Positions 1 through 64,000 of a stretch of 64,000 nucleotides of DNA are shown piece after piece. The notes below the pieces were generated by a model. It saw nothing but the letters and a program-made list of their open reading frames with translations. It was not told where the DNA came from and did no database searches. Position numbers and translations under genes: made by a program. The number at the start of each line of letters is the position of its first letter. Positions within the stretch are counted from its first letter, which is position 1. The stretch comes from Ranitomeya imitator (Eukaryota). Location: contig NC_091282.1 in the NCBI RefSeq assembly GCF_032444005.1, positions 768,056,001 through 768,120,000 of the forward strand, given 5' to 3'.

Positions 1-3000
1 GGTCTCTCTTTCCCATCTCTCTCCGCGCTGTGCGGCCTCTCTTTCCCATCTCTCTCCACGCTGTGCGGTCTCTCTTTCCCATCTCTCTCCGCGCTGTGCG
101 GTCTCTCTTTCCCATCTCTCTCCGCGCTGTGCGGTCTCCCTTTCCCATCTCTCTCCGCGCTGTGCGGTCTCTCTTTCCCATCTATCTCCGCGCTGTGCGG
201 TCTCTCTCTTTCCCATCTCTCTCCGCGCTGTGCGGTCTCTCTTTCCCATCTCTCTCCGCGCTGTGCGGTCTCTCTCTTTCCCATCTCTCTCCACGCTGTG
301 CGGTCTCTCTTTCCCATCTCTCTCCACGCTGTGCGGTCTCTCTTTCCCATCTCTCTCCGCGCTGTGCGGTCTCCCTTTCCCATCTCTCTCCACGCTGTGC
401 GGTCTCCCTTTCCCATCTCTCCCCGCGCTGTGCTGTATCTCTCTTTCCCATCTCTCTCCACGCTGTGCGGTCTCCCTTTCCCATCTCTCTCCACGCTGTG
501 CGGTCTCACTTTCCCATCTCTCTCTGTGCTGTATCTCTCTTTCCCATCTCTCCACGCGCTGTGCGGTCTCTCTTTCCCATCTCTCTCCGCGCTGTGCGGT
601 CTCTCTTTCCCATCTATCTCCGCGCTGTGCGGTCTCTCTCTTTCCCATCTCTCTCCGCGCTGTGTGGTCTCCCTTTCCCATCTCTCTCCGCGCTGTGCGG
701 TCTCTCTTTCTCATCTCTCTCCGCGCTGTGCGGTCTCTCTTTTTCCCATCTCTCTCCACGCTGTGCGGTCTCTCTTTCCCATCTCTCTCCGCGCTGTGCG
801 GTCTCTCTTTCCCATCTCTCTCCGCGCTGTGCGGTCTCCCTTTCCCATCTCTCTCCACGCTGTGCGGTCTCCCTTTCCCATCTCTCCCCGCGCTGTGCTG
901 TATCTCTCTTTCCCATCTCTCTCCACGCTGTGCGGTCTCCCTTTCCCATCTCTCTCCACGCTGTGCGGTCTCACTTTCCCATCTCTCTCTGTGCTGTATC
1001 TCTCTTTCCCATCTCTCCACGCGCTGTGCGGTCTCTCTTTCCCATCTCTCTCCGCGCTGTGCGGTCTCTCTTTCCCATCTCTCTCCGCGCTGTTCAGTCT
1101 CTCTTTCCCATCTATCTCCGCGCTGTGCGGTCTCTCTCTTTCCCATCTCTCTCCGCGCTGTGTGGTCTCCCTTTCCCATCTCTCTCCGCGCTGTGCGGTC
1201 TCTCTTTCCCATCTCTCTCCGCGCTGTGCGGTCTCTCTTTTTCCCATCTCTCTCCACGCTGTGCGGTCTCTCTTTCCCATCTCTCTCAGCGCTGTGCAGT
1301 CTCTCTCCGAGCTGTGCGGTCTCTCCCTTTCCTATGTCTCCATGGACTGTGTGGTCTCTTTCCCATCTCTCTCTGTCCGCACTGTGCAGTCTCTTTCCCA
1401 TGTCTCCATGCACTGTGTGGTCTCTTTCCCATCTCTCTCCGTCTGCACTGCACGGTCTCTTTTCCATCTCTCTCCGCGCTGTGCGGTCTCCCTTTCCCAT
1501 CTCTCTCTGTGCTGTATCTCTCTTTCCCATCTCTCCACGCTGTGCGGTCTCTCTTTCCCATCTCTCTCCGCGCTGTGCGGTCTCTCTTTCCCATCTCTCT
1601 CCGCGCTGTGCGGCCTCTCTTTCCCATCTCTCTCCGCGCTGTGCGGTCTCTCTTTCCCATCTATCTCCGCGCTGTGCGGTCTCTCTCTTTCCCATCTCTC
1701 TCCGCGCTGTGTAGTCTCCCTTTCCCATCTCTCTCCGCGCTGTGCGGTCTCTCTTTCCCATCTCTCTCCGCGCTGTGCGGTCTCTCTCTTTCCCATCTCT
1801 CTCCACGCTGTGCGGTCTCTCTTTCCCATCTCTCTCCACGCTGTGCGGTCTCTCTTTCCCATCTCTCTCCGCGCTGTGCGGTCTCCCTTTCCCATCTCTC
1901 CCCGCGCTGTGCTGTATCTCTCTTTCCCATCTCTCTCCACGCTGTGCGGTCTCCCTTTCCCATCTCTCTCCACGCTGTGCGGTCTCACTTTCCCATCTCT
2001 CTCTGTGCTGTATCTCTCTTTCCCATCTCTCCACGCGCTGTGCGGTCTCTCTTTCCCATCTCTCTCCGCGCTGTGCGGTCTCTCTTTCCCATCTCTCTCC
2101 GCGCTGTTCAGTCTCTCTTTCCCATCTATCTCCGCGCTGTGCGGTCTCTCTCTTTCCCATCTCTCTCCGCGCTGTGTGGTCTCCCTTTCCCATCTCTCTC
2201 CGCGCTGTGCGGTCTCTCTTTCCCATCTCTCTCCGCGCTGTGCGGTCTCTCTTTTTCCCATCTCTCTCCACGCTGTGCGGTCTCTCTTTCCCATCTCTCT
2301 CAGCGCTGTGCAGTCTCTCTCCGAGCTGTGCGGTCTCTCCCTTTCCTATGTCTCCATGGACTGTGTGGTCTCTTTCCCATCTCTCTCTGTCCGCACTGTG
2401 CAGTCTCTTTCCCATGTCTCCATGCACTGTGTGGTCTCTTTCCCATCTCTCTCCGTCTGCACTGCACGGTCTCTTTTCCATCTCTCTCCGCGCTGTGCGG
2501 TCTCCCTTTCCCATCTCTCTCTGTGCTTTATCTCTCTTTCCCATCTCTCCACGCTGTGCGGTCTCTCTTTCCCATCTCTCTCCGCGCTGTGCGGTCTCTC
2601 TTTCCCATCTCTCTCCACGCTGTGCGGTCTCCCTTTCCCATCTCTCTCCACGCTGTGCGGTCTCCCTTTCCCATCTCTCTCTGTGCTGTATCTCTCTTTC
2701 CCATCTCTCCACGCTGTGCGGTCTCTCTCTTTCCCATCTCTCTCCGCGCTGTGCGGTCTCTCTTTCCCATCTCTCTCCGCGCTGTGCGGTCTCTCTTTCC
2801 CATCTCTCTCCGCGCTGTGCGGTCTCTCTTTCCCATCTCTCTCCACGCTGTGCGGTCTCTCTTTCCCATCTCTCTCCGCGCTGTGCGGTCTCTCTTTCCC
2901 ATCTCTCTCCGCGCTGTGCGGTCTCTCTTTCCCATCTCTCTCCACGCTGTGCGGTCTCTCTCTTTCCCATCTCTCTCCGCGCTGTGCGGTCTCTCTTTCC

Positions 3001-4290
3001 CATCTCTCTCCGCGCTGTGCGGTCTCTCTTTCCCATCTCTCTCCGCGCTGTGCGGTCTCTCTCTTTCCCATCTCTCTCCGCGCTGTGTGGTCTCCCTTTC
3101 CCATCTCTCTCCGCGCTGTGCGGTCTCTGTTTCCCATCTCTCTCCGCGCTGTGCGGTCTCTCTCTTTCCCATCTCTCTCCGCGCTGTGCGGTCTCTCTCT
3201 TTCCCATCTCTCTCCACGCTGTGCGGTCTCTCTTTCCCATCTCTCTCCGCGCTGTGCGGTCTCTCTTTCCCATCTCTCTCCGCGCTGTGCGGTCTCCCTT
3301 TCCCATCTCTCACCACGCTGTGCGGTCTCCCTTTCCCATCTCTCCCCGCGCTGTGCTGTATCTCTCTTTCCCATCTCTCTCCACGCTGTGCGGTCTCCCT
3401 TTCCCATCTCTCTCCACGCTGTGCGGTCTCCCTTTCCCATCTCTCTCCGCGCTGTGCGGTCTCTCTTTCCCATCTCTCTCCGCGCTGTGCGGTCTCTCTT
3501 TCCCATCTCTCTCCGCGCTGTGCGGTCTCTCTTTCCCATCTCTCTCCACGCTGTGCGGTCTCTCTTTCCCATCTCTCTCCGCGCTGTGCGGTCTCTCTTT
3601 CCCATCTCTCTCCGCGCTGTGCGGTCTCTCTTTCCCATCTCTCTCCACGCTGTGCGGTCTCTCTCTTTCCCATCTCTCCCCGCGCTGTGCGGTCTCTCTT
3701 TCCCATCTCTCTCCGCGCTGTGCGGTCTCTCTTTCCCATCTCTCTCCGCGCTGTGCGGTCTCTCTCTTTCCCATCTCTCCCCGCGCTGTGCGGTCTCTCT
3801 TTCCCATCTCTCTCCGCGCTGTGCGGTCTCTCTTTCCCATCTCTCTCCACGCTGTGCGGTCTCTCTCTTTCCCATCTCTCCCCGCGCTGTGCGGTCTCTC
3901 TTTCCCATCTCTCTCCGCGCTGTGCGGTCTCTCTTTCCCATCTCTCCCCGCGCTGTGCGGTCTCTCTTTCCCATCTCTCTCCGCGCTGTGCGGTCTCTCT
4001 TTCCCATCTCTCTCCGCGCTGTGCGGTCTCTCTTTCCCATCTCTCTCCGCACTGTGCGGTCTTCTCTCTTTCCCATCTCTCTCCGCGCTGTGTGGTCTCC
4101 CTTTCCCATCTCTCTCCGCGCTGTGCGGTCTCTCTTTCCCATCTCTCTCCGCGCTGTGCAGTCTCCCTTTCCCATCTCTCTCCGCGCTGTGCGGTCTCTC
4201 TTTCCCATCTCTCTCCGCGCTGTGCAGTCTCCCTTTCCCATCTCTCCCCGCGCTGTGCGGTCTCTCTCTTTCCCATCTCTCCCCGCGCTG
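1..4290. repeat. 33-bp pyrimidine-rich, CpG-containing minisatellite (~130 units; runs off the left edge)
   Basis: Unit ggtctctctttcccatctctctccgcgctgtgc repeats with period 33 (31/35-bp variants). Higher-order duplications are visible from shared variant units (886 vs 1900 and 1287 vs 2301, offset 1014). Confidence 0.97.
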
Positions 4291-4368
4291 TCAATCGTCG
4301 TCACCTCATCTACCCCCCATCATGCGTCAGGCCTCGCTCTCTCTTCTGCTGCACGTTCACGCGACAGT

Positions 4369-4392
4369 CACGTGTGCTGTCTCCTTGGTTAC
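4369..4392 (+). promoter_or_regulatory. Candidate proximal promoter elements: E-box CACGTG (4369-4374) and RFX X-box-like GTCTCCTTGGTTAC (4379-4392)
   Basis: The motifs lie 55-80 bp upstream of the ATG at 4447, in the only unique sequence between two repeat arrays. The 14-mer resembles the X-box palindrome GTTNCCATGGNAAC typical of ciliary genes. Confidence 0.55.
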
Positions 4393-4446
4393 CACTTCCC
4401 CCGTTAGTACACAAAGTATTCAGTTCCTTGCTAATTCCGTTCCGTC

Positions 4447-4493
4447 ATGGCCGGGATTCGGAAAAGAGCGGCGAAGGGCAAGAAAAGCAAAAG
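4447..4493 (+). CDS. bbof1: BBOF1/CCDC176-like exon 1 (MAGIRKRAAKGKKSK, phase 2)
   Basis: ATG in context gtcATGg, Lys-rich N-terminus like BBOF1, donor AG|GTGAGC at 4494. The phase matches exon 2. Confidence 0.8.
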
Positions 4494-4550
4494 GTGAGCG
4501 TCACCCGGGGTCATGTACGTCCGACCGTGCACGGACGTCTATGAGGGACC

Positions 4551-6010
4551 TCATCCCCCAGGAGACCCCACTCTGCAGGAGATCCCACCCCCAAATAAAC
4601 CCCCACTCTGGAGGAGATTGCACCCCACAGGAACCTCCCACTCTAGAGGATAGCCCACCCCAAAGGAAACCCCTAATCCAGAGGAGATCTCACCCCTCCA
4701 TCTGCTCCAGCAGAAATCCCACCCCGCATATAACTTGTACTTCAGAGGAGATCCCACCCCGCAGGAGACCCCCTCCATCTGCTCCAGAGGAGATCCCACC
4801 CCACAGGAGACCCCCTCCATCTGCTCCAGAGGAGATCCCACCCCACAGGAGACCCCCACTCCTGAGAAGCTCCCACCCGCAGGAAACCCCCTCTCCAGAG
4901 GATATGCCAACCCACAGGAAACCCCCACTCCAGAGAAGATCCCACCCCGATATCTGCTCCAGAGTAGATTCCACCCTGCAGGAGACCCCCACTATCTGAG
5001 TGGAAATACCACCCTGCAGGAAACCCCCACTGCAAAGGAGATGCCATCATCTGCTCCAGAGAAGATCCCACCTACAGTAAAACTCCACTACAGAGAATAT
5101 CCCAACCCACTTCAGAGGAGATCCCACTTCAGAGGAGATCCAACCCTGAAGGAGACCCCCACTCCAGAGAACATCCCACGCCGCAGGAAACTCCCACTCC
5201 TCAGGAGAAGCCACCCCACAGGAGACCCCACCATCTGCTGTAGAGGAGTTCCCACCCCTCATGAGACCCCACCATCTGCTCCACAAGAGATCCCACCCCG
5301 CAGGAGACCCCCACTCCAAAGGAGATCTCAACCCACAGAAGACCCACCTCCCCCACTCCAGAGGAGATCCCACCCCTAGGAAACCCATTTTAGAGGAGAT
5401 CCCAACCATCAGGAAATGCCCACTCCTGAGATCACCCCCCACTCCAGAGGAGATCCCACCCCTCAGCAAACCCCCACCACCAGCTCCAGAGAAGGTCCCA
5501 CCCCACAGGTCCCCCCCCACTTCAGAGGAGATCCCATACCGCTGGAGATCCCCACGTCACAGGAGACGCCACTTCAGAGGAGATCCCATCCCCACATCTG
5601 CGCCAGGGGAGATCCCACCCTGGAGGAGACCCTAACCATCTGCTCAATTGGAGATCTTGCCCTACAGGAAACCCTTATTCCAGAGTAAATCCCACCCAAC
5701 TATCTACTCCAGAGAATATCTAACCCCACAGGAGACCCCCACCAACTGCTTCAGAGGAGATCCAACTTCACAGGAAACCCCCACTCCAGAGGAGATCCCA
5801 CCCCGCAAGAGACCCCTAATCCAGAAGAGATCCCATACTGTTGGAAACCCCCACTCCAGAGGAGATCTCACCCCACCATCTGCTCCAGATGAGATCCCAC
5901 CCCGTAGGAGACTCCCACCATCTGCTCCAGAGGAGATCCTGCCACGCAGGAGGCCCCCAACCCAGAGGACATCCCACCCCATCTTCTCCAGAGGAGATCC
6001 CACGCAGTAC
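4551..6010. repeat. Degenerate satellite (ggagatcccaccccgcaggagacccccactccaga-type units), segment 1
   Basis: Many imperfect ~30-37-bp units. The same family recurs at ~18110-18603 and ~23053-23560. Confidence 0.85.
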
Positions 6011-6619
6011 GTGTGAAGATCTGAGGTTGTGGGTTGTAATAATCACCTAGGCAGGTAAACGATGCAACTAATTTTTATTCTTTACGTCCATAGTTTTACA
6101 ATAACTCTGGGTATATGGCCAAAATACAATGTTGCAAATACGAGGATTTCATCAGCTCACCCAACCAGACATATTAGAATCCAATTCTCAATAGACATGT
6201 GCAGAGCACAGATCAGCACGTTCCTGCCGGCCGACTCCCAGGTAAAAATGCTAATTACTCACTGCTGACACCCCGCACTAGGTACCAGGAGTGGTCCCAT
6301 TCCGCTCCCGGCACTTTAATCGAACCTGATCGCAGCATTTCGGAAGTCGGCGCAGGGCCTGACAGCCCCTCTGCCTTTGCATCGGAGACCCTTCTGTGTG
6401 GCGTGGGGTCCCGATCGCTGCCATGGTAAACCGATGTCGTCAGGACGACATCCGGCTTACCAGAGCTAAGAAACTTCCTGGTCATGCCCAGTGCATGATC
6501 AGGAAGTCTCAGTATCAGTGCAGTGAATGCAGCGCTGACAGTTTCTATAGCATGCAGATGCTGCTTCACCTGCATGCTATAGAAGCAATCAGCCTGCAAA
6601 AAATGATTGCCCCATAGTG

Positions 6620-6990
6620 GGACAGTGTGTAAAAGTCAGAATAAAGTAAAAAATAAATTTTATAATAAAAAATTATAATAAAAAAATCATTATTTGTTTT
6701 ATCACTAAATAAATATTTGAATGAAAAAAAATCTAAACAATAAAAGTACATATATTTGGTATCCCCGCGTCTGTAATGACCCGACCTATAAAACTGTCCC
6801 ACTAGTTACCCCCTTTAGTGAACACCATGAAAAAAAAAACAAGGCAAAAAACAATGCTTTATCATACCACCGAACAAAAAGTGGAATAACACGATCAAAA
6901 AGACGGATATAAATAAACATGGTACCTCTGAAAACGTCATATTGTCCCGCAAAAAACAAGCCTCCATTCCGTGCTGAACACGGCTCTCAT
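6620..6990. mobile_element. Fragment of an abundant AT-rich non-autonomous DNA element (piggyBac-type family)
   Basis: 6830-6960 matches the reverse complement of ~51570-51700. No termini are visible here. Confidence 0.5.
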
Positions 6991-7312
6991 CATTCTCCCA
7001 TGCTCTGCCGGTAATCGGCACGAGCAGGGAAGATTGATGAGAGTTACATTTAAGTAATAAAAGAGACCGCAGGCGGCGACTATTATTCCCATCAGCCTAC
7101 CCCTGCTGCTGCTAATAACAGTGACATCAGGAGCGGCAGATGGGAGTATGCCTGCGCTGTAAATAAATACGGTAATTTTTTTTAAAAAAATGGCGTGGGT
7201 TCCCCCTTATTTTTGATAACCAGCCAGACAAAACTCACAGCTGGGGCCTGCAACCCTCAGCTGTCAGCTTCAGCAAGGCTGGAATATTGGTTAAGAATAG
7301 AGGGGTCCCCAC

Positions 7313-7616
7313 TAGTGATGAGCGAGTGTACTCGTTCTGGTTTTCCTGAGCACGCTTAGGTGATCTCCGAGTATTTGTTAGTGTTTGGAGATTTAGTTTT
7401 CATCACCTCAGCTGAATGATTTACAGCTATTAGCCAGCCTGAGTACATGTGGGGGTTGCCTGGTTGCTAGGGAATTCCCACACGTAATCAATCTGGCTAA
7501 TAGCTGTAAATCATTCAGCTGCTGCAAGGAAAACTAAATCTTCGAACTCTAACAAATACTCGTAGATCTCCCGAGCGTGCTTGGAAAAACCCGAGCAACG
7601 AGTATACTCATCACTA
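7313..7616. mobile_element. hAT (Ac-like) MITE, 304 bp
   Basis: TIR TAGTGATGAG...CTCATCACTA and near-perfect 8-bp TSD gtccccac / gtcccc(c)ac. Same family as 33958-34224. Confidence 0.85.
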
Positions 7617-10152
7617 GTCCCCCACACCATATTTTTTAATTATTTAAATAAATAATTGAAAAAAAAAAAAAAAACAACGGTGTGTGGTCCCCCCATTATT
7701 GACAACCTGCCTTGCTAAAGCTCACATCTGGGGGCTGGTATTCTCAGGCTGGTAAGCGGCCATGGATATTGACCCCCCCCCAGCCTAAAAATTGCAGCCC
7801 ACAACTGCCCATAAAAGGAACATCTATTAGATGTGGCAATTCTGGCGCTTTGCTTGGCTCTTCCCGCTTGCCTTGTAGCAGTGTCAAGTGGGGTAATAGT
7901 TGTGGGGTTGATGTCATCGGTGACATCAAGCCCACAGCTTAGTAATGAAGAAGCGTCTATAAGACTCCTTTTATTATTCTTAATTAAAACATACTTACTG
8001 CAACGCCTAATCCAAGAGAAGCACTCGATTTCCTGTAATAATAGTAAAATAAAAAAAACAACAATATACCATACCTGTTCGTCGTTCTGTCCCACGCCGT
8101 AATCCATATCTGATGGATATACAGTTTTCAACCTGGACGGTACTAAGATGCGACCGTCTCTGCTAAAAACCATTGGCGAATGAGCCTGCTTGGGAGCGGA
8201 GCTTCAGTGACCGGGGGTTACGTCATAGAGGTTACCTCCGGTCACTGAGCTCTGTTCACAGCTGGGCTGAACTGCGATCAGATCCCCTCTAGCACAGTGA
8301 GCGCTCACGGCTCACAGTGCTAGCGGGGATCTCACAGAAGCATCTGATTGCCGGCAGAGCACGGAAGAATGAGGAGAGCTGTATTCAGCACCCGCTGCCG
8401 GGGAACAACGCTTACTGTAACGCTTCTTCACTGGCGCCGATGCGTGTCACATGGGTGACATCGACGTGTGTTATGTGTATGCACGTGTGCGGGACATTTT
8501 ATGGCCCATGCTTACATTAAAAAATGGACATGTCAGCATGTTTTGCCCACGTGCACACGTTCCATGGAAACACACTGACATGTGCACAGACTTATTCACT
8601 TGAATAGGCAAATAGCGTTCCGTTCATCCCGAGTCTCTCCGCATGACTAAGTAGCACTGTACAGCCACATATGAGGTATTGCCACGTTCGGTAGAAATTG
8701 TGGAACAAATTTTGTTGCCATTTTTCTCACTTCTTGTGTGAAAATCTTTGGCTAAAACAAAATGTTGGTGGTAAAAATGTAGTTATTTTGTCCTCACTGC
8801 CCAATTCTGTGACACACCCATGGTGTCAATATGATCACTGCTCACCTAGATGAATTCATTGAGAGGTGTAGTTCGTAAAATGGGGTCACTTTTGGCACCT
8901 CATGGGCTCTCCCAGTGGGTCATTGTACCTGCAAACCATAACAGCAAAATCTAGCGCTCCTTCCCTTCTGAGCTCTGCCAAGCACCCAAACAGTGGTTTA
9001 CCCCCACATATGGGGTATCAGCGTACTCAGGACAAATTGCACAATAACTTTTGGGGTCCAATTTCTTCTGTTTCTCTTGGGAAAATAAAAAATTGGAGGC
9101 AAGAAAATATGATTTTTTATTTTTACGTCTCTACATTATAAACTTCTGTGAAACACTTGAGGATTCAAAGTGCTCACCACACATCTAGATAAGTTTCATG
9201 GGGGGTGTCTAATTTCCAAAATGGTGTCACTTGTGGGGGGTTTCCACTGATTAGGCACATCAGCGGCTCTCCAAACGCAACATGGCGTCCGATCTTAATT
9301 CCAGCCAATTTTGCATTGAAAAAGTACCACTGCACTCCTTCTCTTCCAAGCTCTGCGGTGCGCTCAAACAGTGGTTTACCCCAACATATGGGGTACCAGC
9401 ATTACTCAGGACAAATTGCACAACAACGTATGGGGTACAATATCCCCTGTTACCCTTGGTAAAATAAAAAAATTGGTATGAATTACATTTTTTGTGAAAA
9501 AAAGTTAAATGTTCATTTTTTTTTTAAACATTCCAAAAATTCCTGTGAAGCACCTGAAGGGTTAATAAACTTCTTGAATGTGGTTTTGAGCACCTTGAGG
9601 GGTGCTGTTTTAAGATTGGTGTCACTTTTGGGTATTTTCTATCATATAGACCCCTCAAAGTGACTTCAAATGTGAGGTGGTCCCTAAAAAGATGGTGTCA
9701 AGACTTTGGAGACTTATGGTATAAAGGGGCCCTTCTTAAATGCTATCAAAAGCCTATACTCTAAACCCTCAGCAACAAGTAGGTTACCCCATAACTCCCC
9801 TACACTGTTCAAAATAAACAATGGTACCAGGCAGGGATGCCCTTTATCCCCGTTGATCTTTGTCCTAAGTATAGAGCCTTTAGCCACGAGTATTAGAATG
9901 AATCCAGACATTTCAGGAATCCAGGTCAATAGTAAGGAATTTCCCTTTTCGCCTACGACATTTTATTAACCCTCACTAGCCCACATATATCGCTCCCTGG
10001 AACCATGTCTCAGTTTGGTGCTCTGTAAGGATACAAAACAAATACGAATAAAACAGAAGACCTATCAACATCCCAGACTCACAATTGAGTCTACTTAAAA
10101 CTAATTATAAATACCATTGGAAAGACTCCCATGTTAAGTACCTGGGGATTAA

Positions 10153-10701
10153 AGGGAACCTGTCACCCCCAAAATCGACGGTGAGCTAAGCACACCGGCA
10201 TCAGGGGCTTATCTAGGGCATTCTGGAATGCTGTAGATAAGCCCCCTATGTATCCTGAAAGATGAGAAAAAGAGGTTATATTATAGTCACCTGGCGGGCG
10301 GTCCGTTCCGATGGGCGTCACGGTCCGGGCCAGGGCCTCCCATCTTCATAGGATGATGTCCTCTTCTGGTCTTCACACTGCGAAAGGTCAGAGAGAACCG
10401 GCGCCTTCGCACTGCAGTACTTTGCTCTGCCCTCAACAGGACAGACTAAGTACGCCTGCGCCGGAGCCACAGCGTGAAGACAAGAAGAGGACGTCATGTG
10501 ATGAAGATAGGAGGCGCCGGACCGGAACGCGAAACTCATCGGACCGGACCGGGAACGCCCTGGGTAAGTATAATATAACCTCTTTTTCTCACCTTTTAGG
10601 ATACATCGGGGGCTTATCTACAGCATTCCAGAATGCTGTAGATAAGCCCCTGATGTTGGTGGGCTTAGCTCACCCTCGATTTTGGGGGTGACAGGTTCCC
10701 T
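10153..10701. mobile_element. Kolobok/T2-type MITE (549 bp) inserted in the L1 YLGI motif
   Basis: TTAA TSD (10149-10152, 10702-10705). TIRs begin AGGGAACCTGTCACCCCCAAAATCG, with ~150-bp imperfect inverted arms. Confidence 0.9.
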
Positions 10702-13700
10702 TTAACCTTACGTCTTCCTTTTCAACCTTATATGACAATTTCCCAGCGTTATATCGTGAAATCAGGTCTCTGCTAAAAAAGTGGATGTCTCTATCCCTCC
10801 TAGGTCACATTGCTGCGATTAAAATGTCTATCCTCCCGAAACTGCTTTATCTATTTGAAACCCTCCCCATTCCAGTTCCTCTCAGAGAACTATGATCTAT
10901 ACAGGCAAGCATTATGAGCTTTGTTTGGGCGGGAAAGCATCACAGGATCCCAAAGTTAATTATGTTGAACAGTAGGAATACTGGGGGACAACTTATTCGC
11001 TACTACTGGGCAACTCACTTGCGTAGAATCCCAGCCTGGACCTCCAAGCCTGCCTATACAAAATGGATGGAAATTATTATTATTATTTATTATTATAGCG
11101 CCATTTATTCCTTTACATGTGAGGAGGGGTATATATAATAAAAACAGGTACAATAATCTTGAACAATATAAGTCACAACTGGTACAGGAGGAGAGAGGAC
11201 CCTGCCCGCGAGGGCTCACAATCTAGAAGGGATGGGTGAGGATACAGTAGGTGAGGCTAGAGCTGGTCGTGCAGTGGTTTGCTCGATTGGTGGTTACTGC
11301 AGGTTGTAGGCTTGCCGGAAAAGGTAGGTCTTCAGGTTCTTTTTGAAGGTTTCGATGGTAGGTGAGAGTCTGATATGTTGCGGGGGGACAGGTGGAATAG
11401 TCGGGCAGCACAGTTTAGAATAGATTGGAGTGGTGCGAGAGTGTTAGAGGGGAGGTCACAGAGCAGGAGGTTACAGTAGTCGAGGCGGGAGATGATGAGG
11501 GCATGGACTAGGGTTTTTGCAGATTCTTGGTTTAGGAATGTACGGATCCGTGAAATATTTTTGAGTTGAAGGCGGCATGAAGTGGAAAGGGCTTGGATAT
11601 GCGGTTTAAAGGAGAGATCAGTGTCAAGGATTACCCCGAGACAGCGAGCTTGTGGGACTGGGGAGAGTGGGCAGCCGTTTACTGTAATGAATAGGTTCGT
11701 TGGGGGGGTCGCGTGAGATGGGGGAAAGACAATAAATTCTGTTTTGTCCATGTTAAGGTTTAGAAATCTAGCGGAGAAGAATGATGAAATAGCAGATAGA
11801 CATTGAGGAATTCTGGTTAGTAGGGTGGTGATATCTGGTCCAGAGATGTAGATCTGTGTGTCATCAGCATAGAGATGATACTGAAAACCGTGAGATTCTA
11901 TGAGCTTTCCCAGGCCAAAAGTGTAAATGGAGAAGAGCAGGTGCCCTAGAACTGAACCTTGTGGGACTCCCGACAGATAGGGAGCGAGGTGAGGAGGTGG
12001 TGTGTAAATGGGAGACGCTGAATGTTCAGTCAGTTAGGTATGACGAAATCCAGGATAGGGCTAAGTCTGTGATGCCAAGGGATGAGAGGGTCTGTAGTAA
12101 TAGGGAATGGTCCACTGTGTCAAAGGCAGAGGACAGGTCCAGGAGGAGGAGGATAGAGTAGTGTTGCTTGCTCTTGGCGGTTAATAGGTCATTAGTGACC
12201 TTAGCTAGGGCAGTTTCAGTGGAGTGGTGTGACCAGAAGCCTGATTGTAAGCGGTCGAAAAAGGAGCAGGAAGATAGATGGGAGGACAGTTCCAGATGGA
12301 CGTGTTGTTCCAGTAGTTTTGAGGCAAGTGATATAGGGCGATAGCTAGATCCAGAGGATGGGTCAAGAGAGGGCTTTTTGAGGATAGGTGTGATTGAGGC
12401 ATGTTTAAAGCTTGAGGGGAAAACACCAGTTGTTAGTGATAGGTTCAAGAGATGGGTTAGAGTTGGGATGAAGACTGTGGCGAGGTTTGGGATGAAGTGG
12501 GAAGGGATCGGGTCAAGTGCAGAGGTGGTGAGATGTGATCTTGAGAGTAGAGTGGAAATTCGATTTTCTGTAATACTGGAGAAGTTGGTTTTGGAGGTGG
12601 AGGGCTGGGTAGTTGGGAGGAAGGGCTTTGCGGGTTGTCGACTAAAACTGTCTCAGATGCTCTCAATCTTCTGCTTGAAAAATGAGGCAAAGTCTTCAGC
12701 TGAGATGAGTGGGGAGGGAGGAGGTGCTGGGGGACAGAGGAGAGAGTTGAAGGTGTTGAATAAATGTTTAGGGTTGTGAGACAGGGAGGATATGAGAGAT
12801 GAGAAGTAGGTTTGTTTAGCTGTGGCGAGTGTGGTCTTGAAAATAGTGAGGGACTGTTTGAATGCGATAAAGTGCTCGTTGGAGTGGGATCTTTTCCATC
12901 TCCGCTCTGCAGCCCTGGAAGCTCGCCTCAGTTCTTTGGTAAGGCTGGTGTGCCAGGGCTGTCTGTTGATTGCGAGCTTTGGTATGTGTGAGAGGGGCAA
13001 GAGATTCCAAAGCTGCAGCTATTGTGGTGTTATATAGAGTGGCAGGGTCATCCGCATTGTGTAGGGAACTTATGCCTGTGAGAGGGAGGAGGGATTCAGA
13101 GAGTGAATGTAGATCAAGGTGTTTAAGATTTCTGCGAGTGTGTGCAAGTTTTTGGGTGGGGATTGTAGACAAGGAGTGGAGAGGGAAGAGAATGTGAGTA
13201 GGTTGTGGTCAGAAAGAGGACGAGGTGAGTTAGAGAGGTTAGATAGGGAGCAGAGGCGGGTGAAGATAAGGTCTAATGTGTGACCATCTTTGTGAGTGGC
13301 TGCAGAAGGCCATTGAGTTAGGCCGAAGGAGGAAGTGAGAGATAGAAGTTTAGTGGCAGCTGAGAGGGAAGTGTCAATGGGTATGTTGAAGTCGCCCATG
13401 ATGATAGTGGGGATGTCCGCAGAAAGGAAATGAAGTAGCCAGGTGGTGAAGTGGTCAAAGAAGGTGGTGGCTGGCCCTGGGGGGCGGTAAATGACAGCCA
13501 GTTGGAGGTTGGTGGGGGCATAGATGCGCACAGAGTGCACCTCAGAGGAAAGGAGGGTAACAGAGGGTGGCAGTGGGATTGGGGTGAAGGAGCAGTTATC
13601 TGACAGGAGAAAACCAACTCCTCTGCCATGCTTGCTGCTGGGGTGGGGTGTGTGAGAAAGGTGGAAGCCACCATAGGAAAGTGCAGCAGGAGAGGCTGTG

Positions 13701-13933
13701 TCAGAAGGGGTGAGCCAGGTTTCGGTGATGGCGAAGAAGGAAAGTTTGGTAGTAACAAAAAGATCATGGATGTAGGAAAGCTTGTTGCAGACAGAGCGAG
13801 CGTTCCACAGAGCTCCTGTTAGTGGGGATGGGGAAGTGGGGGCTGGGTGAATGGGTATAAGGTTAGAGAGGTTACGGAAGGTGGTGATAGAGCGTGGATG
13901 GGAGATAGAAATGACTGTGGGGATGTGGTGAGG

Positions 13934-13996
13934 CGGACCAGGATTTGGAGAGATATCACCAGCAGTGAAAAGGAGCAGAGAAAGTGTTAGCAGGTG
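13934..13996 (-). other. 2A-like (StopGo-type) peptide motif ...LLTLSLLLFTAGDISPNPGP in frame with the L2 endonuclease
   Basis: Manual translation: GDISPNPGP = 13960-13934. This is 140 codons upstream of, and in frame with, the 13540 ORF, with no intervening stop. Confidence 0.8.
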
Positions 13997-14480
13997 GGAG
14001 CAGGAGAGGGCATGAGGTGGCTATCTTCTTGGAGACAGAGGATTGTATGTTAAGGAACAGTTTTGAGGAGGAGGTGAGGTGGATGGGGAGGATTGAAGAA
14101 GAGATGAACAGTTCTTTACTAGGTGTAGGGATTAGGGGAGTTAGCAGAAAGTGAAGGATTATAGGGGTGAAAGTGAAAACAAACACAAACATTGTTTACA
14201 GTGACTGTGTCCAGGTACCTTCAGTTCCCTTCAGGTTCTATTCTGGTTTTAATTCTACATTAATCTTCACACTTCTAGGACACATGGGAATCACACTGCA
14301 GACTGAAGTCTATGCAGACTTGTACTATGCAATATATGTACAACTAGGTGCATTCAGGTGTGAAGCACAGAGGAGTGGTCTCTGCTCATCTTGGTCAGAG
14401 AATTAAGGGTGGACCAGAGGCATACAATCAAGCATTGAGTAAACAAGGTCATAAATAACACTGGGGTTAGCTGAAAGGCA

Positions 14481-14952
14481 TACCATGTGAATGCTAGGAG
14501 CAGAGGAAAGTCTGTGTGGAAAGTTGGGTGATGTACTATGTGCACTTCATAGACAGACAAGGCAGGAGAGCAGGCTCGAGAGCTGGGTGCATGAACATAC
14601 CATGTGGATGCTAGGAGCAGAGGAAAGTCTGTGTGAAAAGTTGGGTGATGTACTATGTGCACTTCATAGACAGACAAGGCAGGAGAGCAGGCTGGAGAGC
14701 TGGGTGCATGAACATACCATGTGGATGCTAGGAGCAGAGGAACGTCTGTGTGGAAAGTTGGGTGATGTCCTATGTGCACTTCATAGACAGACAAGGCAGG
14801 AGAGCAGGCTGGAGAGCTGGGTGCATGAACATACCATGTGGATGCTAGGAGCAGAGGAACGTCTGTGTGGAAAGTTGGGTGATGTCCTATGTGCACTTCA
14901 TAGACAGACAAGGCAGGAGAGCAGGCTGGAGAGCTGGGTGCATGAACATACC
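14481..14952. repeat. Four tandem copies of a 117-bp unit in the L2 5' region
   Basis: The unit marker tac(catgtg) recurs at 14481, 14598, 14715, 14832 and 14949. The period of 39 codons keeps ORFs open on both strands. Confidence 0.92.
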
Positions 14953-17145
14953 TGTAGGAAGAATAGATATGCTGGTTAGAGTGCGATGGTGGCATATAGC
15001 AGGGCACAGTCTGAATACATCCTTCTGGTTTTAATTCTAAATTAATCTTCACACGTCTAGGACACACTTATAGGAATCACACAGCAGACTAAAGTCATTG
15101 CAGACTTGTACTATGCAATTTGAAAAACTGTGGCTTGCTCCTGCTCATCCTAACTCCCTGATCTGGAATAATTCCTACAATCCACCAGCGTGTGACCTCC
15201 TTGGCTCGATGGCCCTAACTAAAAGCATTTGGAAAACTTGTTCCAAAAAATTTAAACTTTCGTCCACAAACTCTCCTCTTACCTCATTTTTGTATCACCC
15301 AGGCTTCGCTGATAGTTTGACCCACCCAATGACGGGAGTGTCGTCTCACACAAATTTGTTCAACTTTGCTGATATTATAGATCATAGAACAAGATCCATA
15401 CTCCCATACCTAGAACTAAAAAGTAATCTATCCATACGGGGTCTCTCACTATTATATTCAAATTAGACACTTTGCCTTAACCACTTTCCAGGGTCTGCAG
15501 CTCTCCCTCCCAACCACTTTTGAAAGATTATTAAGAAAAGGTAAATCAACAAAGGGATTAATTTCCACATCATTCAAAAGCCTGATGCAGACTCCCTAAC
15601 GAGACATCCCTACATGCTTTAGTGGGAGAAATATTTGGGAAAAACCTTGACTGATGTAGATTGGGGACTTGTCTGGTCGAGAGCAGCTATATCGGCATCT
15701 TGTGTCACATATAAAGAAAACCAGTACAAGATCCTTAATTTCTGGTATCACACACCTGAATTCTTACATAGGCTGGACCCCTCTATCTCTCCCATCTGCT
15801 GGAGGTGCAACCTTTCGGGAGGATCGATCTTTCACATTTTCTGGGATTGCTCACTGATTAACCCATATTGGAAGCAGGTGCAGGAATTGATAGGCCAGGT
15901 CTTGGAGTTGACATTGCCTCTGGACCCCCAGATTTTTCTCCTTAACATTTTCCCTCCTTCCCTAACAAAAAAACTACTAGGCTCCTCTTCCACATCTTGA
16001 CGGCTGCCAGATGTTTGGTGCAAACTTCTCCCCCATCTACACTTGACTTATATGCCAGAATTAATGATGTTAGAAATTTTGAATGCCACGCAGCCCTGCA
16101 TAATGACACGATTGATAGATCTGATTCTATCTAGCTTCCTTGGGACTTTTTTTTGGCCTCAATAAATACATGAACCCGATTCTCTAGACTATATAGCCGC
16201 TCCCGGTCTTCCCTTTCTGATTTTCAGATACACCCCTCCCCCCCCACCCCCCCTGTTAACGTCCTGTCTTGTGTCTGTTAGGTTGGTCCCCCACTTTTGA
16301 GTATACCGATTAATGTATGCAATGGTTGAACATTCTGCTGGTGTATCATTCGTTATAATGCCACCTAATATAATGTCGGCAACATCTTACTGGTTCATTG
16401 ATTTGACAATTTATTGTTTGACACTGTTTTCTATAAGAAAATGTCGATATTCATGTTGTGTGTGCATCACTTTGGAAATGTTTATTTTCTTTATAAAAAA
16501 TAAATGGTGTTATCAAAATGAGAAATCGCTGTTTAACTTTTAACCCTTATAACTTCCTAACAAAACATTTGGTTCCAAAATTGTGCTGATGTAAAGTAGA
16601 GATGTGGGAAATGTTACTTACTAAATATCTTGTGTGACATATCTATGTGATTTAAGGGTGTGAAAATTCAAAGTTGAAAAATTGCAAACGTTTCAAAATT
16701 TTCGCTAAATTTCCGTTTTTTTCACAAATAATCGCAAGTCATATCAAAGAAATTTTACCTCTAACATGAAGTACAATATGTCTTGAGAAAACTCTGTGAT
16801 GTCAGAATCACTATGATCCATTGAAGCGTTCCAGAGTCATTACCTCATAAAGGGACAGCGGTCAGAATTGTAAAAATTGGCTTGGTCATTAACATGCAAG
16901 ACACCGTTGGGGGTAAAGGGGTTAAACATTTGTTTTTTGCTCAAGAATGAAGCACATTCCATAAACCCATCACCTGAGATTGTAGATGGGACCCCGGATA
17001 GTGATGACTCCTCTGGGTCTACTATCCCCATCCACACAATGGGTCTAGTCGCTGTGAGCACAATGGCTTGAGACCCTGAGATACAGATGAGATTAATAGA
17101 ATGATTGTTTTACATTTACCTTTAGAAATCTCTTGTCTGGTCTTA

Positions 17146-17882
17146 AGGTACCGTCACACTGAACGATATCATTAACGATATAGTTGCTTTTTATGACGTA
17201 GCAACGATATCGTTAACTAAATTGTTATGTGTGACAGCGACCAACGATCAGGCCCCTGCTGGGAGATCGTTGGTCGCTGGGGAAAGTCCAGCACTTTATT
17301 TTGTCGCTGGATCTCCCGCTGACATCGCTGAATCGGCGTGTGTGACGCCGATCCAGCGATGTCTTCACTGGTAACCAGGGTAAACATCGGGTTACTAAGC
17401 GCAGGGCCGCGCTTAGTAACCTGATGTTTACCCTGGTTACCGTTGTAAATGTAAAAAAACAAACACTATATACTTACATTCCCGGTGTCTGGTCATGTCC
17501 CTCGCCTTCAGCTTCCCGCACTGACTGGTGAGCGCCGGCCAGCCGTAAAGCAAAGCACAGTGGTGATGTCACCGCTGTACTTTACGGCCGGCGCTCAGTC
17601 AGTGCTGGAAGCTGAAGGCGAGGGACCTGACCAGACACCGGGAATGTAAGTATGTAGTGTTTGTTTTTTTACATTTACAACGGTAACCAGGGTAAACATT
17701 GGGTTACTAAGCGCGGCCCTGCGCTTAGTAACCGATGTTTACCCTGGTTACCCGGGGACTTCGGGATCGTTGGTCGCTGGAGAGCTGTCTGTGTGACAGC
17801 TCTCCAGCGACGAAACAGCGACGCTGCAGCGATCGACATCGTTGTCGGTATCGCTGCAGCGTCGCTTAGTGTGACGGTACCT
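17146..17882. mobile_element. PIF/Harbinger-type palindromic MITE, copy 1
   Basis: TIR AGGTACCGTCACACT, TTA TSD at 17143-17145 and 17883-17885, long internal inverted arms. Confidence 0.9.
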
Positions 17883-18109
17883 TTAGGTATGCATCAGATC
17901 CAGCCTTCACGTCTTCCTCTGCTTGCTGTCACTGAATGGAAACATTGGTTCCTGAGGCTGAACTGACGAGCAAGCAAATCTCTAATAACACAGCAAGCTA
18001 ATCTGTAATAAAACATAACAATATTGACGCAACCAGTGCTCTGTGCTGGAAAAGTCTGCATCCCGTTCTGCGGGCATTGGTCCAATAGTCTTTAGTAAGT
18101 GGAAAGCTC

Positions 18110-18603
18110 CTCACAGTAGGAAACCACTACTCTAGAGAAGGTCCCACACTTCAGGAAACCCCCACTCTAGAGGAGATCCAACTTGCAGGAAACCTCTACT
18201 CTAGAGAAGATCCCACTTCACAGGTAACACTCTAGAGGAGATTCCACTCCACAGAAGACCCCGACATCTGCTTCAGAGGAGGAGATCCACCCCGCAAGAG
18301 ACCCTTACACAGGGGAGATTCCACCCCACAGACGCTCCCCACTCCATAGGAAATCTAACCCCGCAAGAGACCCCCAGTCCAGATTAGTTCCCACCATCTG
18401 CTCCAGAGGAGATCTCACCCAACAGGAAACCCCCACTGCAGAGGAGATCCTACACCACAGGAGACCCCGATCCAGAGGATACTCTACTCTGCTGGAGATA
18501 CCCAACATCTGCTTCAGAGAAGATCTCACTCTGCAGGAGACCCCACCCATCTGCTGCAAAGGAGATCCTATGCTGCAGGAGATCCCCACCATCTGTTGCA
18601 GAG
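18110..18603. repeat. Degenerate ggagatcccacccc satellite, segment 2
   Basis: Same motifs as 4551-6010. It continues after the Harbinger element. Confidence 0.8.
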
Positions 18604-18953
18604 TAAGGCCGGCGTCACACTCGGCGTAAGACAATACGGTACGTATTTTACGGCCGTAATACGCGCATAATACGCCAAAATGTCCCTGAAATCTAGTTCC
18701 GTAGTTAATGCGTTGCCTAGGTGTGGTCGTGTATTTTGCGCATGTACTGTTGCGTGTGTAATCCGTATGTGATCCGTATGGCGTATTTTTTACGCAACAT
18801 GACAAAATGAACATTTAACGGTTTTCTTGCCTGCAAATCATTTAAATCATCATTAACATACACTATTTAAGCCCTCTATAACAGGTGGAACCCTCCCATC
18901 TGCCCATTTATTTGTGGAGCTTATTTTGGCTGTGTTGGTTTTACCTTCCAAAC

Positions 18954-20459
18954 ATGTCTGACCATGTGTCTTTAAGCACAACTCAGCGGGTGTTGTTTCA
19001 CTGGCTGTTGTCGCGTCGCTTTGGTCAGCCATATCCGGTGAATGTTGATCCGCGAAGGAGGAGACGAAGATTGTGGGTGCATCCTCTATTGACCCAACGC
19101 CTGAGTAAAGGACATTTTCAGAGGCTCTATACAGCTTTGAGGTCACATCCTGACAAGTTCTATCTGTATAGTCGCATGACCATCAGGACCTTTGATATGT
19201 TGTTGGAGATCATACGTCCATGTATCACGTATTAGGACACAAGGATGCGAAAAGCCATATCTGCTGAGGAGCGTCTTCTCCTAACCTTACGGTATGTATT
19301 CTACATTCTCACATACTGTATGTTGATGATATTTTTTTTTATGTGTTGTGTTCTAGCAGGTTTTTGAAAGTATAGGTGGACATTATGGCACAAGCACATC
19401 AACAAAACTGTGGTCAATGTTGTAGGAAAGTAACCAAGGGAAATGGAAATTTTTATATTGTAAATAATGTCTTTGTAAATATACTATGCACTTGTGCTTC
19501 TTCATGTTTTCTTTGTCCTCATTTAAAAAAACTAATATTATCTTTATTTGTCTTTCAGCTTCCTGTCCACAGGCTTGTCCTATGCGGGACTACACCTTGA
19601 GTTTCTGTTTGGGCGGTCGACAATTTCTGGCATTGTTCATTCAACCTGTTTTCAAATATGGGAGAAACTTCAGGAACTTGTGATGCCTGAGCCCAAACAG
19701 GATGATTGGCTCAAAATCGCCAGTGGATTCCAGAACACTTGTGACTTCCCTAACTGCATTGGAGCTGTGGATGGGAAACATATCAGGGTGCGTAAGCCGC
19801 CGAACTCTGGTTCCCAATTCTACAATTATAAGCAGTTTTTCTCTGTAGTTCTGTTAGCTGTTGCTGACAATAACTACAGGTTTGTAATTGTAGACATTGG
19901 GGCCTATGGGCGAACTGGAGACTCTAGGGTCTTCAATTCGTCCATAATGGGTCGTCGGCTACGTGACAACCAGTTAAACATCCCACCACCACAACAACTC
20001 CCAGGCTCCAATGCGGAAGCAGTGCCTTTTGTTTTGGTTGGAGATGAGGCTTTCCAACTGACGAGGCACGTCATGAGGCCTTATCCCAGGCGCAACCTGG
20101 ACCACGGGCGGAAGGTCTTGAATATGAGACTTTCCAGGGCGCGGAGACTGGTGGAGTGCGCCTTTGGGATTCTTGTTGCCAAATGGCGTGTTCTCCAGTC
20201 TGCCATTCAGCTCAGTGAGGCTACAATCAATGAAGTAATAAAAGCCTGTGTTATTTTGCACAATTTTACCCGCATACATGATTGTTCCTCAGCTAATATA
20301 TGTGATCACCTGATGAACAATGTGATTAGGCCTACCCCATATGTCCCTCCTCCGCGGCGTCCCCTTTCTGGGCTAAAAGTTCGTGATGTATTCACCAATT
20401 ATTTTTTGACTCCTCAAGGTGCGACTCCCTGGCAAGAATATGCAATTTTGCATGTGTAA
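18954..20459 (+). pseudogene. Harbinger (HARBI1-like) DDE transposase, 2 exons (18954-19291, 19559-20459), one premature TAG at 19233-19235
   Basis: A phase-2 GT-AG intron joins LLLTLR to FLSTG. Catalytic motifs GAVDGKH, GDEAF and RLVECAFG are intact. The single in-frame stop is in TY*DTRMRKAI. Confidence 0.9.
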
Positions 20460-20824
20460 TTTTGATTAATTATAAATGTTTTTTTTTTAATTCCAAAAAA
20501 TCTGTCTGTTGTATTTAATTAATTTACATATGGTAATGAGCCTAGCGTGTGTGTGATGTAATAATGATTGTTCGACATCCATAATTTTGTTTTTTAAAGC
20601 GTAGTTTTTACTTAATTTTTTTTTTTTTTAGGTTATTATTTTCTACTAAACTTTTTTTTATAACCTTTTTTATAGCCAAATTTTGAACTGGCAATATAAG
20701 CTTAAAACAAGACCAACATAACAAAGTGCTATGTCGGCACAAACATCAACAACATTTTGAAAAGAACATAACAAAAAAAATAAGCAAAATTTACAAACAA
20801 AATTTAAAAAACAAAACACAAAAA

Positions 20825-22647
20825 TCACAAATCTTGATAGGTAGGTGGTGGAGATGTGGGTAGGTCAGGGTCCTCTTCAGGTGGCCTTTGTAGGCCCAAT
20901 TGTCCTTCACCCTGTGAGGATGTGGTATTGGCTGGAGGAACATTAGGCCTGGTATGATGATGGGCAGTTGGCAAATTTGCAATTGGATTTTGAGGAAACC
21001 CCTGATGTTCCTGAACATATGGCCTGGAATCATACCCCAAACCAAAATGGCCATGTTGTCCAAACCCAGGTTGGGACCAGCCTCCAGCACTGGGTCTGGA
21101 CAAGTGGCCATATTGGGATGGTTGATGATATCCAGCCATATGGTACTGAGGTTGCCATGGTGGGTTGTGTGTGGGTTGTGGTTGAGGTGTCGGCTCACGT
21201 GGAGGGGGTGCTTCAGATCCCTGTTGAGCATGCACCTGTTGCAATCTTTGAGGCCGCAGGATATTTTGTGGTGACATCTGCCACTGTTCAATCATCTCCA
21301 TAAGCTGGTATGGGTTATTTGGGGGGGTGCATGCATCAATAAGGATCTGAATGCACCCTCTCACACGAAGCCTCAACTCACGCTCTATGGGCCTTAAATA
21401 CCGTGCCAGGCTCCTTGTAAAGCCCTCCTCACCATCATCCTCACGAACCCTTGCCAGGTAGTTCAACACCCCAGCATCGACATTTCTCCTACTTTGGAGT
21501 AGCTCTCTCCTGCGGCGAGCACGCTGTGAAAACAATGCAGCCTGTGGTGAGCGCTCCAGGGCAACAGTAGGGCTGCTGCTGTTTGCGTGCTCATCCTGGC
21601 TAGGTGGTGCTGCTCCTGCTGGTGCTGATGTAGACGGTGGTGCCTCTTCTTCTTGGGCTGGTGCTTCTGGAGCTGGCTGGGCGGATGAGGAGGATCCTGG
21701 AGGGATGGAGCCTGAGGGATCTGAAGATGGTCCAGCCACCTCTTCTCCTTCCCCAACTGGGTCTATGACCAACTCCGAATCTGACCCTGTCTCCCTGTCA
21801 GTGAGGTTAGACTGTGTTCTGTAATTTAAAAATATTTTGAGTACAAAATTGTTTTATATGAAAGTTTGAAAAAATAAAAAAGGTAGAAAATGTGTTGTGA
21901 GGTTTGTACTTACGGCCTGAGGTCCATGCTGGGGTTCAAGAAAGTTAATCTATCAAAATAGATATATATTTTTTTTTTCGGAGGTGCGCCTGCCCCACTC
22001 CTCTCACGCTGCTGCCTCTCCCTCCTATACTGATCGCGGATGCTCCGCCATCTTGTTGTAACATCACCCACTGAAACAAAAAACATTAAACAAATAGATT
22101 AGCCCATTATGCACAGTGGTCACACAAGGTGTAATTGACTACACAGATTTTAGTGTAGCATACGAATATGCATTTGTGGAATACATTTATTATTAACTTT
22201 GTTCAAATAAGACAATTTGAATGTAAGGCCACAAGGACAGAGTCCGCTACCCTCTATCCCAGAAAGATAAATTTTTGAAAAACATTGTTAAGGGACAAAT
22301 GTTAAAACCATTATTGTAATCCGTTTATCATGTACAGCACCATGTACGTACTGGTGTGCTTTCAATTAAGTTCTGTAATAATTAATAAATTCATGTTTAA
22401 AAATTCAAAGTAGTAAGGTACTGCTGTTTCACAAGAAAATTACATTACAAACATGAGTGTACTTACTTATTTGTCTCTGTGCCTCACGTGGCTGCTGCTC
22501 ATAATGTGGGAATAGGGACCCACACACACTCCTCCATGTTGCCTCTTTTTGGGCCCTGTTGGTGTAGTTTGGATCTCTTTGGTCCCAAATTACAGGCCTT
22601 TCTTGGACCAAAATAATAAGCATGTCCACATTGATAATGTGAGACAT
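20825..22647 (-). CDS. Harbinger Myb/SANT-like (MADF) DNA-binding partner protein, 3 exons (22647-22467, 22070-21914, 21818-20825), 443 aa, intact
   Basis: MADF motifs LVQERPVIWD..W, RWRSIRDQYRRE and YIYFDRLTFL. GT-AG introns with matching phases (1 then 2). Total 1332 nt = 444 codons including the stop. BESS-like segment FTRSLARYLRPI..VRGCIQILID. Confidence 0.88.
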
Positions 22648-23052
22648 GGTGAATCTCACTCCGTGGAGGCGTGCAGCAGACTTCCGGGTTCACTGTCTGG
22701 CTTTTTGAGCTAATTAGTATGTCTCACCTGCCTGATTGAGGCCTTTGGACATTTCTGGACATCTGCCAGTGAGTAGCGTATTTCTCGCAAGTCACACGCA
22801 TGGTCCGTATGCATTCTGTATTTTACGCTCCCCCATAGACTTTCATTGGCGTATTTTTTGCGCAATATGCTGACAAACGCAGCATGCTGTGATTTTGTAC
22901 GGCCGTTGAAAGCCGTATAATACGGATGCGTAATATACGGCTGATAGGACCTGACCCATTGGGAATAATTGGGCCGTTTGTTAGGCGTGTTTTACGGACG
23001 TATTTTATGCGCTCTTACGTCCGTAAAACTCGCTAGTGTGACGGCGGCCTAA

Positions 23053-23560
23053 AGCCTACCCCACAGAAGACGTTCACCATCTGTAGAGAAGATCCCACCC
23101 CGCAGGACACCACCACTCCAGAGGAGACCCACTCCACAGGAGACCTTCATTCCAGAAGAGATCCCACCTCACAGGAGACCCCCACCATTTGCTTCCGAGG
23201 AGATCTCACCCCACAGTAGACCCCCACTCTGGAGGAGATCATGCACCGCAGGAGACCTCATACCTTGGAGGAGACCACCACCTTAGAGAAAACCTGCATT
23301 CTACCCCAAAGGAAACCCCACCACAAGCCTGAGGTGAGCAACGTGTCAGAGGAGGCATTAAGTCTCAGAAGACCCCTGGATGGACTCCCCATCCCAGAGA
23401 AGACCCACTACCTCCACCCTGTAGGAGGCCCCAGAAAAGACCCCTCCACCTACAAGGAGACCCTCACCCTGTGGAACACCCCCCCCCCCCCCTCACCCTG
23501 AGGGAGGCTCCTCCAGAGGAGTTATCCACCTTTGCCCTAGAGGAGAACACCACCAAGGAG
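23053..23560. repeat. Degenerate ggagatcccacccc satellite, segment 3
   Basis: Continuation of segment 2 on the other side of the Harbinger TSD. Confidence 0.8.
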
Positions 23561-23944
23561 GAAGCCCCCACAGCCTGACTTGAATGAGATCCCCGTCTTC
23601 GTTCTGGATCCTGGTTGATATCACCACCCTCCGTCTAGGGGGAGACCCTGCCTCTCATTGCGGAGGAAACCCCAACCTGGAATATAGCACAAAATATATA
23701 ATGTTGGACTGCAAAATGCAGAAAGTAATGCAGAGTCCGTTTCCACTCAGGACAGGATGCAGATGTCCGTTGCTCCACAGTACACATCATCCGGGGGAAT
23801 AATCCTCTAGCACTACTGGTACAGGACAGACATCCAGTCGGAGTGTAAACTGATGAGGACCAATGTATTAGATTCATTGATAGACAGCCGCCGGCTCCTG
23901 CCACCACTACGCCGCTCCCCCTCCCCTGTCAGCGTTCTGGACAG

Positions 23945-24029
23945 CTGACTCGTGTATAAGCCGAGGGGAGCGTTTTCAACACAAAAAATTGTGCTGAAAA
24001 TCTCGGCTTATAGACAAGTATATACGGTA
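23945..24029. mobile_element. Terminus of a Tc1/mariner (Tigger/pogo-like) non-autonomous element
   Basis: ctcggcttatagacaagtatatacgg followed by TA, with an internal inverted copy ctcgtgtataagccgag. Only one end is seen. Confidence 0.55.
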
Positions 24030-24034
24030 CTTCA

Positions 24035-24480
24035 CGTGATCTAGACTCTATGCTTTTCTTAATACATCCTAGAACTGTGTTTGCCTTTTTTGCAGCTGCA
24101 TCACACTGTTGACTCATGTGCAGCCTGTGATCTATTAGTGTACCCCAGTCTTTTTCACATGTGCTGTTATTTAAGTCTATTCCTCCCATTCTCTAGATGT
24201 AATTTTCGTTTTTCTTGCCCAGATGTAGAATCTTGCATTTCTCTGTTAAATACCATTGTATTTTCGCTGCCCATTGTTCAAGCTGATCTAGATCCTTCTG
24301 AATCCTTTCTCTGTCTTCCCTAGTGTTAGCTATCCCTCCTAGCTTTGCATGGTCTGCAAATTTGATCAGTTTACCTTCAGTTCCCTTATATAGGTCACTT
24401 CTAAAAATGTTGAAAAACACTGGAGCCATTACAGAGCCTTGTGGTACCTCACTTGAAACACTTTCCAATTGAGTTTGAAA
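24035..24480 (-). mobile_element. CR1 LINE reverse-transcriptase fragment
   Basis: VPQGSV..FNIF..KLIKFAD..IQKDLDQLEQWA..KCKILHLG and CEKD..L.MSQQCDAAAKKAN..LGCI. Confidence 0.85.
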
Positions 24481-24489
24481 TTTTTCCAA

Positions 24490-25000
24490 TCTACTATATA
24501 ATTGTCTAAGGGTCACTTCCGTCTTTCTGTCCTTATGTCTGTCACGGATATTCATTCGTCGCCGCCTCTGTCTGTCATGGAATCCAAGTCGCTGATTGGT
24601 TGTGGCAAAACAGCCACGACCAATCAGCGATGGGCACAGTTCGGCAGAAAATGGCCACTCCTTCCTCTCCGCAGTCACTGCCCGGCGCCCGCATACTCCC
24701 TCCAGTCACCGCTCACATAGGGTTAATGCCGGCGGTAACGGACCGCATTATGCCGCGGGTAACTCACTCCGTTACCGCCGCTATTAACACTGTGACCAAG
24801 TTTTTACTATTGATGCTGCCAATGCAGCGTCAATAGTAAAAACATCTAATGTTAAAAATAATAAAAAAAATACAAAATCATTATATACTCACCTTCCGCC
24901 GCCTTTCCCGCTCCTCGTGACGCTCCGGTGACCGCTCCATGCAACCGGCAGGTTCCGGTGGCAATGATGGTATGCGACAAGGATCTGCCATGACGTCATG
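24490..25000 (+). mobile_element. 5' part of a non-autonomous Helitron (3' end not found)
   Basis: A|TCTACTATATAATTGTC start. 24490-24710 matches the reverse complement of ~49925-50134. The right boundary is approximate. Confidence 0.65.
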
Positions 25001-25764
25001 GCCTGCGCCAGAAGGACCTGCCATTCCCGCTAGGCCGCAAGTCCTCCTAACAAAGTTTATCATTGAACGTTGAGCCTCCTGTGCACCAACTAGCCCCCAC
25101 CCCACCTGTTGTCCTAACTCAGGCCAACTCCTGTACAGTACGTTATGGCTGGAAGTGACAGCACTGCTCACTCATGTGGTCCCCCATAACTGCAGGCGTC
25201 CTCCTCTGATTGATGTCTCCTTGCGGATCTTCAGTGTTTGACAGTCGTCAGGCGTCTCCTAGGCCTGCGGTAGAGAGGGCTTGGTCCCAACTCATGACGG
25301 TCGTGGTCTGGCCTCTGGAACTTGACTGGCACAGGGTGAGGGTTCTGATCTTGACTGGTGCAGTCTGGACTCTGGGCCTCAACTGGCGCAGGTTCAGTCT
25401 CTGGGTCGTCTGTCGGTGACCGGCACTCTGCTGGCTCAGGCTATCCACTGTGGCCTGTCAAATTGGCTTCAGCGTAATCTCTGGTCCACGTCTGCAGCGC
25501 TCCTCTCCTTGGCACCAAATCCTCCTTTGAGTATCCAGGAACTTTGTGATGCAAAGCACCTGTCCAGGTGCCGCACGAGAACTGGCTCTCTCTGCAATTC
25601 TTCTGTTGCCAATTGGTTCCGCCTTTTTTTTTTTGTCCAGAAAAAAAACCCACCCTTCACAGAGAAGACCCCTGCTCCCTACTCCAAAAGATATTTCGAC
25701 TCCACGAAAGGGGGAGGCCCTCAAATGTTATGGATTAGTCACTATCCTGACCTTTTTTTTGTAG

Positions 25765-26020
25765 GAAGAAGGCGGCTGGGAAACGTGAAACATTATCCAA
25801 AGTGGATAAGGAGTCAGAGGTGGAGAGAGCGAAGGCGAGTGCGGCTGTGTGGGAGGCCCGGCTGAAGATGACAGAATTTTCTAGAGCAGAGTATCGGGAA
25901 GCTGCACGCAGTTTGGCGCACAACAATGCGGAGCTGACCAAGAACAGGGATCAACTGGAGAAGGACATGTTGGATGTCATCGGGTTCCTCAAAAAGCAGG
26001 ATGAGAAAAAAGAAGAGATG
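25765..26020 (+). CDS. bbof1: BBOF1-like exon 2 (..DKESEVERAKASAAVWEARLKMTEFSRAEYRE..FLKKQDEKKEEM)
   Basis: Acceptor ttttttttgtag, donor ATG|GTAAAT, phase 2 to 0. Strong resemblance to BBOF1 RAKANASLWEARLEVTELSR..LKKQDQEK. Confidence 0.93.
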
Positions 26021-26530
26021 GTAAATTAATTTGACAAATTCACAAATCTTAAAATTTCTGCCGAAAATGAGATCAAGGATGACGCCCCCAGTTCTTACAG
26101 AAGGCAAAAACAGACTGTTCTCTAGAAGCCGGTGATCCTGCATCCCTTCCTGTTATACCCTTTTCATTTTTCATTTCAGCAGTGTTCTGAATGAAATCTT
26201 CCCACTTTGTATCTCGTCTATCATTCTGCTTCTCATATCACTATTATGATTACAAATGTGATAACATTCACGGTGCATACCGTATATAAAGTAAAGGAAA
26301 AGCTACTGTAAAAAGTGCCAGAAAATGGCTACATGGAATAGATAACTGGTTCAGTACAGATGAATCGTATAATCATACGAAGAAAATTTACACAAGAACC
26401 ATATGTAGCAAAAAACATAGGAAGATTATTGATTACATTACCAAAATCATGCATTAAAAGAATGTTAAAAAGTGGGAAACCACAAGATGGCGCCACAATC
26501 CCTCATGGAAATATACTAATTTATATAAGA

Positions 26531-27008
26531 CTAGATGGCAGCCCGATTCTAAAGAATCGGGAGTCTAGAATCCATATATACTTGAAATTCGGCAGGAGCT
26601 TGAAGAGCAACGTCACTGGGCCCGCCTCCACGCAGTCGAAACTTGCTGTGAGGTAAAAATTCAAAAATCACACCAAAATGGCGGGCGGAGTGTGTCACAG
26701 TACGGCACGTTTCTGATTGGTCGCTCGCAGCAGGCGGCAACCAATCAGACACTGGACACTGTTGACGTCACTTATCTCCGGACATTAGCTCCGGACATTA
26801 GCTCCGGACATTATCTCCGCACATTAGTTCCGGACATTAGCTCCGGACAAAGCCACGGAAGTTGGCACAAATTGCAGGAAGTAGTATTCTAGGCAATTAA
26901 TCTCCGGACATTAGCTCCGGACATTAGCTCCGGACATTAGCTCCGGACAAAGCCACGGAAGTTAGCACAAATTGCAGGAAGTAGTATTCTAGGCAATTAT
27001 ATATTAGA
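26531..27008 (-). mobile_element. Short non-autonomous Helitron (478 bp) with internal 14-bp tandem repeat
   Basis: Minus strand starts A|TC at 27008 and ends with hairpin CCCGATTC-loop-GAATCGGG (26542-26561) then CTAG|T at 26531. (ttagctccggacat)n lies inside. Confidence 0.78.
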
Positions 27009-27559
27009 TCAAAAATATATTACATGAAAAATGGTTTAAATCGACAGGAACAGGTGAAATAAGCAAACAGATGACAAGAGAGCGGTATATAACATGGGTC
27101 ATTACTCCAGTGGGATGTGGTGCCAGGCCCCAATGCTCGTTTTGACGTACTGCCTTCGTCTGAGGGTGGCATCACACCTACAGGAGCATTTTTTTCTTAC
27201 ATTTATGGGACCAATCAGAAAGGATGCACATAAGGTTTTAATTAGTCGCTAACTTGAATATGTCAGGAGTAGGCTGGAATACAACAGAAATAAGTTGTAT
27301 TTAACTCAACCAGGGAGGGCAGGCTAAATAAGATGTGAATTACTGGCATCATCATCAGCAAGTCAGAAATTAGGTTACACCTCCAAAGACGAGGCCGAAG
27401 AATCCACTTTTTTACATTGTTTTAATGCATGATTTTGATTTTTGCAATGTTCTAATTAATAAACTTTCTATATTTTTTGCTACACTTGGTTCTCATATCA
27501 CCACTGTATCCTGACCATCCTACATTCGTTGTTAAAAAAATATACAGGAAGTGCCAAAA

Positions 27560-28241
27560 ATGCCATCTCATCATTTACACCCTCCTTCCACTGTAACCCC
27601 TTTAACTACTTGCCCCTTTCTCCTCCCCCTGACATCGTTCTCATCATTTACACCCTATTCCCCCTTTCATCGTTCTCATAATTTAGGCCCTCCCCCTGCT
27701 GTTCCTGCTCTTGATGTTTGCACCCACTGTCACTGCTCTCCTCATTTACGCCCTGCTCCCTCTGTTACTGCTCTTGTCATTTACACCCTCCCGCTGTCAC
27801 TGCTCTCGTTCATTTACACCCTCCTCCCCCTGTCACTGCTCTCATCATTTATGCCCTCCTCCCACTGTCACTACTCTCGTCATTTACACCCTCCTGTTGT
27901 CATTGCTCTTGTCATTTATGTCCTCCTCCTGCTGTCACTGCTCTCATCATTTACGTCCTCCTCCCGCTGTCACTGTTCTCATTATTTACGTCCTCCTCCC
28001 GCTGTCACTGTTCTCATCATTTTCGTCCTCCTCCCGCTGTCACTGCTCTTGTCATTTACGCCCTCTTCCTGCTGTCACTGCTCTCGTCATTTACGCCCTC
28101 CTGCTCTAATAATAATAATAATCTTTATTTTTATATAGCGCTAACATATTCCGCAGCGCTTTACAGTTTTGCACACATTATCATCGCTTTCCCCGGTGGG
28201 GCTCACAATCTAGAATCCCTATCAGTATGTCTTTGGAATGT

Positions 28242-28272
<31 letters not shown>

Positions 28273-29810
28273 ACGCAAACACAGAGAGAACATACAAACT
28301 CTTTGCAGATGTTGTCCTTGGTGGGATTAGAACCCAGGATCCCAGCGCTGCAAGGCTGCAGTGCTAACCCCTGCACCACCGTGCTGCCCATGCTGCACTC
28401 ACCCGTGCTGCTCTCACTGCTCTCGTCATTTACGTCCTCTTCCTGCTGTCACTGTTCTTGTCATTTACACCCTCTTCCCGCTGTTACTGCTCTCGTTCAT
28501 TTACGCTCTCCTCCCCCTGTCACTGCTCTCGTCATTTACGCCCTCTTCCCGCTGTCACTGCTCTCGTCATTTACGTCCTCCTCCCGCTGTCACTGCTCTC
28601 GTCATTTACGTCCTCCTCCTGCTGTCACTGCTCTCGTCATTTACGCCCTCCTCCCGCTGTCATTGCTCTCGTCATTTACACCCTCTTGCTGTCACTGCTC
28701 TCGTCATTTACACCCTCTTGCTGTCACTGCTCTCGTCATTTACGTCCTCCTCTTGCTGTCACTGCTCTCGTCATTTACACCCTCCTCCCGCTGTCACTGC
28801 TCTCGTTCATTTACGCCCTCTTCCCCCTGTCACTGCTCTCATCATTTACGCCCTCCTCCCGCTGTCACTGCTCTCGTCATTTACGCCCTCCTCCCGCTGT
28901 CAGTGCTCTCGTCATTTACGTCCTGCTCCTGCTGTCACTGCTCTCGTCATTTACGCCTTCCTCCCGCTGTCACTGTTCTCATCATTTACGCCCTCTTCCC
29001 GCTGTCACTGTTCTTGTCATTTACACCTTCTTCCCGCTGTCACTGGTCTTGTCATTTACGTCCTCCTCCTGCTGTCACTGCTCTCGTCATTTGCACCCTT
29101 CTCCTGCTGTCACTGCTCTCATCATTTACGCCTTCCTCCCGCTGTCACTGCTCTCATCATTTACGCCCTCCTCCCGCTGTCACTGTTCTTGTCATTTACA
29201 CCTTCTTCCCGCTGTCACTGCTCTCGTCATTTACGTCCTCCTCTTGCTGTCACTGCTCTCGTCATTTGCACCCTTCTCCTCCCCCTGTCACTGCTCTCGT
29301 CATTTACGCCATCCTCCCGCTGTCACTGTTCTCATCATTTACGCCCTCCTCCCGCTGTCACTGTTCTTGTCATTTACACCTTCTTCACGCTGTCACTGCT
29401 CTCGTCATTTACGTCCTCCTCTTGCTGTCACTGCTCTCGTCATTTGCACCCTTCTCCTCCCCCTGTCACTGCTCTCGTCATTTACGCCATCCTCCCGCTG
29501 TCACTGTTCTCATCATTTACGCCCTCCTCCCGCTGTCACTGTTCTTGTCATTTACACCTTCTTCCCGCTGTCACTGCTCTCGTCATTTACGTCCTCCTCC
29601 TGCTGTCACTGCTCTCGTCATTTGCACCCTTCTCCTCCCCCTGTCACTGCTCTTGTCATTTACGCCATCCTCCCGCTGTCACTGTTCTCATCATTTACGC
29701 CCTCCTCCCGCTGTCGCTGTTCTTGTCATTTACACCCTTTTCCCGCTGTCACTGCTCTTGTCATTTACACCCTCCTCGTGCTTTCACTGCTCTCTTCATT
29801 TACTGTCACG
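27560..29810. repeat. 35-bp pyrimidine-rich minisatellite (ctgtcactgctctcgtcatttacgccctcctcccg)n, degenerate at the left edge
   Basis: Direct reading of tandem units, interrupted by a SINE. Confidence 0.93.
28107..28389 (-). mobile_element. tRNA-derived V-SINE with L2-type 3' tail
   Basis: Minus strand shows A-box tggtgcaggggt, B-box ggttctaatcc, V-domain gtttgtatgttctc..gcgtgggtttcctccgg..ccggtttcctcccaca.tccaaagaca, and an (ATT)n tail. Confidence 0.88.
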
Positions 29811-30212
29811 AGAAGACAGTTACTGCACTGGTAAGTACTTTATGGAGTCAGACTTGCATCCAATACAAGCATGACTTCTGTTTTCACCTGTAATATAATA
29901 ACTTTTTTTTCTGTAGCATCAACATATTTGGCAGCACTTTACAATAAGCATATTGTACAGACAATAAAGACATCACAGAGTTCACCAGTTACAAAAGGAG
30001 TTAGGGTCCTGCTCGCAAGCTGCAATCTATTAGAAAAATGAGGGAAGCACGGATGAGGAGGAGATGTAGGGTTGTTCAGTACTGTGGAGAGGACGGGTAG
30101 GGTGGTAGATGGAGATGAGGAGAAGCTGTAGGGTCGTGCAGCACTGTGTTAGTAGACAGAAATGAGGAGATGTAGGATGGTGTGGCAATGTTGGGAGAAC
30201 AGGTAGCATAGT

Positions 30213-33063
30213 CAGGGCTGCCACTAGGAATTTTGGGGCCCCATACTGGCAAAATTTTCGGGGCCCCCTTGAGACTCCGCCCAGGCTCCACCCCAGCCCC
30301 GCCTCCACCCCTTGGACAGTCCTTGGTCAAAAGATTTTTAAAGCCACCACCATGACAAGGTTGGGCCCTACCCTACTCTAACCTATTAAACATTTTTTAT
30401 AATATACAATACAATTTAGGTATATTTTTATTTATTTTTCAATTTTTAAAATGACCAATACCACATACAGGGGACAATTACCACTGCACCATGACCAGAC
30501 CACCTATTACCACCTTGTGATCACTAATAATGCCACATACAATGAACAAATACCACCACACCATGACCAGACCACCTATTACCACCTTGTGATCACTAAT
30601 AATGCCACATACAAGGAACAAATACCACCACACCATGTCCAGACCACATTACCACCGTTTGATCACCAATAATGCCACATACAATGAACAAATACCACCA
30701 CACCATGACCAGACCACATATTACCACCATATAGTGACCAAATAATAGCACATACAAGGAACAATTACCGCCACAGCATGGCCGGACAACATATTACCAC
30801 CACAAAGTGACTGAACACTACAATACTGATCAGTAATGAAAAAAACCCAATACTAATATCACCATAAGTGCCAGTATTCACAGGAGAGCTGTACTTAGTA
30901 TGCAGTGTCTGTGTACAGGTAATACAGTGATCACCGGTGACATTATACACAGGAGCTCTGTATATAGTGTATAATGTAAAGGTAATACAGTGATCACTGG
31001 TGACATTGTACACAGGACCGCTGTATATAGTATACAGTGTATAGCATCAGTGTACAGCTAACACACTGACTCACCAGTGACGTCTCTAGGTGAAGTCCTT
31101 CATATTTGCTTTTAATCTTCATCCAGCACAGACCGCCGTCACTTCATCCAGCCAGGGCTCCTTTCTGCAGGAAATTAGTTATCTAGAGCACCGCTTGCAG
31201 AACACATTACTTTTTTTTCTCCCAAATTCTAAACTACAACAGATGAAGAAAAAAAGCGACAGTGATGCTCTGCACCGTAACAGGACCTCCCCCTTCATTT
31301 AAAACCGTATCCTCAAAAAATAAAATAAATAAATCACTGCAGTAATGATATCCCTTAATTGGCCCATATGTAATAATATCCCCCATCCTGGCCCCGTGTG
31401 TCTCGTTCCTGGCTCCAGCCATACGTTCTCCTATTCTGCCCCATGTGATGTCCCATCCTGCCCCATACGATCTCCCCATCCTGCCCCATGATCCTGCCCC
31501 ATCTGTCTCCATCGTATCCATCCTACCCCATGATCCTACACCATCTGTCTCCATCCTCCCCCATCTGTCCCATGATCCTGCCCCATCTGTCTCCAATCCT
31601 GCACCCCATGTCTCCCATCTGCCCTGTGTCTCCCATCTGCCCCCGTGTCTCCCATCTGCCCCCGTGTCGCCCATCTAAACCCGTGTCTCCATTCTGCCCC
31701 GTCTCCAGTCTGCCCCCCGACTCCAATCCTGCCCCCGTGTCTGCCATCCTGCCGTGTCTCCATTCTGCCCCCTCGTCTCCATTCTGCCCCCTCGTCTCCA
31801 TTCTGCCCCGTGTCTCCATTCTGTCCCGTGTCTCGATTCTGCCCCCTTATCTTCATTCAGCCCCCTTGTCTCCAATCTGCCCCTTGTCTTGATTCTGCCC
31901 CTTGTCTCGATTCTACCCCCATGTCTCCATTCTGCCCCCTCGTCTCCATTCTGCCCCCGTGTCTCCAATCTTCCCCTTGTCTCCATTCTGCCCACTTGTC
32001 TCCAATCTGCCCCTTGTCTCCATTCTGCCCCCATGTCTCCAATCCTGCCCCCGTGTCTCCAATCCTGCCCCCGTGTCTCCAATCCTGCCCCCGTGTCTCC
32101 AATCCTGCCCCGTGTCTCCAATCCTGCCCCCGTGTCTCCAATCCTGCCCCCGTGTCTCCAATCCTGCCCCCGTGTCTCCATTCTGCCCCCGTGTCTCCAT
32201 TCTGCCATCTGTCTCCATTCTTCCCCTTGTGTCTCCAATTTGCCCGTGTCTCCATTCTGCCCCTTCTCCATTCTGCTTCCTGTCTCCATTCTGCCCTCGT
32301 TTCTCCATTCTTGCCCCCTGTGTCTCCAATCCTGCCCCGTGTTTCCATTTTTGTCCCGTCTCCATTCTGCCGTGTCTCCATTCTGCCACCTGTCTCCATT
32401 CTTCCCCCTGTGTCTCCAATCTGCCCCATGTCTCAATTCTGCACCTTGTCTCTATTCTGCCCCGTCTCCAATCTTCCCCTTGTCTCCATTCTGCCCCCTT
32501 GTCTCCATTCTGCCCCTTGTCTCCAGTCTGCCCCCTTGTCTACATTCTGCCTGTGTCTCCAATCTGCCCCTTGTCTCCATTCTGCCCTATGTCTCCATTC
32601 TGCCCCCTTGTCTCCATTCTGCACCGAGCTGAATGGAGACACTTGGTCCATGTGTCTCCATTCTGCCGGTGACATATTGTGGCTTGCCGCTTTCAATAAA
32701 AATAATTAAAAAAAATAAGAAAACCATTCTTCTTAGCTTGCCGTGCTCCTGCGGCAGAAATCCCTCCCAGCGTTTCAGCGCGCACTCACCGGCGAATGAC
32801 AATGACGTCATACGCCAGCGATGCGCGCTGACATCAGCTGCCAGCCTCCGATTGGCTGGCGGCTTTAACCATTGCCATGCGGGCCCGCAAGGCTGCAGTA
32901 GCGTAGTTGAACTTGCGTCTCGGACGCAGGTTCAGTTACCAATAGAAGCCTGTCGCTGGGGCCTGGGCCCGATGAGCAGAAGAGACGGGGCCCAATGCCC
33001 CTCCCCTCTGCCCACCGGGCCCCGTACGCCAGTCAGGGCAGTAATGCCCTGATGGCGGCGCTG
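30213..33063. mobile_element. Non-autonomous hAT element (2851 bp) with internal tandem repeats
   Basis: Perfect 8-bp TSD agcatagt (30205-30212, 33064-33071). TIR CAGGGCTGCCA / CAGCGCCGCCA. Internal ~70-bp repeats (30450-30790). Confidence 0.88.
31390..32625. repeat. 19-20-bp minisatellite (tgcccccgtgtctccattc)n inside the hAT element
   Basis: Direct reading. It is the source of the Pro/Cys/Ser and Gly/Arg/Trp pseudo-ORFs. Confidence 0.92.
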
Positions 33064-33124
33064 AGCATAGTAAATAGATGATATGTAGAGTGGTGCGGCA
33101 CTGTGGAGAGGACAGGTAGGGATG

Positions 33125-33892
33125 TGTTGTGAATTCTGTGATCAAGCTCCCTCTTGTGGTCACGAGTGGTACTGCGGCTTCTGAGTTTCCTTCCTCAGGT
33201 GATGAGGTTAAGTCGTTAGGTGCTGCTCTATTTAACTCCACCTAGTGCTTTGATCCTGGCCTCCAGTCAATGTTCTAGTATTGGTCTTGCTTCCTCCTGG
33301 ATCGTTCCTGTGGCCTGTCTGCTCAGCATAAGCTAAGTTCTGCTTGTGTTACTTTTGTTGCTATTTTTTCTGTCCAGCTTGCTTTTTTGGTTTTGCTTGC
33401 TTGCTGGAAGCTCTGAGACGCAGAGGGAGCACCTCCGTACCGTTAGTCGGTGCGGAGGGTCTTTTTGCCCCTCTGCGTGGTTGTTTGTAGGTTTTTGTGT
33501 TGATCGCAAAGCTATCTTTCCTATCCTCGGTCTATTCAGTAAGTCGGGCCTCACTTTGCTAAATCTATTTCATCTCTGTGTTTGTATTTTCATCTTAACT
33601 CACAGTCATTATATGTGGGGGGCTGCCTTTTCCTTTGGGGAATTTCTCTGAGGCAAGGTAGGCTTATTTTTCTATCTTCAGGCTAGCTAGTTTCTCAGGC
33701 TGTGCCGAGTTGCATAGGGAGCGTTAGGCGCAATCCACGGCTACCTCTAGTGTGGTTTGATAGGTTTAGGGATTGCGGTCAGCAGAGTTCCCACGTCTCA
33801 GAGCTCGTCCTATGTTTTGTGGTTTTTGTCAGGTCACTTGTGTGCTCTGAACTTCAAGGTCCATTGTGGTTCTGAATTACCTAATCATAACA
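33125..33892. mobile_element. Solo LTR (768 bp), probably Gypsy-type
   Basis: TGTTGTGA...TCATAACA termini, flanked by direct repeat gggatg (33119-33124, 33893-33898). No internal coding sequence. Confidence 0.82.
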
Positions 33893-33957
33893 GGGATGTA
33901 GACAGATGAGGATATGTAGGGTGGTGCAGCACTGGAGAGGAGAGTTAGGGTGGTAGA

Positions 33958-34224
33958 TAGTGATGAGCGAGTGTACTTGTTGCTCGGGTTTTCCCGAGCA
34001 CGCTCGGGTGACCTCTGAAAATTTATCAAGCTAATAGCCTGCTTGATTACAATGGGGGATTCCCTAGCAACCAGTCAGCCCCCACATATACTCAGCCTGG
34101 CTAGTAGCTGTAAATCATTCAACTGCTGCCATGAAAACTAAATCTCTGAGCAGTCATAAACACTCGGAGGTCATCCGAGCGTGCTCGGGAAAACCCAAGC
34201 AACGAGTACACTCACTCATCACTA
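33958..34224. mobile_element. hAT (Ac-like) MITE, same family as 7313-7616
   Basis: TAGTGATGAG TIRs and perfect 8-bp TSD gtggtaga. Confidence 0.9.
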
Positions 34225-34486
34225 GTGGTAGACGGCGATAAAGAGGAGATGTAGGTTGGTGCAGCACTGTAGAGAGGACAGGTAGGGTTGTAGACAGATA
34301 AGGAGGCTATGTAGGGCGGTGCAGCACTGTGGAGAGGACAGGTAGGGTGCTAGAAAGATGAGATGTAGGGTGATGCAGCACTGAAGAGGACTAATAGGGT
34401 GGTAGACAGATGAACAGATGTAGGGTGGTGCAGCACTGTGGAGTGGATGGGTAGCATAGTAGACAGAAATGAGGAGATGTAGGATG

Positions 34487-36764
34487 CTGGTTTCATCCAT
34501 TATAAGTTCATGCTAAAGACATACAATTCTGCCCTTCACCTCTCCAAACAAACCTACTTCAACACCCTCATCACCTCCCTGTCCAATAACCCTAAACGTC
34601 TCTTTGACACGTTCCAGTCCCTACTCAACCCAAGAGAGCAGGCCCCAACCACTGATCTCCGTGCTGACGATCTGGCCAATTACTTCAAAGAAAAAATTGA
34701 CCACATTCGACAGGAAATCATCTCCCAATCTCTTCATACCATGCACTGTCCTCCCTCCCCCACTGCATCTAGTTCACTCTCTGACTTTGAAGCAGTTACA
34801 GAAGAAGAAGTAAGCAGGCTCCTTGCATCTTCTCGCCCGACCACTTGCACCAGTGACCCCATTCCATCACATCTCCTCCAGTCCCTTTCCCCGGCTGTCA
34901 CCTCTCACCTAACAAAAATATTCAACCTTTCCCTCACTTCCGGTATTTTTCCCTCCTCATTTAAGCATGCCATCATACATCCATTACTTAAAAAACCATC
35001 CCTCGATCAAAACTGTGCCGCTAATTATAGACCTGTCTCTAATCTTCCCTTCATCTCTAAACTCCTCGAACGCCTGGTCCACTCCCGTCTTACCCGCTAT
35101 CTCTCAGATAACTCTCTTCTCGACCCTCTTCAATCTGGCTTCCGCTCTTTACACTCTACTGAAACTGCCCTCACTAAAGTCTCTAATGACCTACTAACAG
35201 CTAAATCTAATGGTCACTACTCCATGCTAATTCTCTTGGATCTCTCTGCAGCATTCGACACTGTGGATCATCAGCTCCTCCTCACTATGCTCCGCTCCAT
35301 CGGCCTCAAGGACACCGTTCTCTCCTGGTTCTCCTCCTATCTCTCTGACCGATGCTTCACTGTATGTTTTGCTGGTTCCTCCTCCTCTCACCTTCCCCTT
35401 ACTGTTGGGGTTCCTCAAGGATCAGTCCTAGGCCCCCTACTCTTCTCGTTGTATACTGCCCCTATTGGACAAACAATCAGTAGATTTGGTTTCCAGTACC
35501 ATCTCTATGCTGACGACACCCAATTATACACTTCTTCTCCTGATATCACACCGACCTTTTTAGAAAACACCAGTGATTGTCTTACCGCTGTCTCTAACAT
35601 CATGTCCTCCCTCTATCTGAAACTAAACCTGTCAAAAACTGAACTCCTCGTGTTCTCTCCCTCTACTAACCTACCTTTGCCAGACATTGCCATCTCCGTG
35701 TGCGGTTCCACCATTACTCCAAAGCAACATGCCCGCTGCCTTGGGGTCATCCTTGATTCTGACCTTTCATTCCCCCCCTACATCCGATCACTGGCTCGCT
35801 CTTCTTACCTGCATCTCAAAAACATTTCTAGAATTCGCCCTTTTCTTACTTTCGACTCTGCAAAAACTCTTACTGTTTTACTTATTCATTCTCGTCTGGA
35901 CTATTGTAACTCTCTACTAATCGGCCTCCCTCTTGCAAAACTCTCCCCGCTCCAATCTGTCCTGAATGCTGCAGCCAGGATCATATTCCTCACCAACCGT
36001 TACACCGATGCCTCTACCCTGTGCCAGTCATTACACTGGCTACCCATCCACTCCAGAATCCAGTACAAAACTACTACCCTCATCCACAAAGCACTCCATG
36101 GCTTAGCACCACCCTACATCTCCTCCCTGGTATCAGTCTACCACCCTACCCGTGCCCTCCGCTCCGCTAATGACCTCAGGTTAGCATCCTCAATAATCAG
36201 AACCTCCCACTCCCGTCTCCAAGACTTTACACGCGCTGCGCCGATTCTTTGGAATGCACTACCTAGGTTAATACGATTAATCCCCAATCCCCACAGTTTT
36301 AAGCGTGCCCTAAAAACTCATTTGTTCAGACTGGCCTACCGCCTCAATGCATTAACCTAACGATCCCTGTGTGGCCTATTTATAATAAAAAAAAAAAAAT
36401 AAAAAAATAAAAGTTCCTCGCATCATGTTCTCATACACTTTATGCAGTTAATAGCCCTCTGTGTCTGTACTGCTACATACTTAGGCAGGTAACTGGTTCA
36501 TGCAGCTTTACATGAACACCTGAGCCTTACACTATAGCTGGTCCGAATAACTAAAGCAATCGTTACCATCCACCTCTCGTGTCTCCCCTTTTCCCCATAG
36601 TTTGTAAGCTTGCGAGCAGGGCCCTCACTCCTCTTGGTATCTATTTTGAACTGTGATTTCTGTTATGCTGTAATGTCTATTGTCCGTACAAGTCCCCTCT
36701 ATAATTTGTAAAGCGCTGCGGAATATGTTGGCGCTACATAAATAAAAATTATTATTATTATTAT
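34487..36764 (+). mobile_element. 5'-truncated, young-looking L2 LINE with an uninterrupted 616-aa RT ORF (34510-36360) and full 3' UTR/tail
   Basis: Motifs [54 protein letters not shown]. (ATT)n tail ending at ~36764. Confidence 0.93.
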
Positions 36765-37169
36765 ATGGTGTGGCACTGTTGGGAGAACAGGAAGCATAGT
36801 AAACAGATGAGATGTAGAGTGGTGCGGCACTGTGGAGAGGACAGGTAGGGTTGTAGACAGATGAGGAGGATATGTAGGGCAGTGCAGCACTGTGGAGAGG
36901 ACAGGTAGGGTGGTACAAAGAGATGAGGAGATGTAGGGTGGGGCGGCAAGCTGGAGAGAACAGGTAGGGTGGTAGACAGAGATGAGGAGAAGTAGGATGG
37001 TTCAGCACTGTGGAGAGGACAGGTAGGGTGATAGACAGATGAGGAGGAGATGTAGGGTGGTGCAGCAGTGGAGATGACAGGTAGGGAGGTAGACAGAGAT
37101 GAGAAGGAGATGTAGGGTGGGGTGGCACTGTAGAGAGTGTTGTGGGTGAGAGTAATTTGTTTATATCGT

Positions 37170-37480
37170 ACTCTCTAGATGGGTATCCAGTGTCATGACT
37201 GGCACAGGGTGGAGGCATCAATGTAGCGTTTGGACAGGAACATGACTTTGGCTGCTACATTCAGGATGGATTGAAAAGGAGAAATTTTAGAAAGAGGGAG
37301 ACCGATTAGTAGAGAGTTGCAATACTCCAGACGATAATAAGAGCGACAGTAAGAGTCAAAATGTGAGGAAAGGTCAAAGTCTAGAGATGTTTTTGAGGTG
37401 ACTTGAGCGAGTGAGTGATCGGATATAGGGAGTGAAGGAAAGATCTGAGTCAAATATAACCCAAGCCAGAGGGCGTACTG
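37170..37480 (-). mobile_element. Degraded L2 RT C-terminal fragment
   Basis: [35 protein letters not shown], similar to the 34510 ORF. Confidence 0.75.
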
Positions 37481-37934
37481 CCTGGGAGTTATTTTAGAAC
37501 CACACAGCAGTATAATCATTGTACATTTGCAATTGATGTTTTTTACTGGAAGATCAGCATATACTGTATATTTAAGAATTATTGAGTAGGCCAAGGTTGG
37601 AATCCTTTGCAGACCTTGCTGATGGCCTGTGTCTCGCTCTGCTTAAATGTCTCAATGTGAAGCAGTCTCCGTTCTTCACTGCAAGAATGGAAGCAACGTA
37701 GAGACTGATAACTGCCAGATACTCCACATCCTGGCTCTAGGATTGTGTCCTGATTTCTTTTCCTTCTGTTTTTTTTTAATACCTCCTCACCGTTGAGTGC
37801 TAGCTCATCCCACAATTTTCCTGGGTAAATTGTGAGTTCTTGCTTGCAGTGTGGTAGTTGTGTAGTCTAGTGGTCCAATGGTCACCAGGGGCCGATTATC
37901 ACTGCAGTAACTATCTCCATTACTTCTTCTAAAG

Positions 37935-38000
37935 ATTGAAAAACTGCAAAATCACCTGGTGACGCAGAAGAAGTCAGCAGAAGAGGAGCGAGTGAGGCTG
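37935..38000 (+). CDS. bbof1: BBOF1-like exon 3 (IEKLQNHLVTQKKSAEEERVRL)
   Basis: Acceptor ttcttctaaag, donor CTG|GTGAGT, 66 nt, phase 0-0. Resembles BBOF1 IEKLKQQL..AQEEKDKL. Confidence 0.88.
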
Positions 38001-38509
38001 GTGAGTGTCATCGGGTGGCTATTTTCCAGGCACTGTAATTACGACAGACTGTTGTCCTCCAGCAGCGTCACTCTTGTAGCCTGTCCCCAGTACATATGTT
38101 TAATATAGAGACGATCATCATGAGTGTGGAGACAGTGTGGCGGATATAATCATGTGATTGCACCAAGACTTTGGCGTATTATGTGCAAACACTTGGTGGA
38201 TGATATTGTTTACAGTAAGCCAATGAATGATGTGTGTACAGGAAGCCGACCAATGGGGTCATCTACAGTATTTTAACCACTTGACTCATAGACCCTAATT
38301 ATACCTATGTGGATGTGCCTCTGTTTTACCCAGTCATAGCTTCACACATTCTCACCTATGATGATGGAATGACTTATGGCTAGTACTTCGTTTGTATATC
38401 CTTGTCTTGCCTCACATTCCTTTTTGCACCATAAGCTGTTTTTCATGTGGATTACTTATTAAACTTTTTTCATGTTTACTTGTTACTCCTTTTACTCCAG
38501 TTTTTTATG

Positions 38510-40535
38510 TCTGTGTGTTGATGCGTCTGTGTGCTGTTCTTAGTTCTTGTGGGGCTGCTGTGCCTGTGTGTTGGTGCACTGTCCTTAGTTCTTGTTGGGC
38601 GTCTGTGTGGTGTGGGTGCTGTCCTTAGTCTTTGTGGGGCTGCTATTTCTTTGTGTTGCCGTGTCTGTGGTATGCTTTTCTTAGTTCTTGTGGGGCTCCT
38701 GTGTCTGTGTGTTGCTGAGTCTGTGTGCTGTCCGTAGTTCTTGTGGGGCTGCTGTGTCTCTGAGTTGTGTCTGTCTGCTGTGCTGTCCTTATGTCTTGTG
38801 CTGCCATTTCTGTGTGTTGCATCTGTGTGGTGTGCTGTCCATATGTCTTGTGGTGCTGCTGTGTCTGTATGTTGCTGTGTCTGTGTGGTGTGCTATCCCT
38901 AGGTCTTGTGGGGCTGCTTTTTGTTGCTGTGTTTGTGTAGTGTGCTGTCCTTAGTTCTTGTGGGGCTGCTGTGTCTGTGTGTTGCTGCGCTGTCTGTAGT
39001 TCTTGTGGGGCTGCTATGTCTGTGAGTTGCGGCGTCCGTGTGGTTTGCTGTCCTTAGTTCTTGTGGAGCTGCTGTGTTTGTGTGTTGCTTCCTCTGTGTG
39101 ATGTGCTGTCCTTAGTTCTTGTGGGACTGCTGTGTTTGTGTGTTGCTGCGTCTGTGTGGTGTGCTGTTCTTAGTTCTTGTGGGGCTGCTATGTCTGTGTG
39201 TTGCTGCGTCCATGTGGTGTGCTGTCCTTAGTTCTTGTGGAGCTGCTGTGTTTGTGTGTTGCTTCCTCTGTGTGATGTGCTGTCCTTAGTTCTTGTGGGG
39301 CTGCTGTGTCTGTGTGTTGCTGTGTCTGTGTGGTGTGCTGTCCCTAGGTCTTGTGGGGCTGCTTTGTGTTGCTGCATTTGTGTAGTGTACTGTCCTTAGT
39401 TCTTGTGGGGCTGTTGTGTTTGTGTGTGGCTGTGCTGTCCGTAGTTCTTGTGGGGCTGCTGTGTCTGTGTTGCTGCATCTGTGTGGTGTGCTGTCCATAG
39501 TTCTTGTGGGGCTGCTATGTCTGTGTGTTGCTGTGTCTGTGTGGTGTGCTGTCCGTAGTTCTTGTGGGGCTGCTGTGTCTGTTGCTGCGTCTGTGTGGTG
39601 TGCTGTCCGTAGTTCTTGTGGGGTTGCTATGTCTGTGTGTTGCTATGTCTGTGTGGTGTGCTGTCCGTAGTTCTTGTGGGGCTGCTGTGTCTGTTGCTGC
39701 GTCTGTGTGGTGTGCTGTCCGTAGTTCTTGTGGGGCTGCTGTGTCTGTGTGTTGCTGTGTCTGTGTGGTGTGCTGTCGTTAGTTCTTGTGGGGCTGCTAT
39801 GTCTGTATGTTGCTGCGTCTGTGTGGTGCGCTGTCCGTAGTTCTTGTGGGGCTGCTATGTCTATGTTGCTGTGTCTGTGTGGTGTGCTGTCCGTAGTTCT
39901 TGTGGGGCTGCTATTTCTGTGTATTGCTGCGTCTGTGTGGTGTGCTGTCCGTAGTTCTTGTGGGGCTGCTATGTCTGTGTGTTGCTGTGTCTGTGTGGTG
40001 TGCTGTCCGTAGTTCTTGTGGGGCTGCTATCTCTGTGTGTTGGTGCGTCTGTGCTGCGCTGTCCGTAGTTCTTGTGGGGCTGCTGTGTCTGTGTTGCTGC
40101 GTCTGTGTCGTGTGCTGTCCGTAGTTCTTGTGGGGCTGCTGTGTCTGTGTGTTGCTGCGTCTGTGTAGTGTGCTGTCCGTAGTTTTTGTGGGGCTGCTGT
40201 GTCTGTGTTGCTGCGTCTGTGCTGCGCTGTCCGTAGTTCTTGTGGTGCTGCTGTGTCTTTGTGTTGCTGTGTCTGTGTGGTGTGCTGTCCGTAGTTCATG
40301 TGGTGCTGCTATGTCTGTGTGTTGCTGCGTTTGTGTACTGCGCTGTCCGTAGTTCTTGTGGGGCTGCTGTGTCTGTGTGTTGCTGCATCTGTGTGGTGTG
40401 CTGTCCGTAGTTCTTGTGGGGCTGCTGTGTCTGTGTGTTGCTGCGTCTGTGTGGTGTGCTGTCCGTAGTTCTTGTGGGGCTGCTGTGTCTGTGTGTTGCT
40501 GCGTCTGTGTGGTGTGCTGTCCGTAGTTCTTGTGG
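38510..40535. repeat. ~54-58-bp GT-rich, A-poor minisatellite
   Basis: Unit gtgtggtgtgctgtccgtagttcttgtggggctgctgtgtctgtgtgttgctgcgtct. The left part is more diverged. Confidence 0.93.
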
Positions 40536-40833
40536 ACCCGCTTTGCCTGTGGGGCTATTCAGACAGCTGCCCTTAGTTTTTGTGGGTGATTTACTTCATT
40601 TTACATATTTCAGCTTTCTTGTGTCTGTTCTGTTCTTAGTGTGTGCCAAGATCAGGGGCCATTTAGTTGGAACATCGGAGTCCGCGCAGGTCACAGTAGC
40701 GGCCCGGTACTTATCCTTACATGGCTATTTGGTAGCTGACATTGTGTGTGATGCTGGGAGTTATTGTCCACTCATACTTTGCCTTTCTGGCCCAATGACC
40801 TTATCAATCAGTGAAAATGGTATTCTTTTCAAG

Positions 40834-40977
40834 GTGGAGACATATAAGAAGCAGATTTCGTGTCTGGAAGAGGAATGTTCCCATAGAGCCCATGAGATGC
40901 AAGTCATTCAGTCCGAGTTCAGAATGATGAAGGAATTCCGCAGACAAAAAGCAGAACTAGAGCGAGAATTGGATGAG
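40834..40977 (+). CDS. bbof1: BBOF1-like exon 4 (VETYKKQI..HEMQVIQSEFRMMKEFRRQKAELERELDE)
   Basis: Acceptor ttcttttcaag, donor GAG|GT, 144 nt, phase 0-0. Confidence 0.88.
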
Positions 40978-41054
40978 GTTGTACTTTCCCCCGGCATGTG
41001 TGTCAACAATAAAGGAGATGGACTCCTCTTTTACATTCATGATCTATCCCTCAG

Positions 41055-41135
41055 ATTAAAGACAGGCTCCTCAGAGCCACAAAGGATCATGAAAAAGCTC
41101 TGTCTGCCACAGAAAAGCACTTCATCGAAGAGAAG
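41055..41135 (+). CDS. bbof1: BBOF1-like exon 5 (IKDRLLRATKDHEKALSATEKHFIEEK)
   Basis: Acceptor ccctcag, donor AAG|GTAATG, 81 nt. Ends F.EEK as in BBOF1. Confidence 0.88.
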
Positions 41136-41686
41136 GTAATGTTACTTGTGAAAGCAGATAAACCTCCTAAAGAGGGTCTGTCACTTGCTCAAAAAATTAG
41201 AGTTAAATGCCTCATTAAAAACGTTGTTGTTGTTTACGGGTTTTGCATTTCGTCATTCTATTGCAGAGTAATTGGCATTTGTTTCTTCTGGAGCTCACTA
41301 TGTGAAATCTCTGTAGTGCAACTGGGCGGGGCTTCTTCAGATTTTGGACTCTGCATGAAACTTTACCCCGCCTTCCTAGACACTGCCGGGATGTGATGGG
41401 CCGTGCTGCCCTGAGAGCACACTCTAGGGAAATGCCCAGTTGTATTACAAGCAGAGATTTCACACAATGCTTTCCAAAAGCAACAGCTCTAAATTACTGG
41501 GCAATATGACATGACTTATCTGCAGCGTCTAGAACAAACCTGGGAGAGAGCTGTCAGAAGACAGATGGGCGGTAAACCTCTGTGCACTGTCCATCACCCC
41601 GGAATCGTTGGGTCCCACGTATTCTGCTGGTGCATTCATCTGCATTTTCAGGATCTCATTTGGTTTTCTTTGTTTGTTGTCCACAG

Positions 41687-41757
41687 CAACGTTTGGAGAA
41701 GGAGGCGGAGAAGAAGATTCTGCTGCTGGCAGAGGAAGCTCACACGGAGGCCGTCAC
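41687..41757 (+). CDS. bbof1: BBOF1-like exon 6 (QRLEKEAEKKILLLAEEAHTEAV)
   Basis: Acceptor ttgtccacag, donor AC|GTGAGC, phase 0-2. Resembles HRLEQEAEKKIIMLAERAH. Confidence 0.9.
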
Positions 41758-41791
41758 GTGAGCACTCTGCTGACCATTTTTATTCCCTTAA

Positions 41792-42180
41792 AGGGGTTGT
41801 CCACTACTAGTGTTTGGCCCCCCTTAAAACCTATACTCGCATCCCGTGCCAGCTCCGTTCCCGTGGCTGTGATACGGTGTTGTGACACATGATGCCGGCA
41901 TCCAATCAGCTTTGGCGTCAGTGTCTCCACTTCCAGACAAACTGAACATGAAGAAGAAGTTGGGGATTAGACGTAACCCACACTTCCTCTTCATGTTCAG
42001 TTTGTCTGAAGACGGAGACAGTGACGCCAGTGCTGATTGGATGCCGGAGTCACGTGTCAACCGCACAAGAGCCCCGGGGAGAGCAAATGCTGACATCGTG
42101 GGCACGGGAGGTCAGTACATTATTTTATCGGGGCCGAACATTTAGTATAAAAGGGGTTGTCCTAGTAGTGGACAACCCCT
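41792..42180. mobile_element. Kolobok/T2-type MITE (389 bp), 34 bp downstream of exon 6
   Basis: TTAA TSD and TIR AGGGGTTGTCCACTACTAG. Confidence 0.9.
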
Positions 42181-42269
42181 TTAATGTGTCTTTTCAATGT
42201 TTTATCAGGAAAATCAAGTATAAAGTACATATAATAAAGCCAAAACCATAAATTTGTTATGAAAAACGT

Positions 42270-45200
42270 GGATTAGAACAACAGGTAAATATGTTTCCAG
42301 GAGTCCATCGTGACAACACCATGCAGGTTATCCTTCTTAGCCTTTCAGGGACAAGAAACACGCAAGACGTTAAAAGATCCTGAGAGTCTTTCCCCACTTT
42401 TTTCTTGTTACAATTCAGGACAAGGGAACTCCTGCTACATCACTCCCTACCCCCAAGAGGTCGGGCAAGGCCTTTGGGAAGTCCAAGAGATGCCCCATTT
42501 GCAGCATAAAATTGACCGTGGTCTATGGGAAACAGTTATGTGAAGGATGCACCAATAAGATTGTTAGGAATGAACAGCCAACATTCCTATCAGAGATGAG
42601 GTCCATGATTCGAGCGGAGGTTCAGGCCTCTATTTCTATCCTTGCTCCTCCACAGACTCCCCAACCGGTTCCACTTGCTAAAAGACCAAGATGAGAAATG
42701 GAATTGAGCTCAGAAGAACTGCAATCCCTAGGATTCTAGGATTTGATCAGGAGGAAGAGGGTGAAATAATCTCAGAGCCCCCGGATGTGGGTAAAGATAT
42801 CTGTATTCCTCGGAGGATACTGACAAGCTCATTCAGGCGGTCCGCAATACTATGCAGGTGGAGGAAGCTCAGAAATCGCAGTTAATCGAGGATGAAATGT
42901 TTGGGGGTCTGAGATCCCAAAAGCAAGAGGGTGTTCCCAGTAAATAACCAAATCCCTGCAATGATCCTGTAAGAATGGGAGGAAGTGGAAAAACGGCTAG
43001 TCATACCCTGCGATTTCAGAATTCGGTTACCCTTCAAGCCTGAGGACATTAATAATTGGGAAGAAATCCCCAAGATTGAAGTACCAGTTGCTAAAGTTGC
43101 TAAAAAGAATTCAATATCATTTGAAGACTTTTCAAGCCAAGCCTTAAGGAGCCAATGGATAGGAAGGTAGGTAACCTGAAAAGAGCCTGGGAACCATCAG
43201 CTCAACCCATGTTCTTTTGGATCGGGCAACTGGAGGAACATTTAAGCAAGATGACACCTAGGAAGGACATCTTAGCTTTCCTCCCATTACTGAAATCAGC
43301 CACAGGGTTTATGTCTGAATCGGTCAGTTGTGGCTCCAGAATCTCACACATGCGCCCTGCACTTGAGCGACAATCTGTACCTTTTCCTTCTCTTTATGGT
43401 CAGTGTATTCAGTGTTCTTGTGCTCCAGCGCCTGCACACAAGGACTGGATCATAGAAAGAAAAAAGGGGCGCAGATTGTTGAAATAGTGCAGTGCGCATG
43501 CTCGGGATTCAAGCACCACAACTGCACGTCATAGGTCAGTGTGATGTGCAGAGGGGGGTGATGGTATAATGAAGAGCGGAGGCAGGGATTGCTTCCTGGC
43601 ACCACATGCCCCAGAGCCTGGAAGAAATCATTAGCATAATGAAATAAGAGTCTATTTCTCCACATGTAGACAGCAACTATGAGGCATACAGGTAAGACTA
43701 GATTAGCATTTCTATTACTTGTATGCCTATAGTAATAGCTGAAAAGTGTCCCAGGGGTTGACAGATTCCCTTTAATAGGGGTCTTCGGCCAAGCACACTA
43801 AAGGTCCAGATATCAGCGTTAAGTGTTTTTTTGACCATCCCCCAGCCTCTCACCCGTGGGTGACCAAATTCACTAGAGCAATGCAGAGGCTAAAGGTACC
43901 TTCACACGGAACAACTTAACAATGATATCGCTAGCGATCTGTGATGTTACAGCGTCCTGGATAGCGATATCGTTGTGTTTGACACGCAGCAGCGATCTGA
44001 ATCCTGCTGTGACATCGTTGGTCGGAGCAGAAAGGCCAGAACTTTATTTCGTCGCTGGATCTCCCGCAGACATCGCTGAATCGGCGTGTGTGACGCCGAT
44101 TCAGCGATGTTTTCACTGGTAACCAGGGTAAACATCGGGTTACTAAGCGCAGGGCCACGCTTAGTAACCCGATGTTTACTCTGCTTACCATTGTAAATGT
44201 AAAAAAAAACAAACAGTACATACTTACATTCCGGTGTCTGTCCCCTCGCCGTCAGCTTCCCGCACTGACTGTGAGCGCTGGCCGGCCGTAAAGCACAGCG
44301 GTGACGTCACCGCTGTGCTTTACGGCCGGCCGGCGCTGACACAGTGCAGGGAAGCTAACGGCGAGGGACATACACCGGAATGTAAGTATTTACTGTTTGT
44401 TTTTTTTAACTTTTACAATGGTAACCAGGGTAAACATCGGGTTACTATGCGTGGCCCTGCGCTTAGTAACCCGATGTTTACCCTGGTTACCAGGGGACTT
44501 CGGCATCGTTGGTCGCTGGAGAGCTGTCTGTGTGACAGCTCTCCAGCGACCACACAGCGACGAAACAGCGACGCTGCAGCGATCGGCATCGTTGCCTATA
44601 TCGCTGCTGCGTCGCTTAATGTGACGGTACCTTAAGACCCACTATAAGAAGATCTATGCCCCATGGGACTTAAACTTAGTTCTTAATGCCCTAAGTAAAC
44701 TCCATTAGGTGCGCTCAGAGGACATATACACTGCAAGACTAACATTTAAAACAGCATTTTTAGTAGCAATTACTTCCACTAAAAGAGTGGGGGAGACACA
44801 GGCCCTGTCCATCCAGGATCTGTATCTTCAGATCCTGGAAGATCGGATAATCTTTAGACTCGATCCTACTTTATTGCTTAAGGTAGTATCTACCCAGAAC
44901 ATAAATCAGGAAATAGTCTTACCCTCCTTTTGTCAACATCCTAAAAACCAAAAAGGAGCACCTCTTCTATGACTTGGATGTAAGACAGGTGGTCATTAGT
45001 TACATAGAGGCCACACGTGAGTGGAAGCAGGATACCAACCTATTCGTTCAATACAGGGGCAGAAAAAGGGGAAGAAAGCTTCCAAACCCACTATATCTAG
45101 ATGGATAAAATCTAGCCTATAGTTCAGAGAAGATCTTCTCTCCAGGGAACCTAAAAGCCCACTCGACTAGAGCAGTTGGCACCTCCAGGCCTGAAAGAGC

Positions 45201-45670
45201 AGGGACCTTGGTGGAACAAATTAGTAGGGCAGCAACTTGGGCCAGAATGAATACGTTTTGTAAACATTATACATTGGATGTCAGGTCAACAAACTGCTTT
45301 TGGAAGGAAAGTTCTCCAAGCAGTGGTCCCACCCTAGAAGGAGGTACTTTGGTATTCTCCTTGGTGCTATCAGGAGGGACGTCCCGGAAAATGGGGATTA
45401 GACCTACTGGTAATTATGTTTCCAGGAGTCCATCCTGACAGCATGGTTAGTTCCTTCCCTTATGATTTCCTATTACTATTGTGATTTAACATTGTATGGG
45501 AATTTAATAAAACATAAGTTGCATCAATCCTGGTGTGGTACTTGGAAAAAGCACTGAGGGAGGTGGATGGGAGGGTATTTTTTTAACCTCTTGTGTGTTT
45601 GCTGTCCCTGAAAGGATAAGAACAACATCCATGGTGCTGTCAGGAGGTAGGTCCCAGATATAGGTAGTTT
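42270..45670 (+). mobile_element. Deleted DIRS-like tyrosine-recombinase retrotransposon, interrupted by MITEs
   Basis: YR motifs PWDLNLVL, AITSTKRVGE, KAHSTRA and F.KHY (44640-45330). ORF1-like remnants at 42500-43300. Repeated and inverted terminal segments (tttccaggagtccatc.tgaca.cac at 42294 and 45419; ggtgctgtcaggagg at ~45362 and ~45633). Confidence 0.78.
43894..44632. mobile_element. PIF/Harbinger-type palindromic MITE, copy 2
   Basis: AGGTACC-type TIRs, TAA TSD (43891-43893, 44633-44635), perfect 50-bp central palindrome. Confidence 0.9.
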
Positions 45671-45831
45671 TACAGGTACAAAGTAAAAAAAATGAATGTT
45701 TAGAAGATATTCTATGTTCATAACCTCCAGATCTTTTTGATTATGTAGGGCATTTTATAGCATATCGAGAAGTTGTTCCTTTTTTGTTCTGTGAAGTGTG
45801 ATGTGATCAACAGAATATCATCCTTGAAAAA

Positions 45832-46285
45832 AGAAGGTGGGTAGGGGCTAACTAGGGGCACAGGAGGTACGAAGGTGGGTAGGGCTAACTAGGGGCACAG
45901 GAGGAAGGAAGGTGGGTAGGGGTAACAAGGGGCACAGTAGGAAGGAAGGTAGGTAGGAACTAGGGGCACAGGAGGAAGGAAGGTGGGCAGGGGTAACTAG
46001 GGGCACAGGAGGTACGAAGGTGGGTAGGGCTAACTAGGGGCACAGGAGGAAGGAAGGTGGGTAGGGGTAGCAAGGGGCACAGTAGGAAGGAAGGTAGGTA
46101 GGAGGAACTAGGGGCACAGGAGGAAGGAAGGTGGGTAGGAGTAACTAGGGGCACAGGAGGAAGGAAGGTGGGTAGGGGTAATTAGGGGCACAGGAGGAAG
46201 GAAGGTGGGTAGGGTTAACTGGGCTACAGGAGGAAGGAATGTAGGTAGGAATGACTTAGGGCACAGGAGGAAGGAAGTGGTAGGA
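45832..46285. repeat. 37-bp G-rich minisatellite (ggaggaaggaaggtgggtaggggtaactaggggcaca)n
   Basis: About 12 units read directly. Confidence 0.9.
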
Positions 46286-47946
46286 GTAGATGGGAGTGTT
46301 TGTCACTTGTGTCACCTATCTCGTAATTTGACAGAGATTTGGTTCCTTCTAATCCATTCTAAAAGGAGGTGATGTTTAGTCTGCAATAGAATCGATCATT
46401 TATGTGAGTGCAGTGGTTAGGGAGACGAACTTTGAGGGAAATTGTATTTCTGCCACGGCAACCAAATTTTGCGGAAAGGCATTAAATTATGGTGGGGGAG
46501 TGCAACTAACTCTTCACTGTGGTCGAGCTGGTCTATTTTAAGGAGCAGTTGTTTCTTGAAAGGAGTGTTGGTTGTGCGCCACCATGCGGTATTAGAAGTT
46601 TGCTGGCCATTAGTATAAATGAGGCTAACTTAGATAGGAACCTGTTGTTAGCCTTGACTGGAAAGTATAAGGCGACTTGCTCTGAGGTCAGGGTTACATG
46701 AGAGTGCAGTAGCTCCATTAGAATTTTATTATTATTACTAGATGGTAGCCCGATTCTAACGCATCGGGTATTCTAGAACATGTATGTGTAGTGTATAGCA
46801 CAGCCCACGTAGTATATTGCACAGCCTACGCAGTACATTGCGCAGCCCACGCAGTACATTGCGCAGCCCACGCAGTACATTACACAGCCCACGCAGTACA
46901 TTGCGCAGCCCACGCAATACATTGCGCAGCCCACACAGTACATTGCGCAGCCCACGTAGTACATTGCGCACCCACGTAGTACATTGCGCAGCCCACGTAG
47001 TACATTGCGCAGCCCACGTAGTACATTGCCCAGCCCACGTAGTACATTGCGCAGCCCACGTAGTACATTGCCCAGCCCACGTAGTATATTGCGTAGCCCA
47101 CGTAGTATATTGCGCACCCCAAGTAGTATATTGCGCAGCCCACGTAGTATATTGCAAATCCCACGTAGTATATTGCGCAGCCCACGTAAAATATTGCGCA
47201 GCCCACCTTTTATATTGCGCACCTCACGTATATTGCGCAGCCCACGTTGTATATTGCGCAGCCCACATAGTACATTGCGCAGCCCACGTTGTATATTGCG
47301 CAGCCCACGTAGTATATATTGCGCAGCCCATGTAGTATTTTGCCCAGCCCACGTAGTACATTGCGCAGCCCACGTAGTATATTGCGCTGCCCACGTAGTA
47401 TATTGCACAGCCCACGTAGCATATCACGCAGCCCACGTTGTATATTGCGCAGCCCACATTGTATATTACGCAGCCCACGTAGTATATATTGCGCAGCCCA
47501 TGTAGTATTTTGCCCAGCCCACGTAGTACATTGCGCAGCCCACGTAGTACATTGCGCAGCCCACGTAGTATATTGCGCAGCCCACGTAGTATATTGCGCA
47601 GCCCACGTAGTACATTGCGCAGCCCACGTAGTATATTGCGCAGCCCACGTAGTATATTGCGCAGCCCACGTAGCATATCACGCAGCCCACGTTGTATGTT
47701 GCGCAGCCCACGTTGTATATTGCGCAGCCCACGTAGTATATATTGCGCAGCCCACGTAGTATATTGCGCAGCCCACGTAGTACATTGCGCAGCCCACGTA
47801 GTATATTGCGCAGCCCACGTAGTATATTGCGCAGCCCACGTAGCATATCACGCAGCCAACGTATATTGCGCAGCCCACGTTGTATTTTACGCAGCCCACG
47901 TATATATTGCGCAGCCCACGTTGTATATTGTGCAGCCCACGTTGTA

Positions 47947-49610
47947 CAGTTAGGGCCAGAAATATTTGGACAGTGACACAAGTTTTGTTATTTTAGCTGT
48001 TTACAAAAACATGTTCAGAAATACAATTATATATATAATATGGGCTGAAAGTGCACACTCCCAGCTGCAATATGATAGTTTCCACATCCAAATCGGAGAA
48101 AGGGTTTAGGAATCATAGCTCTGTAATGCATAGCGTCCTCTTTTTCAAGGGACCAAAAGTAATTGGACAATGGACTCTAAGGGCTGCAATTAACTCTGAA
48201 GGCGTCTCCCTCGTTAACCTGTAATCAATGAAGTAGTTAAAAGGTCAGGGGTGGATTCCAGGTGTGTGGTTTTGCATTTGGAAGCTGTTGCTGTGAGCAG
48301 ACAACATGCGGTCAAAGGAACTCTCAATTGAGGTGAAGCAGAACATCCTGAGGCTGAAAAAAAAGAAAAAATCCATCAGAGAGATAGCAGACATGCTTGG
48401 AGTAGCAAAATCAACAGTTGGGTACATTCTGAGAAAAAAGGAATTGACTGGTGAGCTTGGGAACTCAAAAAGGCCTGGGCGTCCACGGATGACAACAGTG
48501 GTGGATGATCGCCGCATACTTAATTTGGTGAAGAAGAACCCGTTCACAACATCAACTGAAGTCCAGAACACTCTCAGTGAAGTAGGTGTATCTGTCTCTA
48601 AGTCAACAGTAAAGAGAAGACTCCATGACAGTAAATACAAAGGGTTCACATCTAGATGCAAACCATTCATCAATACCAAAAATAGACAGGCCAGAGTTAA
48701 ATTTGCAGAAAAACACCTCAAGAAGCCAGCTCAGTTCTGGAAAAGTATTCTATGGACAGATGAGACAAAGATCAACCTGTACCAGAATGTACCAGAATGG
48801 GAAGAAAAAAGTTTGGAGAAGAAAGGGAACGGCACATGATCGATCCAAGGCACACCACATCCTCTGTAAAACATGGTGGAGGCAACGTGATGGCATGGGC
48901 ATGCATGGCTTTCAATGGCACTGGGTCACTTGTGTTTATTGATGACATAAGAGCAGACAAGAGTAGCCGGATGAATTCTGAAGTGTACCGGGATATACTT
49001 TCAGCCCAGATTCAGCCAAATGCTGCAAAGTTGATTGGACGGCGCTTCATAGTACAGATGGACAATGACCCCAAGCATACATCCAAAGCTACCCAGGAGT
49101 TCATGAGTGCCAAAAAGTGGAACATTCTGCAATGGCCAAGTCAATCTCCAGATCTAAACCCAATTGAGCATGCATTTCACTTGCTCAAATCCAGACTTAA
49201 GACGGAAACACCCACAAACAAGCAAGACCTGAAGGCTGCGGCTGTAAAGGCCTGGCAAAAGCATTAAGAAGGAGGAAACCCAGCGTTTGGTGATTTCCAC
49301 GGGTTCCAGACTTAAGGCAGTGATTGCCTCCAAAGGATTTGCAACAAAATATTGAAAATAAAAATATTTTGTTTGGGTTATGTTTATTTGTCCAATTACT
49401 TTTGACCTCCTAATATGTGGAGTGTTTGTAAAGAAATGTGTACAATTCCTACATTTTCTATCAGATATTTTTGTTCAACCCTTCAAATTAAACATTACAA
49501 TCTGCACTTGAATTCTGTTGTAGAGGTTTCATTTCAAATCCAATGTGGTGGCATGCAGAGCCCAACTCGCGAAAATTGTGTCACTGTCCAAATATTTCTG
49601 GCCCTAACTG
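47947..49610 (+). mobile_element. Full-length Tc1 (DD34E) transposon, 1664 bp
   Basis: TA TSD, perfect 35-bp TIR CAGTTAGGGCCAGAAATATTTGGACAGTGACACAA, inner inverted repeat aaaagtaattggacaa (IR/DR layout). Confidence 0.95.
48306..49355 (+). pseudogene. Tc1 transposase with three small frameshifting insertions
   Basis: Paired-like HTH N-terminus, WTDETK, MDNDPKH..(34)..NPIEH. The reading frame switches near 48790, 48840 and 49260. Confidence 0.9.
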
Positions 49611-50134
49611 TATATTGTGCAGCCCACGTTGTATATTGCGCAGCCCACGTTGTATATTTCGCAGCCCACTTTGTATATTGCGCAGCCCACGTTGTATATT
49701 GCACAGCCCACGTAGTATATTGCCCAGCCCACATAATATATTGCACAGCCCACGCAGTCTATAGCAATGTGGGCACCATATCCCTGTTAAAAAAAAAAAA
49801 AAAAAAGGATTAAAATAAAAAATAGTTATATACTCACCTTCCTTTGGCCCCCGGATCGAAGCGGTTACCGACGCTTCTCACGCGCTCTGTTCTGAAGAGT
49901 GAAGAGACGTAGCAGTCTCGCGAGGGGAGTATGCGGGCGCCGGGCACTGACTGCGGGGAGGAAGGAGCGGCCATTTTCTTCCGGACTGTGCCCGTCGCTG
50001 ATTGGTCGTGGCTGTTTTGCCGCGACCAATCAGCGACTTGGATTTTCATGAGACAGAGGCCGCGACCAATGAATATCCGTGACAGACAGAAGGACAGAAA
50101 GACGGAAGTGACCCTTTGACAATTATATAGTAGA

Positions 50135-50271
50135 TTATTATTTATTTATATAGCGCCATTAATTCCATGGTGCTGTACATGAGAAAAGGGGTTACAGATA
50201 ACGTTTTCAGTAAACAAATTTACAATAACAGACTGGTGCAGAGGGGAGAGGACCCTGTCCTTGCGGACTTA
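50135..50271 (-). mobile_element. Short L2 3'-end fragment
   Basis: ttattatttatttatatagcgcca..gaggaccctg matches the L2 tail at 11074-11220. It continues after the MITE (ttacattcta). Confidence 0.7.
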
Positions 50272-50975
50272 AGGTACCTTCACACTAAACGGTATCGCTA
50301 GCGATCCGTGACGTTGCAGCGTCCTGGCTAGCGATATCGTTCAGTTTGACAGGCAGCAGCGATCAGAATCCTGCTGTGATGTCGTTGGTCGGAGCTAGAA
50401 GGCCAGAACTTTATTTCGTCACTGGATCTCCCGCTGACATCGCTGAATCGGCGTGTGTGACACCGATTCAGCGATGTCTTCGCTGGTAACCAGGGTAAAC
50501 ATCGGGTTACTAAGCGCAGGGCCGCGCTTAGTAACCCAATGTTTACCCTGGTTACCATCCTAAAAGTAAAAAAAACAAACACTTCATACTTACCTTCCGC
50601 TGTCTGTCCTCCGGCGCTGTTCTTTCCTGCACTCACTGTGAGCACAGCGGCCGGAAAGCAGAGCGGTGACGTCACCGCTCTGCTTTCCGGCCGCTGTGCT
50701 CACAGCCAGTACAGAGAAGCACAGCGCCGGGGACAGACAGCGGAAGGTAAGTATGAAGCGTTTGTTTTTTTTACTTTTAGGATGGTAACCAGGGTAAACA
50801 TCGGGTTACTAAGCGCGGCCCTGCGCTTAGTAACCCGATGTTTACCCTGGTTACCGGCATCGTTGGTCGCTGGAGAGCGGTCTGTGTGACAGCTCTCCAG
50901 CGACCAAACAGCGACGCTGCAGCGATCCGGATCGTTGTCTGGATCGCTGCAGCGTCGTTTAGTGTGAAGGTACCT
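50272..50975. mobile_element. PIF/Harbinger-type palindromic MITE, copy 3
   Basis: AGGTACCTTCACACT TIRs, TTA TSD (50269-50271, 50976-50978), perfect 70-bp central palindrome. Confidence 0.9.
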
Positions 50976-50999
50976 TTACATTCTACCTCATTCCTCATG

Positions 51000-51720
51000 C
51001 GGTATAAGTGATTAGGCAACTTTACTCTTTGGTTCAGTGATATCAGATTTATATTGTTTTTTTGTTTGGCTGCTGTCACACACAATGCTTTTTATTGCGC
51101 ATCACCATATCATGTGAGGGCATGTTTTTTGCGAGACGAGTTGACATTTTTATTAGTTCCAGTATCAGACACATGATACTCTTTGATCGCTTTCTATTCT
51201 GATTTTTGGGAGGAAGAATGAACAAAAATCAGCAATTCAGGATTCTTTTTTGTTATGTCGCTCCGCATGTGGTAAAATTGATGAGACAGTTTGAGTACAG
51301 CGATATCACAGTTTTATCTTTTTTATGTTTTGGCCCTTTCACACAAAACAATTTATAGAAATAAGCTTACAAATTATTACCATCTTTTCAGTTAGCCATT
51401 AAAAGGTATCAACCACTGAGGACTCTCAATTCTAAATATTATTCTATCTACTGGCTAAAACGGTACCAAGATATATATGTTCCTGTTGAAAAAATTATTA
51501 TTTTTGCATTCCTTCATTCTGAGAGCTATAACCTTTTTATTTTTCCAGTGATGGATCTGTATGATGGCTCCTTTTTTGCAGGCAAGATGACGTTTTCAGC
51601 GGTACCATGTTTATTTATATTTATTTTTTTTATCGCTTTTTTTTCCACTTTTTGTTCAACGGTATGATGACAAAGCATTGTTTTTTTGTCTTGTTTCAGA
51701 GCGATCTCTCCATAAGTCCC
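51000..51720. mobile_element. Degenerate piggyBac-type internal repeat fragment
   Basis: Inverted homology to 6830-6960. Boundaries are approximate. Confidence 0.5.
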
Positions 51721-51749
51721 TATTATTTGGGCAGGACCACCATATGTGT

Positions 51750-54700
51750 ATATAGGATTCTTTATCTTTACCATATCTCCAACATTGGTCAGAGGTAGTT
51801 GGGATCCACTTGTGAGTCTAGAGAGGAGTTGTGTACCATTATGTGACTATTTTATATGAATTTTCTTTAACTCTTGACACAGTGAAAGGGTCGATGAGAA
51901 AACTTGTAGATGTGTTTTGTCTTAGTTTCCGTTTTTTCTCCCGTTTAGAAATGAAGGCTCTTTTTAGCGGCGTGTCTCTTGTGAGCAGCAGATTATTATA
52001 AAGAAATGAGAGAATTTTTAGGGGGGACACGTTTGTGAACGGAAAAAATTGTATGAAGTGATCGCCCTGAATGGGTCAGCATGAGACACTTCATTTTTAG
52101 AGATTCGTAGTGAAGAAAAGTGTGGTTGGACAGTGTGGGCAGTGCCCTCATTTCCTGGTAGGTTATAAAAGTCCCATCTTGTAATATGTGGTCTGTTAGA
52201 GGGGATGTGTCCGGCCTACCATGATTATTGTATTTATTAGGCGCCTCCAAATTTTGTTCCATCAGATCCGAAACCCAAGTTAGAGGGGAATGGGGGGAGG
52301 AAAGGATGTCTATTACTGACTTCCAGCATTTGATAATGGCTCTGGTCAATAGGTTACGGAATGTTCTTTCTTTTGGAAAGTGATGTGGAGCAAATAATAC
52401 TGCACGAAGTGGAATGGGGGACGTGTTCTTCTAGGGAGAGCCAGGACTTAACCTCTGGTCTTCTAACCCAGTCAACAGTTCTAGTAAGTAGTATGGCTAT
52501 GTGAGTTGAGCCGCAATTTGCGTGTATTCCAAATGTAATTAAAAAAGGAGTTGACCTTAGATAGGTAAGTCTTTGGAATTGGGATGTGAAGCATATGGAA
52601 TAAGTAAATAAACTTAGGTAGGAGTATACTTTGTATCAAGTTTTTCTTGGCCATCAAAGAGAGGTAAAGGGCTTTTCATAATTTGGTGTGCTCTGCTACA
52701 TCAAGAAGAAAGGGCTTGTAATTGAGGCTAAAGAGATCTCTGGGGAACTTTAATATCTAAATATGAACTATGGCTGGGGGGCCATCTAAATGGCAATTTA
52801 ATTTTATAAAGGTCGATGGATTGTTTGGGGATGTTTATACCCAGGGCCTCTGATTTGGATGACTTTATTTTGAAATTAGATGGGGAACCATACCTCTCTA
52901 GAATCTGCATGAGAGTGGGAATTCCCCTGTCTAGCAGAGTCATTATGACTAGTAAGTTATTCACAAAGGTTGCAGCTTTATGATGTGTCCCCTGTATATT
53001 TACACCCACTATGTCATGGCACTGCCTAATGGATTGTATTTGAGGCTTGATTGCCAACACAAACAGAAGGGAGGATAGCGGGCAGTCCTGCCTTGTTCCT
53101 TTATGAATATCAAATGTTTTGGTAAGAGAGTTGTTGAGTCTAATTTTACCTGTGGGTTTAGTGTATATTTGAAGTATCACTTTAATAATATCAGAAGGAG
53201 ATTGAAAGCATCTGAGCATCCCTTGTAGGAAGGTCCAGTCCACCCTATCAAAAGCTTTCTTCACATCGGTGCCAAGAAGCACCGCCGGAATTTTATGCAA
53301 GTTCGAGTATTGCATTAAATGTAAAATACTTAAGGCGTTGTCTTTGCCCTCTTTCCCTTTTATAAAGCCTGTCTGGTGATATAAGGAGAGGTAGATAGTT
53401 CGCAATGCGATTTGCTATCATGCTGGCATATACTTTAAATCCACATTTCAAAGGAATATTGCTCTATAATTGCTGCAGCATTCCGGATCTATACCCTTCT
53501 TATGGATGAGGGAGATAATGGCTTCTAGGGTTTGTGGAGGGAAAGTGCTACCTTGGAGAATGGCATTGCACATATTGAGGAGATGAGTCTCCAGCATTTT
53601 GGAGAAAGCTTTGTACGTAATACATAATTGGTAGCCCATCTGGGCTTGTACCTTTCCCGCTGGTCTGTGTGCTAGGGTGGACTGGAGATCCCCCAAGTCA
53701 AATGGCGTTCAGAGGGCCGTCTGCTACTCTAATGACAGTTTGGGCAAATTGAGTTCTGTTAAGAATGATTGGATGTCCGACTGTTTCCTGGCCTTCTAAG
53801 AGTCCGAGTTGTGTGAGTTAAGTTGGTATAGATCAAGTAGAATTTAAAAAATTCAGAAGAGATCTGGTTGTGGCCCACAGTGCGGTGGCGTCGGGAGTCT
53901 TCAAAGTGTGTATGAATGTGCGCGCCTGCCTTTTTTAAATTCAGGACATCATCAGTTTGGAGGCCTTGCCACCGTGCAGAAACATCACTTTTTCCAATTA
54001 AGTTAAAGCTTAGCAGATTGTTTGTTAACTATGTCATTTAATTTTTGGCAGTAAGGGTCTCCAGCGTGTGATGGATCAGGGATTTTTTATGTTGTGATTC
54101 CAGTGTGGCTATGTTTTCATAAGGTTTTGAATGATATTTTTACGTTGTTTGTTAATGTGGGATGCTATAGAAATCAATTCTCTTCTGACGACCGCCTTGT
54201 GTGCTTCCCATATAATTGGCTAGCTAACTTAAGGCGTATCATTAGCATCAGAGTAATTGGTTAACGTAGTGGTGACATGTTCTCTATTATCAGCAAAGGC
54301 GAGAATCGATTAATTCAGTCTCCATGTGCAAAAAATTGAATATGTTTGAGGAATGAAAAGCTGGTAGATACTATCTAGTGATCTGGATCTGGGTGTTTCG
54401 GATAGCAGGGGCCTTGAGCTGAAAATATAGTCTATCCTGTGGTAGAAGTTGTGGGGGTGAGAATAAAAGGTGTAGTCTAGGTTATAGGGATGAGTGACAG
54501 AGAGTGCAGTGAGTTTTTGACCCGAGATAAGTCACATAGTTATATATAGCTCCTTTTGGACGTGGAATCCAACAAGGGATCCAATGAGACGTTGAAGTCC
54601 CCTCCCAATCTATTTAGTGAAGTTGATTTGTTTCTTATTAGCGGTGAATAAATTGCCCAGTGTTACCATGGACCCCGCCAAAAGGCCTTTTACAAATATC

Positions 54701-55900
54701 TAGCGTCCATCCGGATCGACAAGAGATTCATAGCGTAGGAAGGGGGTATCTTTAGCGAATGAAATTGATACCCCCTAGAGCATTTCTGAGGAGATGTAAC
54801 ATGGTACAACTGGTTATAGTAGGCTTTTTCAAAGGAGGGAAGTTACCGTAGTTGGCTTGGAAGTGGGTTAGCAATAGAATAGAAGTATGTCAAAACCTTC
54901 TTTCCAGAATTGGGCTAGCATCGGAGATCTCGGAATGGGGTAGTTAAGACTGTGAGCATTGAAGTTAGCTTAGTTGAATCATTTTAGTTTAGTTGCCATG
55001 ACTAATGGAATGGTGTGGAGATTGTCTGTTGACTATTCCACCCTCCATCAAAGGCCCTACAAGAAAATGAAACCTAAAGAGAAATGGTAGATCTCTACAG
55101 GGCAAATCATTTCCAATAAGACAAGGTTTCAGAATAAAGACAAGTCAGGCTCTTAAAGCAGATCAGACACTTGGCTCAACTGGGGTCGCTTTCCTGATTA
55201 GCAGTAGGCTGCTTTGGCATCTTGCTTTTAGAGTGCGGGGATCTGGGAGCAGGCCCGTTGCTCCACGGTGCCAATTGAGATAGGCGATTCAAAGAAGACG
55301 TCGCGTGGGAAGCTTCCAGATCCGGGTACTTCTCTAGAGTAATCCCCAGGTCCTTGCAATTTTCTTGAATTTCATCCAATGTTCTGGCTTGATGTGTTAG
55401 TCCTTGGTAGAAATTACTATACCAAAGGGGCAGAGCCAGCAGTATTGATACTTTATCTGGTGTAGAGCTGTCCTACAGGGTCTCAACAAACGCCTTTTGA
55501 TGAAGGTGGATTGCGGCAACCGGTGCAAAAAGGATGGATGGGAGAGCTCTTTTAGTGCAGGATGCAAGAGAGTAGCACTTTTGGGTCAAGTGCTTCCTCA
55601 CGCACGTCTGATGTTAACGGCAGCCATCTTGAAAGCCTCCTTTAATGTGGCTGATAAATCGCCTCCTCATGTAGGGTGGTTTCTCTCAATTTAGTACATG
55701 TTGTGACAGGGTTAAGAGATTTGCTCTCGGGATCTCCATTGTCACACCATGGCACAGTTCAGACCACACAGGTTTGGCACAACTGGCAACAACCATTTTT
55801 ACAGGTCCCATACAACAGCAAAAAAAACACATGGCACAAAATAAATCCTGGGCCGGCTGACCACTAGCTAAACAGTCAACGTCCTGACTAGTCCGAGCTG
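51750..55900 (-). mobile_element. Old, heavily mutated near-full-length L1-clade LINE
   Basis: RT remnants KAFDRVDW and KGTRQDCPLSSLLF (52728 ORF), LIHKKGIDP..NYRAI (53448 ORF), and an ORF1-like C-terminus (55176 ORF). Boundaries are approximate. Confidence 0.75.
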
Positions 55901-56479
55901 GGCTTAGCTAAGCCTCTGGCCACATTCCTCACCAATAACTGGAGCTGCTTAATGGAGCAGAGAAATACACATATCCTGCTCTTAAGCTGCATGCCCACCT
56001 GGTGTATTTACAGCGACAGGAACCTGGTGGCAATAAGTACACCAATAACCACTGGTCCAGTTACTACAGGCACTCCCTCGTGTAGTGAGGCCACCCTCTC
56101 CCTCAGGTATAGTACACGTACACTCTCCATCTGGTAGCATGGCCACGCTATCCCTCATGAACTATATGCCCGCTTTCCTCACATGGAATGGACACCCTCT
56201 CCATCTTTCTAGGATGTGCTTGCTCTCCCCATCAAGGGGATCTAGGATATGTAAGATGAGCAAACCCAGACTACGGGCAAACACTGCAGCCACCAGTCAT
56301 CCCCCAATCTCCAAGTAATGCTGCAGTGAAGGGATGAGGGCTGGTCAAGTTCTGAACCTGGACATTCACATCAGAGAAACGCCTGCCAAATCTGCTGGTA
56401 TAGTCTCCGATTACCTCCGTCAGCTAATGATGGGAAACTGGGTTAGCTAAAATTAGATTTCAATCCTTTATGGAGATAA

Positions 56480-57200
56480 GCTGCACAAGAGTCTAGATAA
56501 CGTTGAGGTCCAAGAGGAATAGGACATGGGAAGGAAAAGGACAGGGGAGCCTGAAGGGGAGGACAATCAAGAAGCCTGGATAAGGACAAAGAAATCTGTA
56601 GGAAGACAGAGAGGTCAGGAGGAGCAAGAGGAGAGTGGGGTCTGGTGGATGTTGAAGAAGACAAGAGTCTAGAGGAGGAAGGGGACAGAAGGGTCTGGAG
56701 GAGGGCAAAGGGGCTTGAAGGAGGTGGAAGAGGACAGGGGTCTGGAGCAGGTAGAGATAAGGAGGGTCTGGAGGAGAAGACGTAGGGCAGAGGAGTCTGG
56801 AGTGGGTAAAGGAAAAACGGATATGGAGCAGGTGTAGCAAAGGAGGGGTTTGGAGAAGGAGGAAGAGGAAAAAGGAGTATGAAAGAGGACAGGGATCTGG
56901 AGGCGGACGATAATGATACAGGGTTCTGGAGAAGGAAAATTATACAGGGGTCTGGAGGAGGACAGGACAGATGTCTGAAGGATGACAGGGGGTCTGGGGG
57001 AGGATGAAGAAGACATGGGTTTATAGGAGGAAGAGGACAAGGGTATGGAGCATGTAGAAGAAAGGGGAGGGGTCGGGAGGAAGCAGAGAAAACGGGAACA
57101 GGGCAGAGGCATCTGGAGGAGGAGGATAATGATGCAGAGGTCTGAAGGATGACCAAGGTGGTCTGGAGTTGGCAGAGGAGGTCTGGAAGAGGACAGAGGG
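56480..57200. repeat. Degenerate purine-rich low-complexity repeat (gaggaggacaggggtctgga-like)
   Basis: Recurrent ggggtctggag motif every ~25-35 bp. Confidence 0.7.
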
Positions 57201-57260
57201 GTCTACAGGAGGAGTCTGCATTTTGGTCAGATTATGTGGTTTGCTCTTCCCACCATTCAG

Positions 57261-57405
57261 GCAGTTGGGTGATGTTGGAAGATCAGTCTTTACAGAGAAT
57301 GTGCGTCTGAGGGAAGCCATTTCTTATCATATGAAAGAATCCCATGAGCTCCAGAAGACGCTGCTACAGCTGCAAGAGGAGAAGAAGCAGCTGCGGCTGG
57401 ACAAG
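57261..57405 (+). CDS. bbof1: BBOF1-like exon 7 (QLGDVGRSVFTENVRLREAISYHMKE..QLRLDK)
   Basis: Acceptor cccaccattcag, donor AAG|GTCAGG, phase 2-0. Resembles QLNDAGRNVFKEN..ALAYHLKE. Confidence 0.9.
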
Positions 57406-57782
57406 GTCAGGACGGCTCTTTTTCTGTATTAGCCGTGAGATGTATTCTCGTCTGCATTATCGAGGCGATGGGTGTTTTAGATCTTATATGTCCCCCTCCC
57501 CACCGGGACGCCATGTCACGTGCCAGTTAGGTGACTATTACATTTACAACGCACCTAAACATTACCGCTGATGAAGTAACCCTCATCATGGATGTGGTAT
57601 TGCTTATCTTCAGTGCATCTTTGGCAGGGTAAGGTCTGTATTCATGCCTGAGTTGAGTCTTTTCTACTAGCTGTAGGGTAACTACTCCCCATACATGGCT
57701 GTGGCTGGGTTGCTGTCATTTATTTGGCTGGTAGAGCTACAGGCTATTTACACACAATTCAAATCTGTTTTTTCTTGTACAG

Positions 57783-58276
57783 AATACCAATCAGCAGCTT
57801 CTTGAGGAAAAGATCCATGAAATGTCAGAGAGGAACAGCCAGATCCAATCATATCAGCTTAGGATCAGGACCTTGGAGCTTGCATTGGAGAGCAATCAGC
57901 AGAAGGAGCCAACCCTGCCCAGGACACAGAAAGCACTCCAGCCGAAGACGGATCTAGCAGGAAACATGGACATGCTAATGCTGCACCAAACTCTAGAGCT
58001 GAAAGACCGAGAGATAAAGCGTGTGAAGAAGCTGGCCCACAACATCCTGCAGGAGAGGACGCAGGTGGAGCAGTTCTTCCTGGAAGCGATGGAGCATGTG
58101 AGGCAGGAAATCAAGTCAAGCAGGAACTATTATCAGAAGGTGGCACAAGTGGCATATCACAGCCAAATGAGGAAAGCAGCGACAGGGGCTGAGCAGTATC
58201 CCAAGGTCCGCACCTTTCACAACAAAAAGCACAGCAGCAATGATGTGAGCCATGATCTGATGGCAGCAGATAACTG
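57783..58276 (+). CDS. bbof1: BBOF1-like exon 8 (..LKDREIKRVKKLAHNILQERTQVEQFFLEA..YPKVRTF..DLMAADNW)
   Basis: Acceptor ttttcttgtacag, donor TG|GTAATG, phase 0-2. Matches the BBOF1 DUF4515-downstream motif MKDREMNRVKKLAKNILDERTEVERFFL. Confidence 0.93.
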
Positions 58277-59215
58277 GTAATGTACTGACATGGAGATGAG
58301 AACTGCATCCCTACACCCAGATCACTTTTCCCCCGATCATTTCATCAGTATGGTGCTACTATACAGTCAGAATTCAACCCTGGGTACCTGAGGCATCCTT
58401 ACCAAGTCTATATCCGTCAGAACCTTCACTTGCAGTCAGCACCTGCCCTCTATTTTCTAGTCTATCCTGCCCACCTTACACAGCCACATATGCTAGCCTT
58501 TACTCCATACTAGCCTGGTCTTCATTTGTGTCATCCTTGTCTGTTGCGTCTCAGCACTTGGGGAATCTGTGCAATCATAGCCTGCACCCTCTCAAGATCT
58601 AGGCCTCACTGCTACACTGGCCTGCACTCTCTTGGCACTTAGGGTATTTGTGCCTTCCTGGCCCACTCGGCACCTGGGGTGTTCATTCCACCAAAGTCCA
58701 CTCCTTCTCAGCACCTATGACAACTATGCCATTCTGCCCTGCTCAATCTCAGCATCTATGATGACTTTGCCATCCTGATCTGCTAGGATTTCGACGTCAC
58801 CCTGGTTTACTCCTCAACACCTAGGACATCTACGTCACCATAATTTACTCCTCAACACCTAGGATGTCTCTCTCACCCTGGTTTACGGCTCCTCGAGACT
58901 TAGGACGTCTGTCTCACCCTGGTTTACTGCTGCTCGACACCTAGGACGTATGTGCCACCCTGATGAGCACCCAGGGCACATCCGCCATTAGAAAACACAT
59001 GCGTCTTTAAGACTAATTTTACTAAGCATACAGGCAATAATGACCCCTAGAACATGCTGGAGTGTGCCAGTGTCTATGGCACACCACTTAGTGATACTTC
59101 TTTGGTGCACACACTGATATCCTAGCTTTTAAAGACATGGTATAGATCAAGTAAACCCTCCACACTCCTTTACGGCTTTATCCCAATCTGATCATGAACT
59201 TGGGGTGTTTTATAG

Positions 59216-59320
59216 GTCACACTTTCAGAATGGAAGAGTGGATTTTACAGATCTGACATGGGAGCAAAAGGAGAAAGTTCTTAGACTGCTGTTTGCCAAG
59301 ATGAATGGCTCGGTCATTGG
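59216..59320 (+). CDS. bbof1: BBOF1-like exon 9 (SHFQNGRVDFTDLTWEQKEKVLRLLFAKMNG)
   Basis: Acceptor tttatag, donor GG|GTAAGG, phase 2-2. Contains the signature DLTWEQKEKVLRLLFAKMNG. Confidence 0.95.
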
Positions 59321-59515
59321 GTAAGGGTTTCTGTGTGACTGTCCCTTCACTACAGTGATAAAAAAACTATTTCAGGTCCTGGTAGATCAGGTGGTAGAAT
59401 ATTAAAACAATTCTTAAGTAATCTCAATGCATGTTCACACATTGCAGACGTGCTGTGGATTTTCCCAAATGTATCCATGTATTTGTTCCTTAAGCACCTT
59501 CAATAACTTGCTGAA

Positions 59516-59794
59516 TAGTGATGAATGAACGTGCTTGGATAAGATGTTATCCGAGCGCACTCAAGAGCTGATAGAGTATCTTCTGCGTGCTGGAATACTA
59601 TGTTTGAATCACCGCGGCTGCATGTCTCCCTACTAAAAAAACAGGCAATCCCTGCATGTGTTGTGACTGTCGAACAACCGCGAAACATGCAGCCGTGGCA
59701 ACTCAAACATATTGTTCAAGCATGCCGAAGAAACTCGGTAAGCACCTGAGTGTGCATGGATAACACCTTATCGGAACACATTTGCTCAACACTA
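59516..59794. mobile_element. Older hAT (Ac-like) MITE
   Basis: TAGTGATG..CAACACTA ends, with 6/8-matching flanks ttgctgaa / ttgttgga. Confidence 0.6.
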
Positions 59795-59984
59795 TTGTTG
59801 GACATATCTACTTGAAAACAGAGCTGCAGGATGGAATTCATAGCAGATCCAAAACCAGAGCAAAGTGCATATTTTACTGCAGATTCCCGGTGGAAAAATC
59901 TGTCATGTTTGAATATACTTACGGTATATATGGCACCCATGGGTCAGATGTAAAACATGCAACAACAAAAAAATAAAACACCAA

Positions 59985-61560
59985 TCAGCCTTATTCCTCC
60001 ACCTATAATTTACCGCCCGTCTGCCTCATCCCTCTGACTATAATCTACCTCCCATTGGCCTCATCCCACCGCCTGTAATCCACTGCTCATCGGCCTCATC
60101 CCTCCTACTGTAATCCACCGCTCCTCAGCCTCCTCCCGCCTGTAATCCACCGCCTGTCGGCCTCATCCCTCCGCCTGTAATCCACTGCCCGTCGGCCTCA
60201 TCCCTCTGCCTGTAATCCACCGCCTGTCGGCCTCATCCCTCTGCCTGTAATCCACCGCCTGTCGGCCTCATCCCTCCGCCTGTAATCCACCGCCCGTCAG
60301 CCTCAACCCTCTGCCTGTAATCCGCCGCCCGTCGGTCTCAACCCTCTGCCTGTAATCCACTACCCGTCGGCCTCATCCCTCCGCCTGTAATCCACCGCCC
60401 GTCGGCCTCATCCCTCCGCCTGTAATCCACCGCCCGTCGGCCTCATCCCTCTGCCTGTAATCCACCGGCCGTCGGCCTCATCCCTCTGCCTGTAATCCAC
60501 CACCCATTGGCCTCATCCCTCCGCCTGTAATCTACCGCCCGTCGGCCTCAACCCTCTGCCTGTAATCCACCGCCTGTCGGCCTCATCCCTCCTCCTGTAA
60601 TCCCCCACCCGTCGGCCTCATCCCTCCGCCTGTAATCCACCGCCCTTCAGCCTCATCCCTCCGCCTGTAATCCCCCGCCCGTCGGCCTCATCCCTCCGCC
60701 TGTAATCCCCCACCCGTTGGCCTCATCCCTCCGCCTGTAATTCACCGCCCGTCGGCCTCATCCCTCCGCCTGTAATCCACCGCCCGTCGGCCTCATCCCT
60801 CCTCCTGTAATCCACTGCCCATCGGCCTCATCCCTCCACCTTTAATTCACCACCCGTCAGCCTCATCTTTCCACCTATAAGAGATGAACAATAGCAGTTT
60901 TTTCATTATTTTAGAGCTTTAGCAGTAGTTAAAGAAAAAAATTAATTGGCTTGATCTTTTTTGGAGAGTTGGCCGGCTCTAATTCTGAGACACAATCCCC
61001 CGCCCGTTGGCCTCATCCCTCCGCCTGTAATCCCCCACCCGTCGGCCTCATCCCTCCGCCTGTAATCCACCGCCCGTCGGCCTCATCCCTCCGCCTGTAA
61101 TCCACCGCCCGTCGGCCTCATCCCTCCGCCTGTAATCCACCACCCGTCGGCCTCATCCCTCCGCCTGTAATCCACCGCCCGTCAGCCTCATCCCTCCGCC
61201 TGTAATCCCCCACCCGTCAGCCTCATCCATCACCCGTCGGCCTCATCCCTCCGCCTGTAATCCACCGCCCGTCGGCCTCATCCCTCCGCCTGTAATCCAC
61301 CGCCCGTCGGCCTCATCCCTCCGCCTGTAATCCACCGCCCGTCGGCCTCATCCCTCCGCCTGTAATCCCCCGCCCGTCGGCCTCATCCCTCCGCCTGTAA
61401 TCCCCGGCCCGTCGGCCTCATCCCTCCGCCTGTTAACCACCGCCCGTCGGCCTCATCCCTCCGCCTGTAATCCACCGCCCGTCAACCTCATCCCTCCGCC
61501 TGTAATCCACCGCCCATCGGCCTCATCCCTCCACCTTTAATTCACCACCCGTCAGCCTCA
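59985..61560. repeat. 35-bp C-rich minisatellite (gcctgtaatccaccgcccgtcggcctcatccctcc)n with a duplicated unique spacer
   Basis: Direct reading. The unique block ~60820-60995 is repeated at ~61515-61686. Confidence 0.93.
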
Positions 61561-61877
61561 TCTTTCCACCTATAAGAGATGAACAATAGCAGTTTTTTCA
61601 TTATTTTAGAGCTTTAGCAGTAAAGAAAAAAATTAATTGGCTTGATCTTTTTTGGAGAGTTGGCCGGTTCTAATTCTGAGACACAAACATGTGACATGTT
61701 TGTGGATATGGCCCCTGATGGTAAATGTCAGGTAAAAGCCGTATCAGACTTTTTAATTCACTAATTATAGTGGTTCCAAGATGTTTGCTCTGTGACTTTT
61801 CATCATCCTATGCTTCCTATATCTGGAAATAATACAGATTATATATACTATATATAATTTTTTTTTTACCATCACAG

Positions 61878-61946
61878 GAAAAGAAATCCAATACGGAGTG
61901 AAGAGACCCATCAAGATGACGTAATTACAAAGGCCCCGCTTGCAAG
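61878..61946 (+). CDS. bbof1: Probable BBOF1-like exon 10 (KRNPIRSEETHQDDVITKAPLA)
   Basis: Strong acceptor ttttttttaccatcacag, donor AAG|GTGAGA, open frame, phase 2-2 consistent with exon 9. Little recognisable homology. Confidence 0.65.
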
Positions 61947-61965
61947 GTGAGAGGATCAATAATCC

Positions 61966-62200
61966 CTACAGCCCGTTTCTAATAAATAAGTTGTAGCCTT
62001 TAAGTTTTGTATTCCAAACATGTGAATCATCCCACCAAGTTTCAGTGATGCCTATGACATCATATCTCTCTTCCAGCAGCTCCAATTCTCCTTTTTGTTT
62101 CCCATGATCTGTGTATTTGTGTAGATACATTTTGGTTTGTAGTCGGCTTCTCTTGCTCCTCAATTTTTACTGAGTTTGTTGCTTTTGTTCTTTCCACTTC
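61966..62200 (-). mobile_element. CR1 ORF2 endonuclease N-terminal fragment
   Basis: ELELL..YDVIGITETWWDDSH.WN..L.GYNLF. Confidence 0.75.
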
Positions 62201-62360
62201 TAATAGCAGGGATCTGAAGAGAATTCATTAGCTGCATGTTTCTTCCTGGTCAAATGTGTTTTTACTGCAGAGGCACAATGACTGGACTAATGTTATTTTA
62301 GTAGTAGGGACTGGTCACTGGAAAATTCACCAAGTGTAGGGCAGTTCTGTAATGACATAA

Positions 62361-63877
62361 CCCCTTAACCGCGGATACGCCTTTTAATGGTGGCAGTTAA
62401 GGGCACTTATGCCTCAGCGCCTTTAACAGCGCTGAGAAATAAGTATTTAGCGCCCCCCCTAGTGTTTGAAATTCGGGGCTGTTTTTACCGACTCTAGTGT
62501 TGCGATCATCGTTATTCATGGAATAACAGCAACCGGGAAAAAAAGGCCGATTTCCCATTTAATTTATCTCTCTCTCCTCTGATGTGATCGTCCTGCATAC
62601 CCCCGTGATTTCCTCCGGCCGGCGGTGTCTTCTTTTGGGAAGAAAATGGTGGACGCATGCACAGTGTGTCCGCCGAGATCTGACGGCCAGCACCAATAGG
62701 ACATTTTTCCTATTGGTTCATTTTGATCACTGTGATAGGGTCTATCACAGTGATCAAGATAAAAAAAAATATTAAATCAAACCCCTCTTTATCACCCTCT
62801 TAGTTAAGTAAAAATAACAAAATAAGAAAAAATGTATTTTCATTTTTCCATTAGGGTTGGGGCTAGAGGTAGGGTTATGGTTGAGATTAGGATTTGGGGT
62901 GCGTTAGGGTTGGAATTGAGGGGTTTCTACTGTTTAGGTACATCAGGGGTTCTCCAAACGCTACATGGCTCCACCATTGATTCCAACTAATTTTGCACCT
63001 AAAAAGTTAAACGGTGCTCCCTCCCTTCTAAGCCCTGCCATGCGCCCAAACAGTGGCTTTCCTCTACATACGGGGTATCAGCATACTCAGGACAAATGGC
63101 ACAACAAATTTTGTGGTTCATTTTCTCCTGATACCCTTGTGAAAATAAAAAAAAACTGGTTCCAAAGTAAATTTTGTATGAAAGAAGTAAAATGTTAATT
63201 TTTTCCTTACACATTGCTTTAGTTCTCGTAAAGCACCTGAAGGGTTAATAAACTTCTTGAATGTGGTTTTGCGCACCTTGAGGGGTGCAGTTTTTAGAAC
63301 GGTGTTACTTTTGGGTATTTTGTGTTATAGTGACCCCCCTGAACTCACTTCAAATTTGAGGTGGTCCCTAAAAAAATGGTTTTGTAAATTTTGTTGGAAA
63401 AACGAGAAATTGCTGGTCAATGTTTAAGCCTTATAACATCCTAAGAAAAATTAGTATAGAAAAATAGGAGACAAAAAAAGCGCAAATAGGGTCTTATCCC
63501 CAGGGTTGTTTCTAATCAATAGTGAGAGAACTGCTCACCTGGTGGTACACAGCACAGGCGTGTAGTTTGTCAGCTGCTGCAGATCCACAGGTCGGCGCTG
63601 CGACCTCTCAGAACCGTTATAATAAATGAAATGTGGATTACATCCGCGCTGCTGCGACAAATAATAGATCCAGATATACTTGTAAGATGTTTGGGTGGTT
63701 TATTCAACGCGTTTCGAAGCTCATGGCTTCTTCTTCAGGAAGTTTCCACACAAAGATCTCTTTATAGAATTATAGAATGCTGCATATAAGCCCTGAAAGG
63801 CGGTGGCCGTAACTCATATCTGCCATACCGGGTGACCGGTTCACTTTAGGTACCAAATTGGCTCTGTCACTAAGGGG
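62361..63877. mobile_element. piggyBac-type non-autonomous element containing a Penelope-like insert (~63445-63800)
   Basis: CCCCTTA..TAAGGGG ends with ATAA/TTAA flanks. Internal sequence is homologous to 8900-9700. Confidence 0.55.
63703..63741 (-). ncRNA. Minimal type I hammerhead ribozyme-like motif of the Penelope type
   Basis: Minus strand: uuc-CUGAAGA-A-GAAGC-CAUGA-GCUUC-GAAA-CGCG-UU-gaa. It has the conserved core boxes, a 5-bp stem II, a palindromic minimal stem III and a 3-bp stem I. Confidence 0.6.
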
Positions 63878-64000
63878 TTAAGTCACCTGCCCACACTAAA
63901 ACCACCACTAAAGATTCATATGATGACAACAGTGGCTGGTGTATAACGCCCTCCTTGACATCTCCAATATCGATGGCGACATCATGAACAGCACGGAGAT

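Follow-up and report, generated by a model that had tools for sequence, protein, structure and literature searches.

A serine-form 2A-like motif behind a hydrophobic leader in single-ORF L2 retrotransposons of frogs

Introduction

Does a peptide that resembles a 2A sequence, and carries serine where 2A sequences carry glutamate, still do something for the retrotransposon that encodes it? This question is raised by an L2 element of the poison frog Ranitomeya imitator, which lies on the minus strand of a 64,000-nucleotide stretch of contig NC_091282.1 (the whole of the DNA analysed here, hereafter the window) and in which the peptide GDISPNPGP precedes the APE endonuclease. 2A-like sequences situated 40-80 residues into ORF2 have been described for single-ORF L2s, including those of Xenopus tropicalis; two Glu-to-Ser versions were inactive in reticulocyte lysate, and a decayed relic of an active 2A was one of the two readings offered (Odon 2013, PMC3708506). 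Luke et al. 2013 proposed that 2A takes over from ORF1 in braking ORF2. An earlier, sequence-only reading of the window had called this its best candidate for an under-described system, a view that these papers do not support: the same motif is listed at the same place for four X. tropicalis L2s, and single-ORF L2s bearing 2A are the subject of Odon 2013 (PMC3708506). As the motif has been catalogued, the window copy adds little by itself.

Results

A dead L2 copy retains leader, motif and enzyme domains in order

The element and its parts, all on the minus strand, are as follows.

11073-15120, minus: near-full-length, inactivated single-ORF L2 LINE (5' end approximate; (TAA)n tail at about 11096-11073)
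14193-15120, minus: 5' UTR of repeats (four 117-bp tandem units at 14479-14952; a duplicated head of about 95 bp at 15119-15023 and 14333-14241)
14212-14220, minus: candidate splice-donor-like AG/GT site just 5' of the start codon (AG/GTACC in the window copy)
14127-14192, minus: ATG at 14192, which opens MFVFVFTFTPIILHFLLTPLIP; the initial 22 codons of ORF2 are hydrophobic and signal-like
14021-14030, minus: break seen in this copy (near 14028, a 2-base deletion relative to most sister copies; in the motif frame, a TAG at 14023-14021 found in this copy only)
13961-14002, minus: leucine-rich predicted helix CSHLLTLSLLLFTA ahead of the core motif (low-confidence model; pN/pS 0.43 across families)
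13934-13960, minus: 2A-like core GDISPNPGP, with Ser at the canonical Glu position and a predicted skip between Gly (13939-13937) and Pro (13936-13934)
13811-13933, minus: linker of about 41 codons, whose length and (R)NxxNL(I/V) segment resemble the N-terminus of leaderless fish L2 ORF2
13205-13810, minus: APE endonuclease domain (Pfam PF03372, Exo_endo_phos, E 8e-11)
11632-12370, minus: reverse transcriptase (RT) domain, interrupted by a stop codon and a frameshift (PF00078 in two frames)

The window copy is dead and cannot itself make a leader-EN-RT protein. It is 90% identical in DNA to an intact relative, L074, over 14193-11380 and 90-94% identical to its sister copies, carries several frameshifts and stops, and is missing about 260 bases near 11380. 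Between 14020 and 13073 the motif frame has no stop and takes in GALWNARS, ITETWL and VIYRPP, with RT pieces downstream in other frames. The stop-free run of GDISPNPGP (13960-13934) into the APE domain had been reported correctly, and no other NPGP is encoded in any of the window's six frames. The hydrophobic leader opened by the ATG at 14192 likewise lies in the neighbouring frame, as had been proposed, while the single one-base indel invoked to explain this has to be replaced by the 2-base deletion and the TAG. No target-site duplication was recognised by eye.

An ORF1 was not found in the 30 copies compared, whose shared 5' sequence consists of tandem repeats and ends within about 1 kb; a repeat-derived upstream ORF at 15067-14357 had no Pfam match. 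With its variable tandem units and repeated heads (14479-14952 and the 5' ends of L016, L017, L022 and L026) the 5' UTR is monomer-promoter-like, and other families carry other repeat units. Of 15 copies examined, 13, drawn from all seven families, have an AG/GTA site 259-316 nt upstream of the motif. This donor-like site is kept at the ORF start in all seven (loci L002-L097) although their 5' ends differ, and in three of them it follows the ATG (MAVRQGRRQ/V or MAVSQGRSQ/V). Among the variant loci read (21 of 21 and 30 of 47) there were no genomic copies spliced from this site, all being point variants. Contigs of seven sequencing runs, which we guess to be RNA, cover the family sequence over the leader and are uninformative on strand and level; the contig matches listed include no joint at the donor site.

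Elsewhere in the window, on the plus strand, there is a second L2-type RT fragment (34492-36348), which is 5'-truncated, 57% identical in protein to L074 and has neither APE nor motif upstream, as well as a DDE_Tnp_4 transposase ORF (19536-20456; PF13359, E 6e-30) that is likely a piece of a Harbinger-type DNA transposon. At positions 1-4291 a 33-bp satellite generates an open frame of 1,094 codons, whose SH3_11 Pfam match had no passing stretch and is likely a repeat artefact.

The element has close counterparts in other frogs

The element has the APE and RT domains (Pfam) of the L2 clade, and by eye it is closest to L2-4_XT of X. tropicalis, with a shared SKLLEQHVH; the RT of L2-4_XT is about 72% identical to that of L074 over 120 residues (a by-eye count). 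GDISPNPGP itself is found in L2-3_XT, L2-4_XT and CR1-L2-1_XT, and one of the four Xenopus peptides, which include L2-2_XT, reads GDVSPNPGP; the supplement gives the activity of all four as N/A (Rao et al. 2025, PMC12338488). The Xenopus L2s have the same SHLL-leucine helix and their motif likewise precedes the APE domain (PMC12338488; PMC3708506). They differ in belonging to another frog lineage, and the published text consulted mentions neither a signal-like first segment nor evidence of selection. Judged by these resemblances, the window element is the poison-frog counterpart of L2-4_XT, preserved as a dead copy of an element whose 2A-like feature is known.

The same leader layout, comprising a hydrophobic start, an ISPSLL block, a basic patch, a leucine helix and GDISPNPGP, is present in an L2 of Bombina bombina (XP_053576277.1). 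The last 15 residues of the Bombina 20-mer equal the family peptide and the five upstream residues differ; 14 of its 20 positions match the window copy. An APE region from a sister family is 98% identical to a protein of R. imitator over 67% of its length, in keeping with a poison-frog host.

Serine is the conserved state of the motif

The leader, motif and APE domain are open from the ATG in 21 of 29 sister copies, so that in the family, as opposed to the window copy, the motif lies inside a single unbroken ORF. All 29 have the ATG, 27 have NPGP and 22 have the exact nine residues. Two expectations of the sequence-only reading, that leader, motif and EN-RT form one ORF and that NPGP is conserved across family copies, are thereby borne out. 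In the family the motif occupies residues 79-87, and in other families, which have intact ORFs of 1,058 codons at L066, L074 and L093, it follows 78-112 residues.

Throughout the 5.96-Gb genome the codon pattern for GD[IV]SPNPGP gave 4,891 exact matches, in many synonymous spellings and at least seven families, and the reversed control gave none; the motif is not a product of chance. There were no genomic matches to the codons of the Glu form GD[VI]ExNPGP, for which we estimate about one by chance. Position-14 codons (the Glu position) starting with A, C or G accounted for 113 matches, many of them Ala. Minor subfamilies carry GDIAPNPGP (many of those 113) and GDLSPNPGP (5 of the 30 loci picked by APE, below), and Gastrophryne has GDIAQNPGP.

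Among seven family representatives the nine motif codons had a pS of 0.70 and a pN of 0.015 (pN/pS 0.02, 97% identity), compared with a pN/pS of 0.33 for APE (68% identity), 0.35 for RT and 0.43-0.73 for the rest of the leader, pointing to purifying selection on the motif. As these representatives were chosen by the motif the comparison is circular, and it was repeated on loci picked by an APE pattern alone and on proteins. Fifteen of 30 APE-picked loci had the exact motif, 11 had one change, two were disrupted within it and two were without the segment; all 28 with the segment had Ser. In four families that are 52-84% identical, a motif-selected set, GDISPNPGPP is the second-longest invariant run of the first 800 residues. 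An explanation at the RNA level was rejected because third codon positions vary freely.

Similarity to the APE domain or the linker brought up 240 database proteins. Of these, 37 have D[IVL]xxNP before the APE domain, and the residue at the Glu position is Ser in 24 (many of them frog proteins), Ala in five, His in three, Gln in two, and Leu, Cys and Glu in one each. GDISPNPGP occurs in Leptobrachium, Phyllobates, Bombina, Discoglossus, Rhinophrynus and Mantella, and also in Xenopus, lineages that span the frog tree and about 200 million years. Since Ser is held across frogs and in distant relatives, it is best regarded as a selected state of the lineage and not as decay; the view of it as a sporadic loss of Glu does not hold, Ser being what this L2 lineage normally carries.

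The motif seems to mark the start of the enzyme unit

The distance between the predicted post-skip Pro and the APE Trp is 44 residues in the window's family and 36-52 in other motif carriers. Among 18 leaderless relatives, 11 (including those named from zebrafish and char) start with MC[LF], have 44-47 residues from Met to the APE Trp and share (R)NxxNL(I/V); the other seven have 7 to 48 residues and may include truncated models. The leaderless fish L2s of the ZfL2-2 type (P0142 is presumably ZfL2-2 itself) thus share with the frog elements the L2 APE-RT, the lack of ORF1 and a pre-APE segment of similar length, but have neither leader nor NPGP, and their Met stands about where the frog post-skip Pro is predicted. 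As this boundary matches the leaderless fish start, the motif appears to be where the enzyme unit starts, with the leader as an add-on.

The leader had been described as very hydrophobic, and it does contain the most hydrophobic N-terminal stretch (12-residue hydropathy). Its first segment has a Kyte-Doolittle mean of 2.45 over the best 12 residues and 2.09 over 19, and in eight of eight family copies no other 12-residue window of the ORF is as hydrophobic as those in this segment and in the leucine helix; the helix is short, with a 19-residue hydropathy of 1.0-2.2. Among distant non-frog motif carriers with an upstream Met, 10 of 13 (leaving aside one further protein with its motif at residue 8) have an N-terminal window of at least 2.3, against 1% of 1,689 control spans, and several of these N-termini resemble classic signal peptides by eye. 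When every motif carrier that has a Met upstream is counted, the figure becomes 12 of 28, a drop due to frog gene models whose N-termini are foreign or truncated, and 14 of 62 motif-less L2 relatives also reach 2.3. Signal-like N-termini without NPGP are found in P0030, P0040, P0049, P0055, P0070, P0087, P0098 and others, several of which continue into a YSRxELL-like motif.

Inspected by eye, the family leader has no basic residue before the hydrophobic core (two sister families have Arg3) and is proline-rich after it, and many copies have Gln within the core; a basic n-region and a small-residue (-3,-1) cleavage site are easier to make out in the distant relatives. The family's own leader therefore seems a weaker signal-peptide candidate than those of its distant relatives. 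The literature covered contained no description of a signal peptide on L2 or CR1 ORF2, and strings of the form DISPNPGP were not found in the main texts searched.

A structure model of an intact relative gave a confident APE from residue 121, three low-confidence leader helices, among them the predicted leucine-rich helix at 66-77. The motif was modelled as unstructured and off the APE fold, with pLDDT below 50 over residues 81-105 (from a weak, 22-sequence alignment). By eye, three sister families (L064, L068 and L089) have a YxxxxL-hydrophobic, eIF4E-binding-like motif mid-leader; the window's family has no Tyr there and no such motif.

Skipping by the serine form is doubtful

The canonical 2A core, (D/G/C/N)(V/I)ExNPGP, is broken by Ser at the Glu position, and for this reason we call the motif 2A-like and not 2A. 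Gly before Asp and an upstream leucine-rich helix are present (LLTLSLLLFTAG), the helix being predicted, with low confidence, to end at -10. Viral class A 2As (F2A and P2A) and active retroelement 2As (L1Tc, Ingi-1_AC and STR-51_SP) share with the frog motif G-D-I, NPGP, the upstream leucine-rich helix and the position within one ORF. In contrast to these, the frog motif, 2A-like by sequence only, has Ser for the nearly invariant Glu14 and six (window copy) or seven (usual family sequence) leucines in the first ten residues of the 20-mer, where they have one to three.

Published data on position 14 are strict. In 2,465 viral octapeptides it is almost exclusively Glu, which is stacked on 28S rRNA, and Pro is common at position 15, the x position (Li et al. 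2026); in a saturation screen of P2A and F2A no change of E14 other than E14H kept activity (bioRxiv 2026.09.24.754024). A preprint that screened 3,271 20-mers in human cells (Snell and Matreyek 2026, PMC13405545) includes, by our own count among the 30 of 31 matching table rows listed, 20 peptides of the form GD[IV]SxNPGP. Among the rows listed, all eight of these with at least four leucines in their first ten residues had a phenotype (five in skipping classes, one falloff and two non-skipping; six with reduced protein), and the 12 that had no more than three were all plain non-skipping. The 20-mer identical to XP_053576277.1, and assigned to Bombina by that identity alone, was classed as non-skipping with reduced protein, a pooled screen class and not a blot. 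These labels are noisy: the classifier reclassified 86% of its own training samples, its authors ask for individual confirmation, the peptides were 20-mers in human cells, and in two Ser/Glu pairs the Glu version was not scored as more skipping.

The sequence-only reading had noted the missing Glu, correctly, and had suggested partial skipping. Given that Ser versions are inactive, that E14 tolerates only His and that the closest tested peptide does not skip, skipping by the family motif is doubtful.

Discussion

A motif that breaks the 2A rule and is almost invariant across frogs presumably does something, which argues against the published view of a decayed 2A. Our preferred reading, to which we give a probability of about 0.5, is that in intact members the leucine helix and GDISPNPGP form a nascent-peptide brake that lowers the output of EN-RT, with skipping in a minority of cases. 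The helix and motif would act in the ribosome tunnel, slowing output, and only a minority of ribosomes are predicted to skip at the Gly-Pro bond. The read-through product would be a leader-fused protein that is stalled, sent to a membrane or degraded, whereas the minor skipped product, starting at Pro, would supply free enzyme to copy the RNA of the element itself. To this reading our analysis contributes the single ORF, the failure to find an ORF1, the conservation of the peptide, the two hydrophobic segments and the boundary at the fish start; published reporter data on relatives contribute the reduced protein and the weak or absent skipping. Reduced output is likely on those data, while skipping and routing to the ER are what we infer, and the released-enzyme step has no direct support, as the closest tested peptide was non-skipping.

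Several points tell against the brake. The reduced protein could be a general effect of placing a hydrophobic stretch in a reporter, and reduction by itself does not readily account for an invariant NPGP. The absence of the canonical Glu, the inactivity of Ser versions and the intolerance of E14 to any change but His would also weigh against its skipping component.

A serious if unlikely alternative dispenses with skipping: the first segment would target the protein to the ER and the leucine helix would serve as a stop-transfer anchor, leaving full-length EN-RT tethered on the cytosolic side of the ER or nuclear envelope or later freed at the motif by a host protease. The two hydrophobic maxima in all eight copies, the excess of hydrophobic starts in distant non-frog carriers (10 of 13, against 1% of control spans) and the closest tested peptide's failure to skip are all as this alternative predicts. 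There is also a precedent in the sea-urchin NLR genes, where a hydrophobic 2A-like helix is likewise coupled to secretory targeting with partial recoding and the 2A-like peptide doubles as the signal sequence, but in that case a host gene has the 2A itself as its N-terminal signal, whereas in the frog L2 the hydrophobic segment is separate, lies about 60 residues upstream and belongs to a retrotransposon (Roulston 2016, PMC4981915). The family leader, however, with no basic n-region, a proline-rich stretch and Gln in the core of many copies, makes an indifferent signal, the leucine helix is short for an anchor (19-residue hydropathy 1.0-2.2), and signal-like starts occur in 14 of 62 relatives that have no motif. 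Moreover, the basic patch precedes the leucine helix instead of following it, which by the positive-inside rule is a poor fit to a luminal leader.

We think it improbable that StopGo is efficient in its native setting, with a long upstream context or amphibian ribosomes offsetting Ser and with leader and enzyme made mainly as separate proteins. The G, D, I, NPGP and leucine helix do match 2A anatomy, including a Pro at x, five of eight leucine-rich Ser variants among the rows listed fell in skipping classes, and the boundary coincides with the leaderless fish start; these have to be set against the near-exclusive Glu at viral position 14 and its stacking on 28S rRNA, the inactive Ser versions and the non-skipping nearest peptide. 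More of a long shot is that the motif serves the ORF2 protein structurally or in binding a host partner, for instance as a docking site, and is conserved independently of translation. Strong conservation alongside doubtful skipping would suit such a role, but the weak-alignment model has pLDDT below 50 and no packing on the confident APE, and close fish relatives do without the whole leader, ORF1-less ZfL2-2 being able to retrotranspose in HeLa cells (PMC3880073). Very improbable, finally, is the view that the motif is what remains, without function, of an active ancestral 2A that has decayed. This would account for a non-conservative change at the key residue and the inactivity of Ser relatives but appears already largely refuted by conservation, given saturated synonymous sites (pS 0.70) beside a nearly invariant peptide, the long GDISPNPGPP run in the motif-selected set, and Ser kept across frog families and distant relatives (24 of 37 database motifs, with Glu in one).

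A wider reading, which as a whole we rate unlikely and offer as speculation, would be that single-ORF L2s carry an old and distinct Ser-type class of 2A wired to an ER signal. Drawn by the signal, the translating ribosome and the element's RNA would reach the ER or nuclear envelope, where the leucine helix would stop transfer and stall, and a rare skip would free an EN-RT with an N-terminus like that of the leaderless fish elements, the leader having replaced ORF1 as a device for both dose control and localisation.

What is new here is the coincidence of the predicted skip site with the start of leaderless fish L2s and the signal-peptide-like N-termini of distant relatives, for which we found no description in the print sources covered. 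Conservation of the Ser form together with a signal-like leader is a modest lead. The motif offers a testable case of an ORF1-less LINE that limits its own enzyme, and, should the signal-like leader prove genuine, the targeting of a LINE's translation to membranes would add a new step to retrotransposition.
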